The translations under genes and the position numbers were made by a program. The notes beneath the pieces were generated by a model that made no database searches, was not told the DNA's origin, and saw only the letters and a list, made by a program, of their open reading frames with translations. Below are positions 1 through 64,000 of a DNA stretch of 64,000 nt, in pieces (within the stretch, counting starts at the first letter, position 1; every line of letters begins with the position of its first letter). Source of the DNA: Candidatus Latescibacterota bacterium (GTDB lineage Bacteria; Latescibacterota; UBA2968; UBA8231); NCBI GenBank assembly GCA_965248265.1, contig CBDFJF010000001.1, positions 2,240,001 through 2,304,000 on the forward strand, written 5' to 3'.

Positions 1-556
1 CTCGTCAACGAGATTCGCGTCAGCGAGATCCTCGTCAGCGACACCAATATAGCGAAGCGATCGACCGCATTGGTCAGCATCGAGTCCATAGCCCACGACG
101 AAAACGTCCTCGATTTCAAAACCGGTGTAATCGACCCCGATCGCGTGCCGCCGCCGGGACGGCTTGTCCAGCAGCACGCAGGTCTTGACGGACTGTGGTG
201 ATTGATCCTCCAGGTGTCGCAGCACTCGCTGCAGGGTCAAACCCGTATCCACGATTCCGTCCACTACCAGCACGTGTCGCCCACGAAGCTCCACCGCCGT
301 TTCCAGTGTTATATCCACCTGCCCCGTCGATTCGTGGCCATCATTCATAGCTTGCTGCCCCGATGAAGTCGTAGTCAACGCGATCCGAGACGGCTTCCGG
401 AAGGGCCGTCATCAGATCCATCATGAATCTGGCAGCCCCGGTGAGTATCCCCACCATGACCAGGGATCTCTCGGCGTAATCTGCGGCGATCTGCGTCGCG
501 AGTTCCTGGACTCGATGCTGAATGGCAGCCGATTCAATCATCGATGTCACGTTCAT
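1..556 (-). pseudogene. hpt: hypoxanthine phosphoribosyltransferase, frameshifted; 3' end runs off the window
   Basis: N-terminal half (VGILTGAARFMMDL...DFIGAASY) stops at TGA 341-343. Another frame continues DGHESTGQV...HVLVVDGIVDTGLTL...CVLLDKPSRR...FVVGYGLD. A tandem TCAT-TCAT at 341-348 explains the shift. Confidence 0.85.
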
Positions 557-671
557 GCCTCACCACCAACCCTTAGTTCGAGCCGAGCTGTTTTACCAGT
601 CAACGTCTCGGGCCGCGCGGAAACTCGATCTGTCTAGGAGGTATAATCTAACGAGGAGGACTGCTGGCGGG

Positions 672-735
672 AAAAAAAAGAGGCCACCTCGATACGGTGT
701 TGGAGATCCGCCTGACACCGACCGAGGCAGCCCTT
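672..735 (-). terminator. probable intrinsic terminator after recA
   Basis: Imperfect stem (cctcg..cggtgt / acaccg..cgagg) followed on the minus strand by a T8 run (A8 at 672-679). Confidence 0.5.
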
Positions 736-782
736 GACGTCCCCCTGGAGCAGGAAGGACTGGGAGGAATCTTGAGGAGGTA

Positions 783-2003
783 TTAGGCCGCGGCCTTTCC
801 CTTTTTATCCGTCGTTGCCTTGCTGGAAGCGATCGTGGTGGGTTTTGCGCTGGTCTCTGATTCAGCCTTTACGGACTCCCCCTGCTTCTTTGAATCAGAG
901 CCGGCATCAGCATCCGCAGCCTGCCCTTTCAGGGGAATGTCCAGGGCTTTGCGTATTTCACTCTCGATGCGTTTTGCCGTATCCTGATTCTCCTTCAGAT
1001 AGATTCGCGCGTTCTCTCGGCCCTGCCCGATGCGCTCGTCGCCATAGGAGAACCAGGTGCCGCTTTTCTCGATGACTCTGTTGTTTACTCCCAGATCGAG
1101 AAGATCGCCCTCCTTTGAAATGCCGACATCGTCCCCTCTGAACAGAACGTCGAACTCAGCCTCTTTGAAGGGTGGAGCGACCTTGTTCTTGACCACCTTC
1201 ACCCTGGTTCGGCGACCGATCACTTCGTCTCCATCCTTGATGTTGCCGATGCTGCGAATATCCATTCTCACCGAGGCATAAAAGCACAACGCCCTGCCAC
1301 CCGTAGTCGTCTCGGGATTGCCGAACATGACTCCGATCTTCATACGCAACTGGTTGATGAAAATGACCGTGGTGCGAGACTTCTGGATAGACCCGGTCAA
1401 TTTGCGCATGGCCTGTGACATGAGACGGGCCTGAAGGCCCATTTGCGCGTCTCCCATTTCGCCCTCCAGCTCCGCTCGCGGAACCAGGGCAGCCACGGAG
1501 TCGACGACGATGATGTCGAGTGCCGCACTGCGCACCAGCGTGTCGGTGATCTCCAGCGCTTCCTCCCCGCAGTCAGGTTGGGCCACAAGAAGATTCTCGA
1601 CATCGACCCCCTGCTTGCGGGCGAAGCCGACGTCGAGCGCATGTTCGGCATCGACGAAGGCTGCGATACCCCCGTTTTTCTGAGCCTGGGCAACCATGTT
1701 CAGAGCGCACATCGTCTTGCCTGCTGATTCCGGCCCGAACATCTCGATGATCCGGCCACGCGGCACGCCGCCGATGCCCAACGCGATATCCATCGACAGG
1801 CAGCCCGTTGAGATGGCATCGATCTCGACTACATGAGACTCGCCGAGACGCATGATCGCGCCTTTGCCAAACTGCTTTTCTACTTGAGATAGGGCCTGAT
1901 CGACCGCTTTCTCTCTGTCTTCTTTACTTGAGCCGCCTGAACCGTTTGTGCTTGTGCCGAAATTGGCCTTGACGGTCCGAGAGTCGACTTTCGACGATAC
2001 CAT
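783..2003 (-). CDS. recA: recombinase RecA
   Basis: Motifs [82 protein letters not shown]. Start placed at ATG 2003, downstream of AAGGAG. Confidence 0.98.
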
Positions 2004-2144
2004 GTTCTCTCCTTTTTCTTCTCTTTGCCACCTGAGCGAGGGGATCTCCGTATCCCGCCCCCGAAGTTGGCATGTTGACCTCCAGGACGGGATACGGGCA
2101 GCTGGACGGGTCGGGGTGGCCCTCCATATTGTCGCGCTGCTGTA

Positions 2145-2184
2145 ACTGCACAAAAAGATAGTATACGTATGTGCAGTCTGTCAA
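2145..2184 (-). promoter_or_regulatory. candidate recA promoter with overlapping palindromic operator
   Basis: TTGACA (minus strand, 2179-2184) with TATACT/TACTAT downstream, flanked by ACTGCACA-N17-TGTGCAGT (2145-2177). Confidence 0.55.
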
Positions 2185-2451
2185 GCATTTTAGAAGCGCG
2201 AAGCCCCTCAGGGTCGTCTGAAGCCCGTCCCCGACACCGTCCCAGGCTGTCCGTCGTATATCCACCAGTAAACAACCTTCGTGCCGGACCGACTCAGGAC
2301 CCCGAAGTAGCTTGTAACTTGCTGTTCAGGAAGGAGGTAATAGAAAAAGCGTACGGTGCCGCCCAGAGTCTTCCAGGCGACTTCATGTGATAGTACGGCG
2401 CCAGCGATGTGTCTTCAGGGAAACAGCCCATACTCATGCAGATACACGATC

Positions 2452-3339
2452 TCACCGCCTGCGGCAGCAAACCACCCGCTCGGTACCGGATAAATCACAC
2501 CGAGCCTCTATTTGATCGTAGGCATCCGACTCTTCCAGTAATTCTATGACGGCCGGGGACTGGCCGTCACCAACCTCGAGTACCATCGCGCCACCTTGAA
2601 CCAGCAGATCCGCGGCCGCGTCTGCTATCCGGCGATAGAACTCGAGTCCGTCAGCGCCACCATCCAGTGCACGGTGGGGTTCGAAGTCACGCACCTCAGG
2701 TTGCAGTGCCTGAATCTCGGCTGTGGCTATGTAGGGCGGATTCGAGATAATGGCATCCAGCTGGGCTGACCCGCCGGCAAACGACTCCAGCAGATCGCCG
2801 CAGACCAGGGCTATCCTGTCCGTGACTCCATGCCGTTGCGCATTCTCGGAGGTGATGCTGAGCGCCACTCGATCGATGTCACTGGCAATAGCCCGGACCG
2901 TGGCTCGCTCGCTGCACATGGCGATGGCGATCGCCCCCGAGCCGCAGCCGAGATCCAGAATCCGCTCCCCGTCCTGAGCGGCCAGCAGCTGCAGCGCCAC
3001 CTCAACGACGATCTCGGTTTCAGGTCGTGGAATCAGTACCCCGCTACCGACTGACAGCTCAAGATTTCTGAACGCAGCCGTGCCGGTCACGTACTGAATC
3101 GGACTGCCCTTCAAGCGCTCGCGCACAAACCCGCGAAAGACTTCCACTTCCTGGCGTGTCAGGGTCTTCTCAAACTGCAGGTAAAGTTCGAGTCTGTTCA
3201 GGTCGAGTGCTGCTGCCAGCAACAGTTCCGATTGCAGGCGGGCAGCTTCCATTTCTTTGGATGCAAAAAAACTGCTCGCCTCATTCAGGAGATCGAGCAG
3301 TTTCCAGCTGCGGTCGCGGGTATCCGGCGTTCGGTCCAA
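2452..3339 (-). CDS. prmC: release factor glutamine methyltransferase
   Basis: VLIPRPETE, LDLGCGSGAIA, ISNPPYI, ALDGGADGL; lies directly downstream of prfA. Start uncertain (TTG 3339 chosen). Confidence 0.95.
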   Translation of the reverse strand: MDRTPDTRDRSWKLLDLLNEASSFFASKEMEAARLQSELLLAAALDLNRLELYLQFEKTLTRQEVEVFRGFVRERLKGSPIQYVTGTAAFRNLELSVGSGVLIPRPETEIVVEVALQLLAAQDGERILDLGCGSGAIAIAMCSERATVRAIASDIDRVALSITSENAQRHGVTDRIALVCGDLLESFAGGSAQLDAIISNPPYIATAEIQALQPEVRDFEPHRALDGGADGLEFYRRIADAAADLLVQGGAMVLEVGDGQSPAVIELLEESDAYDQIEARCDLSGTERVVCCRRR

Positions 3340-3403
3340 CGGCGCTCGTCCTAGTGCCCCGTCACGGGAGTAGGCTTGTACAATGAGGGCGCCTGGTCGA
3401 CAC

Positions 3404-4489
3404 TTAGTTGGCCTCGGCCAGCGCGGCATCTTCGGCCACCTGCGTCAGCTTGTCGACGAATTCATCGATATCCCCATCCAGCACGTCTTCGAGTCGGTAC
3501 AGGCTGAGGTTCACGCGATGGTCGGTTACTCGTCCCTGCGGATAGTTGTAGGTGCGGATCTTCGCACTGCGGTCGCCGCTGCCGATTTGCTCCCGGCGCT
3601 CCTGCGAAAGTTTGGCATCCTGCTCGGCTCGGTGGGCGTCCAGCAAACGCGCGCGCAGCACCTTCATGGCTTTGTTCTTGTTCTTGAGCTGGGATTTCTC
3701 GTCCTGGCAGGAGACCACGACTCCGGTCGGCTTGTGCGTGATGCGCACGGCCGAGTCCGTGGTGTTGACGCTCTGACCACCCGGCCCGCTGGAGCGATAG
3801 ACATCGATCTGCAGATCCTCGGCGTCGATGTCGATTTCCACGTCTTCGGCCTCCGGCAACACGGCAACCGAAGAAGCTGAAGTATGGATGCGGCCGCTGG
3901 CTTCCGTCTTGGGAACCCGCTGCACCCGGTGGACGCCACTCTCGAACTTCAGACGACCGTAGGCCGAAGCCCCGCTGACCATGAAGATGACTTCCTTGAA
4001 GCCTCCGGACGGATTGGTGCTCGAGGACAACGGCTCCAGCTTCCACTGCTGGCGCTCGACGAAGCGGTTATACATCCGGTAGAGGTCCGCCGCGAACAGA
4101 CCTGCCTCATCGCCACCCGCACCAGCGCGGATTTCGACGATGGCGTTGCGCCGATCGTTCGGATCCTTCGGCAGCAGGGCGACACGAACACGCGACTCCA
4201 GTTGTTCCAAGCCCGCCGTGAGCTGCTCCAGCTCCGTGCGCGCCAGTTCGAGGAACTCCTCGTCATCGACCTGTCCACCACCGTCGGCGGCGGCGATGAT
4301 CTGTTTCGCTTCTTCGATACCGCTCACGTGTTCGCGGTACTGGACTGCCATTTCAACGAGCTCTCGAAGGTCCCCGGATTCGCGTGCCAGCTTCTGATAC
4401 TCCGACGGATTCTTGGCTATATCAGGATCTGCCATCTGCTGGTTGAGGGCTTCGAAACGCTTCTCGATCTCGGCCAGTTTGTCGATCAT
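3404..4489 (-). CDS. prfA: peptide chain release factor 1
   Basis: GGQSVNTTDSAVR, the RF1 PxT motif (VPKTE), IRTYNYPQGRVTDHR. Confidence 0.98.
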   Translation of the reverse strand: MIDKLAEIEKRFEALNQQMADPDIAKNPSEYQKLARESGDLRELVEMAVQYREHVSGIEEAKQIIAAADGGGQVDDEEFLELARTELEQLTAGLEQLESRVRVALLPKDPNDRRNAIVEIRAGAGGDEAGLFAADLYRMYNRFVERQQWKLEPLSSSTNPSGGFKEVIFMVSGASAYGRLKFESGVHRVQRVPKTEASGRIHTSASSVAVLPEAEDVEIDIDAEDLQIDVYRSSGPGGQSVNTTDSAVRITHKPTGVVVSCQDEKSQLKNKNKAMKVLRARLLDAHRAEQDAKLSQERREQIGSGDRSAKIRTYNYPQGRVTDHRVNLSLYRLEDVLDGDIDEFVDKLTQVAEDAALAEAN

Positions 4490-5550
4490 CCTCCCCCACC
4501 TCCACCACCACCGCCGTTTGCCGGCACGGCAGTCATCGACTCCAATCCTCCACCCGTCTCGTCGTACAGCGAGTAGCCTATCGGAGAGGGCTTGCCTAGA
4601 GCGTGCAGCAAAGCGACGAGGGCGACCTGCAACTGATCATCGGATGGTTCCCGCGTCGTGATGCGCTGCAACCACAGCCCCGGAGCGATCAGCAGACGGG
4701 TCAACGGATGGTTTCGTTTGCGCCCGGACAGCTTCAACAGCTCGAAGCTCAAGCCGGAAACCAGGGGCAGGACACTGACATGCGTGGCAAAGCGTTCCAA
4801 CAGGGTCTGCTGGCGCGCGACGAAATCGGCGAACACCGAATCGGCGATCGCGAACAGGAAGATGGACAGCAGGACGACGATGAGCAGGAAGCTGGTGCCA
4901 CAACGGGGGTGCAACCGTCCGAAACTCCGCGCCTCTTCAACCGTCAGATCGACCCCTGCCTCGAAAGTGAATATGCTCTTGTGTTCGGCTCCGTGGTACT
5001 CGAAAACCCTGCGAATTTCACTCCAACGACTGATCAGCCACATGTAACCGATCAGGAGCGTCGCTCGAATGCCGCCGGCGATCAGGTTGAACAGGAAGGC
5101 GTCGCGCTGGGCCCCGGTGGCCTGTGCCGCCAGCAGCGGCAGGAAGAAGAACACGCCGATCCCGACGGCCAGCGAGAAAATGATCGTCGCTGTCAGTATG
5201 ATAGTCGCCTGCCATTTTGGTTGGCTCTGGCGCTCCTCGAGCTCGTCCGATCTACCTTCATTGGCCATGGCCATGTCAGCGGAAAAATTGAGCGACTTCA
5301 AGCCGATCACCAGCATCTCGAAAAAGGCGACGGCGCCACGCAGAACCGGAATGCGAAGACAGTTGAGACGCTCTGCCCACGCCACGTGGTCATCCGACTT
5401 GACGACGATGTCGTCTCCGGAGCGCACGGCAGTGACGATCTTTCCCTGCGCCCGCATCATGACACCCTCGATCACAGCCTGACCGCCAACGGGCAGATCG
5501 TGCGTCAATCGTTCCTCCACCTCTGCGTTGTCTTCCATAGTCCCTTTCAT
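4486..5550 (-). CDS. DUF1385 (YqhQ-like) membrane protein
   Basis: GGQAVIEGVMMR, YHGAEHK, HPRCGTSF, QRITTREP; usual position between rpmE and prfA. Confidence 0.9.
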   Translation of the reverse strand: MKGTMEDNAEVEERLTHDLPVGGQAVIEGVMMRAQGKIVTAVRSGDDIVVKSDDHVAWAERLNCLRIPVLRGAVAFFEMLVIGLKSLNFSADMAMANEGRSDELEERQSQPKWQATIILTATIIFSLAVGIGVFFFLPLLAAQATGAQRDAFLFNLIAGGIRATLLIGYMWLISRWSEIRRVFEYHGAEHKSIFTFEAGVDLTVEEARSFGRLHPRCGTSFLLIVVLLSIFLFAIADSVFADFVARQQTLLERFATHVSVLPLVSGLSFELLKLSGRKRNHPLTRLLIAPGLWLQRITTREPSDDQLQVALVALLHALGKPSPIGYSLYDETGGGLESMTAVPANGGGGGGGGG

Positions 5551-5632
5551 TTACAGCCATGCAAGCAAAAAAAAGGTGACGGAACAGGCGGCCAAAAAGG
5601 CCGTGTCCCATCACCTCGATCGTTCGTTGACG

Positions 5633-5959
5633 CTAACTGTCTGCCTGCTGCGTCTCTGCGGTTGCCCCTTCTGCCTCGGCCTCAGCGGCCTCCGCGACCC
5701 GGTTCCCGTCATCCTCACCACCGTAGCGCCGGCGGAACTGTTCGATGCGGCCACCGCGATCAGCGATGTTCTGGCGCTTACCGGTATAAAACGGGTGGGA
5801 GGCAGAGCTGATTTCCACGCGAACCAGCGGGTAGGTGTTGCCGTCCTCCCATTCGATCGTCTCTTCCGACGACATCGTAGAGCGGGTCAGCACCTGGTAG
5901 TCGGTGCTGATGTCGTGGAAGATAACCGGCTTGTAATCCGGATGGGTGTCCTTTTTCAT
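5633..5959 (-). CDS. rpmE: 50S ribosomal protein L31, type B (no Zn-binding Cys)
   Basis: MKKDTHPDY...[18 protein letters not shown]...[10 protein letters not shown]; no CxxC. Confidence 0.95.
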
Positions 5960-6055
5960 TGCTGGCTCTCTGGTCGTGGCTCGTGATGCGAATAGTTAAA
6001 AATAGGGGCAGAAAGGTCGATTGTAAAATGGGGCTCGCGGCGGGGTCCCATTCCC

Positions 6056-7507
6056 TCACTCATTCATCGACTTGAGAAACTCCTCATTCGATTTCGTTCC
6101 CTGCATCCGCTCCAGCAGAAACTCCATGCCTTCCGTCACGCCCATCTGATTCAGGATGCGTCTGAGAATATGCGATCGACTCAACTCCAGCTCTGTCATC
6201 AGCAGCTCTTCCTTACGCGTGCTCGTCGAGGTCACGTCCACGGCCGGCCAGGTGCGCCGGTTGCTGAGCTTGCGATCCAGGGTCACCTGCATGTTACCCG
6301 TGCCCTTGAATTCCTCGAAGATGACCTCGTCCATGCGGCTACCCGTATCCACCAGGGCCGTGGCGATGATGGTCAGGCTGCCACCCTCTTCCACTTTGCG
6401 CGCTGCCGCGAAGAACCGCCGCGGAAACTGCAACGCCGTCGAATCGACTCCACCGGTCAAGATGCGGCCGCTGTGAGGTGTTACCGTATTGTAGGCGCGC
6501 GCCAGCCTCGTCATGCTGTCGAGGAGGATGACGACGTCTCTCTTGTGCTCCGTGAGACGCCGCGCCTTCTCGATAACCATTTCGGCCACCTGGACGTGCC
6601 TGGTTGCCGGTTCGTCGAAGGTGGAGCTCACGACCTCGCCTTTGACGGAGCGCACCATGTCCGTCACCTCTTCCGGCCGTTCGTCGATGAGCAGGACCAT
6701 GAGAACGACCTCAGGATGATTCAGGGCAATCGCATTGGCGATGTTTTGCAGCAGCACCGTCTTTCCGGTAAAGGGGGGAGCCACGATCAAACCACGCTGA
6801 CCCTTGCCGATCGGCGACAGCAGGTCGAGGATGCGTGTGGTCATGTTGCCGGCGTCGTGCTCGAGGCCCAGACGCTCTCGTGGATGCAGGGCAGTCAGGT
6901 TTTCGAAGATGGTCTTGCTCTTCGTGACCTCTGGATCCTCGAAATTTATCGCTTCTACTCTAAGCAGAGCGAAGTACTTCTCGTCATTCTTTGGCGGCCG
7001 AATCTGGCCCGAGATGGTGTCACCGGTGCGCAGGCTGAACCGTTTGATCTGCGAGTGGGACACATAGATGTCATCGGGCCCCGGTAGATAGTTGTAGCTG
7101 GGCGACCTCAGAAAACCGAAGCCTTCATCGAGAACTTCCAGGACTCCCTGAGCAAACAGCAGGCCGCTGCGCTCGGTCTGGGCCTTCAGGATACCGAATA
7201 TGAGCTCCTGTTTGCGAAGCGCGTGGAAGTCGGGAACATTCAGCTGCTGCGCCAGCTCGTGCTGATCCAGAATGTTCATATTCTGGAGTTCGACGATGTT
7301 CAGCTTATTGTGGCGATCCCCGCCACCGCCTCCCTTGTTGCCGCGATCTGAATTGGACCGGGGACGGTCGGAGCCCTTGCCGCGATCTGAATTCCTGTTG
7401 TTCCCGCCACCGCGCTCAGGGGCCGGCTTGCGTTCGGAGGCTGCCGGTTTGCGTTCGGGGGAGGCCGGTTTGCGTTCGGGGGAGGCCGGTTTGCTCTCTG
7501 TCGTCAT
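6056..7507 (-). CDS. rho: transcription termination factor Rho with a low-complexity N-terminal extension
   Basis: [56 protein letters not shown]. Confidence 0.98.
7412..7494 (-). repeat. 21-bp tandem repeat encoding KPA(S/A)(P/S)ER, about four copies, in the Rho N-terminus
   Basis: Repeated ccggtttgcgttcgg units visible directly in the sequence. Confidence 0.85.
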
Positions 7508-7868
7508 CTGGTTTGGAGCCTTTCAGGTGGGGTGAAGCTCGATTCTGCTATGCGGAGATTGAGTGACGTCACCTCACGGGACGAACATCTGTCGTCGGTG
7601 AGGATTCCTCTCGATTGTGTGCAAAAAGAAGGACGGACTCGGCGCTGGGCCGACCGTACGGAAGGCTATGCTGTTAGGCTGAAACTCGGTGTCGTTGTGT
7701 AATAATCAATAGGTAGAGGTAAAGCCTGGATGAACTTGGGAAAAACCGGGGTGTAGTTATTACAAGGGGTGCAGTTAGTACCAGAAGCAGAACTCGTCTT
7801 GCAGGTAAGGCACAAACTATGCAGAAACCCCTGGTTTGTCAAGAAGTTTGGGCATTTGAAGCTCGAGA

Positions 7869-7895
7869 GCTCCGCTCCCTATCAAGGAGCGGAGC
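7869..7895 (-). terminator. hairpin after surface-protein gene A
   Basis: gctccgctcc / ggagcggagc stem, related to the hairpins at 9981 and 12039. Confidence 0.6.
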
Positions 7896-7929
7896 CTCGG
7901 GTGTACTCGTGTTTACCGATCTCTGTCGT

Positions 7930-9678
7930 TCACAGTCCGAGCACGTCCTGAATCTCGGCTGCGTTCGCCACCGTCTTGCCGAAGTCATCGGCGAACCGGA
8001 AGAAGTCCTCAAAATTGATCACGCCATCCGGAGGGCCCTGACTCGGCCCGGCAATGTCCAGGATATCGAGCGCATCGCTGTCGACGGTACTTCCGAAGCC
8101 ATCGGCAAAGATGAAGAAGTCGTCGAAATCAACGCGGGTGCCTGCGCGGGAAAACCAGCCGACGATGTCGATTCCGTCGGGATCCGTCGGCTGCAGACTG
8201 ATGATTTCCGTCTCGTCCGCGATCGACAAGCTGGTCCCGAGTTCCTCGAAGACGTCGTCTCCTGGATCTTCGACTGCCTCTATCAAGGCGGCCAGACCTT
8301 CCTCTGCAGTGATCTCGGGCTCCTGCGTCGGGTCGTCAGGCACGGGTTCCACGATTTCGTAATCGACGACCACGCTGCCCTCGGTAACACTGATAATAAG
8401 GATGGCAAAACCTGGAGGCAGGCTACCCAGTTTCCTCTCTATGGCCGCCAGAATCTTGTCGATGAACTTGGTCTTGAACTCTTCGACGGCGGCCTCGTCT
8501 GTGAAATCCAATACAGCATCGATTATCGACTTCGCCTTGACGATCTTCCGCGTCACCGGCTTCACTCCCTGACCCTGCAGCCTTCCGAGGCCCTTGGCGG
8601 TAACCTCTTTCGACGGGCTCGTCGGATCGTCGGATATGATCGTGATGGCGGCCTCGTAGAAGATGTTGTCAACTGGCGTGAAAGTTACCAGGACTTCTAC
8701 CTCCTCATCGGGTTCGACCACTGATGGCACGTCTCCCACAACGAAGACTGCATCTGAGGATATGACATCAGCGATGTTGAGAGTTTCCCCACCATCGTTG
8801 GTGATCTTCAATGATTTTTCGCTCGACTCGCCGACCTCTATCCCGCCAAAGGCGAGCGTTTTCCGCACGTCGATTTTCGCCACGTCGGTGCCACCCGCGA
8901 TCGTCGCCGTCATGGCGATGACGAATTCGCGATTGTCCGGATCGTTCGTCTCGATGATGACGTTGCCGGCGTAATCATCATTGATATTGCCGACCAAGGC
9001 CGGATCGAAACCCACCTCGATCTGAGCGGAGGCGCCTGGCGCAAGAGGGGACGCGACGTCCGCTTCCGCGAAAAAACCCTCATCCGCGACAAATCCGAAG
9101 GTCAGATCGTTCAAGGCATCTGCGGCGTTCGACAAGGATATGAACTGAGATGCGACCTCTCCCAGGGGCACGGTGCCAAGCGCGATGGGACTAGTAAAAT
9201 TCCCAAGTACCGCACTCGGCGGTTCACCGAGGGTGACGCTCAATGCCCCGGTGGAGACGCTGTTCGTCCCGTCGGTCACCGTGAGGACGTAGTCGTAGAC
9301 CACTCCCGTGACAACGTCCTCATCGACATACTCTGCCACGCCTGCAGGGACACGGATCTCAACCGTCTCGCCACCCGCCTCGCTGCGGGTGATGATGTAC
9401 TCGGTGACATCGTTGCTGGCGACTATGTTCGCGCCACCGGCGTCGGCGTTATTCCCCGTAGAAGTTGCGCCGGGCACATCGGATGTCGACAGATCCCATG
9501 TCGCAGTAACACTCGGCCCAGCCAAATCAACTTCGACAAAAAAGTTACCGGGCACGATCGGCGCGGTGTTGTCGACCGCACCAATCAGATGGCCGTCTGC
9601 TGAGACAGGTGCTGAGCCAAATACGAGTGCGACCATAGCCACACCGGCGAAAAATCCCATTTTATTATCCCTCGACAT
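7930..9678 (-). CDS. secreted acidic multi-Ig protein A (FN3-like + two choice-of-anchor D/ASH-like Ig + SEA-like + dockerin/EF-hand-like tail); S-layer candidate
   Basis: Signal peptide; TWDLS..YVD..Y.Y..TVTDG; FG.I.VGESS..SLKITNDGG..L..VTFTP..ITI.SDDP; tail VDFDDFFIFADGFG / DGVINFEDFFRFADDFGK. Confidence 0.75.
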   Translation of the reverse strand: MSRDNKMGFFAGVAMVALVFGSAPVSADGHLIGAVDNTAPIVPGNFFVEVDLAGPSVTATWDLSTSDVPGATSTGNNADAGGANIVASNDVTEYIITRSEAGGETVEIRVPAGVAEYVDEDVVTGVVYDYVLTVTDGTNSVSTGALSVTLGEPPSAVLGNFTSPIALGTVPLGEVASQFISLSNAADALNDLTFGFVADEGFFAEADVASPLAPGASAQIEVGFDPALVGNINDDYAGNVIIETNDPDNREFVIAMTATIAGGTDVAKIDVRKTLAFGGIEVGESSEKSLKITNDGGETLNIADVISSDAVFVVGDVPSVVEPDEEVEVLVTFTPVDNIFYEAAITIISDDPTSPSKEVTAKGLGRLQGQGVKPVTRKIVKAKSIIDAVLDFTDEAAVEEFKTKFIDKILAAIERKLGSLPPGFAILIISVTEGSVVVDYEIVEPVPDDPTQEPEITAEEGLAALIEAVEDPGDDVFEELGTSLSIADETEIISLQPTDPDGIDIVGWFSRAGTRVDFDDFFIFADGFGSTVDSDALDILDIAGPSQGPPDGVINFEDFFRFADDFGKTVANAAEIQDVLGL

Positions 9679-9788
9679 ATCCCTATCCTCCTCGGTAACT
9701 CTCTTTTCTCATTGATCGGGAATCGATCGCGTCGGAGCCGTTGCCCAAAGGCTTCGAACAGCCATTCGGTCGAAATTCACTACAAGTC

Positions 9789-9816
9789 GATATTCACTGC
9801 AAGATATTCACTGCAA
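9789..9816. repeat. exact 14-bp tandem duplication GATATTCACTGCAA x2 upstream of gene A
   Basis: Seen directly in the sequence. Confidence 0.9.
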
Positions 9817-9980
9817 CAGGAAGGTTGCAATCTACACCATAAAAAGGGTGCACGTCAAGGAAGTTTCTCGACGCCGTTCGGAGTGCGAACCAGACGATAT
9901 GCCCGACCCGGGGAGCAGAGAGAGAGGCGTGCAAAATCTCCTGTAATTCCCTTGTTATCAAGCAATTATGCAATAATGCA

Positions 9981-10015
9981 AAGCTCCGCTCCCCTACAAC
10001 AGGGGAGCGGAGCTT
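9981..10015 (-). terminator. intrinsic terminator after gene B
   Basis: 15-bp stem aagctccgctcccct / aggggagcggagctt. Confidence 0.7.
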
Positions 10016-11805
10016 ACGGTGTTGAACCTCTTTGTCTGTATTGGCAGCGTGTTAGATGCCGAGAGTTGAATCTCGGCTGCGTTCGCCACCGTCTTGCCGA
10101 AATCGTCGGCAAAGCGGAAAAAGTCGTTGAAATTGATCAAACCATCCGGAGGACCCTGACTCGGCCCGGCAATGTCCAGCACATCAAGAGCTTCGCTGTC
10201 GACGGTACTCCCGAAGCCATCGGCGAAGAGGAAAAAGTCGTCAAAATCGACTCGGGTACCGGTCCGGGAGAACCAGCCGACGATATCCGCGCCATCCGCG
10301 TCAGTTGGCTGCAGACTAACGGTTTCCGTTTCATCGACGACGGTGTCGACGGCACCGAGATCACCAACGAGATCAGGAAAGACCTCTACTGCCGGATCCT
10401 CGATGTCCGCGATGAGGTCAGCAAGGCTTTCCTCGACCGTGATCGCCGGTTCGCCCTCTGCGTCCGCGTCGGCGACGACCTCGAAATCAACGATGGTGCT
10501 ACCCTCTGTGCACGTGACGTTGATGACGAGGAATCCCGCCGCCAAACTGGCCTGAATATTGACAGCCGCGTTCAGTGCGCAGTCTGCAACCGCCACCGGA
10601 TCGGTGAAATCCAGGGAGATCGGGAAGGTCACCCTTGCCTTGACGATCTTTCTCGTCACCGGCTTTACGCCCTCGCCCTGAAGCTTCCCGAGTCCTTTGA
10701 CCTGGACATCCACAGAGGGATTGAACGGGTCGTCTGAGGTGATCGTGATTATCCCGTCGTAGAAAATGTTGTCGTCTGCGGTAAAAATGACCTCAACCTC
10801 AGCGGACTCGCCGGGTTCGATCACGAGTGAAGTGGATCCCAGGCTGAAGGCGAGACCACTTGAGACTGCGAGTTCTGCGTTCAACGTCAGACCACCGATG
10901 TTGGAGATCTCCAGTGTCTTGGGACTCGAACCGCCAACCGCGACGGCCCCGAAGGCCAGCACATCTCGCACGTCGATGGTCGCGACTTCGGTGGCCCCCT
11001 CGATCGCCGCCGCCAGCTCGACCTCGATCAGGCGGTTTTCCGGATCGTTCGTGCTGATGATGACGAGTCCATCAAAGTCCCCATTGAGGTTGCCGACCAA
11101 GGCGGCGTCGAAGCCGACGAACAACTGCAACTGACCACCCGATTCGATTTCGAAGCGCTCCTCGGGGCCGATAGCCGTACCCAGATCCTCGACGAAACTG
11201 GCCACAAACCCGTCGGCGAGATCGTACTCGAACCATACGGTGAGGGCCCCGGGTCCGCCATTGAACAGGTTGAGCGTTTCAGAAGTGGTCCCATCCGCTG
11301 TGACGACACCTAACGCGAACGGGTCGGCAGGCTCGATGGACACGCTAGGCGGTTCACCGATGCTTACGGGGAATGAGGCAATGGCGTCGCTCTCATTCGT
11401 ACCGTCAAAGGCACTGACCTGATAGATGTACAAGGGTCCGCTGATGACGGTGTCGTCGACGTAGGTTATCTCACCGGGAGAGACGCGCGCGATCTCTACC
11501 GCCTCGGCACCGGCCCCATCACTCACCTTGATGATGTAGGATTCGACGTCATTGCCTACTACCTGACTCCCGCTGCCTCCACCGGTTGTGGAGGTAAAGC
11601 TGCGCCCATCGGATGGCGACAGATCCCAGGTTACCGTGATGTTGGGAACACCCAGGTCAGCGACAGCATCGATGTTGCTCGGCGCCTCGGGCGGGATGTT
11701 GTCGACGGCGCCGATCGGGTCGCCCTGTGCCAGAGCCGGAACCGATGCGGAACCCAGAACAATCGAGATCACGAACGTGAAAAATCCCATCCTATTTCTC
11801 GCCAT
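9994..11805 (-). CDS. secreted acidic multi-Ig protein B (paralog of A and C); extreme C-terminus frameshifted
   Basis: Same architecture as A. Start MARNRMG after GGAGG. The ORF reads past the expected TAA (10052-10054) into the terminator. Confidence 0.75.
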   Translation of the reverse strand: MARNRMGFFTFVISIVLGSASVPALAQGDPIGAVDNIPPEAPSNIDAVADLGVPNITVTWDLSPSDGRSFTSTTGGGSGSQVVGNDVESYIIKVSDGAGAEAVEIARVSPGEITYVDDTVISGPLYIYQVSAFDGTNESDAIASFPVSIGEPPSVSIEPADPFALGVVTADGTTSETLNLFNGGPGALTVWFEYDLADGFVASFVEDLGTAIGPEERFEIESGGQLQLFVGFDAALVGNLNGDFDGLVIISTNDPENRLIEVELAAAIEGATEVATIDVRDVLAFGAVAVGGSSPKTLEISNIGGLTLNAELAVSSGLAFSLGSTSLVIEPGESAEVEVIFTADDNIFYDGIITITSDDPFNPSVDVQVKGLGKLQGEGVKPVTRKIVKARVTFPISLDFTDPVAVADCALNAAVNIQASLAAGFLVINVTCTEGSTIVDFEVVADADAEGEPAITVEESLADLIADIEDPAVEVFPDLVGDLGAVDTVVDETETVSLQPTDADGADIVGWFSRTGTRVDFDDFFLFADGFGSTVDSEALDVLDIAGPSQGPPDGLINFNDFFRFADDFGKTVANAAEIQLSASNTLPIQTKRFNTVSSAPLL

Positions 11806-12038
11806 GTTCGTAGTCCTCCTCTTTGCTTTTACGTACACACACACACCACACTACGTGCACCCACCGCACGTCTGCCTGCAGGTTCTGATCAATAAAAGTT
11901 CAGTCGCCGAGGCAGTTCACGGGCCCAGTTAATATACAATACCGCCGCCCACCCGCACTCTTTTGTGATCTTGCGCACGTCCGTTGGGGTTGCCGAAAAA
12001 GATTCGGATCGGCTGCACCCTGGGCACGTCAAATGCAA

Positions 12039-12073
12039 AAAGCTCCACCCCTTTTCGCCAGGGGTGGAGCTTT
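12039..12073 (-). terminator. intrinsic terminator after gene C
   Basis: aaagctccacccct / aggggtggagcttt stem with a T-tract on the minus strand. Confidence 0.75.
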
Positions 12074-12125
12074 CAGCACAAGCTACTTATGTCCTCGCAA
12101 TACTACTTACTACTGGATGGAAATC

Positions 12126-13928
12126 CTATCCACCCAGAATAGCCTGAACGTCGGCGGCGTTGGCGACCGTCTTGCCGAAATCGTCGGCAAAGCGGAAGAA
12201 GTCGGCGAAGTTCACCAAGCCGTCCGGCACCAGGTCTTCCCCGCTGATGTCGAAGACACTGTCAAAGCTCGGATCGCCCAGAGAGGAACCGAAGGCGTCG
12301 GCTAAAGCGAAGAAATCTGTCAAATCCACTCTCGTTCCCGTTCTCGTGAACCAGCCGGCGACAGCGTTGCCTTCCGCGTCGATGGGTTGGATTACGACGA
12401 CCACGGGCTCGGAGGCGATCGCATCGACAGTGCCGAGTTCCTCACCCGTTTCCGCCTCTAGAGCGGCGACGAGTGTTTCTGGTTCGTCCGCCACAATCGT
12501 CTCGAGAGCCGCGGCAGCATCAGCGGCGGATGGCGCTTCGAGATCGTCTTCGGGTGGATCGAGGATCTGGAAAGTCACCTCGGTGCTGCTTTGTACGACA
12601 AGCGTTATAATGATCCGACTCTCAGGAATACCTAATTGAGCAGCGAAAACGGCTCTGGCACTCGCTTTGAACGCTTCGTTTGCAGTCGACCCGTCTACAT
12701 ATATCTCTGGATCACTAACATCTGCCGACATGGTGATTACGACCTGGACTACCTCCTCCTCCACCGGGTTGTCGGGCGCGACCGTACCTTCGGTGCCCGC
12801 CAGAGTTATCGAGATGGCAGCCGCAGGATCGTCCACAGAAGTGATCGTGATCAGACCGGAGTATTCCCCCCCCGCTGCAGCCGGAGTAAAGGACACCTGC
12901 ACGACGGCCTCTGAAGTAGCATTGAGGAAGATCGATTCGTCTTCGGCGGCTATGTCGAAGACGAGGTCGCCAGTCAAATCGAGATCGGCGGTCAACGGCA
13001 GCCCACCAGTGTTCGTGATCGTCAGGGGTTGAATGCGGGTCTCGCCGAAAGGGACGTCGACGAAGGTCAACGACTCGCCGACGACATCCAGGCGCGCGAC
13101 GTCAACGCCGTTTATGATCGTCGCGGACAACGTATACACCACTTCGCGGAAATTGGGGTCGTTCGTTTCCACGGTGATGGTACAAGAGTGCTCTCCGTTG
13201 GTACTGCCGACCAAAGCAGCATCGATACCAAGATCGAACTCAAGTTCATTACCCGGAGGCACGAGGTAGACGTCCAGCACATCACCAACAGAGGGTTCGG
13301 CAAAACAAGGGGCAATCGGGAACAACTCTATGGTCAGCTCGGTTTCGGCCGCAGCGTTGCCTATCCCTATAGGGTAACTTTGTCTCAGGTTGTTTGTGAC
13401 GTCGATCTCGCCTAGGGGCTCGTCTCCAGCAGGAGGGAAAATAAGATCGTCCCCATCGACGGCGATCGGCGGATCGCCGAGATTGACGCTCAGCGCCCCT
13501 GTGGACACGGAGTTTGTCCCATCAGTCACCGTGAGGGTGTAGGAGTAGGCCACTCCAGCGGTAACATCAGCATCGACGTACTCTGATACACCCGGAGCGA
13601 GGCTGGTCTCAACATCGTCGCCGCCGGTCTCGCTGCGCGTAAGGATGTACCCGGTGACATCGTTGCTGGCGACTATGTTCGCACCACTGGCGTTGGCGTT
13701 GTTACCCGTAGCCGTGTAGCCGGCCACATCCGACGTCGACAGATCCCATGTCAATTTGATACGCGAAGCATCGTCCGGATCTGGACCGACTTCAAAGTTC
13801 GTGGGCACGATCGGTGCTGTGTTGTCGACGGCACCAATCAGATGGTTGTCTGCTGAAACAGGTGCTGAGCCAACCATGAGTGCGACCGCGGCCACACTGG
13901 CGAAAACTCCCATTTTACCTCTCGACAT
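12126..13928 (-). CDS. secreted acidic multi-Ig protein C (paralog of A and B)
   Basis: Signal peptide, FN3-like and Ig repeats; tail VDLTDFFALADAFG / DGLVNFADFFRFADDFGK. Confidence 0.75.
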   Translation of the reverse strand: MSRGKMGVFASVAAVALMVGSAPVSADNHLIGAVDNTAPIVPTNFEVGPDPDDASRIKLTWDLSTSDVAGYTATGNNANASGANIVASNDVTGYILTRSETGGDDVETSLAPGVSEYVDADVTAGVAYSYTLTVTDGTNSVSTGALSVNLGDPPIAVDGDDLIFPPAGDEPLGEIDVTNNLRQSYPIGIGNAAAETELTIELFPIAPCFAEPSVGDVLDVYLVPPGNELEFDLGIDAALVGSTNGEHSCTITVETNDPNFREVVYTLSATIINGVDVARLDVVGESLTFVDVPFGETRIQPLTITNTGGLPLTADLDLTGDLVFDIAAEDESIFLNATSEAVVQVSFTPAAAGGEYSGLITITSVDDPAAAISITLAGTEGTVAPDNPVEEEVVQVVITMSADVSDPEIYVDGSTANEAFKASARAVFAAQLGIPESRIIITLVVQSSTEVTFQILDPPEDDLEAPSAADAAAALETIVADEPETLVAALEAETGEELGTVDAIASEPVVVVIQPIDAEGNAVAGWFTRTGTRVDLTDFFALADAFGSSLGDPSFDSVFDISGEDLVPDGLVNFADFFRFADDFGKTVANAADVQAILGG

Positions 13929-14471
13929 ATCCCTCTCCTCCTCGGTAACTATACCTGTATGTATCGATAATCGGGGATCAGGCTCATGCGGTCTTGACGA
14001 CCCCAGGTGCTCTCGCCAGACAATCGGTAGTCAGCTACAACTGTATGAATCTGCACGGTCTTATAGCAAGTATTTAGACGGGCTAAATTTAGCGCTTCCT
14101 CGATGCAAGTCAAGAAGTTTCTCAGAGGGGATTTCATCCACTTGGCAGCTGTTCAGATCCAGGCTGATTGGGCACACAACCTACCTGGGTTTTTGTCATA
14201 AATTGTTTGTTATCAATATGTTGAAAGAAAATTACGTCGCTTAGGCCAATTTCAGCAGGTATCTTCCATCAAAAGGATAGTGCATCCTGGCGTTCACATA
14301 TGTGACCGGGCACACGAAAACCGGTCTGGGTACCTGATTAGCGGCCTTCAGCCACCTGCATGGCCGAAATTCATCCAGAGTGGGCTCGGTATTGCGCCGG
14401 TCCCCCCGAACTCTTTGTGTCTGTAAGCATCAAATGTTAGCAGGCGGTGGCAAATCCCCTGTAGAAAATCC

Positions 14472-16271
14472 GTGGTGATGGCGCGAATCTCAGAACAATC
14501 CCTCGAACAGGTCAGAGCCAGTGCGGATATCGTCGATGTCGTGTCCGCGCATGTACAGCTCGCCAAGCGTTCCCGAAACTTCTTCGGGTTGTGCCCGTTC
14601 CATGACGAGAAGACTCCCTCTTTCAGCGTCAATCCCGATCTGCAGATCTACAAGTGTTTTGGCTGCGACGCCGGCGGCGACGTCTTCAAGTTCGTACAGG
14701 AAATCGATCGCGTCAGCTTCGTTGAAGCGGTCCAATTCCTGGCCGAGCGCTATGGGATCCCTCTCCCAAAAGAGGGTAATGACCAGAGTGACGAACTCGC
14801 GGACGAGCTCTTTCGCGCCAACGAGCTCGCGGCCAAGTATTTCGAGTACAAGCTGAAGCAGGACGCTGGACGGCCGGCACTCGACTACCTGCGCAAGCGC
14901 GGACTCAGTGACGAGACCATCGACCGCTTCCGTCTCGGCTTCGCTCTTCCGGGCTGGACCTCGCTCCTGGAGATGGCCGGTAAGCGGGGCTTCAAGCCCG
15001 AGGCATTGGAGCGCGCCGGGTTGGCATTACCGAGCCGGCGCAGCTCCGGCCACTACGACCGCTTCCGCAATCGCATCACCTTTGCCATCCGCAATACCTC
15101 AGGTCGCGTGGTCGGATTCGGGGCTCGAGGCATGAGCCCGGAGGATGAGCCCAAGTACCTCAATTCCCCCGAATCACCGGTCTACCATAAGAGTTCCATC
15201 CTCTATGGGCTGAGCGAATCACACGACGCCATTCGCCGCGCCGATTCCGCCATCGTGGTGGAAGGTTACATGGATGTCCTCAACCTGGTGCAGGCCGGCA
15301 TCAATGAAGTGGTCGCCAGCTCCGGGACCGCATTGACGGCCGAGCACTGTCGGCTACTGGCGCGCTATGCCCGCCGTGTGGTGCTGTTGTTCGACGGTGA
15401 TGCTGCCGGGTCCAATGCTGCCATGCGGGGGTTGAGTTCGATCCTCGACACGGGGCTCGATTCCCGGGTTGTGTCGCTGCCGGGAGGACACGATCCCGAT
15501 TCCTTCGTCCGGGAAGAGGGGCCTGAGGCCTTGAGAGAGATGCTGGGCGATGCCCAACCCGCACTCGAATTCTACCTGGACCAGCTGGCCAAGACCCTGG
15601 ACGTGACTTCAGTAGCCGGCAAGGCGGCGGCGGTCGATGCCATCATGCCGTTACTGGCCCGCTGCACCCAGTCGGTCCGCCTCGACCTGATGATTCGCCA
15701 GGCCGCACAACGGCTGTTGATCGACGAAGCCTCTCTCAGACAGGATCTCAAGAAGCACCTGGAACAGCCGAGCCGGCCCCGGCGCGAGTCCTCCGAGCAG
15801 ACTGGACCGGCACCGGTACATCTGCCTGATCCCCCACGCCCGGAACGGGAGTTCCTCGGGTTGCTGCTGCACAGTCCCAGGTACATCAGACCGACCGCGG
15901 AGCAGATTGAGGTCAGCGCTTTTTCTGACGAGCGTTGCCAGGCCCTAGCGGACATGCTCTTTCGAGAGTACAGCGATGCTACCACCCTCGACTTGAGCCA
16001 CTTGATTAACGACGTCAACGACGAGCCGCTGGTTCAGTTGATCTCATCGTGCGCGATGGTTGGCTTCGATGAAGATCAGGTAGAAGAGCAGTGGCGGGAC
16101 TACATCTTCAGCTTCCGCAAGGATTCGATGACGCGGCGCATCGAGCACTCCAGGGTCGAGCTGCGCTCGGCATTGGAAGCGGCCAAGGATGACGAGGTCA
16201 CCCGCATCAACGCCGAGATGGCGGACTTGATCAGAGAGCGCCAGTCACTGGAGTCCGAGCACAGGCACTGA
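14472..16271 (+). CDS. dnaG: DNA primase
   Basis: CPFH..KTPSF..CFGC zinc finger, PKYLNSPE, VEGYMDV, TOPRIM LFDGDAAG. Confidence 0.97.
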   Translation: MVMARISEQSLEQVRASADIVDVVSAHVQLAKRSRNFFGLCPFHDEKTPSFSVNPDLQIYKCFGCDAGGDVFKFVQEIDRVSFVEAVQFLAERYGIPLPKEGNDQSDELADELFRANELAAKYFEYKLKQDAGRPALDYLRKRGLSDETIDRFRLGFALPGWTSLLEMAGKRGFKPEALERAGLALPSRRSSGHYDRFRNRITFAIRNTSGRVVGFGARGMSPEDEPKYLNSPESPVYHKSSILYGLSESHDAIRRADSAIVVEGYMDVLNLVQAGINEVVASSGTALTAEHCRLLARYARRVVLLFDGDAAGSNAAMRGLSSILDTGLDSRVVSLPGGHDPDSFVREEGPEALREMLGDAQPALEFYLDQLAKTLDVTSVAGKAAAVDAIMPLLARCTQSVRLDLMIRQAAQRLLIDEASLRQDLKKHLEQPSRPRRESSEQTGPAPVHLPDPPRPEREFLGLLLHSPRYIRPTAEQIEVSAFSDERCQALADMLFREYSDATTLDLSHLINDVNDEPLVQLISSCAMVGFDEDQVEEQWRDYIFSFRKDSMTRRIEHSRVELRSALEAAKDDEVTRINAEMADLIRERQSLESEHRH

Positions 16272-18019
16272 GGTAATACCTGCTCCCTCTCTGGCGACGA
16301 CGACTCGATCAGCCGCAACATGATTGAGCCGGTCGACCTGGCCGCTCGGCCAACGCAATTCTACCATGTCAGCGTATGCGTGAATACCCAGGCCGAAGTG
16401 GGCTCTGACGTCGCTCCGTGTGAGAAAACCGTCGCCGGCGCGTATTTCTCGGATCTGCGTAGATGACCCGGTCTTGACCACGATCCGCGTGCCGACTCCA
16501 TCACGGTTGCTGTTGTCGCCGATCGTTTTGACGATCAGAAAGTGACCCTTCGCGGGGGTATCATTGCGTAGCAGCGTGGGCTCGTCGTCGAGATCGGCTA
16601 CGAAAATATCGATGTCGCCGTCGCCGTCGTAGTCTCCGAAGGTCGCCCCGCGACTGACCTTGCGCACCAGCAAACCGGGGCCGGCTTCTGTTACTGGATT
16701 GAAGTCCCCCCTGCCGTTCTCGAATAGGATGTTCTCGAACAACTGATTGTGTTGGGCGTACGACCCGGCGCCAGCGTCATCGACGGCGGGATAGACGTGA
16801 CCGTTGACGACGAACAGGTCTTTATCGCCATCATGGTCGAAGTCGGCGAACCCGGTACCCCAGCTCAATGGCGCCCAGGTGGCTGCACCGAGGCCAAGTG
16901 CGTAGGTGACATCGGTGAAGTACATACGGGCGGCGGCGACTCCGTCTGCCTTCGATCCGATCCATTATTTCGGTACAGCGTGCTGCTATCGGAAGCGAAG
17001 TTGGTGACGAAGAGATCCAGCCAGCCGTCGTTGTCGTAGTCCTCGAAGGCACACCCCATCCCCGCCTGCGGACGACCATCGCGATCGGTAGCCACCCCCG
17101 CGACAGCGCCAACTTCCAGGAAAGTGCCATTACCCGCGTTGCGATACAGGTAGTTGGGCACCGAGTCATTGGCGACGTAAAGATCCGGATCTCCGTCATT
17201 GTCGTAATCCCCCCATACCGCGGCGAGACTGGGACGGCCTGGGTCAGCCATGCCTGCCACCTGCGTGGCATTCACGAAGTAACCATCCCCTTGATTCTGG
17301 TAGAGCACGTTGGGTACACCCGCGAGACCCCCGGGCCCGACAAAAGCCTCCAATCCGTGCCACCTGGTTTTGCGTCTGGCAGGTGGCCTTTGCAACACGG
17401 GCAGGAAATCGACGTAGTTGCTGACGTATAGATCGAGGTCGCCGTCGCGATCGTAGTCGGCGAAGGAACAGCCAGTGCTCCAGGAGGTGTCGGCTACCCC
17501 GGCCACCGCTGCAATTTCCGAATAGGTCCCGTCCCCTTCGTTCCGGTAGAAGACATTGGCGCTGTAGTTGGTCACGTAGATGTCCTGGTCACCGTCGTTG
17601 TCGTAGTCCGCCGTCGTCACCCCCATGCCCCAGCCTTGGTCGTCGACCCCGGCTGCGACGCTGATATCAGTGAAGCTGGCCTCGGCGTCATCGGAGAGAT
17701 TATTCCGGTACAGGATATTCGTTCTGGGTGCGGTACCTGCGGTGTTATCCAATTGAGACCCGTTGACGACGTACAAGTCGATATCGCCATCCTCGTCGTG
17801 GTCGAAAAAGGCTCCGGCCGATCCGCCTTTGGCCTCGACGATGAAGTGCTTCTCCGGCCCCCCGGAATTGAGGGGAGAGTGAACCCCGACCTGGGTCGCG
17901 ACATTGACGAAATGAAAGCGGGGGTTGTCGTCAGTCACTATTGGGGACGAGTCGCAACCACCAAGCAGCAATAGGAGGGCGAGGGATCGACGAAAACGGG
18001 AGTGAATCGTCACCATCAT
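16245..18019 (-). pseudogene. CRTAC1/ASPIC-UnbV FG-GAP lipoprotein split by a frameshift
   Basis: Lipobox LLLGGC and DYDNDGDxDLYV repeats in ORF 16865-18073. ORF 16245-16925 continues with NRDGVGTRI..HFGLG..RWPSG. Tandem GATCC-GATCC at 16954-16963. Confidence 0.85.
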
Positions 18020-18228
18020 CCTGGCTAGTAAGAGTACGGCGTGGACTGAAACCACGGGCGCTAGTGCGAGCACGGAGTAACTGCAGTTAGCGGTCCTAAC
18101 TCAACGGCGAACCTAACATAGGAATTGGGGAACTGGCTGGAACCTTTGGCTGCTCGACCTCCAATTCGGAATTCTCGGAGTGGCTTATACTTGACCATCA
18201 GGAGTGCAACTCTACTTTTGATCAGATC

Positions 18229-18305
18229 GGGCCCATAGCTCAGTTGGTTAGAGCGACGGACTCATAATCCGTTGGTCGTAGGTTCGAGTCCTACTGGGCC
18301 CACCA
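18229..18305 (+). tRNA. tRNA-CAT, probably tRNA-Ile2 (lysidine-modified)
   Basis: Cloverleaf GGGCCCA...ACGGA-CTCATAA-TCCGT...GGTTCGAGTCC...TGGGCCC-ACCA. Ile2 rather than Met is an inference from the acceptor stem. Confidence 0.9.
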
Positions 18306-18370
18306 TTATGCACACCTCTATTACGCACTTCTAGTAGGTACGTCATGCGGCGTTTTCATGGAGCGATTGG

Positions 18371-19747
18371 ATGTCCTTGAGTGAATCCCCTCTCATCCAG
18401 AACTACCTGAGTAAAACCCCGAAATCCCGAGCTCTGTATGAGCGCGCCCAATCGGTGTTCCCCAGTGGGGTCACCCATGATGCGCGCTTCCTGGATCCCT
18501 ATCCGATCTCGGTCACACACGCTCAGGGACCACTCAAGTGGGATGTCGACGGCAACGAGTACGTCGACTACTTCGGCGGCCATGGCGCGTTGTTGTTGGG
18601 CCATAGTCATCCTGCCATCGTCGAGGCCGTGCAGGAACAGATCACCAAGGGTACCCACTACGGGGCTTCGCACGAGCTGGAGCTGCGGTGGGCGGAGCTC
18701 ATCACGCAAATGGTACCGTGCGCCGACAAAGTGCGTTTTACGGCATCTGGTACTGAAGCCACCATGTTGGCCTTCCGTATAGCGCGTTCGTTCACCGGCA
18801 AGAACAAAATCCTGCGCTTCAAGACCCACTTTCACGGCTGGCACGATCAGGTCGCCTATGGTGCCAAGAGTGCGAACGCCGGCCTCCCCGGTGGCATTCC
18901 GCAGGAGCTGACCGACAATATCATTCTCTGTCCTGCCAACGACGCCGGGCAGGTCGCACAGATTCTGCAGACGGATGGAGACATCGCGGCCATCATCGTC
19001 GAGCCAACCGGGTCCAGTTTCGGCCATGTGCCGCTTACCCCCGGCTTCGTGGATGAACTGAGGACACTGACGCAGCAGCACGATGCACTACTGATTTTCG
19101 ATGAAGTGATCTCCGGCTTTCGCGCTGCCCGCGGTGGCGCCCAGGAAACCACCGGCGTCACCCCTGACATGGCGACGATGGCCAAGGCCATGGCCGGCGG
19201 CTTCCACACAGGAGCCGTCGTCGGCCGCGCCGCCATCATGGACATGATGACGTTTTCGGATGATGCCGAGTGGAATGCGACTCAACGCATCCCGCACTAC
19301 GGAACATTCAATGCAAACCCGATCGCCGCCTGCGCCGGGGTGGCCCAGTTGGAGATTATTCGTTCGACCGACGCCATCGAGAAGGCCAACGCCATGGCTG
19401 CCCTGCTCAGGGACGGGATGAACCAGGCGCTACAGGAAGAAGGTCTTGGCTGGGTGATCTATGGTAAATTCTCGGACTTCCACATGTTCCTCAACCCGGA
19501 CGACATCGACATATCATCGGCGGATATCGATGCCGGCAAACTCGATGCTGCCGTGATCAAATCGGTGCCGGGCGAGCTTCAGGGTGAGTTTCGTGCGGGC
19601 TGGCTGGCCGAAGGGGTCGATCCGATTTCGTGGCCGGGTGGGCTGGTATCCGCCGTTCACACCGAGGCCGAAGTCGAGCGATCCGTCGCCGCTTTCCGCA
19701 CACTCATCAAGCAATTCAAACAGGCCCGCGTTCCGCAACTGGCCTGA
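18371..19747 (+). CDS. class III PLP aminotransferase (glutamate-1-semialdehyde aminomutase-like)
   Basis: WDVDGNEYVD, SGTEAT, LIFDEVISGFR, PDMATMAKAMAGG, GTFNANP. Confidence 0.9.
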   Translation: MSLSESPLIQNYLSKTPKSRALYERAQSVFPSGVTHDARFLDPYPISVTHAQGPLKWDVDGNEYVDYFGGHGALLLGHSHPAIVEAVQEQITKGTHYGASHELELRWAELITQMVPCADKVRFTASGTEATMLAFRIARSFTGKNKILRFKTHFHGWHDQVAYGAKSANAGLPGGIPQELTDNIILCPANDAGQVAQILQTDGDIAAIIVEPTGSSFGHVPLTPGFVDELRTLTQQHDALLIFDEVISGFRAARGGAQETTGVTPDMATMAKAMAGGFHTGAVVGRAAIMDMMTFSDDAEWNATQRIPHYGTFNANPIAACAGVAQLEIIRSTDAIEKANAMAALLRDGMNQALQEEGLGWVIYGKFSDFHMFLNPDDIDISSADIDAGKLDAAVIKSVPGELQGEFRAGWLAEGVDPISWPGGLVSAVHTEAEVERSVAAFRTLIKQFKQARVPQLA

Positions 19748-19785
19748 ATCACTGATTCGATTCACTGAAGTAACCTACGACCCGG

Positions 19786-20460
19786 CTACCGAGTCCCTAC
19801 TCTCGCAACTCGCGGAGCCAGCGCATTCCACTCATCAGCCAGCTCGGACACCTGCTTGAAGGTCTCCAGCAACGGCTCCCACATGTTCTCGCGGATCTGC
19901 GCTGCCGCCTGCTCGTCACCCTCTGAAACAGCCTTCTTCAGAGCAACCGATAGTTGCTCCTGGATGCTCCCGCAGTTCTGTGCCATGGCCACCAGGGCTC
20001 GCGACTTGTCGACATAGCGATCTACATGGTCTGCCATTGGCGTGGAGGAATCGGTTTCGACGTCATAGTCACTGGATGGCCGGAAGTGCGGCGGTAACGT
20101 CTGGTTGTCAGCGTCGTAAAAGGTGTGCGTCGGTTGAATGTGCGGCGTGACCGACAGGTACATGTACACCGGTTCGTCCCCCAGCACACGCACCGAATGA
20201 GGCTCGTCCACCAGGGCGTAACACATCTGTCCGGGCCCCAGCTCCTGGGCAACGCCGTTGATCTTGAATTCGACTCGCCCCGAAAGGATGAGAAAGATCT
20301 CGTGGCCGAGATCATGTGAGTGTGGATTGTCCTTCCTCCAAGGCATGTGACGCTCTTGCGGTTCATCGTCGGGCTCCATGCACAGGATCCGAGCCCTGAT
20401 CTGCGGCGTGACCAGGATGTTGCGGATATCCTTGCGATAGTCATACACCTGCCAGCTCAT
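19786..20460 (-). CDS. cupin-domain protein
   Basis: PHSHDLGHEIFLILSG...PGQMCY...EPHSV. Confidence 0.85.
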   Translation of the reverse strand: MSWQVYDYRKDIRNILVTPQIRARILCMEPDDEPQERHMPWRKDNPHSHDLGHEIFLILSGRVEFKINGVAQELGPGQMCYALVDEPHSVRVLGDEPVYMYLSVTPHIQPTHTFYDADNQTLPPHFRPSSDYDVETDSSTPMADHVDRYVDKSRALVAMAQNCGSIQEQLSVALKKAVSEGDEQAAAQIRENMWEPLLETFKQVSELADEWNALAPRVARVGTR

Positions 20461-20478
20461 GCCGACCTCCTCATTGTA

Positions 20479-22431
20479 TCAATTCAATTGACCTTCGGCT
20501 CGAACGACTTCCAATAGGCCAGCGCCGTACTTGTCGGCTTTGGCCGGACCGATGCCGTGTACCAGTTGTAACTCTTCCATGGTGGTGGGCCGCAGCTCGA
20601 CGATGTCACGCAGGGTACGGTCGCTGGCCACGACATACGGCGGCACCTTGCCAGCGCGGGCCCTCTTGATGCGGTAAGCCCGCAGGGCCTCGAAGAGTGT
20701 ACGGCCGGCCTCGTCGAAGCTGGTCTCTTCCACCGGTGACGGCGAGCCACGCGAGTCCTTCCTCTTTTTGACCGCAGTACGAGTTCCGACCCGCGGTAAA
20801 GGGCGATTCGACGGCAGCAGCAGACGCGCCGGGCGCCGGGCGTGAATGACGGATTGCCCTTCGTCGGTGACGACGACGACCGGCCGTTCACCGCCACTGA
20901 AATCGACCCAACCAGCGGTAACACAGCGTCTCAGGAGTCGCAACAACCACTCTTCAGAATGCTCTGCCAGTGACCCGAAAGTCGGCGTGCCTTCCAGACG
21001 TGCGCGTTGCAGACGTTCGTCAGGCGTCCCGCGCAACAGCTTGGCCGCCGCCTGAATCCCGAATCGTCCGTTTATTCGCGCCACCGCGCACAGGGCCTTG
21101 CGAACAGTTGTGCTGATCTCTTCCTCGTCCTGTTGCTCCTCCGCCAGTTCCAGACACACGTCGCAGCGTCCGCAGCCATGCAGCGTCTCCTCCTCATCGC
21201 CGAAGTAGCGGAGGATGGCGTCGTGCCGGCAGCCACCCCCCTCGGCCCAACGCATCAATTCGAGAAACAGGTTCCACTTGTGGCGGACCGTCTCCTCATC
21301 CGGCGTGCGGCCGTCTACTTCGCGTTCAATGAGATGCCGACGCAAGGCCATGTCACCGGAGGAGGTCAGCAGCATGCAGATGGCATCCTCACCGTCGCGT
21401 CCGGCGCGCCCGGCTTCCTGGTAATAGGCTTCAATGGAGTCGGGCGGAGCCAGATGTAGGACGCAGCGCACGTCATGACGATCGATGCCCATGCCGAAGG
21501 CATTGGTGGCAACGACGACCTCGCGTTCACCGGCGGCGAAGGCGGTCTGCACCTGCTCCCTGTAGGCCCCGTCCATGCCGGCGTGGTAGGCGACGGCATC
21601 CCAACCGGTCTCAACCAGGTAGGCGGCCTCTTCCTCGGTGCTGCGGCGAGTGGGGGCGTAGACGATGGCGGTGCCGCTCCGTTGCCCCGGCTGTCCCAGA
21701 CTTTCCGCCAGCACGGCATTCACGTGCGCACGTCGTTCGCTCTTGCCACTCGTCTCGCGCACCCGCAGAGCCAGATTGGGCCGGGCGAACCCGCGCAACA
21801 GCTGCGGTGTGTCGGGCGGTACACCCAGGCGCTCGAGAATCTCGTCCCGGACAACCGGTGTCGCCGTGGCGGTGCAGGCCAGCAGCAGGGCGTCCGGCAC
21901 TTGGGGCAGCAGCTCGCCGATCTGCATGTACTCGGGCCGAAAATCGTGGCCCCACTGGCTGATGCAATGGGCCTCATCCACGGCGACCAGCGAGCACTCC
22001 AGTTGCGACAGCATGGCGCGGAAGCCGCTGTGACCCAGGCGCTCGGGTGCCACGTAGACGAGTTTGAACTCACCGCGAGCGACGGCTTGCATCCGCTGCT
22101 TGAGTTCCTCGCCGTCTAGCGTGCCTGCCAGATAGGTGGCCGCCACACCACGCTCGGCAAGGGCCAGCACTTGGTCGTGCATCAGCGAGATCAGGGGCGA
22201 GATAACCAGTGCCGTGCCGGGCAGGCAAGCGGCGGGCAGCTGGTAAATCAAACTCTTGCCGCCTCCCGTCGGGGCCACCAGCAAAAGCCGGCCGATGTTG
22301 AGCAGGGTTTCGACAGCTTCGCGTTGACCGGGACGGAAGTCGCCGAACCCTAGACGTTGAAGGCCGGCCTCCATGTCGAATTCGGCAAGTGCTGTCACAC
22401 CGTTTCCTGCATCACTCACTGGTGGGGTCAT
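20479..22431 (-). CDS. recQ: RecQ-family DNA helicase with RQC and HRDC domains
   Basis: PTGGGKSLIYQLP, VDEAHCISQWGHDFRPEY, ATNAFGMGID, YYQEAGRAGRDG, CGRCDVC, PPYVVASDRTL. Confidence 0.95.
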   Translation of the reverse strand: MTPPVSDAGNGVTALAEFDMEAGLQRLGFGDFRPGQREAVETLLNIGRLLLVAPTGGGKSLIYQLPAACLPGTALVISPLISLMHDQVLALAERGVAATYLAGTLDGEELKQRMQAVARGEFKLVYVAPERLGHSGFRAMLSQLECSLVAVDEAHCISQWGHDFRPEYMQIGELLPQVPDALLLACTATATPVVRDEILERLGVPPDTPQLLRGFARPNLALRVRETSGKSERRAHVNAVLAESLGQPGQRSGTAIVYAPTRRSTEEEAAYLVETGWDAVAYHAGMDGAYREQVQTAFAAGEREVVVATNAFGMGIDRHDVRCVLHLAPPDSIEAYYQEAGRAGRDGEDAICMLLTSSGDMALRRHLIEREVDGRTPDEETVRHKWNLFLELMRWAEGGGCRHDAILRYFGDEEETLHGCGRCDVCLELAEEQQDEEEISTTVRKALCAVARINGRFGIQAAAKLLRGTPDERLQRARLEGTPTFGSLAEHSEEWLLRLLRRCVTAGWVDFSGGERPVVVVTDEGQSVIHARRPARLLLPSNRPLPRVGTRTAVKKRKDSRGSPSPVEETSFDEAGRTLFEALRAYRIKRARAGKVPPYVVASDRTLRDIVELRPTTMEELQLVHGIGPAKADKYGAGLLEVVRAEGQLN

Positions 22432-22562
22432 TCGGTAACACCATCGCCAGCACCTTCCCGCAAAGGGTCGGTTGCGGGGCCGACTCTGGTTTGCCTGATT
22501 CGACTACGATTGGTCTGACTACATCTGGCCATCGCGACGCGAAATACGTACCACCTATTCGA

Positions 22563-23201
22563 TCAATCCGCGAGTGCGAGCATCAACGCCCGCAGCCCTT
22601 CGCAGCGCGCCCGATTCTGCTTTAGCAGGTTCGTCCACTTGCCTTTGCCTACTGGAGTCATTGCCTCATAAGAGCCTCGCGAACGCATCATCGCACGCAC
22701 ATCCCTCAACCTCTTACTGATGGCCTTGCCGTCGAGACCGGAGTGGCAGGTAACCCCGCTCATGCGAAGCAGCTCACCCAGGCTCAAACTTGAGCGCCTG
22801 CTCGAACCTGAGCGCGTGCTCTTAATCCCCCCGCGCCTCCACCATTCGCTGCCCAGTTGCTGGCCGTCAATGAACAACCGGCGCAGTTCATCGACCTCGT
22901 CGGGACCCGCGATTTCCAGGCAACGGAGCGAAAATCCGAACACCAAGCGCTCTTCCTCCCGGGCCAGCTGCAGTAGCGAATGCACCTCGGATTCCGCAGA
23001 GTTGATCCGCAATTCCTTCGCCAGTGCCGCGTCCGCGAAGTCGGTGTCGAAGATGACCTGATCGAGGTGCTCCTCGACCAGGATGCCCAGCACCACCGGC
23101 GGGCAGCCTCGAACCCCTTGTGCATCGAGATAGATGCCGCGCTGGGCTGCAACCGCTGTGAGAGGTGCCGTGTCGATTTCGCCGTCGATCTCCCGTAGCA
23201 T
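22563..23201 (-). CDS. hypothetical protein
   Basis: 212-aa ORF filling the gap between recQ and tRNA-Val; no motif recognised. Confidence 0.55.
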   Translation of the reverse strand: MLREIDGEIDTAPLTAVAAQRGIYLDAQGVRGCPPVVLGILVEEHLDQVIFDTDFADAALAKELRINSAESEVHSLLQLAREEERLVFGFSLRCLEIAGPDEVDELRRLFIDGQQLGSEWWRRGGIKSTRSGSSRRSSLSLGELLRMSGVTCHSGLDGKAISKRLRDVRAMMRSRGSYEAMTPVGKGKWTNLLKQNRARCEGLRALMLALAD

Positions 23202-23332
23202 CCGCTAAGCTAACCCCCTGCCTGCAACACGCGCCATTTGCCAAACGCGCGCCGGCCATCGGTCTTTGCGCCCTTGCCCTGTCAATCCTATTTTTCAGCC
23301 ATGGTACAAACATGGTCACAGATTTCGATATG

Positions 23333-23409
23333 GGGCGATTAGCTCAGTTGGTTAGAGCGCTGGTTTCACATACCAGAGGTCACTAGTTCAAATCTAGTAT
23401 CGCCCACCA
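23333..23409 (+). tRNA. tRNA-Val(CAC)
   Basis: GGGCGAT/ATCGCCC acceptor stem, CTGGT-TTCACAT-ACCAG anticodon arm, encoded CCA. Confidence 0.95.
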
Positions 23410-23611
23410 TCTCTCTGCTGGTCGAAAACCCCGAGGCCCTCGTGCTCCGGGGTTTTTTTGTGGATACCCTCAGCCCTCCACCAGAGGAGGCCGCAGCCCT
23501 CGCCGACTCCCGCTCGTTCGCAACATCACCCTTGTGCATTCTTGCACCCTTCTTTAGCAATTATAGCGCACCCTCGCGCGCCCAACCCACCACTTCTCAG
23601 GGAGATCCCCC

Positions 23612-24523
23612 GTGTTCAGGCCCATCCTTGCTCTGCTCGCCGCTGCAACCCTCTCCTGTCAAACCGACGACTCGGTCGGCGGCGATGCCGCGGCGTGGAA
23701 CGGTCATCTCCAGAACGCGGATCGTGCACGCAAGGCGAAGCAGCTCGAACGGGCAGAAATCGAGATACGCACGGCGCTGCGTCTGTTGGAGAAGTCTCCG
23801 AGTGAGCGACGGACCTATACTCGAGTATTGGCTTCCCTGGCTCGTCTCAAAGGTGACAAGCAGGAATTTGCCGCCGCGGGCAGTTTGTTCGAGGCCTCGA
23901 TCGATATCCAGTTGAAGGAGCTGGGCACCGAAGGACTGGTGAGTGACCATCTGGTCCATGACATGGGGCAGTTGGCGATAGTCAGAAACCTGCAGAAGAA
24001 CCCGGCTGCAGCCGAATCCCTGCTGACCCGGATCCTGACGTTGCGGGAGCAGGGGGTAATTTCGCTCGATCCCATTGAGCCCAATTATTCCCAGGTGTTT
24101 GGCATGATGGCGCCCTTCGTCCGGGAGCGCGGTTTGACTCAGCGTGCGGATTCGCTGCAAGCGCTCTCTGAGACCTATGAGCAGTACTGGCGGGGCTTCG
24201 ATGCCCAGGTTCGCGAGCAATACCCGAAGGCGCAGGAGCATTACCTGAAGGCTGTGAGCAGCGGCGAAAAGGTGCTCGGAGCAACCCACCCCGACATCGC
24301 CCGCTTCTGCCGTGATCTGTCCGCGGCCTACACGATGCAGGCCAAACACGACCAGGCCACGGCGATGCTCACCAGGGCGGTCACGATTCTCGAACAATTG
24401 GACGAGCCAATCGCCCTCGCGGGGGCCTTGGGAGAGTTGGCAGATGGACTGGATCGCTTGAACAAAACAACGGAGGCCGAGGCGACCCGCGAGCGACTCG
24501 CCTCTCTACGCCAAGCGAGGTGA
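23612..24523 (+). CDS. TPR lipoprotein (kinesin light-chain-like TPRs)
   Basis: Lipobox ATLSC; repeats such as AGSLFEASIDI..KELG and KVLGATHPDIA. Confidence 0.8.
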   Translation: MFRPILALLAAATLSCQTDDSVGGDAAAWNGHLQNADRARKAKQLERAEIEIRTALRLLEKSPSERRTYTRVLASLARLKGDKQEFAAAGSLFEASIDIQLKELGTEGLVSDHLVHDMGQLAIVRNLQKNPAAAESLLTRILTLREQGVISLDPIEPNYSQVFGMMAPFVRERGLTQRADSLQALSETYEQYWRGFDAQVREQYPKAQEHYLKAVSSGEKVLGATHPDIARFCRDLSAAYTMQAKHDQATAMLTRAVTILEQLDEPIALAGALGELADGLDRLNKTTEAEATRERLASLRQAR

Positions 24524-24805
24524 AGCGCCTCGCTGTGCGAGATGAAGCGCTCCGAGGTGCGTGAGGCTTGACCAACGGGCAAAAGAGCCTAGTTTTTGAC
24601 CCATGTGCGAAACGCATGGCGCCTGCCAGCGCCAGCAGACAGAGGAACTGACGTGGTATGAAGTGCATCCATAATGAAGCGATGCACTTTTTCTTTTGTG
24701 CCGCTCGCTCGCAGGGATGGGTGAGCGTCACCACGACGGCTAACAGTCGGCGACGAAAGTCGTCCGTTCGCGGGGGATAGCCAAACTCGGAGGTTAGTTC
24801 GCTCG

Positions 24806-25516
24806 ATGAAGGATGAACTACTGCAGCTGTTGAAGGTTCAGGACGTCGAACAGGAGTTGCGTGCGCTCGAAGAGGCCAAGAGCAAGTACCCCACCGAAAT
24901 CTCGGAACGAAAGGCCACCGTTGCACAAGCCGAGGGCCGGCTCAGTGAATTGAGCGAGAGCCTCGAGGAGCTCGACAAGCAACAGCGTCACCACACCAGA
25001 GAGATCGAGACCGCCCAGGAGCAATTGAAGAAATTGGAGGAGCGCTTCGCCGAGGTCACGACGAACAAGGAGTACGACGCCCTCCAGATGGAAATTGAAT
25101 CCTGCAAGAACCGGATTTCGGATAGCGAGTCGCAGATCCTGTCGATCATCGAGACCGCTGAAGAGATGCGCGAGCAGTCAGAGCTAGAGACGCAGGAGGT
25201 CGAGGAGGTCCGGCAGGCGGAACAGAGTCGAATCGATGAGTTGCAGACCAAGCTCGACTCGCTGCAGAGCGAAGTCGACGGCGTGGTCTCCCGTCGCAAA
25301 GCCGCGATGAAGGGCATCGACCCGGAACTGATCGCCGTCTACGAACGAGGAGGCAACACCAGGGGCATCCGTATCTCAGCCGTGCGCAAGGGATCGTGCG
25401 GCGTCTGCTACAGGCAGCTGCCGGCCCAGCAAAAGAGCAACACGCGGCGCAACGACCAGATCCTCCATTGCGAAAGCTGCAGCTCCATCCTCGTGTGGGA
25501 CGATCGATCAACTTGA
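24806..25516 (+). CDS. coiled-coil C4 zinc-ribbon protein (DUF164/CT398-like)
   Basis: Long coiled coil, TNKEYDAL, CGVC...CESC; usual neighbour of rnpB. Confidence 0.88.
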   Translation: MKDELLQLLKVQDVEQELRALEEAKSKYPTEISERKATVAQAEGRLSELSESLEELDKQQRHHTREIETAQEQLKKLEERFAEVTTNKEYDALQMEIESCKNRISDSESQILSIIETAEEMREQSELETQEVEEVRQAEQSRIDELQTKLDSLQSEVDGVVSRRKAAMKGIDPELIAVYERGGNTRGIRISAVRKGSCGVCYRQLPAQQKSNTRRNDQILHCESCSSILVWDDRST

Positions 25517-25530
25517 GCAGGAACCAGATT

Positions 25531-25937
25531 GCAGGAGCGGTTTGGGTGATCGCGCTACCGGCTTGGAGGTCTACGGCTTCCATCCGGGGTGAGGAAAGTC
25601 CGAGCTCCGCAGGACAGGATGCTGGGTAACTCCCAGGGGGGGCGACCCCACAGATAGTGCCACAGAAAAAATACCGCCTGTCGGCACGCCTCGTTGCGAC
25701 CGATAGGTAAGGGTGAAAAGGTGAGGTAAGAGCTCACCGCGTCTCCGGCGACGGAGGCGGCATGGTAAACCTCATCCGGAGCAAGGCCAAATAGGGGAGG
25801 AGAGGTGGTCCGCCTCGTTAACTCCCGGGTAGGCCGCACCGAGGTCGGCGGGTAACCCCGGCCCCAGATGAATGATCGCCGACGCGAGCGCCAAAGCGTT
25901 CGCGTAGACAGAACTCGGCTTACAGAGCCGCTCCTGC
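25531..25937 (+). ncRNA. rnpB: RNase P RNA (type A)
   Basis: GAGGAAAGTCC, AGTGCCACAGAAA, GGTAAAC, ACAGAACTCGGCTTA; terminal helix gcaggagcgg / ccgctcctgc. Confidence 0.97.
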
Positions 25938-25947
25938 GAAATAAAGC

Positions 25948-26982
25948 ATGCGCTTCCTAGTTGTCACGACATTACGACTGACTGCCAGCCTGAGCATGGC
26001 AGTTGCGACGGTTCACGGCCAGGACGTGGTCGAACCCCTGATCGTCGACTCGCATCAGCAAGCGACTGTCGTCGAAGGCAGCATGGACTGGACAGGCGGA
26101 GTCCTGACCGTCTACGGCGAAGGTGTGGCACCGGATGGCATCAGCAACCTGGTGCAGCGCCGTCTGCTCGGCTTCACCGCCGCCAAGGTGGTCGCCTACC
26201 GTAATCTGCTCGAACTGATCGGTGAGGTGCACGTCGACGCACATACAACCGTTAGCATGGCGATGGTCAGCAGCGATTCCATCCGGACCCGCGTCGAAGG
26301 TATCGTCAAAGGAGCCCGCGTCCTCGCGGACAGTCGTGAGGAATCGGAAGGACTCTACCGCCTGGCGATCGCCCTGGACATCCACGGCGAGTTCGCCGAT
26401 GCAGTCCTGCCGCCTGCAGGGGATGAGCCGTCCACCTCCGAGGCCGAGCTGCCCGATGAATTGCCAGAAGCGGACTCAGTGATCGTGTTCGTCCCGCCCC
26501 AACCCTATACCGGATTGATCATTGATGCGCGCGGCACTGACCTGCGCCCGGCGATGTCACCTCGGATCCTGGATACCAGAGGCCACGTCGTCTACAGCGC
26601 CGATCATGTTGACCGCGACTACGCTGTCGAAATCGGCATCGTCGGCTACGACAAGAACATCACCAGGGCGGTGGCGAGCGACCGCATGGGTGGCGCGCAA
26701 GCACGGCCCCTCATCCTGGATGCGAAGGAGATCACGGGACTGTACGGTGGCGACGTCGTCATCAGCAGGGACAGCAGCCTTCGCCTGATCCTGGCCAACG
26801 CGGAGAGCGACTTCCTCTCTGAGTGCCGGGTCATCTTCGTGGTCGGGCCCAAACCACCGCCGATGGCCACCACGTTCTTCGACACCGCCTCCGTCGACTC
26901 TGTCCTTCTCGACTCGCTGGCGTACCCGGACACGGCGCAGGATCTGGTCGAACCCGGATTCATCTTACCAGAGGGACTTTGA
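25948..26982 (+). CDS. exported protein, LPP20-like
   Basis: Signal peptide; AAKVVAYRNLLE.I..V.VD...VEGIVKGA; YTGLIIDARG..L.PAMSPRI. Confidence 0.65.
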   Translation: MRFLVVTTLRLTASLSMAVATVHGQDVVEPLIVDSHQQATVVEGSMDWTGGVLTVYGEGVAPDGISNLVQRRLLGFTAAKVVAYRNLLELIGEVHVDAHTTVSMAMVSSDSIRTRVEGIVKGARVLADSREESEGLYRLAIALDIHGEFADAVLPPAGDEPSTSEAELPDELPEADSVIVFVPPQPYTGLIIDARGTDLRPAMSPRILDTRGHVVYSADHVDRDYAVEIGIVGYDKNITRAVASDRMGGAQARPLILDAKEITGLYGGDVVISRDSSLRLILANAESDFLSECRVIFVVGPKPPPMATTFFDTASVDSVLLDSLAYPDTAQDLVEPGFILPEGL

Positions 26983-26984
26983 TC

Positions 26985-27818
26985 ATGAGCCAGACGACCT
27001 TCCGTCAGAAGTTGGCAGCGGCCTCTGTCCAAAATGAATCCCTGCTCTGTGTCGGGCTGGACCCGGTGGTCGAGAGGCTGCCGTCCGCCATGCTCACTGA
27101 AGCCGATCCTGTATTGCGTTTCTGCGGCGAGATCATTGAGGCGACGTCGGATCTGGTTTGTGCCTACAAGCCGAACTTTGCCTTCTTCGGTGCCCTGGGA
27201 GAAGGCGGCTGGCGCACCCTGGAATCCACCCTGGAGCGAATTCCCCCGCATATTCCCGTGATCCTGGACGCCAAGGTCGGCGACATCGGCAACACTGCCC
27301 GGCAGTACGCCCGCATGTTCTTCGAGCGTCTCGGTGCCGATGCCCTGACCGTTAACCCCTACATGGGGCACGACGCCGTGGAGCCATTCCTCGCCTATGG
27401 CGACCGCGGGGTCTTCCTGGTGTGCTTGACTTCGAACCCGGGGTCGGCCGATTTCCAGACGCTTCGAGTCGACGACGAAATGCTCTATCACTCCGTGGCG
27501 CGACGGGCAGCGGCTTGGGACCAGGATGCCGGAAACTGCGGACTGGTCGTCGGCGCCACGAAAGCAGAAACCCTCATCGAAGTGCGTCAACTGGCCCCGG
27601 AGCTTCCACTGCTGGTCCCCGGAATCGGCACCCAGGGCGGCGATCTCGAAGCCGTCGTCAACAACGGCCAGGATGCGGCCGGAGGCGGCCTTGTCATCAA
27701 CGCCTCCCGGAGCATCATGTACGCCTCCTCCGAGGCCGATTTCGGCACTGCCGCCCGCTCGGCAGCAACCACCATGCGGGCCGACATCAATAGTCTGCGG
27801 CAGCCTGCCACCGCCTAG
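26985..27818 (+). CDS. pyrF: orotidine-5'-phosphate decarboxylase
   Basis: LCVGLDP, YKPNFAFF, LDAKVGDIGNT, TVNPYMG, LVPGIGTQGG, NASRSI. Confidence 0.97.
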   Translation: MSQTTFRQKLAAASVQNESLLCVGLDPVVERLPSAMLTEADPVLRFCGEIIEATSDLVCAYKPNFAFFGALGEGGWRTLESTLERIPPHIPVILDAKVGDIGNTARQYARMFFERLGADALTVNPYMGHDAVEPFLAYGDRGVFLVCLTSNPGSADFQTLRVDDEMLYHSVARRAAAWDQDAGNCGLVVGATKAETLIEVRQLAPELPLLVPGIGTQGGDLEAVVNNGQDAAGGGLVINASRSIMYASSEADFGTAARSAATTMRADINSLRQPATA

Positions 27819-27912
27819 CACAGCGGCCACTGCTTCGTTGCCAGCGCTCTGTATGAGGGCTATTTTCATGGGTCCTGCTTGGAGCGCCGGTCAACTCCAT
27901 CAAGGACGAATT

Positions 27913-27990
27913 CGGGGTGTAGCGCAGTCCGGTTAGCGCGCCTGCTTTGGGAGCAGGGGGTCGCCGGTTCGAATCCGGCCACCCCGACCA
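27913..27990 (+). tRNA. tRNA-Pro(TGG)
   Basis: CGGGGTG/CACCCCG stem; CCTGC-TTTGGGA-GCAGG; encoded CCA. Confidence 0.96.
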
Positions 27991-28059
27991 TCTTGCCATC
28001 GTTTCAAACGAGTAGTTGCTTGTCCTGGGTAGATCGACACGGCTGTGCCGACCGGTTAT

Positions 28060-28136
28060 GTGCCCATAGCTCAGGTGGATAGAGCATCTGCCTTCTAAGC
28101 AGAATGTCCCAGGTTCGAGTCCTGGTGGGCACGCCA
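28060..28136 (+). tRNA. tRNA-Arg(TCT)
   Basis: GTGCCCA/TGGGCAC stem; TCTGC-CTTCTAA-GCAGA; encoded CCA. Confidence 0.96.
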
Positions 28137-28155
28137 CGCAAAACGATGTAGTGAA

Positions 28156-28366
28156 GCAACAATGATATGTTGGTTGTGCCGGAGGCACGGCTACAACCCC
28201 GACAGTGCTGCTTACCGTACGGAGGTATAGCTACAAGCGAAGCAACGATGTTACTGGTCGTGCCGGAGGCATGGCTAAATCGCAACGGCGCTGCTGGCTG
28301 TACGGAGGCATAGCTACAGGTGTTGCAAAAGCAACAATGTTACTGGTCGCGCCGGAGGCGTGACTA
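28156..28366 (+). repeat. five degenerate ~40-50-nt units, each with a CGGAG-loop hairpin
   Basis: Units approximate GCAACRRYGYTRCTGGYYGYR(C)CGGAGGYRYRRCTA. Confidence 0.85.
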
Positions 28367-28370
28367 TAGT

Positions 28371-28448
28371 GGTGGGTGTAGCTCAGTTGGTTAGAGCGCC
28401 AGGTTGTGGCCCTGGAGGTCGCGGGTTCGACTCCCGTCACTCACCCCA
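28371..28448 (+). tRNA. tRNA-His(GTG) with encoded G-1
   Basis: G-GTGGGTG...CCAGG-TTGTGGC-CCTGG...CACTCAC-C-CCA. Confidence 0.96.
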
Positions 28449-28457
28449 TCCCCATGC

Positions 28458-28522
28458 CGGCCTTCTGTGACCGACTCGCGAACTGAGTACTCGCGGGTAC
28501 GCGGAAGGCCGAGCTTGTTTTT
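28458..28522 (+). terminator. branched hairpin plus T-tract between tRNA-His and the NusG paralog
   Basis: cggccttc...gaaggccg followed by agcttgtttttg. Confidence 0.5.
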
Positions 28523-28548
28523 GCGTCACCAGGGAGACGGAAACCGCA

Positions 28549-29136
28549 ATGAGTTCGGCCGAGTCGCTTGGCCCCGAATACGAACGTGTGGAAGCTGAAG
28601 CCGGTCGCCTTTTCGTGCCCGGTTCGGATGGTCGGGAGTGGTACCTGTTCCACAGCCGGCCCCGTTGCGAGAAGAAGGCCGCGGACGCCTGTCGTGATTT
28701 CTCGCTCAGCCACTACCTGCCCTTGCGGCAAAGCCCGGGGCGCAAGCGCAAGGGCCAGCGGCAATACAGCTTCGAAGTCCCCTTGTTTCCGGGTTATCTG
28801 TTCGGCTGTTGCAATCTGCAGGAACGCACCCAGTTGATGCGCCGAGGATTCTTCGTGCGCTGGATCGAGGTCGTCGACCAGGCCAGGTTGCTCGAGGAAC
28901 TCAAGAGCGTCTACCTGGCCAGCAACCAGGGTATCAGCCTGCTGCTCTATCCGATGTTGAAAAGAGGCCAGACCGTGCGGGTGGTGCGGGGACCATTGAC
29001 CGGTTTGTACGGCAAAGTATCCCGGCGCAAACGCAGCTTCCGACTCGTCCTCAATGTCGCCTGTCTGGACACGGCCGTGGCCTGTGAATTAGACATGGAT
29101 GACGTTGAAGTTGTGGATGCGCAAGCCCTGGAATAG
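28549..29136 (+). CDS. NusG-paralog transcription antiterminator (UpxY/LoaP/RfaH-like)
   Basis: NGN domain WYLFHSRPRCEKK...YLPL...PLFPGYLF and KOW domain GQTVRVVRGPLTGLYG. Confidence 0.9.
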   Translation: MSSAESLGPEYERVEAEAGRLFVPGSDGREWYLFHSRPRCEKKAADACRDFSLSHYLPLRQSPGRKRKGQRQYSFEVPLFPGYLFGCCNLQERTQLMRRGFFVRWIEVVDQARLLEELKSVYLASNQGISLLLYPMLKRGQTVRVVRGPLTGLYGKVSRRKRSFRLVLNVACLDTAVACELDMDDVEVVDAQALE

Positions 29137-32100
29137 ATGTTGGCTCCGAGGGACCTTTCGACTATCTTTGGCGGCGATTCGGTCGATCCATACATGACTC
29201 AATACCTCATCCAAAACCTCATTCATACTCGAGTGCTGCGCGGCACCGCGCGAAATCGTACTGCCCCCACGCAGGGGTACGGCGGCGTTCCGCTTTTCCG
29301 CTGGCTCTTTGTGGGTAGTCTATGCGTCGTTCTGTGCGCACCATTAACCGCATGGGCGCAGTCCCTGCAGGACTCCGGGCTGGAGCTGCCGGGGCTCTGG
29401 GCAGGAGAGGCTGCATGGGGTGACTACGACGATGACGGCGATGTCGACCTCGCGCTGATTGGCGAGATCCACCAAGACGGTATCTGCACTCGCATCGCCC
29501 AGATTTATCGAAATGACAGCGGCATTCTCGTAGAAGACGTCGCACAGACTCAACGCCTCTCCGGCGTCTACTTCGGGGACCTAGGCTGGGCGGACTATGA
29601 CAGTGACGGCGACTTGGATCTCGGCATAGTCGGGTGGGACGCCGAAGACATTGAAAGCATGTCGCTTTACCGTAGCGAACCCGGCGGCACACCCGGAGAG
29701 GTCTTGCTCACTTTTGACGTCGAGCAGACCGACGGCACCGAATCCGTGTTCAGCGGCGTGCGCTACGCAACCATGTCGTGGGTAGATTACGACAACGACG
29801 GCGACCTCGATCTGGTGGTCAGCGGTATGGCATCGAATGGCACATCTTTGACCCGCGCGTATAGAAACGAAGATGGACACTTCCAAGAAGATGAGCTTAA
29901 CAGTGAAGCGCTCATCAACGTGCACAACGGAGACCTCGCGTGGGCCGACTACGACAGTGACGGCGATCTCGATCTGGCTCTTTCAGGGGAGACGGTCTTC
30001 GCGGAAGGAGAGATCCCGCGGGTAACTGAATTCTACGCCAATGGCCCGGTCGGGATTTTGGATCTCGACGAAGATGTTCGAGTTGAGCCAGCAGTCAAGG
30101 GCGGATCGCTAGCCTGGGCTGACTACGACACTGATGGCAACCCCGACTTGGCTGTTTCTGGCCGCGACGCCCAGTGGATCTCCATCCTGCAACTTTATCA
30201 GAATCGTCCGGCCGGAGTCTTGAGTCTCGATGGTAGTTTCAACACCAACGTCTCCGCCCTTGACGGGGGACTAGACTGGATCGACTACGACAACGATGGT
30301 TTTCTCGAACTGGCAGTCTCGGGCCGCACGAGACAATCCAACCACGTAGCCTCCGTTTTCGGCAACAACGATGGCACCGTCACAAGTGCTTCGGTGGAGC
30401 AGAGCCTGGTAGGTCTGGCTGGCGGATCCACGGCGTGGGGTGACTATGATGGTGATGGGCGCGCTGACCTAGTGCTGAGCGGCGTTGACGAGTCTGGCGA
30501 ACGCCGCTCGATCCTTTACGGAAACTTGGGTACGCCAGAGGCTAACCAAGCTCCCGATTCGCCGGAAAGCCTGCAACCGGTCGAGGTCACTAGCTCTCGG
30601 GCGCGGTTCAGTTGGGCACCTGGTGAGGACGTCGAATCAAGCGCTTTGAGTTACGTCATTCGGGTAGGCACCGAGCCTGGCGCAGGTGACATTGTCAGCG
30701 CCGCCACACCGCTGGGTCCGGGTACCGCCGGATTCAAGACCTCCTATGTACTGCATCGATTCTTTCCGCCTGATACCTACTACTGGAGTGTCCGGTCCGT
30801 CGATGGCTCCCTGGCTACATCATCCTTTACACAGGAAGATCAGTTCATAGTCGGTCGTTTCGTTTCGTCAGACCAACTGGTCCGTAGCCTGGACGAGTCC
30901 GCCATGACCTGGGGTGATGTCGATAATGACGGGGACGACGATCTCGTCATCATGGGTAAGAACAGGAGCGGCGAGCCGCAGACGCTTGCATACATCAATC
31001 GTGACGGCGTCATGACGCAAGAACTGAACGTCGGACTCAAACCGCTCCAAAAGGGCGATCTGGCCTGGGGTGACTATGACAACGACGGTGACCTCGACCT
31101 GATGTCCACTGGCGAGGACCCTGCCGGCAATCGTGCCAACCACCTCTATCGCACCGACGTTGTCGGACCTGATGAGGTCGAATTCACCGAGGTGGACACC
31201 ATTCGATCGGGCCTGTCCAACAGCTCGGCCGATTGGGGTGACGTGGACAACGACGGTGATATTGACCTGCTACTCATGGGTCAGAGTGGCCAGGTCGAAG
31301 GCGGACTGCAGCGGTCCTTTACGCAACTTTGGACCAACGATGGGGCCGGTAGCTTTTCCGCGTCGTCTTCCGCCGACTTGGTTGGATTGAACAATGGCGA
31401 GGCCTTGTTCGGGGACGTCGACGGCGATGGTGACCTCGACGTTATGACGACCGGAGTCGATACAGATGGCGATCTCCAGGCAAAATTGTATGAAAACTTC
31501 CTCCCGGACCCATTGCGTGACATAGGATTGTCCGTTCCAGGAATGCAATCCTCCGACATCGCTCTTGGTGATTTCGATCGCGACGGCGATCTGGACTTGG
31601 CGGCCGGTGGATTAACGGCAACGGGGCTGTCCTCGTCGGTCTACACCAATGATGGAGTAGGTGGTTTTGAGCAACTCCTTGGTGTTGACCTACCGGGAAT
31701 CCAAGGAGGTGACTTGGCTTGGGCAGATTTCGACAACGACCAGGACCTCGACCTCGTCCTCGCCGGTAACACAGGTGGCCTCGACAAAGTGCTACAACTT
31801 TACGAGAACACCATTGGCCGCGTCGCACCGGATGCATCCTTCATTCTCTTGAATCTTCCTGTGTTGCAAGGCGTTGATTTCAGCTCGGTATCAATGGCCG
31901 ACATAGACAGCGACGGTGACCTCGATCTAGTCTCTTCCGGCAAGAATTCAGGAGCATCACAATCGACGTCCGTCAATGACAATCTAGCTGCTCAGCAATT
32001 GATCGTGAATAGGCCGCCTGGCACTCCCTCAGACCTAATAGCCGGCGACTCGGCAGACCGCGTTACCCTGAGTTGGCAGGCCGGTTCCGACGACGCTGAC

Positions 32101-35100
32101 CCGCCGGCGGAAAGCCTCACCTACAACGCCCGCGTCGGTACGGTGCCCGAAGCAGACGACGTGCTCTCCGGCGCAATCGCTCTGGGCCATGGGAACATCG
32201 GCGCCCGCCTGATGCGCGACCTCTCTGGTCTGACCAGTGGTACCTATTACTGGTCCGTGCAGACCGTCGACGTCGGTGGCGCACGCTCCGCCTGGCGCGA
32301 CGGTGACCCTTTCATCATCGACACCGTCAATCCTACGCTCGGCGGCTTCTTGTTGAATAAGGATCAGTTTGGATTGGGCCAGACGGTCACCCTGGGACTG
32401 TCGTTTCTGGATGAACACTCCGGAGTCAACGCCAACGCCGAGGTTGCGCCGTTGGTGAAGGCCGAAATAGGTGGTACGCCGTTTCCGTTTTCTCAGTTGC
32501 TGTTTAGTGGCCGCACCTGGAGTGGTGAACTGGAGGTCACCGCGGACATGCCTTCCGGCGAAGCTGTGTTGTCCGTATCCGGTCTGGTGGACCTGAAGGG
32601 CAACTCTCTGGCCGACACGGTCATCGACACCTTTGTCGTTGACACGGATCTGCCGGTCATCGTCGATCGCCTGCCATCAGAGGATGCCACCGGGGTAGCC
32701 CAGAGCGCCACAGAGATTGCGATCGGATTCTCCGAAGCCATCGACCCGGCTACAATCACGGTCGACAACTTCGCCGTGACGCGAGCCAATATCCCCGTCC
32801 CGCTGAGAATCGAGCGGCCAGCAGACACGTCGGACACGGTCACCCTGATTTTCGAGGAGACGCTGCGACCGGGATCGCTCTACAACGTCGAGGTGTCGGC
32901 GGCGATTCAGGATCTGGCCGCGAACCGGCCGGCCGACGCCATTTCCTGGAGCTTTTCCACCCAGATTCCGCAGCTCACGGCGACGGATCCCATGGCGGAG
33001 AGTACCGATGTCCCCCTTGATGATGGCCGTCTGAGCGCCACCTTCGACTCGGGACTGGATGTGTCTGCCCTCACCGACGCCATCGAAATCCTGCGCGACG
33101 AACAGGCGGTCGATCTGCGCGACGACGCCGTCTTCGACACCGAGACCAACACCCTCTCCTTCGAGATCGACGAAGGCCTGTTGCCCGGGAGCCGCTATCG
33201 CGTCGTCCTCTCCGGCCTTTTGGCCGGACCGCTGGGCGCCGTCAGTCAGGGCGATTTTGACTGGCGCTTCACTACCGCGGTGCCGCAGATCTCGAGCCTG
33301 ACCCCCGCCAACGGCGACACCACCGTGTCCGTCGAAGACGACGACATCAGGGCCATCTTCGACCAACGATTGGATCCTGTGGCCGCCCTCACCGCCAGCA
33401 ATATCCGCGTGACCGAGCAAGGGTTGCCGATCGAGACTGACGACGTAGAGTACAATCCCGACACCGGGTCATTGAGCTTTTCACCTGAAGATGGATTGAA
33501 AGCCGGCACGCGCTATGCCGTGACCATTGATGGATCCGTGGGTGGCCTGCTGCGTCAGGAAATCGGTGACTACTCCTGGGACTTCAGCACGGCCGTGCCC
33601 ATGGTCGAGAGTACCGCCCCTCTGGGCGGCGAGATCGTCAGCACCGCCGATCTGACAGCGGCAACGGTTCAGTTTTCCGTGCCACTCGACGACGACCAGG
33701 TCATTCCAGCGAACTTCATTCTCCTGCGTGAGGGCGCTGCCGTTTCGCTGCGAGAAGGAGACCCCGTTGTCCTGGGCCCAGGCCTGTATGGCTTGGCAGA
33801 GACGGATGGTTGGAAGGTCGGCAGCTCCTACGCCATCAGCATTGCCACGACCGTCCAGGGACCGCTTGGCCCAGGGCAGGTCTTGGGGTGGCAGTTTCAG
33901 ACCACCGTCCCCGATACCATCTCCGTGAGTCCTGCCGCCGGCTCGGACGACGTCGATGTGGGCATCTCCGGCATCACTGCCTTGTTCGATGATCTCATCG
34001 ACGAAGGGGCGTTGCAAGCCGAGGGCAATGTCGTCCTCGCGCGTGAAGGGCGTCCGATCGAGATCACCGATCCAATCGGCTACGATCGCGCCGCCGGGGA
34101 GGTGACGATTCCAGTCAGTGATCTCAGAGCCGGAACACCCTACCAGGTGCTCATTGCCTCTGATGTGGCCGGGCCACGTGCGGCCGGAGAATTCCGTTGG
34201 GGGTTCAGCACCCGCATCCCGACTATAGCGTCGACGGTGCCCCCCGATAACTCGTCGATTGCCGCGGGACCTCGCCGTATTCAGCTCATTTTTTCCAGCA
34301 ACGTCGATGAAAGGCTGGCACGCGACCCCGATAACTACCGCCTGACCAGTGGCGGACAATCAATCGAACTGACCGCCGCCGAATTCCTCTACGATGATGG
34401 CAGCTTCACCGTCAGTCTTCCCGAAATCGAATTTTTGTCTGGAACGGGTTACGACCTGATCGTCAATTCCCGTCTGGGCGGACCGCTGGCTCAGCGCCCC
34501 GATGACGAATTCCGTTTCCAGACAGATTTACCGACGGTTGTTGAGACAGAACCGGTCGCCGCATCTGAGGGAGTCGTGACGAGTCATCCGCCCATCAGGC
34601 TGGTTTTTTCGGGCCCCGTGGCCAATCAGGACGCCACCGGGTTTCAATTGCGGGCACGTCCGCTTGCGCAGGCATTGGCAAACAGCGATGCGCCATTCGG
34701 ACTCCTGTCGATCGCAGGGTTTGGCCTGGATCCGACAGGCTCCGAAGTAAACTTCGCTCCTGAAGGCGGCTTCCGACCCTTCACTGAATATCAGGTTCTT
34801 GTGGATCCCAGCGTATTCGGTCAATTGGCCATAGACGGCTTCACCTTGGCCTTCAGCACGGCAGCGCGGATCGGCAATACGGCAAGCGGCGGCACGATTT
34901 CCAATGCGGACCGATCAGTGGAGCTCTATTTCCCTCCGAACGCGCTCTCTGGAGGTGTGGATGGCGAGGTCGTCATCCAGTCGCTTGAGGCAACTGATGC
35001 CGGCAAGGTGATCACCGTAAAGCCAACGCAGGCCACGCTCACACAGATTGGTCAGGCTTGGGAGATAGACGGGCTGGGAGCCAGCCTGATGAAACCTGCT

Positions 35101-35604
35101 ACCCTGACGATGCGCTACACCGATCAGGAACTCGGCAGCCTCAACGCCGCCCGGCTCGGCATATTCAGGCTCGACGGCACCGATTGGGTCCGGATCGGCG
35201 GCACAGCTGATCCAACCGCGGCTCAGGTCCGAACTACAATAGAAGAGTTCGCCGTCTACGCTCTGTTCGAGGACCTCAGTGCCCAGGTCGGCGCTCTCGC
35301 GATCGCCGGCATCGAAGTGCAACCGCAGGCCTTCGCCCCTTCGGGTGGCCGCGGCAACATGCGGCAGGAGACCGATATCTCCTTCGACTTGTCGGGGCCC
35401 GCTGACGTCACTGTACGCGTTTACAGCGCCTCAGGCAGGCTCGAGCGCGTCATCGCTCGGGATACCCCGATGGGGCAGGGCCGCAACTCCCTGGTCTGGG
35501 ATGGGCGCGACGAAGACCGCAAGACCGTGGGCAGTGGCCTTTACATCGTCGTCGTCAGTACCGGAGACGAGCAGGCCGAGAAAGTAGTCGCGGTGGTGAG
35601 ATGA
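29137..35604 (+). CDS. giant surface protein: two FG-GAP propellers, each followed by FN3; multiple Big_5-like Ig domains; ZU5/GAIN-like domain; FlgD-Ig C-terminal domain
   Basis: Many WGDYDNDGDLDL repeats; TYYWSV FN3 ends; repeated F...ID..T...L.PG..Y.V.....W.F.T; C-terminal VRVYSASGRLERV...WDGRDE..VGSGLYIV. Start uncertain (29137 or 29194). Confidence 0.85.
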   Translation: MLAPRDLSTIFGGDSVDPYMTQYLIQNLIHTRVLRGTARNRTAPTQGYGGVPLFRWLFVGSLCVVLCAPLTAWAQSLQDSGLELPGLWAGEAAWGDYDDDGDVDLALIGEIHQDGICTRIAQIYRNDSGILVEDVAQTQRLSGVYFGDLGWADYDSDGDLDLGIVGWDAEDIESMSLYRSEPGGTPGEVLLTFDVEQTDGTESVFSGVRYATMSWVDYDNDGDLDLVVSGMASNGTSLTRAYRNEDGHFQEDELNSEALINVHNGDLAWADYDSDGDLDLALSGETVFAEGEIPRVTEFYANGPVGILDLDEDVRVEPAVKGGSLAWADYDTDGNPDLAVSGRDAQWISILQLYQNRPAGVLSLDGSFNTNVSALDGGLDWIDYDNDGFLELAVSGRTRQSNHVASVFGNNDGTVTSASVEQSLVGLAGGSTAWGDYDGDGRADLVLSGVDESGERRSILYGNLGTPEANQAPDSPESLQPVEVTSSRARFSWAPGEDVESSALSYVIRVGTEPGAGDIVSAATPLGPGTAGFKTSYVLHRFFPPDTYYWSVRSVDGSLATSSFTQEDQFIVGRFVSSDQLVRSLDESAMTWGDVDNDGDDDLVIMGKNRSGEPQTLAYINRDGVMTQELNVGLKPLQKGDLAWGDYDNDGDLDLMSTGEDPAGNRANHLYRTDVVGPDEVEFTEVDTIRSGLSNSSADWGDVDNDGDIDLLLMGQSGQVEGGLQRSFTQLWTNDGAGSFSASSSADLVGLNNGEALFGDVDGDGDLDVMTTGVDTDGDLQAKLYENFLPDPLRDIGLSVPGMQSSDIALGDFDRDGDLDLAAGGLTATGLSSSVYTNDGVGGFEQLLGVDLPGIQGGDLAWADFDNDQDLDLVLAGNTGGLDKVLQLYENTIGRVAPDASFILLNLPVLQGVDFSSVSMADIDSDGDLDLVSSGKNSGASQSTSVNDNLAAQQLIVNRPPGTPSDLIAGDSADRVTLSWQAGSDDADPPAESLTYNARVGTVPEADDVLSGAIALGHGNIGARLMRDLSGLTSGTYYWSVQTVDVGGARSAWRDGDPFIIDTVNPTLGGFLLNKDQFGLGQTVTLGLSFLDEHSGVNANAEVAPLVKAEIGGTPFPFSQLLFSGRTWSGELEVTADMPSGEAVLSVSGLVDLKGNSLADTVIDTFVVDTDLPVIVDRLPSEDATGVAQSATEIAIGFSEAIDPATITVDNFAVTRANIPVPLRIERPADTSDTVTLIFEETLRPGSLYNVEVSAAIQDLAANRPADAISWSFSTQIPQLTATDPMAESTDVPLDDGRLSATFDSGLDVSALTDAIEILRDEQAVDLRDDAVFDTETNTLSFEIDEGLLPGSRYRVVLSGLLAGPLGAVSQGDFDWRFTTAVPQISSLTPANGDTTVSVEDDDIRAIFDQRLDPVAALTASNIRVTEQGLPIETDDVEYNPDTGSLSFSPEDGLKAGTRYAVTIDGSVGGLLRQEIGDYSWDFSTAVPMVESTAPLGGEIVSTADLTAATVQFSVPLDDDQVIPANFILLREGAAVSLREGDPVVLGPGLYGLAETDGWKVGSSYAISIATTVQGPLGPGQVLGWQFQTTVPDTISVSPAAGSDDVDVGISGITALFDDLIDEGALQAEGNVVLAREGRPIEITDPIGYDRAAGEVTIPVSDLRAGTPYQVLIASDVAGPRAAGEFRWGFSTRIPTIASTVPPDNSSIAAGPRRIQLIFSSNVDERLARDPDNYRLTSGGQSIELTAAEFLYDDGSFTVSLPEIEFLSGTGYDLIVNSRLGGPLAQRPDDEFRFQTDLPTVVETEPVAASEGVVTSHPPIRLVFSGPVANQDATGFQLRARPLAQALANSDAPFGLLSIAGFGLDPTGSEVNFAPEGGFRPFTEYQVLVDPSVFGQLAIDGFTLAFSTAARIGNTASGGTISNADRSVELYFPPNALSGGVDGEVVIQSLEATDAGKVITVKPTQATLTQIGQAWEIDGLGASLMKPATLTMRYTDQELGSLNAARLGIFRLDGTDWVRIGGTADPTAAQVRTTIEEFAVYALFEDLSAQVGALAIAGIEVQPQAFAPSGGRGNMRQETDISFDLSGPADVTVRVYSASGRLERVIARDTPMGQGRNSLVWDGRDEDRKTVGSGLYIVVVSTGDEQAEKVVAVVR

Positions 35605-37067
35605 TGGGGCTTGTGAAGCATCGTCATGTATTCGTTGCCTCGGCGCTCATCGCACTATGCCATGCCCTGCCTCTGCAAGCCCAGACTTTTTCGAGCCCTG
35701 CAGCTGCGGCCAATGTGGCTGATGGCGGAGCCTTCAGCACCAATTCCAGCTGGGGCGATTTTGATGGTGATGGCGATATAGATGCTTACGTGACCAACTG
35801 GGTATCGCTACCTAACCCACTATACCAGAACAACGGCGATGGCTCTTTTATCGACGTTGCAGAGGCCAAGGGTGTCACTGACCTCGGTAACAGTGTGGCA
35901 GCTGCTTGGGGCGACTACGACAACGACGGCGATCTCGATCTCTATGTGGTCGACTTCCGAGTGCAGGATCAACTATTCGAAAACACAGATGGCAGTTTCG
36001 CCGAAATCGGCCGTACCCGCGAGCTCATCAACCTTATTAAGTTGGGCAGTGAAACCTCGGTTGCCTGGGGTGATTACGACAACGACGGCTTCCTCGACCT
36101 CTACCTGGGCAAGTATTACCACGACAACGAGCTGTACCACAATTCGGGCGACGGCAGCTTCGAACCCGTGACCGACCTCGGTGTTGGCGATCGCCGCGAC
36201 ACCAACGGGTTCACCTGGGTCGATTACGACAACGACGGCGATCTGGACCTTTATGTCGTCAATCGCGACCAGGAAAACGGCCTCTACCGCAACGACCTGA
36301 GTGATGACAGTGTCTTCACAGAACGTGCGTGTGCCCTGTCCGTAGCCAACACGGAAATCGGCCAGAACGGCACCTGGGGTGACTACGACAACGACGGCGA
36401 CCTGGATCTGTTCCTCGCCAATGTCGGGGCCAACAACCTCTACCGTAATGACGGCGCCGAGAGCTTCGTCGATGTCGCCGACGCCGCCGGCGTGCGCCAG
36501 GCGTCGTCGGGCTGGATCACGGCGATGGCGGCATGGGCCGACTACGATGGCGATGGGTTTCTCGATCTGTACACAGCCAACGGCGGCGACGAGCTCCAGC
36601 AGGAAGATGTGCTCTTCGCCAGCAACGGCAACGGCACCTTCCGCAACGCCACCGCGGATGCGCTGCTGTCCACGGCCGGCAGCGCGCATTTGTCGACTAC
36701 CTGGGTTGACTTCGATGGCGACGGCGCACCCGATCTCTACAGCACTGATGGCTGGGGATTCGGCAACATCCTTTCACTCAACGAGACACCCGACGAACGC
36801 TTCATCAAAGTGACCGTGCGCGGCAAGGGTGCTGCTGCCGGAGGCAACAACATCTTCGGCATCGGATCGCAGGTGCGGCTCTTCGATGCGGAGACCGATG
36901 CCCTCGTCGCCTACAGGCAAGTGCTGTCGAGCTCCAGCCCGGGGGAGGTGACCTTCGGAGCTCCAGCGGGACCCTACAACGTCCAGGTTCGTTTTCCCGG
37001 CAATGAAATTCCCATGATCGTCGGCAATGTCAGCGGCGGCGAAAGCATCACGATCGAAGAGCCATGA
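35601..37067 (+). CDS. secreted CRTAC1/ASPIC-like FG-GAP propeller protein
   Basis: Signal peptide; seven WGDYDNDGDLDLY-type repeats; N..GIGSQV..FG..VRFP tail. Start overlaps the upstream stop. Confidence 0.85.
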   Translation: MMGLVKHRHVFVASALIALCHALPLQAQTFSSPAAAANVADGGAFSTNSSWGDFDGDGDIDAYVTNWVSLPNPLYQNNGDGSFIDVAEAKGVTDLGNSVAAAWGDYDNDGDLDLYVVDFRVQDQLFENTDGSFAEIGRTRELINLIKLGSETSVAWGDYDNDGFLDLYLGKYYHDNELYHNSGDGSFEPVTDLGVGDRRDTNGFTWVDYDNDGDLDLYVVNRDQENGLYRNDLSDDSVFTERACALSVANTEIGQNGTWGDYDNDGDLDLFLANVGANNLYRNDGAESFVDVADAAGVRQASSGWITAMAAWADYDGDGFLDLYTANGGDELQQEDVLFASNGNGTFRNATADALLSTAGSAHLSTTWVDFDGDGAPDLYSTDGWGFGNILSLNETPDERFIKVTVRGKGAAAGGNNIFGIGSQVRLFDAETDALVAYRQVLSSSSPGEVTFGAPAGPYNVQVRFPGNEIPMIVGNVSGGESITIEEP

Positions 37068-40000
37068 GCGCTCGCGTCAACGGCCATCGCCTTCAACGGC
37101 TCCACGACCGGCGCTTCGGCAGTCTTTTGCCGGGTCTGCTGGCACTCGTCATCGCCTCAGCCCCTTTTGCTGCCGAGGCCACTGCGCGCCAGACGGATGT
37201 GGGCGTGCGCGCGATCAGCATGGGAGGCGCCTTCGTCGCTGTCGGATCCGACGCGACCGCCATCTACTGGAATCCAGCGGCGATCGCCGCCTTACAGCGC
37301 CAGGAACTCGACCTGGATTACGCCGATCACTTCGGCCTGGGTCTGAATGAGGCTCATCTGAGCTACGTCCTGCCTGCGACCGCCAACCACGCGCTGGGAA
37401 TTGATTGGTTCCACCGCGGCTTCGACGATGTCAGCGGCGGACTGGGGCTCAAATCCGGCTTCGACCGCATCTCCTTCGCCTACGGCTACCGCAACGGCAT
37501 CCGGCGGTTGCGTCCCTGGATCGGCAACACCTCCATCGGCATCGCTGGCAAGTACGTGTCGCAGGACACCGACCTCGATGGCCAATCCGTCATGAGCGCT
37601 TCCGGCCTCGGCCTCGACCTGGGAGTACTGGTGCCGCTGCTCCACAACCTGCGTTTGGGATTCTCGATTCAGGACCTGGGCGGCACGTCGGTCGAGCACG
37701 ACAGCGGACTCAACGAACAGATCTTCGACGCCAATTACCGTGTGGGTCTGGCCTACAAACCCCCGATCGAGGGCTTGACCCTTGCAGCCGACATCGATGA
37801 CCATGCGCGAGTCGGCGCCGAGTACTGGATCGCCAGCCAGCTCGCCCTCAGGGCCGGCCTCAAGACCGAGCTGGACACGCCGGAGAGCCAGAGTGATGCA
37901 ACCACGGCGTCCTTCGGAGTCGGGGTCAAGTACCGCTACGCCGAACTTGATTATGCGTATGAACGGCATCCCGTCCTCGACGTCACCCACTATACGTCAC
38001 TGTCGCTTTCCTACAATCCACGGGTGGTGACGATAAAGGATGCCACGGTCCGGCCGAGTCCGATTTTCCGCTCGCTCTACCAGCATTACCAGGAAAACGA
38101 TTTCTTCGACGTCGTCATCGGCAACTCAGCCCCGGAGCCGATCGAGGCGACCGTCGGCATCATGCTGCCGAAGGTGATGACGGTGCCTCATCAGGAAACC
38201 GTCGTACTGCCGGCTCAGAGCACGGAGAAGTACACCTTCAAGGTTACGTTCGACGAAGATCTCTTCAACCAGCCTGAGGCCTACTACGACAATTTCGTGT
38301 TGCCCGTCGTCAGTGTCAGTTATACCCGCGGTCGCCGCGACCAGACCGTCGACAAGCAACTCGAGCGCGTCTACGTCGCCGGCAAGGGCAAACTGAGTTG
38401 GAATGTTGACGGCATGGCTGCCGCCTTCGTAACCCCGGCGGACCTCGCCGTCTCCGGAATGGCTCGCGGCATGATACAGATCTACGACGAGCTCCTGAGC
38501 GGCAAGTTCAACCGCTCCAACATCGGCAAGGCTGCCATCCTCTTCGACGCCATGGGCGTGCACAGTCTGAGTTATCAGGCGGACCAGAAGACGCCTTTCG
38601 CCAATGTTTCCGACGACAAGACGATCTTCGACACGGTGCAGTACCCGAGCGAATTGCTCTACAAGGAAGAAGGCGTCGACACCAAGATCGGCGACTGCGA
38701 TGACCTGACCGTCCTCTATGCCTCATTGCTGGAGAACCTGAGCATCGACACGGCTTTTCTTGAGGCCAATGACCCGGGCAAGGGCCATATCTACCTGATG
38801 TTCGATAGCGGCATCCCCAGCGATCGCGTCGAAGACCACTTTCTCAGCTCGGCGGAATACGTCGCCTGGGAAGGCCGCATCTGGATCCCGATCGAAACCA
38901 CCATGTTCGGGTTCACCTTTGGTGATGCCTGGCGCAACGGGGTGGCCGAATACAAGCGCCTGAAGCCCCTCAAGCTCATCGACGAGGTCTATGTCCAGAA
39001 GTGGATGCAGATCTACAAGCCGGCGGTCTTGCCGCCTGCCATCGTAGAGCTGCCCTCGATGGCAGACGTCGACTCGCTTCTGTCTCGCGATATCGCCTAC
39101 CTGGACCAGCGCACGGACCAGATTGCCCTGAGTGCGGTTACTTCATTGGAGACGGCGGACGGTGCCTACGATGCTGGAGTGGCCTACTTGCGCGCCAACC
39201 ACCTGGAAAAAGCGTTGGGCATGTTCGATCGGGCACTCGGCATGAATCCGAACCACGCGGATGCCATCAATGCCCGCGGCGTGGTACTGACCAAGAGGGG
39301 TTCGTACGACGAGGCGCTGCAACTGTTCAGGCGCGCCCTGGAACTCGACGACAACAACGGCTTCCGCATGAACATCGCCCTCGCCTATTACATGAAGGGT
39401 GAGCGCGAATCCGCCAACCTGATGTTCGAGGGGGTGGTGGCCCTGGATGAATCGTATTCCCAGCTCTTCGACTTCCTCGCTGACGTCGGAGCCGCCGAGG
39501 AATTCTACGAGGTGGGCGTCAGCTATCTGCGCCAGAGCAACCTCGACAAGGCGCTGGAACAGTTCGACCAGGCCGAGGCCGCGGATCCACAGTTCGCCGA
39601 TGCCGTCAATGCCCGTGGCGTGGTGCTGAGCAGAAAGGGGCGTTATCCAGAGGCGCTGGAGCAGTTTGAGCTCGCCGCCCAGATGGATACCGATCAGCTG
39701 GGCTATCGCCTCAATGTCGCCCTGGCTCATCATCTGTTGGGGAACCCGAAGCGAGCCGAGACTCTGTACCGGCAGGTTGTCGCCGTCGATGACGGCTATG
39801 AAGGTTTGTTCGATTTCCTCGAGGCCACTGAGTCGGCTGAGCAGTACTACCAGCTGGCGGCCGGTTACATGCAACAGCGTCGTTGGGACAAGGCGTTGGA
39901 GTATCTCGAGTACGCGTTGAGTGGCGATCCCGAAATGGGGGATGCGCACAACGCCCTCGGTGTGGTGCTGACGCGTCAGGGAGATTACGATGGCGCTTAC

Positions 40001-40174
40001 ACTGCCTTCTCCCAAGCTGAGGCGTTGATGCCGACCAACGCAGGTGTCATGATCAACATGGCGATCGTCCGCTACCTGCAGGGGCGTCGGCACGAGTCGG
40101 CAGTCCTGTACCGGCAGGTTGTGGAGATGGACAGCCGGTACGAGGGTTTCCTCGATTTTCTGACCGTGGAGTAG
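37064..40174 (+). CDS. PorV/PorQ-like outer-membrane barrel fused to a transglutaminase-like Cys-His domain and TPR repeats
   Basis: GVRAISMGGAFVAVGSDATAIYWNPA...YTSLSLSY barrel; GDCDDLTVLYASLLE..GHIYLMFD..WIPIETT; three repeated TPR modules. ATGA coupling to the upstream gene. Confidence 0.8.
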   Translation: MSARVNGHRLQRLHDRRFGSLLPGLLALVIASAPFAAEATARQTDVGVRAISMGGAFVAVGSDATAIYWNPAAIAALQRQELDLDYADHFGLGLNEAHLSYVLPATANHALGIDWFHRGFDDVSGGLGLKSGFDRISFAYGYRNGIRRLRPWIGNTSIGIAGKYVSQDTDLDGQSVMSASGLGLDLGVLVPLLHNLRLGFSIQDLGGTSVEHDSGLNEQIFDANYRVGLAYKPPIEGLTLAADIDDHARVGAEYWIASQLALRAGLKTELDTPESQSDATTASFGVGVKYRYAELDYAYERHPVLDVTHYTSLSLSYNPRVVTIKDATVRPSPIFRSLYQHYQENDFFDVVIGNSAPEPIEATVGIMLPKVMTVPHQETVVLPAQSTEKYTFKVTFDEDLFNQPEAYYDNFVLPVVSVSYTRGRRDQTVDKQLERVYVAGKGKLSWNVDGMAAAFVTPADLAVSGMARGMIQIYDELLSGKFNRSNIGKAAILFDAMGVHSLSYQADQKTPFANVSDDKTIFDTVQYPSELLYKEEGVDTKIGDCDDLTVLYASLLENLSIDTAFLEANDPGKGHIYLMFDSGIPSDRVEDHFLSSAEYVAWEGRIWIPIETTMFGFTFGDAWRNGVAEYKRLKPLKLIDEVYVQKWMQIYKPAVLPPAIVELPSMADVDSLLSRDIAYLDQRTDQIALSAVTSLETADGAYDAGVAYLRANHLEKALGMFDRALGMNPNHADAINARGVVLTKRGSYDEALQLFRRALELDDNNGFRMNIALAYYMKGERESANLMFEGVVALDESYSQLFDFLADVGAAEEFYEVGVSYLRQSNLDKALEQFDQAEAADPQFADAVNARGVVLSRKGRYPEALEQFELAAQMDTDQLGYRLNVALAHHLLGNPKRAETLYRQVVAVDDGYEGLFDFLEATESAEQYYQLAAGYMQQRRWDKALEYLEYALSGDPEMGDAHNALGVVLTRQGDYDGAYTAFSQAEALMPTNAGVMINMAIVRYLQGRRHESAVLYRQVVEMDSRYEGFLDFLTVE

Positions 40175-40378
40175 AGGATGGCCGGCCGTGGGTGCCGGTT
40201 TGTGATCTGGGTCATCAGTTTGCTGTGATACCGATCATGTTTGGGCCAGCAAGACAAAAAAAAGTGCGCGGCCTGTGATTTCAATCATATTCAAGGATAG
40301 GGTTGGTGCCGAACTTTAGAGCAAGAGTTGACTACCGCCCTTTCGAGGGCAGCGATGTTCGAGCAGGAGGATAGGAAA

Positions 40379-40888
40379 ATGAGACTGATAACCGGATTGA
40401 TCGTGATCGCATTGGTGGGCTGGACGACGGACGGACTGCTTGCCGAGGAGAGCGCGAGCCAGGAACCAACCACGACCGCATCGACGACCGAGGGTGAGCC
40501 GGATGAGGAGTGGTTGAATACCGTCTGGACCCAGGTTGACGATATGGTCAAGCAGGAGTCCCTGGAGCTGCAGAAGACGGTCACCGTGGCCGGTGTGCGT
40601 GGCGCCGAGGCCGAGGATTCGATCCTCGACAAGCTCTACTACAAGGGTGCCAAACGCTATCCCAGTCAGGACAAACTGCGCAAGGCCGTCGACTCCTTGA
40701 AGCAGGCTCTTGGCAAGGCTCCCAAGGGTCCCAATGCGGCTAAGCAGAAGTTTTTCATCGCGCAGTGCTATGAGAAGCTCGGGCAGACGGAGACCGCCAG
40801 GGATTTCTACGGACAGGTCGCCTCAGATCATCCTGAGAGCAGTTTTGCCGAGAAGGCTGGCAAGAGGGTGAGCGCGCTACAGCCGTAG
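40379..40888 (+). CDS. small exported protein with AGVRG motif and a C-terminal TPR
   Basis: Signal peptide; TVTVAGVRGAEAED; AKQKFFIAQCYEKLG...YGQV..HPES. Confidence 0.75.
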   Translation: MRLITGLIVIALVGWTTDGLLAEESASQEPTTTASTTEGEPDEEWLNTVWTQVDDMVKQESLELQKTVTVAGVRGAEAEDSILDKLYYKGAKRYPSQDKLRKAVDSLKQALGKAPKGPNAAKQKFFIAQCYEKLGQTETARDFYGQVASDHPESSFAEKAGKRVSALQP

Positions 40889-40915
40889 ATCGCTTCTGCG
40901 AGTAAAGGAAATCTT

Positions 40916-40953
40916 GGGCCGGTTGGAGGAAGTTTCTCCAGCCGGCCCTTTTT
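40916..40953 (+). terminator. intrinsic terminator
   Basis: gggccggttggag / ctccagccggccc stem followed by TTTTT. Confidence 0.8.
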
Positions 40954-40986
40954 GTTAATCTACTTGTCTCTCATGGCAATGAACTT

Positions 40987-43722
40987 ATGGCGATAAGTAC
41001 TGACAGAGACTCACTGATCCAACTGGCGATTGGCCCCCTCGTCGCGCTGGTGATATTCACCCTGAGCTTCACCAAGGCGCTGGAGCGGGCAGAGCTGCTC
41101 AGCTACGACTGGCGCTTGAACGTGCGCAACAACCTGTTCGGGCCGCCCGTCATGGATCCCCGGTTGGGCACCATCGACATCGATGACAAGAGTATCGAAT
41201 CGGAAGGGCGTTACCAGGACTGGACCCGGGACAAGTACAAGGACGTCGTCTCAATCCTCAGCCGCTTCGGGGCGTCGGCACTTGCCTTCGATGTTTATTT
41301 CACCGAGCCCTCGGCTCGGGTGATCTCTGAGAGCCAAGTTGCGGCCTGGTCCTCCATCGACAGCACCTCGTTGAGCAACCTGTTCCGCCAGGAGGACCAC
41401 GATCGCAGCTTCCAACGCTCGATCACGCGAGCCCAGAATGTCTACCTGGCCCAGTTCACGGTGATGGGAGACGATGACGTGCTGCCGCGTACGCCAGACA
41501 AGGAGGCCGCCCTTTCCTGGCTGAGAGACAACGCTCCGCGTATCGCTGATCCCGAGAGCAGTACTCTGTCCCGTATTATCGATTTCACCCCACCCTTCCA
41601 CACCCTGCGCGATGCGGCCCGGGGCTTCGCCTTTGCTCAATCCATCGCCGATGTCGACGGCGCGCGTCGCCGCTACCCACTCGTTTATCAGTACGAGGAT
41701 GTCCCCTTCCCCTCATTGGCGCTGGTGGTGGTGTGCGACTACCTCGGCGTGCCGATGACGAACGTCGTCATCACCCCGGGGTTGAGCGTTCACATTCCCA
41801 ACGCCTCCATCTCTGATGGTGTGCGGCGTGACATCGATATCCCCATCGACGACAGCGGCACGATGATCGTCAACTGGACGGGGTTGTGGGACGAAACCTT
41901 TGTCCATTTCCCGCACATCGGCCTCCGTTGGGCTGCCAAGCAGCTTCTCCTCGACCGCATCAAGGAACTGTTCGGGAGCGGCACGAGGAACCCGGGAAAG
42001 ATAAAAAGTCAGCTGAGGTCCGAAGGACACGAAGACCCCGAGGAGAATGGCAACGCGCTCAGCAGCTTCGGCCGCTCCTACGGAATCGAACGGGCGATAC
42101 AGGGTGGCGCCAGCGACGCAGTGGAATTCTGGCGCTCAAGAGGACTCCAGAACCCGGGTGAGGCCCAGATTGGCATGTTCGAGCAGATCGCCGTCAACAA
42201 CAGAGTCGCTCAGTTGCTGGAGACCGATGCGAAAATGACGTCCCAGAATTTGAGGAGCGCCATCGCCGCGGACTCTGCGCAAATCGCCGAAAGCGAGGCC
42301 TACGTGCGTGGACTCCTCGTCGATGACCGCGTCCCCGCTTCCTCCAGACCGCTCTACTACTACCCGTTCAGCGTCTTCGAGGGTAGCGTTCTCACGATGG
42401 CCGACATCGAGGGCAAGATTCTCTTTTACGGGCTGACCGCGACCGGTACCGAGGATCTCAATGTGACACCGTTCCAGGGGGATTACCCGATGGTGGGAAT
42501 CTACCCCAACGTCATGAACACGATCCTGCTTAGTCAGTTTATCCAGCGCATACCGCCGTGGATCGACGCCTTGCTGACCTTCGCCTTCGGCGTGTTGCTG
42601 TCGCTGGTGATTCCACGGCTACGGGTGCTCCTGGGGGCCAGCTTCGTCCTCGTCGTCGTCCTGCTCTATGCGACCATCGCCTTCCTCGCCCTGTCGCATG
42701 CCGGCTGGTGGCTGGATGCCGTTGGACCGCTGGGGACCCTCGTCGTCGGCTACCTGGCAATCACCATATACGGCTACGTGATCAAAGAGCGGGAGAAGGA
42801 GTTTGTCCAGGGCGCGTTCGGACACTACCTGTCCCCGGCCGTCGTTGATGAGATCATGAACAACCCCGACATGATCAATCAGCTTGGTGGAGAGGAACGC
42901 GTGATGACCTCGTTTTTCTCCGATGTCGCCAGTTTTTCGACGATCTCGGAGTGTCTCACCCCCAGCGAGTTGGTAGCCTTCATCAACGACTACCTCAGCG
43001 AAATGTGCGTCATCATCGAGCACTACGGCGGCACCATCGACAAGTTCGAAGGAGACGCCATCCTGGCCTTCTTCGGTGCCCCTGCCGTCCTCGAGGATCA
43101 CGCCATGAGGGGAACTCTGTCGTGCATCGATCAACAGCGCAAGCTCCTCGAGCTGCGAGAACAATGGGCCACCGATCGCTCGTTGCCACCGGCGCTTTAC
43201 ACGCTGTGGGATAACTGGACCGCCCAGGGCCGCATCTTCGCCCACGTACGCATGGGCATGACAGCCGGTCCGATGGTCGTCGGCAACATGGGCTCGCGCA
43301 CCCGCACCGACTACACCATGATGGGGGACACCGTCAACCTGGCGGCCAGGTTCGAGAGCGGCCAGAAGATCTACGGCACCGGCATCATGGTTAACGGCGC
43401 CGTCTATGAGGCCGTCGAGGACGCGGTCGAGGCCCGCAAGCTGGATCTGATTCAGGTCATGGGCAAGGAAGAGCCGGTGACCGCCTACGAGATTCTGGAG
43501 CGCAAGGGTGAGTTGGATTCCACCAAGTCCGAAGTGCTCGAACTCTATAATCAGGGACTCGCCACCTACGAGCGCTTCGAATTCACTGAGGCCAAGAAAC
43601 TGTTCGACCGCGCTCTGCAGATCGACCCCACCGACGGCCCCTGTGCCCTGTACGCCGATCGCTGTGAAGACTTCGCGATCAATCGCCCCGACGATCTGAT
43701 TTTCCGCGCCGAAAGCAAGTAA
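40987..43722 (+). CDS. CHASE2-domain class III adenylate cyclase with C-terminal TPR
   Basis: N-terminal TM; IDIDDKSI, AFDVYF, DVDGARRRYPL; three TMs; FSDVASFSTISE, IDKFEGDAILAFFG, DYTMMGDTVNLAARFES. Confidence 0.92.
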   Translation: MAISTDRDSLIQLAIGPLVALVIFTLSFTKALERAELLSYDWRLNVRNNLFGPPVMDPRLGTIDIDDKSIESEGRYQDWTRDKYKDVVSILSRFGASALAFDVYFTEPSARVISESQVAAWSSIDSTSLSNLFRQEDHDRSFQRSITRAQNVYLAQFTVMGDDDVLPRTPDKEAALSWLRDNAPRIADPESSTLSRIIDFTPPFHTLRDAARGFAFAQSIADVDGARRRYPLVYQYEDVPFPSLALVVVCDYLGVPMTNVVITPGLSVHIPNASISDGVRRDIDIPIDDSGTMIVNWTGLWDETFVHFPHIGLRWAAKQLLLDRIKELFGSGTRNPGKIKSQLRSEGHEDPEENGNALSSFGRSYGIERAIQGGASDAVEFWRSRGLQNPGEAQIGMFEQIAVNNRVAQLLETDAKMTSQNLRSAIAADSAQIAESEAYVRGLLVDDRVPASSRPLYYYPFSVFEGSVLTMADIEGKILFYGLTATGTEDLNVTPFQGDYPMVGIYPNVMNTILLSQFIQRIPPWIDALLTFAFGVLLSLVIPRLRVLLGASFVLVVVLLYATIAFLALSHAGWWLDAVGPLGTLVVGYLAITIYGYVIKEREKEFVQGAFGHYLSPAVVDEIMNNPDMINQLGGEERVMTSFFSDVASFSTISECLTPSELVAFINDYLSEMCVIIEHYGGTIDKFEGDAILAFFGAPAVLEDHAMRGTLSCIDQQRKLLELREQWATDRSLPPALYTLWDNWTAQGRIFAHVRMGMTAGPMVVGNMGSRTRTDYTMMGDTVNLAARFESGQKIYGTGIMVNGAVYEAVEDAVEARKLDLIQVMGKEEPVTAYEILERKGELDSTKSEVLELYNQGLATYERFEFTEAKKLFDRALQIDPTDGPCALYADRCEDFAINRPDDLIFRAESK

Positions 43723-43868
43723 AACCACCCTCCTGGCAGGCAGATTCCGCTCGGTGATCATGGCCGAGTCACCTGTCGGTAATATCCGTTTGTCTTTACA
43801 TTTTGACGCGTATCTGACGCTGGCTTGATTGCCTTGGTACCTTCCAGGAAAGTGAACCTGACGACTTC

Positions 43869-44564
43869 GTGAACGGGTCTTTGAAGTGGTTCTTCGCCGG
43901 CCTCGCCCTGGTCTTCGTCGCCTGCGCGGGTCGCAGCCAGGATGCGGTATCTGCGGCGGATGAGGAAACCGAGCTGCGCAGCGAAGTCGAGGACTTGAAG
44001 CGCGCGGTCAACGCTTCCTACGATCGCGAACGAGCCCTGGCGGAACGCCTCCAGAGCACGGAAGAGAGCAACGCTCAATTGCGCCGCGAGTTCGAAAAAC
44101 AGCTCGGCGAGTTGGGATCGCTGAAGGGTAGACTGGATACCCTTTCTGCATCGTCACCGACACCCATGGCCAGGAGATCATCCGCTGTCGGTGTACCACG
44201 ACGATACGAAGCGGCCCGAGCCCTCTACAACGATCGTCTGTACGACAGGGCGGTAAAGGAGTTCGCGACGATCCTGAGCGGTTCACCCGGCAGTGACCTG
44301 GCTGACAATGCCCAGTACTGGATCGGCGAGTGTTATTATGGCATGGGCAGATTTCGTCAGGCACTGACCGAATTCACCAAAGTCTTCGCCTACCGCAACA
44401 CGGAAAAAGACGACGACGCACAACTGAAGATCGCGCGATGTTACCTCTCCCTGGGCGAAAAAGACCGGGCTCTAATGGCATTGCGAAAACTGATCGACGA
44501 GTACCCGGAAAGTGAGTATGTCGCCAACGCCCGCAGAGAAATCCGCTATCTCCAGGGTCCCTGA
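43869..44564 (+). CDS. cpoB: Tol-Pal-associated TPR lipoprotein CpoB/YbgF
   Basis: Lipobox FVAC, coiled coil, LADNAQYWIGECYY, DAQLKIA, LIDEYPES. Confidence 0.8.
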   Translation: MNGSLKWFFAGLALVFVACAGRSQDAVSAADEETELRSEVEDLKRAVNASYDRERALAERLQSTEESNAQLRREFEKQLGELGSLKGRLDTLSASSPTPMARRSSAVGVPRRYEAARALYNDRLYDRAVKEFATILSGSPGSDLADNAQYWIGECYYGMGRFRQALTEFTKVFAYRNTEKDDDAQLKIARCYLSLGEKDRALMALRKLIDEYPESEYVANARREIRYLQGP

Positions 44565-44622
44565 GCCTGACGATCCAGTTCGGGAACCGCAGGCGGAGTC
44601 GAGCGTGTTTCCGATACCTGAT

Positions 44623-45252
44623 ATGCAACCCCATCTTCTCATCATCGTTGGCCTGTCAGTTTGTGCCTTGTTGTGCGGCCCTGCACGCGCGGCCACGTTC
44701 ACGGTCACGACCGACGTGGACCTGGTCATACAGGCGGCGTCAGCGGCGGTAGAGAGCGGAGTGGCCAACCTCGACGCCAGCCGCGATAGTGTAACCTGGA
44801 AGTCCCCTCTGCTGGTCGTGGCTCAGGAGAAGCACGAGGCTAACTGGATTATCGAGCACCTATTGATTGAACAGATGTTGTCGCGAGGCACGACCGTTGT
44901 ACTGGATTCCACTGCTATCAGCATGTCCGAGTCCAGGTTGTCCTACCGGATCGTCGACCTCAACATCCGAGGCTCGTCCGGGCTGATGGGAAGCTCCGTT
45001 TCCCGCGAATGCCGTATCACCACGGCCCTGCGCTTGAGCAACGAGTCCGATGGCGCCGTGCTCTGGCAGGATGAGTCCAGCGGCCACCAGGACGACCGCG
45101 TACCCAAGACGCACCTCGACGCTCTCAACAATGACGACTACGGATTTGCCGATACCCGAGTCGAAAAACGCAGCTGGGGAAAAGTCGCCGAACCCGCTAT
45201 CGTTTCGGGAGTACTGGGCAGCCTGGTCTATTTCTTTTTTTCCAACCGATGA
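44623..45252 (+). CDS. hypothetical exported protein
   Basis: Signal peptide and a C-terminal hydrophobic EPAIV..LVYFFFSNR tail; ATGA-coupled to bamD. Confidence 0.65.
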   Translation: MQPHLLIIVGLSVCALLCGPARAATFTVTTDVDLVIQAASAAVESGVANLDASRDSVTWKSPLLVVAQEKHEANWIIEHLLIEQMLSRGTTVVLDSTAISMSESRLSYRIVDLNIRGSSGLMGSSVSRECRITTALRLSNESDGAVLWQDESSGHQDDRVPKTHLDALNNDDYGFADTRVEKRSWGKVAEPAIVSGVLGSLVYFFFSNR

Positions 45253-46019
45253 CCACGTCTCTCACCAACACAACACCGGTTTTTGCTCTGTTACTGGCCG
45301 CCTTGCTGGTGGCCTGCGGTGGGGACAAGGTGGCCCCCCTCCGAGGGGTCGAATATTTCTACGGTGAGGGTCAGAAGGCGTTCGAGCGCAAACGCTATCT
45401 GGACGCGATTGAGCACTTCCGCCGCGTCGTCAGCAATTTCCCGGGATCCTCGAGAGTCGCTGACGCGCAGTACTACCTGGCAGAGTCCCATTTCCGGCTC
45501 AAGGACTACGTCAACGCTTCCTTCGAGTACCAGCGTCTCGTGGACGCCTATCCGAGCAGCGAGTGGGCGGCCAAAGCCAAGTTTCAGGTCGGGGAGTCCT
45601 ACTTCCTTCAACGACGGCGATCAGAGCTGGACCAGAAGGAAACACTCGAGGCGATCATCCATTTCAGGAACTTCATCGAAGATTTTCCAGATAGCCCGCT
45701 GACTGAGACCGCCCGCGAACGCATCGTCGAGAGCCGCTCGCGCCTGGCCAAAAAGGAATACGACGCCGCCCGCCTGTATGAGAACCAAGACTACTACGAA
45801 GCGGCGAGGATCACCTACGAAGCCACCATGAGGAGTTATCCCGACACCCGTTGGTACTACGAGTCAAAAGCGCGCCTGGGAATAATCTCAAAAGAAGAGG
45901 GCGACCTGGTGACGACTCGTATGCACTGGAACGAGGTGGTCGAAGAGTCAGCCGATGAGAAGCTGAAGGAGCAGGTCCGCGAATGGCTGCGAGAGCTGGA
46001 TCCTCCGGTCCCGGAATAA
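45249..46019 (+). CDS. bamD: outer-membrane assembly lipoprotein BamD
   Basis: Lipobox LVAC; TPRs; ELDQ.ET..AI..F..FI.DFPDS...LAKKEYDAARLY. Confidence 0.88.
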   Translation: MTTSLTNTTPVFALLLAALLVACGGDKVAPLRGVEYFYGEGQKAFERKRYLDAIEHFRRVVSNFPGSSRVADAQYYLAESHFRLKDYVNASFEYQRLVDAYPSSEWAAKAKFQVGESYFLQRRRSELDQKETLEAIIHFRNFIEDFPDSPLTETARERIVESRSRLAKKEYDAARLYENQDYYEAARITYEATMRSYPDTRWYYESKARLGIISKEEGDLVTTRMHWNEVVEESADEKLKEQVREWLRELDPPVPE

Positions 46020-46029
46020 TCAGTCGCGT

Positions 46030-46623
46030 GTGAACGACCGACTCGGAATCGTCGGCGGTACCTTCGATCCCATCCACCATGGGCATCTGCTCCTCGCCCG
46101 TTTTGTGAGCGAGAAGATGGACCTCGATAAGGTTCTCTTCATCCCTGCTGCAACACCTCCGCACAAGGATCACCGCGATGACATCGCCCCCAGCGCCTGC
46201 CGCTGGGCCATGGTCGAACTCGCCCTCGAAGGCATCGATGATTTCGAGGCCTCACGCAGCGAACTGGATCGCCCTGGACGTTCCTACACCATTGACACCT
46301 TGCGCCAGTTGCGCGACGACCACCCCGATGACGAATTCTTCCTCATCGTCGGCACCGATAACACCCATGATCTGTCGAACTGGCACGACCCCGAAAGCAT
46401 ACTGGGGTTATGTACAGTTGTGGCCGGTTCACGGACCCTCGACTCGGGCGACCCCGGGCTCGACGTTATCGGCGCACAAGTCCACGTCGTCGACACCCCC
46501 GTCATCGATATCTCGTCTACGCAGATTCGCCAGCGGATCCGGGCAGGACTGCCCGTACACTCGATGATGCCGGACAAGGTGGCCGCCTACATCCGAGAAC
46601 GGAGGTTGTACTCAGACACATGA
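46030..46623 (+). CDS. nadD: nicotinate-nucleotide adenylyltransferase
   Basis: GGTFDPIHHGHL, PPHK, SYTIDTL, ISSTQIR. Confidence 0.96.
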   Translation: MNDRLGIVGGTFDPIHHGHLLLARFVSEKMDLDKVLFIPAATPPHKDHRDDIAPSACRWAMVELALEGIDDFEASRSELDRPGRSYTIDTLRQLRDDHPDDEFFLIVGTDNTHDLSNWHDPESILGLCTVVAGSRTLDSGDPGLDVIGAQVHVVDTPVIDISSTQIRQRIRAGLPVHSMMPDKVAAYIRERRLYSDT

Positions 46624-47810
46624 GCTTTCTCACCCATCTCGAATGCTCCCGTACCGGCGCTCACTACGACGCCGACCAACTCCACAATCTTTCAGATGAG
46701 GGCGCACCCCTGCTTGCTCGCTACGACCTGGATGCCGTGGGCGCCACCGTTAAACCCGGTGACTTTGCCGGGCGCCGTCCGGACATGTGGCGCTACCGCG
46801 AGGTGTTGCCGTTGCGATCTCTTGATGAAGAGGGTGAGAGCGAGATCATTTCGTTGGGAGAGGGCTTCACGCCTTTGCGCTCTACTCCAAGCCTTGGAGC
46901 GGTGCTGGGCCTGCGGCGATTGTTCATAAAGGATGAATCCGTGAACCCGACCGGCTCCTTCAAGGCCCGTGGCCTGTCCGCGGCCGTGACCGGGGCCGTC
47001 GCCCGAGGCGCGCGCAAACTCGCCATCCCCACGGCCGGCAATGCCGGTGGAGCATTAGCCGCCTACGCTGCCGCCGCCGGCCTCGAGGCTTTCGTCTTCA
47101 TGCCGGCAGACACACCGATCGCTTTCCAGATCGAATGCCGATCGTGCGGCGCCCATCTGGAGCTCATCGATGGATTGATCAACGACTGCGGTGCCATTGT
47201 CGGTCAGCGCAAGGAGGCCGAGGGCTGGTTTGATGTGTCGACGCTGAAGGAGCCCTATCGCGTCGAAGGCAAGAAGACCATGGGCTATGAACTGTTCGAG
47301 CAGTTCAACGGAGTGCTTCCCGACGTCATCCTCTATCCGACTGGCGGTGGCACGGGATTGATCGGTATGTGGAAGGCCTTCGACGAGATGGAACAGATGG
47401 GCTGGATCGACAGCCGGCGGCCACGCATGGTCTCCGTGCAATCCGCTGGATGCGCCCCGATCGCTCGCGCTCTGGAGGAAGGCACCGAATCGGCACGTCC
47501 GTGGGAAAACGCTCAGACCAGGGCCTCCGGGCTGCGAGTGCCGGTAGCCGTAGCCGACTTTCTCATGCTGCGGGCGATCCGAGAAACCGGAGGCTGCGCC
47601 GTCATGGTCAGCGACGAGGAGTTGGTCGAGGCCACCCATGAGATCGCCCGTCATACCGGCATTTTCGCCGCCCCCGAGGGAGGCGCGACCTTCGCTGCCC
47701 TGCGCAAACTGCTCGAACGCAACGAAATCGAAGCGGACGAGCGCATCGTCCTTTTCAATACCGGCAGCGGCTATAAGTACCTGGAGTTGTTGGCTGACCC
47801 GCCGGCTTGA
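46620..47810 (+). CDS. thrC: threonine synthase
   Basis: MWRYREVLP, SLGEGFTPL, KDESVNPTGSFKARG, EGKKTMGYEL, PTGGGTG, NTGSGYKY. Confidence 0.9.
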   Translation: MSFLTHLECSRTGAHYDADQLHNLSDEGAPLLARYDLDAVGATVKPGDFAGRRPDMWRYREVLPLRSLDEEGESEIISLGEGFTPLRSTPSLGAVLGLRRLFIKDESVNPTGSFKARGLSAAVTGAVARGARKLAIPTAGNAGGALAAYAAAAGLEAFVFMPADTPIAFQIECRSCGAHLELIDGLINDCGAIVGQRKEAEGWFDVSTLKEPYRVEGKKTMGYELFEQFNGVLPDVILYPTGGGTGLIGMWKAFDEMEQMGWIDSRRPRMVSVQSAGCAPIARALEEGTESARPWENAQTRASGLRVPVAVADFLMLRAIRETGGCAVMVSDEELVEATHEIARHTGIFAAPEGGATFAALRKLLERNEIEADERIVLFNTGSGYKYLELLADPPA

Positions 47811-47872
47811 CCGGTGTGGTGGGTTGACGAACCGGCGGACCGGCTTAGCTTTTGATTTCGTTGAAATTTATC

Positions 47873-47949
47873 GCACCCATAGCTCAATTGGATAGAGCAC
47901 CTGACTACGGATCAGGAGGTTTGGGGTTCGAATCCCTATGGGTGCACCA
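47873..47949 (+). tRNA. tRNA-Arg(ACG); island integration site
   Basis: GCACCCA/TGGGTGC stem; CCTGA-CTACGGA-TCAGG; encoded CCA. Confidence 0.96.
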
Positions 47950-48039
47950 TTTATAAGCAGTAAGAAAACAGGCACTTACGCCGTCTTTTCTGACGAGATG
48001 CAAGTGCCTTTGACCTGCCCCCGTCGTTTGGGCCAAGTG

Positions 48040-48882
48040 TCATGAGAGTAATGTTGTTTTTCGGGTAGCTCCAACAGGCGGCTGCCCCGGTGTGTGGTGC
48101 TGTTGTGCAAACTGCTCTGGTGTGAGATCGTTGAGTCCACTGTGTGGTCGAATGGTATTGTAGTTCTGTCGCCAGTCTTCGAGGGTACGACGAGCATCGG
48201 CCATGCATGAAAACCAGTGTTCGTTGAGGCACTCGTCTCGGATCTTGCCGTTGAAGCTCTCTACGTACGGGTTTTGGGTGGGTTTTCCCGGAGCAATGAA
48301 GTTGAGACGGACGCCATGCCGGTACGCCCACTCGTCCAGCGCTTTGCCACTGAATTCAGGCCCGTTATCGACCAGCAGCGAGATAGGCAGACCATGAGAA
48401 GTGACAAGCTCATCGAGGACTCGGCACACTCGCAAGCCAGGCAGAGACGTGTCTACCTCACTGGCCAGACAACGGCGGCTGAAGTCATCGAGGACGTTGA
48501 GGACGCGAATGCGTCTGCCATCCGCCAACTGGTCGGACATGAAATCCATAGACCATCGCTGGTTGAGGGCGGTTGCTGGCATCGGCTGACGGCCACGTTC
48601 TTTCGACCTGCGCCGTTTTCTCCGATGAGGAATCTGTAAGTGCTCCTGACGATAAACCCGGTAGATGCGCTTGTGATTGTCCGTCCATCCTTCGCGCCGC
48701 AGCAACAACAACAGACGTCGGTACCCCCAGCGTCGCCGGCGCTTGGCCTGGGTCCGCAGAGCCGCTGCCAGTGGCGCATCCGGGCGGTCCTGCGGTCGAT
48801 AGTGATACGTGCTGCGATGGAGTCCAAGAAGCCCACAGACGCGACGGCAGCTGACCTGAAACATCCCCTGGAGGTGATTCAC
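48040..48882 (-). CDS. IS3 OrfB DDE transposase (probably joined to OrfA by a -1 frameshift)
   Basis: [39 protein letters not shown]. Confidence 0.93.
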
Positions 48883-48905
48883 GGCTCGTCTTTGCGCTGC
48901 GGGCG

Positions 48906-49172
48906 TTACCAGTTTCTTGAGTTGACTTCCTTGAGCATCTGGATATCTAGTGCCTGGTCGGCGACGATTCGCTTCAGTCGTCGATTCTCATCCTCCGCCT
49001 GTTTGAGGCGCTTAGCATCGCTAACATCCATGCCGCCGAATTTGGCCTTCCAGCGGTAGAATGTGCCTTCGGCAATGCCGTGCTTACGACTCAGATTAGC
49101 GACCGTGACGCCCGCTTCGGCTTCCTTCAGGATGGCGATAATCTGCTCTTCCGTGAACCGCTTGCGCTTCAT
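48906..49172 (-). CDS. IS3 OrfA
   Basis: [21 protein letters not shown]...[12 protein letters not shown]...[11 protein letters not shown]. Confidence 0.93.
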
Positions 49173-49452
49173 GAGATGTCCTCCTGGCCTCAACGGTAGG
49201 CCGGTGAACTCTCATTGACAATGGGCCAATTTCAGGGGGCAAGGTCATCAACGCCCACCCCAACACGCCATCGTCCGAACACGGCTCGATGTGCTGCTGT
49301 GGCCTGCCCAACAACTGCGACCAGCTACCGTCATCGTGGTAGAGCCACAGTTCGATGGGTGGTCCGGAGATTACGGTGAGTTTGGGGACGCAGCCAGCCA
49401 TGGGACGAGTGTAGTCGGTGGGGGTGGAGCGTCAAGAGGTGGTGCGAGAGTG

Positions 49453-50345
49453 TTATCTGCAGCAGACACCCTTCAAGGACCCCCATGTCACTGCTGATAC
49501 CGTTGTAGTCGGATCTTCTGGAGTGACGGTAAAAGCATGATATATTGTTGTCCAATCTCGGTAGCTAAATCCCGTCCTTACAGGCACATCAAGGAATCCA
49601 AATACCGAATATTCTCCAGGCTTCTCGATGCCATATATCTGAGCTAAGTCTGTCTCAATGGTCATGCTCTCATTTGCCAATACTGTAGTCGCATACTCTT
49701 GTGGAGGTGCCTCGTCGCCACAATACAGGCATCCTCGAGGACCGTTAAAAAATAGGTCGAAACGAAGCTGGTCTGACGGCTGTCGCCATGTATCTCGTTC
49801 AAATACGGACACCGGTACATCCATGTGGTTGGAGACAGTGAGCTGGACACGTATCGGTTTCCCTGCAACAAACTGTGAGCTGCCTTCGATCGAAACTGAA
49901 ACAGGTGCCCTTTCGTGCTCGATGGCATCGTTTACGTAGTCTAAAAAGAGGAGCCCTTCTTCCGACGGCTCTGAATCGAGATTGATAAGCCACGGTGACA
50001 CCACTGGGCATGGTAGTTCCCAACTGGGCTCTCCTCAGGTAGCATCAACAGATACCTCTGGCCGACTTTATAACTGGAGGGAAGGGGGGAATAGCAACTA
50101 CCGGCATCTTCTTTGCTATAAGTGAAAAGCGAGAGTATTTCCGTAGAAAGTTGGCCCTTAAGGAACGCTTCAACGTGAAATTCGGCAGACAGAGTTTCAA
50201 CTTGAGTTGGTGTGCCGATGACAACGTTTCGATGGTTGTTAACCGTTCTGGCTATGCTTTGAGGTAGGTAGGAGCAGGCGTTGAGTTCCGTTCTGAGGAT
50301 CACAACACCTAAGACGCCTATCGCTATGATCATCGATCTACTCAT
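49453..50345 (-). pseudogene. secreted TIMP/NTR-like protein with a second domain and TWGxLK tail, frameshifted near 50025
   Basis: ORF 49941-50345 (signal-A-CSY...YKVGQRYLL) overlaps ORF 49453-50004 ending TTTVSAVTWGSLK. A single frame change joins them. Confidence 0.6.
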
Positions 50346-50400
50346 CGCACACCGCCCTTAATATTTGCTCTCGACAAAACGTCTGTGGGTTAGTGACCCC

Positions 50401-50907
50401 TCAGTAAAACAGCGCCTTTATCTGACCCCAGAGGGTAGGCTTGACGATGGTGGTGATCAATAGTTCGTCCAGTGTTTTTATGTCTGCAGCTGCTTGACTC
50501 ATGCCCTTGTTTCCGAAACATGAACCCGTAGAGATATCGGCGAGCTCTTGCCAAGGATCGGAAGAAGTGAAACGTCCGAATACCAAGTAGTCTCCATCTG
50601 TCCTGAAGCGATACCCGCACATTCCATCTTCTTCATGTGTAACGAGAGTAACCTCGTCTCCTCCAACTCCTTTCCATGACTGATCGACTTTGAACTTTAC
50701 GACAACGAACGGTAACTCAAATTTATCGCCGTCACCCATATCTATCTCTCGGGGGTGGCTTTCTTTCTCAATCACCTTTCCCGTAAACGCTACGTCGGCC
50801 TGATCCAAGTACTCCAGCACAGGCTGTGCTATACACGAGCAGGCTGAAGCAGCTTGGGGCGCACCGATGCAAAAAGTGACCACGAGGACGAAAACAAGAT
50901 TACGCAT
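50401..50907 (-). CDS. secreted TIMP/netrin-like (NTR) protein with a WGQIK tail
   Basis: Signal ASA|CSC, ADVAFTGKV, FKV..SWKG, CGY.F...YLVF, C-terminal IVKPTLWGQIKALFY. Confidence 0.75.
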   Translation of the reverse strand: MRNLVFVLVVTFCIGAPQAASACSCIAQPVLEYLDQADVAFTGKVIEKESHPREIDMGDGDKFELPFVVVKFKVDQSWKGVGGDEVTLVTHEEDGMCGYRFRTDGDYLVFGRFTSSDPWQELADISTGSCFGNKGMSQAAADIKTLDELLITTIVKPTLWGQIKALFY

Positions 50908-51239
50908 GATGGTACCCTCCTTCGTTGGCTGTACGATACAATTATTCAAGGGACATGCCAAGAAGGGAGGAATGAGTCCAAGATGGTGCTAACTCATTGC
51001 AGATGTTGGTGATTGGGACAGCGGACGGATGCGGCTCAGAACCCGCTCACATTGGCCTCAGTCCAGCTTTTCGGACAGATCGAGGCTGTGATTGGATGGA
51101 TTTCGAGGGCAGAAGTGTCGTGGGTGTCTGCCTATCCCCACAGGCGCGTTTCAAGGGTAGATATGTCACTGCTCTCTCTTTCTTCTTTCTCTCATTCTCT
51201 CTAACATTTTTACCCTTCAAATCATCTGTACGCGACTGA

Positions 51240-51539
51240 TCACATATACGGTTCCGGCATGAACTCCGGGTAGTAGTTGGCGACGTAGGCGGCGAGAATG
51301 CAGACAATCGTCAGAAAGAGTAGTGCTTTAATAGCCATCCGTCTGTCGTCGGGATCACGCCACCTGAATGTTTTCGTAGCGAAGGGGGCTCCAGTGTCCG
51401 CGCTGATTAACGATCCGAAAGGTACGGGCATTCTTGGGGGCATGACCCGTCGCCGTCTGATGTCCCGGATCAGCCGCCACAGACTATAGACGCCTCCCAC
51501 GGCTAACACCAAGACCACCAGTAGGTATCTGTAATCCAT
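51240..51539 (-). CDS. small two-TM hypothetical protein
   Basis: Two hydrophobic segments; follows the next ORF closely on the same strand. Confidence 0.55.
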   Translation of the reverse strand: MDYRYLLVVLVLAVGGVYSLWRLIRDIRRRRVMPPRMPVPFGSLISADTGAPFATKTFRWRDPDDRRMAIKALLFLTIVCILAAYVANYYPEFMPEPYM

Positions 51540-51548
51540 TTCGAGCCG

Positions 51549-52121
51549 CTATCCGATACCTGCCACGTCCTGACACCGCTCAAGTATCTTCGCTCCCTGT
51601 GGCGGCATGAGGAACCGAAAACCACTGTCGGCGTGGTCCTGCCAGCGGTAGTGTGTGCCGCACCTAACGCAGCGAATGTCCTCATTGTCCGGATCACAGT
51701 CTTGCATCAGTGCGTTGCACACCTTGCAGAACGTGCGGGCCACCCCCATGTCTATGTCCATCGAACGCTTCTCGCCGGAGAAATCATCGTGGACCGTCAT
51801 GCAATCCACACAAACGAACACTGCACTCGTGTCCGGATCCCTGCCTTCGTGCGATCGGAAATAGCCGAGGATCGGCCGCCGTTTCGACGAAGGTAGCTGG
51901 CCGAAGCGCGTGAGCTTCCGATTCTCACAAAACTGACACGGAGCGCCAACAACTCGCACCGCGATCTTGCCGACCGCGATCAAGACTCCCAGGACTGCCA
52001 AGAAAACAAGCCCGATTTTGATGAGGTCCACTATCGCAAACTCCTTATGTCCAGCCAACCACTGGCGTCGGCGTTTGACACATCGCTCGCACGAGGCCAC
52101 CAGACGGCCCAGAATAGCCAA
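51549..52121 (-). CDS. membrane-anchored protein with four CxxC motifs (zinc-ribbon-like)
   Basis: TM followed by CQFC, CVDC, CKVC, CVRC; start uncertain. Confidence 0.6.
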   Translation of the reverse strand: MAILGRLVASCERCVKRRRQWLAGHKEFAIVDLIKIGLVFLAVLGVLIAVGKIAVRVVGAPCQFCENRKLTRFGQLPSSKRRPILGYFRSHEGRDPDTSAVFVCVDCMTVHDDFSGEKRSMDIDMGVARTFCKVCNALMQDCDPDNEDIRCVRCGTHYRWQDHADSGFRFLMPPQGAKILERCQDVAGIG

Positions 52122-52233
52122 TCGTCACTCGTGTGTTAAAGGGGGGTGGTAGACAGTTTAGAGCGTCAGGGTGGCTGTGAGAACGCCTGAACGCTGCAAT
52201 GCCATCGTGTCCATCTTAACTCGTTTCCTCTAG

Positions 52234-52342
52234 TGACACACTGACAGAGTCCGACACAGAATCAGGAAAGGTTTTCATAGTGAGGTGAGATGCTGTATGG
52301 GAAGCTTACCCGAAAACCGTGTCGGGGTGCGTCAGTGTGTCA
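52234..52342. repeat. 24-bp imperfect inverted repeat TGACACACTGAC...GTCAGTGTGTCA
   Basis: tgacacactgacagagtccgacac (52234-52257) versus gtgtcggggtgcgtcagtgtgtca (52319-52342). Confidence 0.75.
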
Positions 52343-53654
52343 GTTGAAGCAGCATTCACGCATTCACCCGCATTGCCAAACCGCAACGCCGTCGCCTTGC
52401 GGAAACGATCCCAGTGAAGGTCGAAACATGACTCACCTCATTTCGCCGCCAGCTTTACTTCCGTCTCCACAGCCGCCATCGCTTCCAGTTTCCGCACTGC
52501 AGCCGTTATCGCTTCCAACTGCATTCGCAGCTCATCATTGTTCCGAGCCAGCTCTTCCTTCTCGGATCGCAGGTCCGACAACTCCGCCTTCACCCGATTC
52601 AACTCCACATTCCCAGGGTCTTGCGCTGACTGTATTGCGTGATTCACCGCAAAACGCTCGAACAGCACCGATATCCGTCGATGCTTGCGACCATCAACTG
52701 ATTCCTCGATCTCGTCCCAGTCCACGGCCTGGACAGCGATACCTACGATGTGACTGACCGGAAACTCACCGGTGTCCCTCATGGCGTGTCCGGCCATATC
52801 GGAGGAGATCAGATGATCGCCGATCTCAACGTTCTGGCCATCCTCAACCACCCACATCACGCCGTTGCCCACGGCCATTACGAGGTGGGGGTTGTCAGGT
52901 CCGGCTGGGTCTTGGGACTCCTGCAATCCGAGATAGGCACCGAGGATCTTCGGATCGTTGGGAATTGACGATGGGTTGACACCGTAGATGATCTCGGAGT
53001 CAGCGTTGTCATGGAGTCTGTGGTTGTCGCCGGTAAGGGTTACGAGTGCACCCCGTTCGATCGTGCGATCGGTCCAGCCGTAGTGAGAGCCGGTGAAGGC
53101 ATTGTAGGAAGTAGTAGCACCGGACACGGAGATGCTTCCCTGTTCGATGCCGGCGACTTGAATAGAGATAATGGTGCCGTCGTTGGTTGTGCGGTTGAAC
53201 CCTGCGACGGTGGTGCCGGACGCCTCTACGTCCAGTTTTTCGCCCGGCGTCGTCGTGCCGATGCCGACGTTGCCGCCGTCTTGCATCACATTCAGCGCCC
53301 CTCCAGTGGACTCGAATCTCAGCGCACCGCCGGGCATAATGCCTTGATTCCACTCCAATGCGCCTGACGTAAAGCGAATCCCACCGGCGTTGGAGGTATC
53401 ACCATTTATTGTCAGCTTGGCTCCAGGACTCGCCGTGCCGATACCGACGTTTCCGTTCTGGTTAACCACCATCCTGGTCGTCCACGTTATCTCATTATCT
53501 TGCCCGGGTTGATCTCCACTTTCGAAGTGGATGGCGTTGTCGTTGCCATCGGCATCTCCGATGATCCGGGCGGGATAGAGACCTGCGCCGCCGGTCGCAC
53601 GCTGGGTATTCGCGTTGTTCGAGTGGTATGCAAGGAATGTTAGATAAGGCGCTC

Positions 53655-54968
53655 GGTACAAACCGGGTAGATTGGTAACACATCTGACCGGGTTGATGGG
53701 TGACACTCCTTCTACTTTTTGACCAACCCCAATTGGGAGGTTGGTCGATGCCCTGGATGGAGACAGCACCCATGGAACAACGTAAGCGATTTATCGCCGA
53801 CGATCAGCGCGGGCACTACTCGAGAGCGGAGCTGTGCGAGCGATACGGGATCAGCCGCAAAACCGGATACAAGTGGCTTCAGCGGCACGCCGAAGAGGGG
53901 GTGCCCGGGTTACAGGACCGCAGTCACGCGCCCCACACCTGTCCGCATCGCATGGCGCCAGAGATTGCCGAGCTCATTCTCGGAGCGCGCACACGGCACC
54001 CCGATTGGGGACCGAACAAACTGTTGGACTGGCTGGCGCCTCGACATCCGCACATCTGCTCCTGGCCGGCGGTCAGTACGGCAGGCGATCTGCTGGTGCG
54101 CGAAGGCCTGGTGAAGAAGCGACGACGACGACGCCCACGTCAGCACCCCGGAGCCGTGCCGCCGACCACCGACAACCCCAACGATCTGTGGACGGCCGAC
54201 TTCAAAGGCCAATTTCCTACCAAGAACGGAGTTTGGTGTTTCCCTCTCACCATCAGCGATCAGCACACTCGCTATCTCCTGACCTGCCGCGCCCTGCCCG
54301 ACATCAAGACCTTGCATGCGCGTCCGGTCTTCGAGAGAGCCTTCCGCGAATTCGGCCTGCCTCAGGCCATTCGCACCGACAACGGCGTTCCCTTTGCTTC
54401 CAGAGGATTGCATGGGCTATGCCGACTCAACGTTTGGTGGATGAGGCTCGGCATCGTGCACCAGCGGATCCGCCCGGCATCGCCGCAGGAAAATGGCGCC
54501 CACGAACGCATGCATCGCACCTTGAAGGCCGCTACCTGTCGGCCACCCGCCGCCAACAAGGCCGCCCAGCAGCGATCCTTCCAGCGCTTCCGACAGCTCT
54601 ACAACGACGAGCGTCCCCATGACGCCCTCAACGGCAAGACTCCTGGCTCCCGGTACCACCCATCACCCCGGCCCTATCCCGGCCGCATGCCGACCATTGA
54701 GTACCCCGGTCACTTCGTCATCAAGCACGTCACCCGAGCCGGGACCATACGCCTCGGCCACAAGCTCATCTTCATCGCTCAGTCTCTCAAGCATCTCGAC
54801 ATCGGTCTCGAGGAGATCGACGACGGCGTCTGGGCCATCTACTTCAACACCGTCCTCCTAGCCACCGTCGACGAGAGGGACATGATCGTACGGGAGTGAA
54901 TTCAATCAAAACAATAGTGTCACCCATCAACCCGGTTTAGACTGTTACCTATCAGCCCGGTTGCTGCA
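53655..54968 (+). mobile_element. IS481-family insertion sequence with a 4-bp target duplication (GCTC)
   Basis: ~50-bp IRs (aaccggg..ggtaaca..accgggttgatgggtgaca / tgtcacccatcaacccgg..tgttacc..cccggtt); GCTC at 53651-53654 and 54969-54972. Confidence 0.92.
53748..54899 (+). CDS. IS481-family DDE transposase
   Basis: MPW..ELCERYGISRKTGYKWL, WTADFKG, IRTDNGVPF, PQENGAHERMHRTLK, YNDERPHDAL. Confidence 0.95.
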   Translation: MPWMETAPMEQRKRFIADDQRGHYSRAELCERYGISRKTGYKWLQRHAEEGVPGLQDRSHAPHTCPHRMAPEIAELILGARTRHPDWGPNKLLDWLAPRHPHICSWPAVSTAGDLLVREGLVKKRRRRRPRQHPGAVPPTTDNPNDLWTADFKGQFPTKNGVWCFPLTISDQHTRYLLTCRALPDIKTLHARPVFERAFREFGLPQAIRTDNGVPFASRGLHGLCRLNVWWMRLGIVHQRIRPASPQENGAHERMHRTLKAATCRPPAANKAAQQRSFQRFRQLYNDERPHDALNGKTPGSRYHPSPRPYPGRMPTIEYPGHFVIKHVTRAGTIRLGHKLIFIAQSLKHLDIGLEEIDDGVWAIYFNTVLLATVDERDMIVRE

Positions 54969-55381
54969 GCTCCACTGGTATTGAGGGAACCCAGCGAGCC
55001 AGAGTGGTTTGTGTTCAAGTTCCCGAACAGGAGCGCGTCCCCGGAATTGTAGGCTTCGATGTTGGCGACGCGGGTGCCAGCGCTGGAGGGGATTCCCGGT
55101 CCGGCAACATCGAGCGATTGACCTGGAGAGGTGGTGCCGATGCCGACGTTGCCTCCATTGGGATTCAGAGTCAATGGCTTGACCCCTACTCCAGTCTCTT
55201 GGCTCTGTAACACAGTAAAATCACCTACAGCGCTGTACCCAATACGGAGCATCTTGGCCGGAGTCGTGGCATCGCTGAGACGCAATTGAGTGAAACCACT
55301 GCCAACCCAATCAACATCCTTTTTTATGAGCACCTCCTCAGTAGCTCCCGTGAGATCGACCTGAAACTTGTTGGTTGGACT

Positions 55382-55915
55382 CGTCGTGCCGATTCCGACA
55401 TCCCCCTCGCCCGTCATGACCAGATTCTCAGTTCCGCCCCACCCTTCAGTAGTCCCGATTGTAAGGGAGCGGCTCGCATCTGCTGCGTTGTAGGTCCCGA
55501 TCATGGTGAAACCCTCATTGGCCCCAGAGCTCTTGCCCAATGTGAGATACGTGTACTGGCCGTTTGTCAATCCGGAATTGAGGATGTGAACTCCGTTGTT
55601 TGCCGCCGGTTTGACATCCAGGATTGCACCCGGTGACGTCGTGCCGATTCCGACATCCCCCTCGCCCGTCATGACCAGATTCTCAGTTCCGCCCCACCCT
55701 TCAGTAGTCCCGATTGTAAGGGAGCGGCTCGCATCTGCTGCGTTGTAGGTCCCGATCATGGTGAAACCCTCATTGGCCCCAGAGCTCTTGCCCAATGTGA
55801 GATACGTGTACTGGCCGTTTGTCAATCCGGAATTGAGGATGTGAACTCCGTTGTTTGCCGCCGGTTTGACATCCAGGATTGCACCCGGTGACGTCGTGCC
55901 GATTCCGACATCCCC
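55382..55915 (-). repeat. 255-bp (85-aa) tandem duplication, identical by eye, inside the fibre gene
   Basis: Units start at 55382 and 55637, with a partial third at 55892. Confidence 0.92.
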
Positions 55916-58143
55916 GTTCACTGTCAACCCACCCGCTCCGGCGATATCAACCGCCCCGTTGTCCGCGGTGATGGTACGACCAGCTCCCGCAGTGGGCTCG
56001 TCGTAAGCTCCGTCGAGCGTGTTCTGGGTGTCGGTATCAGTGTCTGTGTCCGTAGCGTTGAAGGTCAGGGTGTTGCCCGAAGGTGTAATGGCCATGTTGG
56101 TACCGGCAGCCAGGGTCACGGCATCCGTGAGGCTGTTCAATGTCTTGACCACGGCCCCTGCGGCCACATCACCGGCCACTATGGTCGCATTGGCAATCTC
56201 AGCCGAAGTGACGGCATTCGCGGCGATCTTTGCCGTCGTGACCGCACCAGCGGCCAGTTCCGTACTGCCGACTCCGCCTGCAGCGATATCGAGGGTTACA
56301 TCACCGGTGGTGCCGCCATTGGCAAGGCCTGTACCTGCCGTTACGCCAGTAATATCACCCCCAGCCGTGGCGTCGATGGTAAGCGTGTTACCGGCCGGGG
56401 TGATGTTGATATTAGATCCTGCCGCCAGGGTGACGGCGTCAACCAGGGTATTAACACTGGTGACCACCTGACTGGTCGCCAGGTCGGCCGCCACGATGGT
56501 GCCATCACCGATCTTAGCCGAAGTGACTGCATCAGCGGCCAGCTCGGCATTGCCGACGGCACCAGCCGCGATTTCATCGGCATCCACGGAATCAGTCGCC
56601 AGGTCGGCTGCCGAAATGGTGCCATCGGCGATCTTGGCACTCGTTACGGCATTGGTACCCAGATCAGCCTCCGCGATCGCGCTGTCGATGATCTTGGCAC
56701 CTGTGATCGAATTGTCTGCTATATCGCCAGTACCCACCTCATTTCCGCCGGTGGTCGAGATCGTGATGTTCTGGCCGACTTGAACGATGTCAATGTTGGC
56801 ACCCTCAAGCAGGGTTACGTCGTTGGTGGCCGAGTTGAGACTCAATACTGCTGTGTCGGTGGCCAGCTTAGCTGCCGTCACCGCGGCGTCTTGGATCTTG
56901 GTATTGGACACGGCGCCATCTGCCAGTTCGGAATTGCCCACCGCATCAGTGGCTATCTGCGTCGCCGTTACCGCGTCGGATGCCAGGTCAGCCGCAGCAA
57001 TCGTGCCGTCCGTGATCTTTGCAGAGGTCACCGCATTGTCAGCCAATTCAGATCCGGCTGCAGTGATCGTCACCGTATTGCCTACAGTGGCCACGGTAAC
57101 GTTGTCACCACCCGCGATGGTTACGCCGTCGGTGACGGTGTTGACGCTCGTCACCACTGCTCCCGCTGCAATGTCGGCCGAGCCTATGCTGCCATCGGCG
57201 ATCTTGGCTGCAGTCACGGCGTCGTCGGCAAGCTCTTCTCCCGTGATCGCTGCATCGGCAATCTTGGCGTTGGTTACTGAGTCTTCCGCAAGCTGCTCCG
57301 TACCCACGGCGTTGGCAGCGATCTTATCCGCAGTCACCGCGCCGTCTTCGACACTCTTGGCGTAGAGGCTGTAGGGAGCCGCTACCAGTGCAATGCGCGG
57401 CGACAACTCATCACCGACACCTATCGAGATGCCCAGGTAGTAGGGCCGGTCAAAGGGCACCGAATCCAAGGACTCGGTCGCTCCCAGTACCACGCTGAAG
57501 AGCCCCTTGCTCGTCGTCACCGTCCGCGTCGTCTCCCATACCCCAGTGCCCCCTGTGGATTGTTCGTACAGGCTGAAAGTGATCTCATGATCGCCATCTG
57601 CGACCACATCGCCAGCGGCGTCAGTCAGGTAGCCCATATAGGAGACGGTCTTGGGCACGGGCTCCTGGGCGTGGGCGATCGATAGCGAAATTGCAAGGCA
57701 AAGTGAGATAGCAAGCAGGGGTTTCATCACAACATCTCCTGGGTGAGATTCTTCTTGCGAGCATTTACAGGCTGGTGCCGACACCACACCATAGTGACGG
57801 GGGTGATGGTACGGAGATTGTGAGAGAGGACCAAGCAGAGGATAGGACAGGAGCTACAGGCTATCTGGCTGTTACAGTGCGAGGTAACACGCCATATAGA
57901 TATGGGTCCCCACTTTCACGCGATCGCGGAGAAGGGGTACGGGCTTGGGGGGCAGGCACTGGTGTCCACCTGGTGCCTTATTCTATATTAATGGGTGTTA
58001 ATCGAATTGAATGAGGGAATCGCCCCTCCAGAGGTAGGCTCCTAAATCAGTACTGCGCATAGGGATACGAAACCAGTCTGGTCTGACTACGGATCAGGAG
58101 GTTTGGGGTTCGAATCCCTATGGGTGCACCAGAAATACTGGTC

Positions 58144-58178
58144 GGGAGTCCCCGGGTCGCCGATTCCGGGGACTTCCC
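58144..58178 (+). terminator. GC hairpin after attR (native 3' flank of tRNA-Arg(ACG))
   Basis: gggagtccccgg / ccggggacttccc. Confidence 0.5.
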
Positions 58179-58198
58179 TCCTTCCTTGCCTGCCGTTC

Positions 58199-58272
58199 GC
58201 ACCCATAGCTCAATTGGATAGAGCATCTGGCTTCGAACCAGAAGGTTGGAGGTTCAAGTCCTCCTGGGTGCA
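58199..58272 (+). tRNA. tRNA-Arg(TCG), CCA not encoded
   Basis: GCACCCA/TGGGTGC stem; TCTGG-CTTCGAA-CCAGA; GGAGG-TTCAAGT-CCTCC. Confidence 0.92.
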
Positions 58273-58277
58273 CGGTT

Positions 58278-58772
58278 TTATTCTCCAGCCCCCGCCTTCA
58301 CCGTCGCCACTATTCGCATCGTGCGCACATCGTCGAGACGCAACTCCGCAGAACGGATCTCGAACTCTCCGGACTCGACCAGAGCCTGTTCTGGCTCAAA
58401 CACGACAGGCAGCCCGAATGGGATGAAGCGATCGAAAAGAAAGCCGTCGCGGTCCAGAAACCGCAGGTCGTAGTTCATTTCCAGGGTTTCATCCACGACG
58501 CTACGAAAGTGAATCTCGAAGGGGCCGACGACCTCTAGCGCACCGGAGGCAGAGAAGTCGAATGCGGTCGGGATCCAGCGCACACTGTCGACGACGACGG
58601 CTTGAGCCAGATCATCATCTTCCCCCGCACTCAGAACGAACTCAGAGGTGAACACGGAATCCCGTGGACCCGTGCTCCCGGATCCACAGCCGCTCAGGAA
58701 CAACAGCATGCCGGCCGCGGCGATTCCCCCACGCCAACAACGTTGCCCTGGCCCGTCGTGTGTCACCCTCAT
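58278..58772 (-). CDS. hypothetical lipoprotein
   Basis: Strong SD AGGAGG; lipobox FLSGC. Confidence 0.7.
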   Translation of the reverse strand: MRVTHDGPGQRCWRGGIAAAGMLLFLSGCGSGSTGPRDSVFTSEFVLSAGEDDDLAQAVVVDSVRWIPTAFDFSASGALEVVGPFEIHFRSVVDETLEMNYDLRFLDRDGFLFDRFIPFGLPVVFEPEQALVESGEFEIRSAELRLDDVRTMRIVATVKAGAGE

Positions 58773-58918
58773 CCTCCTCCTCCTTGTCAGACTCTTTCTC
58801 CGCCGTTGACCTTGCTCCCATGCGGCAGCGCAGAGTAAGATATGCACTGATGACTTCCCGCTCAGTTCACTACATAATCCCGCAACCGCCGCACATAAAC
58901 CCACCGTCACCGTCTTTC

Positions 58919-61171
58919 ATGCGCAAGGTCCGGTACTGCGTGAGTCGGTGGACGGTGCTTGGCGCCTCGTCGACCCTCATGCTGACTGCATCCGCCGGCG
59001 CTGACGGCATCGCGGACCCGGATTCCTCCACGTCAGGGACCTACACCCTCGATCCACATGTCGTCACGACGACCCGTTTGCCGCGTAACATCGAAAAGAT
59101 TCCGTACTCCATCGACGAAATCTCATTCGATGATCTTGCGCCGCGAGAGAGTGGCGTGTCCATCGATGAGTCCCTGCGCCGTTTGCCGGGTCTGTTCGTC
59201 AGTAACCGGCAGAATCTGTCACAGGGCGATCGCCTTTCAATCAGGGGCATCGGCAGCCGGACCAGCTTCGGCGTCCGTGGTGTCCGCGTGCTGCTCGATC
59301 ATATCCCGCTGACCATGCCGGATGGACAATCGCAGTTGAGCAACGTCGACCTCAGCTCGATCGGCCGCATCGACATCATGCGCGGCGCCACCTCCGCCCT
59401 GTACGGAAACGCCGCTGGCGGAGTCGTTCACCTGCACACCCGGGACCCCGGCGCGCCGGGAACCATGGAGATCGAACCCCGCCTGGTGCTAGGATCGTAC
59501 GGTCTTGCCAAGTGGCAGGTGGGGCTCAGACGCAACTTCGTCGAGCACTCCCTGGTAGCGAGCGCCAGCAGGCTGGATCGCGACGGCTACCGCGACCACG
59601 CCGACTCGCGCTCCATCAACCTGAATGCCGTGGGCCGTCATCATATTGGAAAGCACCTGAGGGCGACGACGATCCTCAACATCTATGATGCCCCCTATCT
59701 GCTCAATCCCAGTTCGCTCTCGCGCACGGTTGCGGACGCGGATACGACACGGCGCACGGCACGCATCTTCGTGCGCTCGCAGGGCGCGACCAAGCAGGTA
59801 CGCCAGTTGCAGAGCGGTGCCACCGTCGACTACGACCGGCCTGAGTTCGGACGGCTGCTGTTGACGGCGTACGGACTGACTCGTTCGCTGTCCAACCCGA
59901 TCCCCGGCCGCATCATTGAATTGGAACGCTCCGCGGGCGGATTGCGCTCCGCTTTCGAGCCAACGCGGATCGGCTCGCTGCCGATTCATGCGATTCTCGG
60001 CATCGACCTGGAAGCTCAGAGCGACGACCGCCAGGAATTCGCCAATGGCGGCCTGCCCTCCGAACTCGTCGATGCCCTCGATGCGGACGACGTCCTGGAT
60101 CAGGTCGTCTATGGTAATCGACAGCTCGACCAGCAGGAGCGCGTTTTCGGGATTGGACCGTTTTACGAACTCCAATGGACAACCCACGGAAGCGTAACCT
60201 TCACGACCGGTGGACGCTACGATCGCTACCGCTTCGAGGTCGACGACCGCCTGGCGACCGACGGCATTGATCGCTCCGGCAACCGCACCTTGTCGCGCTT
60301 CAGCCCCATGTTCGGCGCAACCTTCAACCCACGTCCGCAGCTTACCCTGTTCGCCAATTACACCACCGCCTTTCAGACGCCGTCGACCGTCGAACTCGGC
60401 AACAGCGCCTCCTCGGAGGGCGGCTTCAACGATGATCTGGACCCGGAAACCATCCACAGTGTCGAGTTGGGCGCCCGGGGGACTTTCCGAGTTCGTTCAA
60501 GCCCGCTCGATTTCGGCGTCAGTTTTTACCGCTTCGCGATCGACGACATCCTGGTGCCCTTTCAGGTCGCCGACAGTGGGGAGGTGTTTTTCCGCAATGA
60601 GCTCCGCGCGACCAACCTGGGTCTCGAGGTCAATGCGAGTTGGGCGCTGACACGGGTACTGCGAACGGATGTCTCCTACACCAGGTCCAATTTTGAGTAC
60701 GATTCTTTCATCGAGTGTCCCGGAGGCGGAGCTGACTGCCTCACGCATGAAAACAATGACGTACCCGGCATGCCGCAGAACCATGGCTTCGCTCGCCTGG
60801 CCTACGACCGAATCGGCTCTGCCAGCGACGCTGTTGGCGGAGGCGATGTTACTCGAGGCGCTTTCGCTTCCGTTGATCTACGTTGGGTAGGAGAGTACTT
60901 CGCCAATGATTTCAATGGACCCAGTATCGCCAGCGACAAGCCCGTCAGTGACTTCCTCAATCCGTCCTACTGGACCTCGGACGTGAGACTCGGCACCCGC
61001 GGTGCGCTCGCCGGCATCCCACTCCGGCTCACAATCGGTATCGACAACCTTTTTGACGAGCGCTACCACGGTTCCGTCGTCCCCAATGCCTTCGGAGATC
61101 GCTTCTTCGAGCCGGCGCCGGGCCGAACCTTCTTCCTCAGCCTCAGTCTTCCGTACTCTCGCACTTCCTGA
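58919..61171 (+). CDS. TonB-dependent receptor
   Basis: VVTTTR, SLRRLPGL, IRGIG, IDIMRGATSALYGNAAGGVV, NLFDERY..PGRTF; start approximate. Confidence 0.92.
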   Translation: MRKVRYCVSRWTVLGASSTLMLTASAGADGIADPDSSTSGTYTLDPHVVTTTRLPRNIEKIPYSIDEISFDDLAPRESGVSIDESLRRLPGLFVSNRQNLSQGDRLSIRGIGSRTSFGVRGVRVLLDHIPLTMPDGQSQLSNVDLSSIGRIDIMRGATSALYGNAAGGVVHLHTRDPGAPGTMEIEPRLVLGSYGLAKWQVGLRRNFVEHSLVASASRLDRDGYRDHADSRSINLNAVGRHHIGKHLRATTILNIYDAPYLLNPSSLSRTVADADTTRRTARIFVRSQGATKQVRQLQSGATVDYDRPEFGRLLLTAYGLTRSLSNPIPGRIIELERSAGGLRSAFEPTRIGSLPIHAILGIDLEAQSDDRQEFANGGLPSELVDALDADDVLDQVVYGNRQLDQQERVFGIGPFYELQWTTHGSVTFTTGGRYDRYRFEVDDRLATDGIDRSGNRTLSRFSPMFGATFNPRPQLTLFANYTTAFQTPSTVELGNSASSEGGFNDDLDPETIHSVELGARGTFRVRSSPLDFGVSFYRFAIDDILVPFQVADSGEVFFRNELRATNLGLEVNASWALTRVLRTDVSYTRSNFEYDSFIECPGGGADCLTHENNDVPGMPQNHGFARLAYDRIGSASDAVGGGDVTRGAFASVDLRWVGEYFANDFNGPSIASDKPVSDFLNPSYWTSDVRLGTRGALAGIPLRLTIGIDNLFDERYHGSVVPNAFGDRFFEPAPGRTFFLSLSLPYSRTS

Positions 61172-62126
61172 GCTTTGCCGCGAAGAAGGCCTCCATGATC
61201 CCGTCGGGAAGGATGCGGACGCCGCGTTCAACCCGCTGGTCGTACTCAGCTTTCTGCCATCGCGTCAATCCGGCGCTGACATTGTGTACATCCGGCAATG
61301 CGATCTCCTCCACTTCGAGGGCTGGCCCAAATTGCTCCAGAGCCCGGTCAATGACCGCCTCGTTTTCCTCGGGAGCAAAGGTGCAGGTGGAGTAGACGAG
61401 AACACCGCCGGGTTTGAGGCAGCGCACCGCCGAGTACATCAGCCGTCGCTGCTTCCGGTTCATTTCGCGAATCTTCTTCTCGCTCCAGTAAGCATGGCCA
61501 GCGGGATCTTGCGCGTGGAACCTGCCCTCCGACGAGCAGGGAGCGTCCAACAGAACGCGGTCGAACTGTTCAGGGCACTGCCGCCATACTTTGGTTCCAT
61601 CCTTGAGATAGGTCTGAACGTTGCTGACCCCATTGCGCTCCAGGTTTGCCCGCATCCGGTGGAAGCGCGAGCGCACCGATTCGACCGCCGAAATCCGACC
61701 CGCGTTCGCCATCAATCCTGCCAGATGGGTCGTCTTGCCGCCGGGGGCAGCCGCCAGATCCAGGACCCAGTCCTCGGCCTGGGGGTCGAGGAGGACAGGT
61801 GGTATCATGCTCGAGGGATTCTGCACATAGATGCGTCCTTCCACGCAAGCGGCGCAACGGGTCAGCGCTGAGCGCTGCGAGTCCGGCACGAAGTAACTGC
61901 CCTCGGGCCATGACATGGTCACGACCTCGAACCCATCGGCCGCCAGTTCTGCCAGAACGCTGTCGCAGGCGCCCATGAGGACGTTCACCCTGAAGGTTCC
62001 CCGAATGGGCCTGGTGAAAGTCTCGAGGCAGGTGTCTACCCTGTCGGCTGGCAGGATTCGTGATAGTCTATCAAGAAACAGCGGTGGAATCGCACCATCA
62101 CTGAGATCGCCAGTAACCCTACTCAT
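61143..62126 (-). CDS. RsmB/RsmF (NOL1/NOP2) RNA m5C methyltransferase
   Basis: YVQNPSSM, VLDLAAAPGGKT, FDRVLLDAPCS, VYSTCTFAPEENE. Confidence 0.93.
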   Translation of the reverse strand: MSRVTGDLSDGAIPPLFLDRLSRILPADRVDTCLETFTRPIRGTFRVNVLMGACDSVLAELAADGFEVVTMSWPEGSYFVPDSQRSALTRCAACVEGRIYVQNPSSMIPPVLLDPQAEDWVLDLAAAPGGKTTHLAGLMANAGRISAVESVRSRFHRMRANLERNGVSNVQTYLKDGTKVWRQCPEQFDRVLLDAPCSSEGRFHAQDPAGHAYWSEKKIREMNRKQRRLMYSAVRCLKPGGVLVYSTCTFAPEENEAVIDRALEQFGPALEVEEIALPDVHNVSAGLTRWQKAEYDQRVERGVRILPDGIMEAFFAAKLRKCESTED

Positions 62127-62243
62127 TGAGATCAATCGTTCGCGAGAAAGGGACAAATAGGCTGATCAAAGGCCAAACACTCCCGATGTGATCCGGACCG
62201 TGCACTTGATATCGCTCCCATATTCACCGATATATAGTATTGG

Positions 62244-63137
62244 GTGCGGAACCGAAACTCATTGAAAGGCATCACCTTGCGCCACTTTCGCTGGTCTCTG
62301 GTTGTCCTTCTGTTGCCGAGTTTGCTGGATGCCCAGTATGTCAAACAGCATGAGACCGACCTTGGGAGTGCGGCCTGGCTTCTATACGTCGTACTGGCCG
62401 CGATCATCCTCATACCTGGCTTCTATCTACTGAAAAGCCGGAACGCCGCCACCCGTCCGAGCAAGGCATCCCGACAGAAGAAGGCCAAGGTTTCCGAGGA
62501 TTTCAAACAGCGCGCCGCCGCGCTCGGTTTCACGGTCGGAGAATCCCGCACCCTGGAGCGCATCGCAACACGCCTGACCCCGAAAACGCCACACAATCTG
62601 CTGGTCACGGGAAGCGGCCAGGATTACCTGATTGCCGATCTCGACAAGCGCATCGCCCAGCGACAGCGCGAAGCGAGACTACTCGAGCGCATCAAAGGCA
62701 AAATCCAGAAGATGCAGGGACGAGATGTACACGAACGCGAAAGCATTCGCGTGGAGGCCGATATGCCTATTTGGGTGGTCAAGAAAGGCAGCCAGGCTTC
62801 GCTGGAGCCCGAGGCGCTGGTAGAGGATGAGGAAGCCGCCGAGGAGGAGGAGGATTTTTTCTCCAACATCGAGTCTGTTTCCGGCCGGCTCGTCGATATC
62901 AGCGAGGGTGGCGCCGCCCTCAGGGTGAATCTGGGTCTGAAGAAGGGAGACCGCCTCACCTTCTGGTCTGCCGACAACCAGATCGTACTGGCCGAGTTGA
63001 CAGGTGGGGTCATAACCGTGAACACCGACGGCGGCGAGACCCCCATGATCCACGTGTACTTCATCGATCCGGATTTACGCGAGTTGCGGCTGGCCCTGGC
63101 CGACATCAGGGAGCGATTTCCCCAAACGTCCGCTTGA
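62244..63137 (+). CDS. membrane-anchored PilZ-domain protein
   Basis: TM segments; ERESIR (RxxxR) and DISEGG motifs; start uncertain. Confidence 0.8.
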   Translation: MRNRNSLKGITLRHFRWSLVVLLLPSLLDAQYVKQHETDLGSAAWLLYVVLAAIILIPGFYLLKSRNAATRPSKASRQKKAKVSEDFKQRAAALGFTVGESRTLERIATRLTPKTPHNLLVTGSGQDYLIADLDKRIAQRQREARLLERIKGKIQKMQGRDVHERESIRVEADMPIWVVKKGSQASLEPEALVEDEEAAEEEEDFFSNIESVSGRLVDISEGGAALRVNLGLKKGDRLTFWSADNQIVLAELTGGVITVNTDGGETPMIHVYFIDPDLRELRLALADIRERFPQTSA

Positions 63138-63148
63138 CCACTCTTCCG

Positions 63149-64000
63149 TCACGCAGCTACTGACTCCATCGCCGGCGTGTAGTCTCCGGAACGCGCCGCG
63201 CCGTTGCAACGGGCGCGATGGTAGAATGCTTTCTGCGCAGCCTCGGCGTTGGCCATCTCCCCTGACCATTCCTTTAGCGCCGGTTCCAACAACGCCCGGC
63301 CATAGGAAAAGCTGAGCTGCCACGGGCAACCGCCGATCGCATTCATGGCGTTGAGATGCTCCGTCGCCTCCTCCGGGCCTTGGCCTCCGGACAGAAAAAC
63401 GATCCCAGGGACGGCCGCCGGAACACTCCTTTTGAAACACCTGACCGTGGCCGCGGCGACCTCCTCCACACTGGCCTGCCTGGGGCAATCCTTCCCCGCC
63501 AGTACCATATTCGGTTTTAGCAGGGATCCTTCCAGATAGACCCGGTGCTCCATCAACTCCGTGTACATGACACTGAGCATGGTTTCAGTCACTTCTTCAC
63601 ATCGCTCAATGTCATGATCGCCAGCCATGAGAATTTCGGGCTCGACGATTGGGACGATGCCGGCTTCCTGCGACAGCGCCGCGTTGCGCGCCAGAGCATG
63701 GGCATTGGCCCGCATGCAGAACGCGGTCGGAATCCCCTCGCCAATGGCGATGGTGGCCCGCCACTTCGAGAACCGGGCCCCGAGTCGACCCCACTCAGCC
63801 AATCGGTCAGCCAGACCGTCCAACCCGCCCGTCACCTTTTCTTCCGGAAAACCACTCAGATCGACGACACCGCTATCCGACTTGATGCCGGGAATCACCC
63901 CGCGTTCGGAAAGTATCTGCGGAAGCGGAGTGCCATCCGCCGCGGACTGCTTGATGGTCTCGTCGTACAGGATGACGCCGCTGATGAACTCTTCCATGCC
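63149..64000 (-). CDS. class I fructose-bisphosphate aldolase (5' end outside the window)
   Basis: ISGVILYDET, ARFSKWR, VPIVEPE, LLKPNMV, FLSGGQ, FSYGRAL. Confidence 0.95.
   Translation of the reverse strand, partial: GMEEFISGVILYDETIKQSAADGTPLPQILSERGVIPGIKSDSGVVDLSGFPEEKVTGGLDGLADRLAEWGRLGARFSKWRATIAIGEGIPTAFCMRANAHALARNAALSQEAGIVPIVEPEILMAGDHDIERCEEVTETMLSVMYTELMEHRVYLEGSLLKPNMVLAGKDCPRQASVEEVAAATVRCFKRSVPAAVPGIVFLSGGQGPEEATEHLNAMNAIGGCPWQLSFSYGRALLEPALKEWSGEMANAEAAQKAFYHRARCNGAARSGDYTPAMESVAA

Follow-up and report, generated by a model that had tools for sequence, protein, structure and literature searches.

A tandem array of hairpin-forming units confined to a narrow lineage fills the tRNA-Arg/tRNA-His spacer of a Latescibacterota bacterium

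The closest described counterparts of the locus reported here are repeated segments within tRNA operons of Escherichia coli. The internal transcribed spacers (ITS) metZ-metW and metW-metV are similar, imperfectly repeated sequences that differ at 4 of 33 nt, and they are recovered together with RybB and MicF (PMC4583644). The tyrT operon likewise contains a repeated unit, which encodes rttR (PMC3318445). In a genome of Candidatus Latescibacterota, within a 64,000-nucleotide stretch that was analysed as a whole and is referred to here as the window, a comparable array fills the 235-nt spacer between tRNA-Arg(TCT) and tRNA-His(GTG). Like rttR (RtT)/tyrT and the metZ-metW-metV ITS, it consists of tandem or imperfect non-tRNA repeats in a tRNA transcription unit, from which it would be released by processing; like the 3'ETS-leuZ and ITS-metZWV spacer RNAs, it lies in the spacer of a tRNA operon, on the same strand, and would be transcribed with it. 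In contrast to RtT, the array shows no Rfam match in sequence or structure at E <= 10, and in contrast to the E. coli tRNA-spacer repeats its units carry no tRNA-derived segment, its module is a hairpin with a GGA apex and the repetition lies between two different tRNAs.

Other families of repeats offer further points of comparison. Intergenic hairpin minisatellites, MIRU-type loci perhaps among them, are VNTR-like and occur within operons; the array resembles them as an apparently young, locus-specific repeat that shows indels and unit-level change relative to one partial ortholog. Short GC-rich hairpin units, sometimes arranged in tandem in transcribed intergenic regions, are also typical of REP, BIME and MITE elements, and the initial annotation had allowed that the unit might prove to be a dispersed repeat of this kind. 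It is not dispersed: a search of the 7.3-Mb genome with an nhmmer profile of the unit gave five matches at E <= 7.4e-7, all five in the array at this one locus, and the next best had an E value of 2.4. A 21-nt match to unit B2 elsewhere (C2:2732481-2732501; E 0.08) is at chance level.

The array was delimited by TRF as a tandem repeat (28154-28366; period 89, 2.4 copies, 77% matches, score 218), and the 89-nt period resolves into five sub-units of ~43 nt in the order A-B-A-B-A, with hairpins spaced 39-50 nt apart (Table 1). Both the presence of five units between tRNA-Arg(TCT) and tRNA-His and their alternation had been proposed in the initial annotation; the former was borne out by ARAGORN, TRF and nhmmer, the latter by pairwise identities of 78-88% among A units, 78% between the B units and 67-76% between A and B. 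The hexamer CGGAGG is identical in all five aligned sub-units of this genome, but the invariance claimed for it ends there, as B1 carries GGTGG in a close relative known from sequencing run X8. Short-read contigs from runs X1 (332 nt) and X2 (433 nt) span the array from end to end, with two other letters each, and these runs may correspond to the source sample. The array is genuine, goes beyond chance and is found in a narrow lineage only; the Arg-His spacer appears to have lengthened about tenfold as copies of a small hairpin-forming RNA module accumulated in tandem.

Table 1. Features of the tRNA operon, its spacer array and the adjoining gene (positions in the window)
Feature	Position	Strand	Basis
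Promoter-like site TTGCCA-17-TATTTT, 47 nt upstream of tRNA-Pro; presumed operon start region	27838..27866	+	consensus match
tRNA-Pro(TGG)	27913..27990	+	ARAGORN; Rfam tRNA 70 bits
tRNA-Arg(TCT), CCA encoded	28060..28136	+	ARAGORN; Rfam tRNA 69 bits
Spacer start, tRNA-Arg trailer, 17 nt, unique	28137..28153	+	sequence
Unit A1; hairpin 28171-28193, 10 bp, GGA triloop	28154..28196	+	fold
Unit B1; degenerate hairpin around 28212-28233, 3 mismatched pairs	28197..28239	+	fold
Unit A2; hairpin 28255-28277, 10 bp including 3 G.U, GGA triloop	28240..28282	+	fold
Unit B2; weaker hairpin 28295-28316	28283..28328	+	fold
Unit A3; hairpin 28344-28366	28329..28371	+	fold
tRNA-His(GTG), encoded G-1 = base 28371	28372..28448	+	ARAGORN; Rfam 68 bits; G-1 from sequence
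Terminator-like: long hairpin 28456-28514, then UUGUUUUU	28456..28522	+	fold
NusG specialised paralog (context, outside the array)	28549..29136	+	Pfam NusG and KOW

Judged by its sequence signals, the segment Pro-Arg-array-His looks like one transcription unit, bracketed by promoter-like and terminator-like sites. A consensus scan returned two promoter-like sites, against 0.2 expected in shuffles, and none within the array. At the other end, the hairpin and U-tract at 28456-28522 (-43.6 kcal/mol, z -3.1, with 0 of 200 shuffles as stable) are probably, on the evidence of the predicted fold, the intrinsic terminator of the operon, which escaped the consensus scan because of the loop-size rule of the latter. 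Since the array sits inside this apparent Pro-Arg-His unit, it may fairly be inferred that its RNA is released by tRNA processing. The hairpin of A3 ends 4 nt before G-1 of tRNA-His. An Rfam search, one of the checks put forward in the initial annotation, was run and matched only tRNA families in the operon; elsewhere in the window it found RNase P RNA. In the array itself no non-tRNA family, RtT included, scored above 14.1 bits at E <= 10, and no tRNA model matched. The weak matches, to AAC_AAD_leader/attI (14.1 bits, E 1.6), Acido-Lenti-1 (13.5 bits, minus strand, 16 of 46 model positions), mir-9418 and sR44, look like chance.

The five units had been described as five covarying hairpins, a description that needs correction. 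Only A1, A2 and A3 are robust hairpins, each of 10 bp with a GGA triloop (-12.6, -12.8 and -14.8 kcal/mol, respectively; z from -2.2 to -3.0, the latter for A3). B1 (-3.4 kcal/mol, z +0.15) and B2 (-6.1 kcal/mol, z -0.9) are weak, and in the ensemble of the full spacer they pair with each other and not locally. The B2 hairpin consists of 7 bp, one mismatch and a C-G pair closing a GGAG tetraloop, and on its 3' side a small hairpin, GUUGC-AAAA-GCAAC, extends across into A3. In the same ensemble the local stem of A1 has a probability of only 0.05, compared with 0.79-0.95 for A2 and 0.56-1.0 for A3. Folding is strand-specific: on the minus strand the A hairpins reach -4.2 to -9.7 kcal/mol, against -12.6 to -14.8 kcal/mol on the plus strand (-7.1 against -12.6 for A1, -4.2 against -12.8 for A2). 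Furthermore, the 30 base pairs of the A units include 8 G.U and no A.C pairs, which indicates a structure confined to RNA of the tRNA-sense strand. Covariation among the paralogous units is modest, with 91.7% of cells paired and four pairs changed on both sides, a level that 16 of 500 shuffles reach; the unpaired cells (4 of 48) all belong to B units. The B units are decaying. Every difference among the A1, A2 and A3 stems leaves the pairing intact; one of them replaces U-A by C-G.

Related arrays were sought at increasing distance. The covariance model R1, applied to the 75 other genomes of the family (a set of 76 with the genome itself, and the same 76 that the 'order' set covers), gave no convincing match; a single 28-bit match fell in a coding-like stretch without tRNA genes. 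No match was returned when the spacer was compared with 60 relatives by BLAST. A two-unit pattern matched 32 loci in a collection of genome contigs, with no tRNA within 3 kb, R1 scores of at most 13.9 bits and no related array among the 32, and at least 117 stretches in metagenome contigs, where none of the 80 loci fetched held a related array; the best R1 score among the latter (18.2 bits) belonged to a coding repeat of the TTGTGG type. In viral contigs, an A-unit pattern gave nine single matches at chance level and no related array among these nine. Among 29 loci of relatives that were examined, drawn from 66 relatives with a tRNA-His match, 27 have tRNA-Arg(TCT) and tRNA-His adjacent; flanking synteny is kept and the upstream 407-aa gene is present in 7 of the 29. 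The Arg-His spacer measures 13-23 nt in 20 of these 27 and 38-105 nt in the other seven, and none of the 15 spacers read out of these 27 resembles the unit. One relative, L070, has a 23-nt Arg-His spacer that ends in the same 10 nt as A3, GACTATAGTG. Six of the seven longer spacers (57-105 nt) have predicted folds of -18.7 to -27.9 kcal/mol that are unrelated to the array, and the 38-nt one reaches -1.8 kcal/mol.

A diverged array was found in one close relative, represented by a partial contig of run X8 only. Over 157 nt it differs from the array described here by 14 substitutions, five of them without listed positions, and 6 gap letters, A3 lying outside its coverage. Positions 28138-28175 (38 nt) are replaced by 6 nt, and 28223 A>T is the change that turns GGAGG into GGTGG in B1. 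In A2, 28261 T>C is accompanied by the compensatory 28271 A>G, and 28274 G>A occurs in addition. The X8 record spanning the neighbouring 69-nt Pro-Arg spacer shows only two differences, both inside that spacer; by the measure of this one partial ortholog, the array changes faster than the neighbouring spacer.

With somewhat better than even confidence, we regard the array as a young, fast-evolving and lineage-restricted hairpin minisatellite in the Arg-His ITS, mainly a tolerated passenger without a dedicated trans-acting partner. What the analysis shows is a repeat confined to one locus of the genome, with strand-specific predicted hairpins, at a place where most relatives have short spacers, and changing fast in one close relative; a plausible history can be set beside these observations. 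The starting point would have been an Arg-His spacer of about 13-23 nt. A module of ~43 nt, made up of a GCAAC-type leader, a hairpin and the ...CTAYAGTG leader of tRNA-His, would have been duplicated into an A+B pair, and this pair of ~89 nt duplicated again to yield A-B-A-B-A. Transcription would start at the promoter of tRNA-Pro and run through a Pro-Arg-His precursor, from which the array would be excised by RNase P cleavage ahead of tRNA-His G-1 and by maturation of the tRNA-Arg 3' end, as an RNA ending in the A3 hairpin and a 4-nt tail. To judge from its predicted 3'-terminal hairpin, such an RNA could be stable. On this reading the A hairpins persist in the RNA as inert folds, each self-contained, which insulate the spacer or punctuate processing, and the B copies decay. 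The pairing-preserving changes in the A stems and the compensatory pair 28261/28271 of the X8 relative suggest that the hairpins are under some degree of selection, for which a pure passenger would have no need; the same pattern could also result from gene conversion between A2 and A3. If this reading is true, the locus is a snapshot of a discarded tRNA spacer growing from ~20 to 235 nt by stepwise duplication of a hairpin module, in which the younger copies retain RNA pairing and the older ones have lost it. It would then represent raw material for spacer-derived regulatory RNAs and not itself a regulatory discovery.

An alternative is a cis-acting element for processing or stability, in which the hairpins serve as exonuclease barriers or folding insulators that tune the maturation or the relative dosage of tRNA-Arg and tRNA-His. 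The structure is strand-specific, the stems are preserved and A3 abuts the tRNA-His leader; at 4 nt from the RNase P site, A3 could be one candidate for such an element. Additionally, the unrelated folds predicted for six of the seven longer spacers of relatives suggest that this position tolerates or favours hairpins. A cis role is nonetheless rather unlikely, as it would call for fewer than five units, spacers of 13-23 nt suffice in 20 of 27 relatives and the B units are decaying.

We consider it doubtful, too, that the array acts in trans as a decoy, that is, that the excised spacer, capped at its 3' end by A3, accumulates and titrates an RNA-binding factor through its GGAGG apices. The factor could be CsrA, some other protein or, in 16S rRNA, the anti-Shine-Dalgarno end; sponge activity of tRNA spacers has a precedent (PMC4583644). 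The array resembles CsrB, CsrC, RsmY and RsmZ in presenting several GGA-apex hairpins on one RNA, GGA being apical in all three A hairpins, and the genome does contain csrA (PF02599, 89.5 bits, C2:3834581-3834739), whose presence the initial annotation had proposed to check. The B loops, ACGGAG, are compatible with A-N-GGA (A.GGA occurs in two of the five units, both B), and the spacing of the hairpins falls within the 10-63 nt that a CsrA dimer can bridge (PMC7652899). The units have GGAGG in common with AAGGAGGT, which stands at the ribosome-binding site of 4 of 10 flagellin leaders.

The details of the array nevertheless depart from those of known CsrA-binding RNAs. GGA is not enriched, with five occurrences in 235 nt against 6.0 expected and at least five in 77% of 2000 shuffles, and neither ACA.GGA nor CA.GGA.G occurs in any of the five units. 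High-affinity CsrA ligands obtained by SELEX are described as hexaloops on stems of at most 4 bp with the consensus RUACARGGAUGU, very stable stems being thought unfavourable (PMC7652899), whereas the array presents loops of 3-4 nt on 10-bp stems. CsrB, CsrC, RsmY and RsmZ also differ from the array in their own promoter and terminator: sitting inside the Pro-Arg-His unit, it is no stand-alone sRNA gene, and it has no Rfam family match. The genome is of the fliW-csrA type, with fliW directly upstream of csrA, an arrangement that points to a protein antagonist. Furthermore, 28 of 75 relatives have CsrA and lack the array, and in the X8 relative one GGAGG is mutated within an array that changes faster than the neighbouring spacer. 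The earlier proposal of a CsrA sponge is not supported, and the array does not look like one. That an RNA of ~235 nt with a 3' hairpin is released by RNase P and accumulates as a multivalent decoy for CsrA or another GGAGG-recognising factor, working beside FliW, is very unlikely. If true, it would be the first RNA antagonist working together with FliW, as well as the first CsrA sponge to have arisen within a tRNA internal spacer, through recent tandem duplication; a review states that joint action of FliW and sRNAs on CsrA remains to be determined in any species (PMC7652899). The finding would matter more if the excised RNA were stable and bound by CsrA.

It is highly improbable that the repeats work as DNA, whether as direct-repeat protein sites of the iteron or arm type or as an integrative-element remnant at the tRNA-Arg 3' end. 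Five direct repeats lie ~40-50 bp apart, a 14-nt segment is identical to the attI-site consensus in Rfam AAC_AAD_leader, and tRNA-targeted integration has left its mark in the window, where a partial copy of tRNA-Arg(ACG) lies 10.2 kb from the intact gene. However, the attI match is the one at 14 bits and E = 1.6, and the asymmetry of eight G.U to zero A.C pairs points to RNA rather than a cruciform or duplex DNA. Neither tRNA-Arg nor any other tRNA of the genome aligns with the units better than with shuffled controls, and the flanking synteny, including the upstream gene found in 7 of 29 relatives' loci, is conserved. A decayed tRNA or an att-site tRNA duplication was likewise rejected as a source of the units, since the best local alignments of all five against 57 tRNAs remain within shuffled-unit nulls.

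Leader elements recognised by some NusG paralogs include RNA hairpins, and the array had been proposed as a loading element for the paralog encoded ~180 nt downstream. The gene is there as described, its ORF starting at 28549 and the array ending at 28366-28371; among NCBIfam models the product scores best against the UpxY family (61 bits, under the cut-off of 100 bits). Proximity apart, an ops-like recruitment element is extremely unlikely and the proposal is not supported: the array does not look like a loading site for a NusG-like factor. Orthologs of the paralog (65-66% identity) lie 3' of tRNA-His in two relatives, G011 and G022, both of which lack any unit (the Arg-His spacer of G011, at 88 nt, is unrelated), and in the present genome tRNA-His and the terminator-like hairpin separate the array from the gene. 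In five other relatives, a cytidylyltransferase gene takes the position of the NusG paralog, before a homologous giant protein.

Finally, there is next to no likelihood that the repeats are coding sequence for a small protein (48-aa ORF, 28167-28313), since this open plus-strand frame, for all its repeated peptide motifs (MLVVPEA), lies between tRNAs without a Shine-Dalgarno sequence before its ATG, the differences between units fit base pairing rather than codon conservation, and the X8 relative carries insertions of 5 nt and 1 nt within the frame.

On balance the array is probably young and fast-evolving, formed by tandem expansion of a self-folding hairpin module within the internal transcribed spacer of a tRNA operon; it would be co-transcribed with its tRNAs and excised. 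In this reading the newer copies (A) are under weak constraint at the RNA level, the older ones (B) are decaying, and no dedicated partner is in evidence. The 235-nt spacer between tRNA-Arg(TCT) and tRNA-His(GTG) contains a tandem repeat. As its 89-nt unit goes back to an earlier duplication, the array can be read as five sub-units of about 43 nt. Their pairwise identities (A-A 78-88%, B-B 78%, A-B 67-76%) fit the A-B-A-B-A alternation described in the initial annotation. Since contigs of sequencing runs X1 (332 nt) and X2 (433 nt), which may be the source sample, span the whole array with 2 other letters each, it is not an assembly artefact.

Features of the tRNA operon, differences in the X8 relative, and other elements (window positions unless contig C2 of the genome under study is named)
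Feature	Position	Strand	Remark
Promoter-like site	27838-27866		TTGCCA-17-TATTTT, ahead of tRNA-Pro
tRNA-Pro(TGG)	27913-27990	+	Rfam tRNA 68-70 bits across the three tRNAs
tRNA-Arg(TCT)	28060-28136	+	CCA encoded; Rfam as for tRNA-Pro
tRNA-His(GTG)	28372-28448	+	G-1 is base 28371; Rfam as for tRNA-Pro
Tandem repeat (TRF)	28154-28366		period 89, 2.4 copies, 77% matches, score 218
Unit A1	28154-28196
Unit B1	28197-28239
Unit A2	28240-28282
Unit B2	28283-28328
Unit A3	28329-28371
Long hairpin	28456-28514		-43.6 kcal/mol, z -3.1, then UUGUUUUU
X8, A2 stem	28261 T>C, 28271 A>G		U-A to C-G, compensatory
X8, A2 stem	28274 G>A		U.G to U-A
X8, B1 stem	28214 A>G		A.C mismatch repaired
X8, B1 loop	28223 A>T		GGAGG to GGTGG
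X8, linkers	28206, 28280, 28282, 28284		four substitutions, pairing unaffected
X8, insertions	after 28239; after 28277		5 nt (B1/A2 boundary); 1 nt (just past A2 hairpin); length change
RNase P RNA gene	25534-25938	+	bacterial class A, 293.9 bits
NusG paralog ORF	28549-29136		Pfam NusG + KOW
tRNA-Arg(ACG)	47871-47952
Partial tRNA-Arg(ACG) copy	58053-58134		10.2 kb downstream
Tandem duplication	55382-55891		255 nt, 2 copies, 100% identity
74-nt repeat	56160-57238		8 copies, ~60-nt-spaced
Degenerate Arg(TCT)-His pair	C2:1057786-1058029	-	outside window
fliW-csrA pair	C2:3834581-3835277	-	fliW directly upstream of csrA

Each A unit is predicted to fold into a 10-bp stem with a GGA triloop (whole-unit folds -14.2 to -16.0 kcal/mol, z -2.2 to -3.0). 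The hairpin cores of A1, A2 and A3 alone reach -12.6, -12.8 and -14.8 kcal/mol. Their reverse complements do not get beyond -7.1, -4.2 and -9.7 kcal/mol, since eight of the 30 A-unit pairs are G.U and none is A.C; the structure is therefore that of a tRNA-sense-strand RNA, not of duplex DNA or an opposite transcript. Pairing is kept at every stem difference among the three, one of which turns U-A into C-G. Of the 48 cells in the five units, 91.7% are paired, and four pairs are altered on both sides, a pairing value matched in 16 of 500 shuffles and in none of six slid registers, and the covariation among these five paralogs is suggestive. The four unpaired cells all fall in B1 and B2, which fold at -3.4 and -6.1 kcal/mol (z +0.15 and -0.9). 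In the ensemble of the full spacer (-89.9 kcal/mol, z -2.6) the B units pair mutually rather than locally, A2 and A3 are kept at probability 0.8-1.0, and A1 stands at 0.05, a shifted register being preferred. What had been annotated as five covarying hairpins is, given the weak and mismatched B units, better described as three solid hairpins and two decaying ones. The A2 leader AGCAACGATGTTAC (28240-28253) shares a 14-nt identity with the Rfam AAC_AAD_leader consensus in its attI-site region (14 bits, E 1.6), which was judged to be chance.

The array evolves faster than the neighbouring spacer. A close relative is present in run X8, where a 142-nt contig (27962-28103, including the entire 69-nt Pro-Arg spacer) has just 2 differences, a 242-nt contig spanning 28176-28332 of the array shows 14 other letters and 6 gap letters, and 23 other letters and 6 gaps are seen in a 7509-nt contig over 28420-28698. 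The 242-nt contig joins 28137 to 28176 via 6 unrelated letters, and the A1 leader and 5' arm are absent from its array. In the differences tabulated, which comprise 9 of the 14 substitutions and stop before A3, stems appear to tend to remain paired; A2 of this relative equals A3 of the genome under study, which makes gene conversion an alternative to kept pairing. CGGAGG, reported as invariant, does occur in all five units here, but the X8 loop change in B1 means that the GGAGG motif is not inviolate.

tRNA-His was matched in 67 of 76 family genomes, and among the best 29 relatives' loci from these tRNA-Arg(TCT) immediately precedes it in 27. The intervening spacer measures 13-23 nt in 20 of the 27 and 38-105 nt in seven, the 235 nt of the genome under study being the longest seen; six of the seven longer ones (57-105 nt) have their own unrelated hairpins (-18.7 to -27.9 kcal/mol), and the 38-nt spacer reaches no more than -1.8 kcal/mol. 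A3 ends in 10 nt (GACTATAGTG) that also form the end of a relative's 23-nt spacer (locus L070), and a CTAYA-type variant of them closes every unit, so that the module apparently grew from the tRNA-His leader; we infer that two copying rounds would have followed. The upstream 407-aa gene and the downstream giant FG-GAP/Big_5 protein are each found at 7 of the 29 loci, a conserved synteny that counts against an inserted island, and comparison of the units with the genome's 57 tRNAs gave no similarity above shuffled controls. Over window positions 27800-28700, runs X1, X2, X8 and X5 contain many contigs of other organisms with unrelated tRNA-Arg/tRNA-His spacers of 18-23 nt; in these communities a short spacer is the usual state. 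The second Arg-His pair on C2 has an Arg-like tRNA with an extra anticodon-loop base (ARAGORN 'tRNA-??? ttct') and a His-like tRNA whose T-loop is aberrant and whose acceptor carries a mismatch, 89 nt apart across an unrelated spacer; a clean terminator follows, then a gene that, by the look of its N-terminus, may encode a polysaccharide chain-length determinant.

The closest known kind is the repeated spacer units of tRNA operons, exemplified by rttR of the tyrT operon (PMC3318445) and the metZ-metW-metV ITS (PMC4583644); the array matches neither of them by sequence or by model.

The hairpin past tRNA-His and its UUGUUUUU tract look like the terminator of the operon. RNase P would cut the tRNA-His precursor between 28370 and 28371, in line with established tRNA processing, which would leave hairpin A3 and a 4-nt tail at the end of the excised spacer. 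That the array serves in cis, as a processing or stability element, is conceivable but rather unlikely. The RNase P RNA gene about 2 kb upstream would process this operon. A trans-acting decoy is a similarly doubtful reading, and a CsrA decoy specifically, as the initial annotation had proposed, is quite improbable. csrA is indeed present (89.5 bits); the defining features of a sponge fail. GGA is at chance (5 observed vs 6.0 expected; 77% of shuffles reach 5), ACA.GGA and CA.GGA.G occur in none of the five units and A.GGA in the two B units only, and the 10-bp stems carry loops of 3-4 nt. A review (PMC7652899) gives the SELEX consensus as RUACARGGAUGU, in which ACA and GGA do not vary; the ligands mostly have hexaloops on stems of <=4 bp, and high stability may be a drawback. 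According to that review, BarA-UvrY systems, which drive Csr sRNAs, show an anti-correlation with fliW, and joint action of FliW and sRNAs on CsrA is an open question. CsrA occurs in 29 of the 76 family genomes, 28 of them without the array. Ten Flagellin_N genes are present, with AAGGAGGT at the ribosome-binding site in 4 of 10 leaders; the GGAGG shared with the units is a plain Shine-Dalgarno core. These four leaders are candidate CsrA sites.

A DNA-level repeat is very improbable, the fold being specific to one strand. The unit profile has 5 matches in the 7.3-Mb genome (nhmmer, E <= 7.4e-7; next best E = 2.4), all in the array, so a dispersed REP or MITE is ruled out and the array is a single locus. 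Spacer BLAST against 60 relatives found no match. R1, a covariance model from the five units, recovered over 76 family genomes (identical to the order set) its own units (30.7-59.7 bits) and one 28-bit match in relative G019; the latter was rejected, as it falls in a tRNA-free stretch that looks coding and chance alone would yield such a match across 75 genomes. The two-unit pattern gave 32 loci in genome_contigs (none with a tRNA, R1 <= 13.9 bits, no array relative) and at least 117 stretches in metagenome_contigs, where the best of 80 loci examined (18.2 bits) was a coding repeat; the A-unit pattern gave 9 loci in viral_contigs, only single weak matches. Neither Rfam 15 nor the collections searched contain relatives of the array.

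The array as a loading element for the NusG paralog is a highly improbable reading. The downstream ORF is, as annotated, a NusG specialised paralog (best NCBIfam match UpxY family, 61 bits, under cut-off). Orthologs with 65-66% identity follow tRNA-His in G011 (L045) and G022 (L064), where R1 detects no unit and, in G011, the Arg-His spacer is 88 nt and unrelated; in five other relatives a cytidylyltransferase-like gene takes that place, and a tRNA and terminator-like hairpin separate array and paralog here. Array and paralog are not conserved partners. A small ORF in the array deserves almost no credence.

Window positions 28449-35604 (+) comprise, after tRNA-His, the terminator-like hairpin, the UpxY-like paralog and a 2155-aa FG-GAP/Big_5/fn3 protein, a linkage of tRNA-His and giant protein found at 7 of 29 relatives' loci with a NusG paralog or cytidylyltransferase between; one idea is that, aided by the paralog, transcription might continue past the tRNA terminator and into the giant gene. 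The partial tRNA-Arg(ACG) copy shares just the 3' ~52 nt with the intact gene and is a tRNA according to ARAGORN, not to Rfam at gathering score; the pair is the signature of a ~10-kb element integrated at a tRNA gene, with att repeats at its flanks. The tandem duplication and the 74-nt repeats are presumably coding repeats in a large gene.
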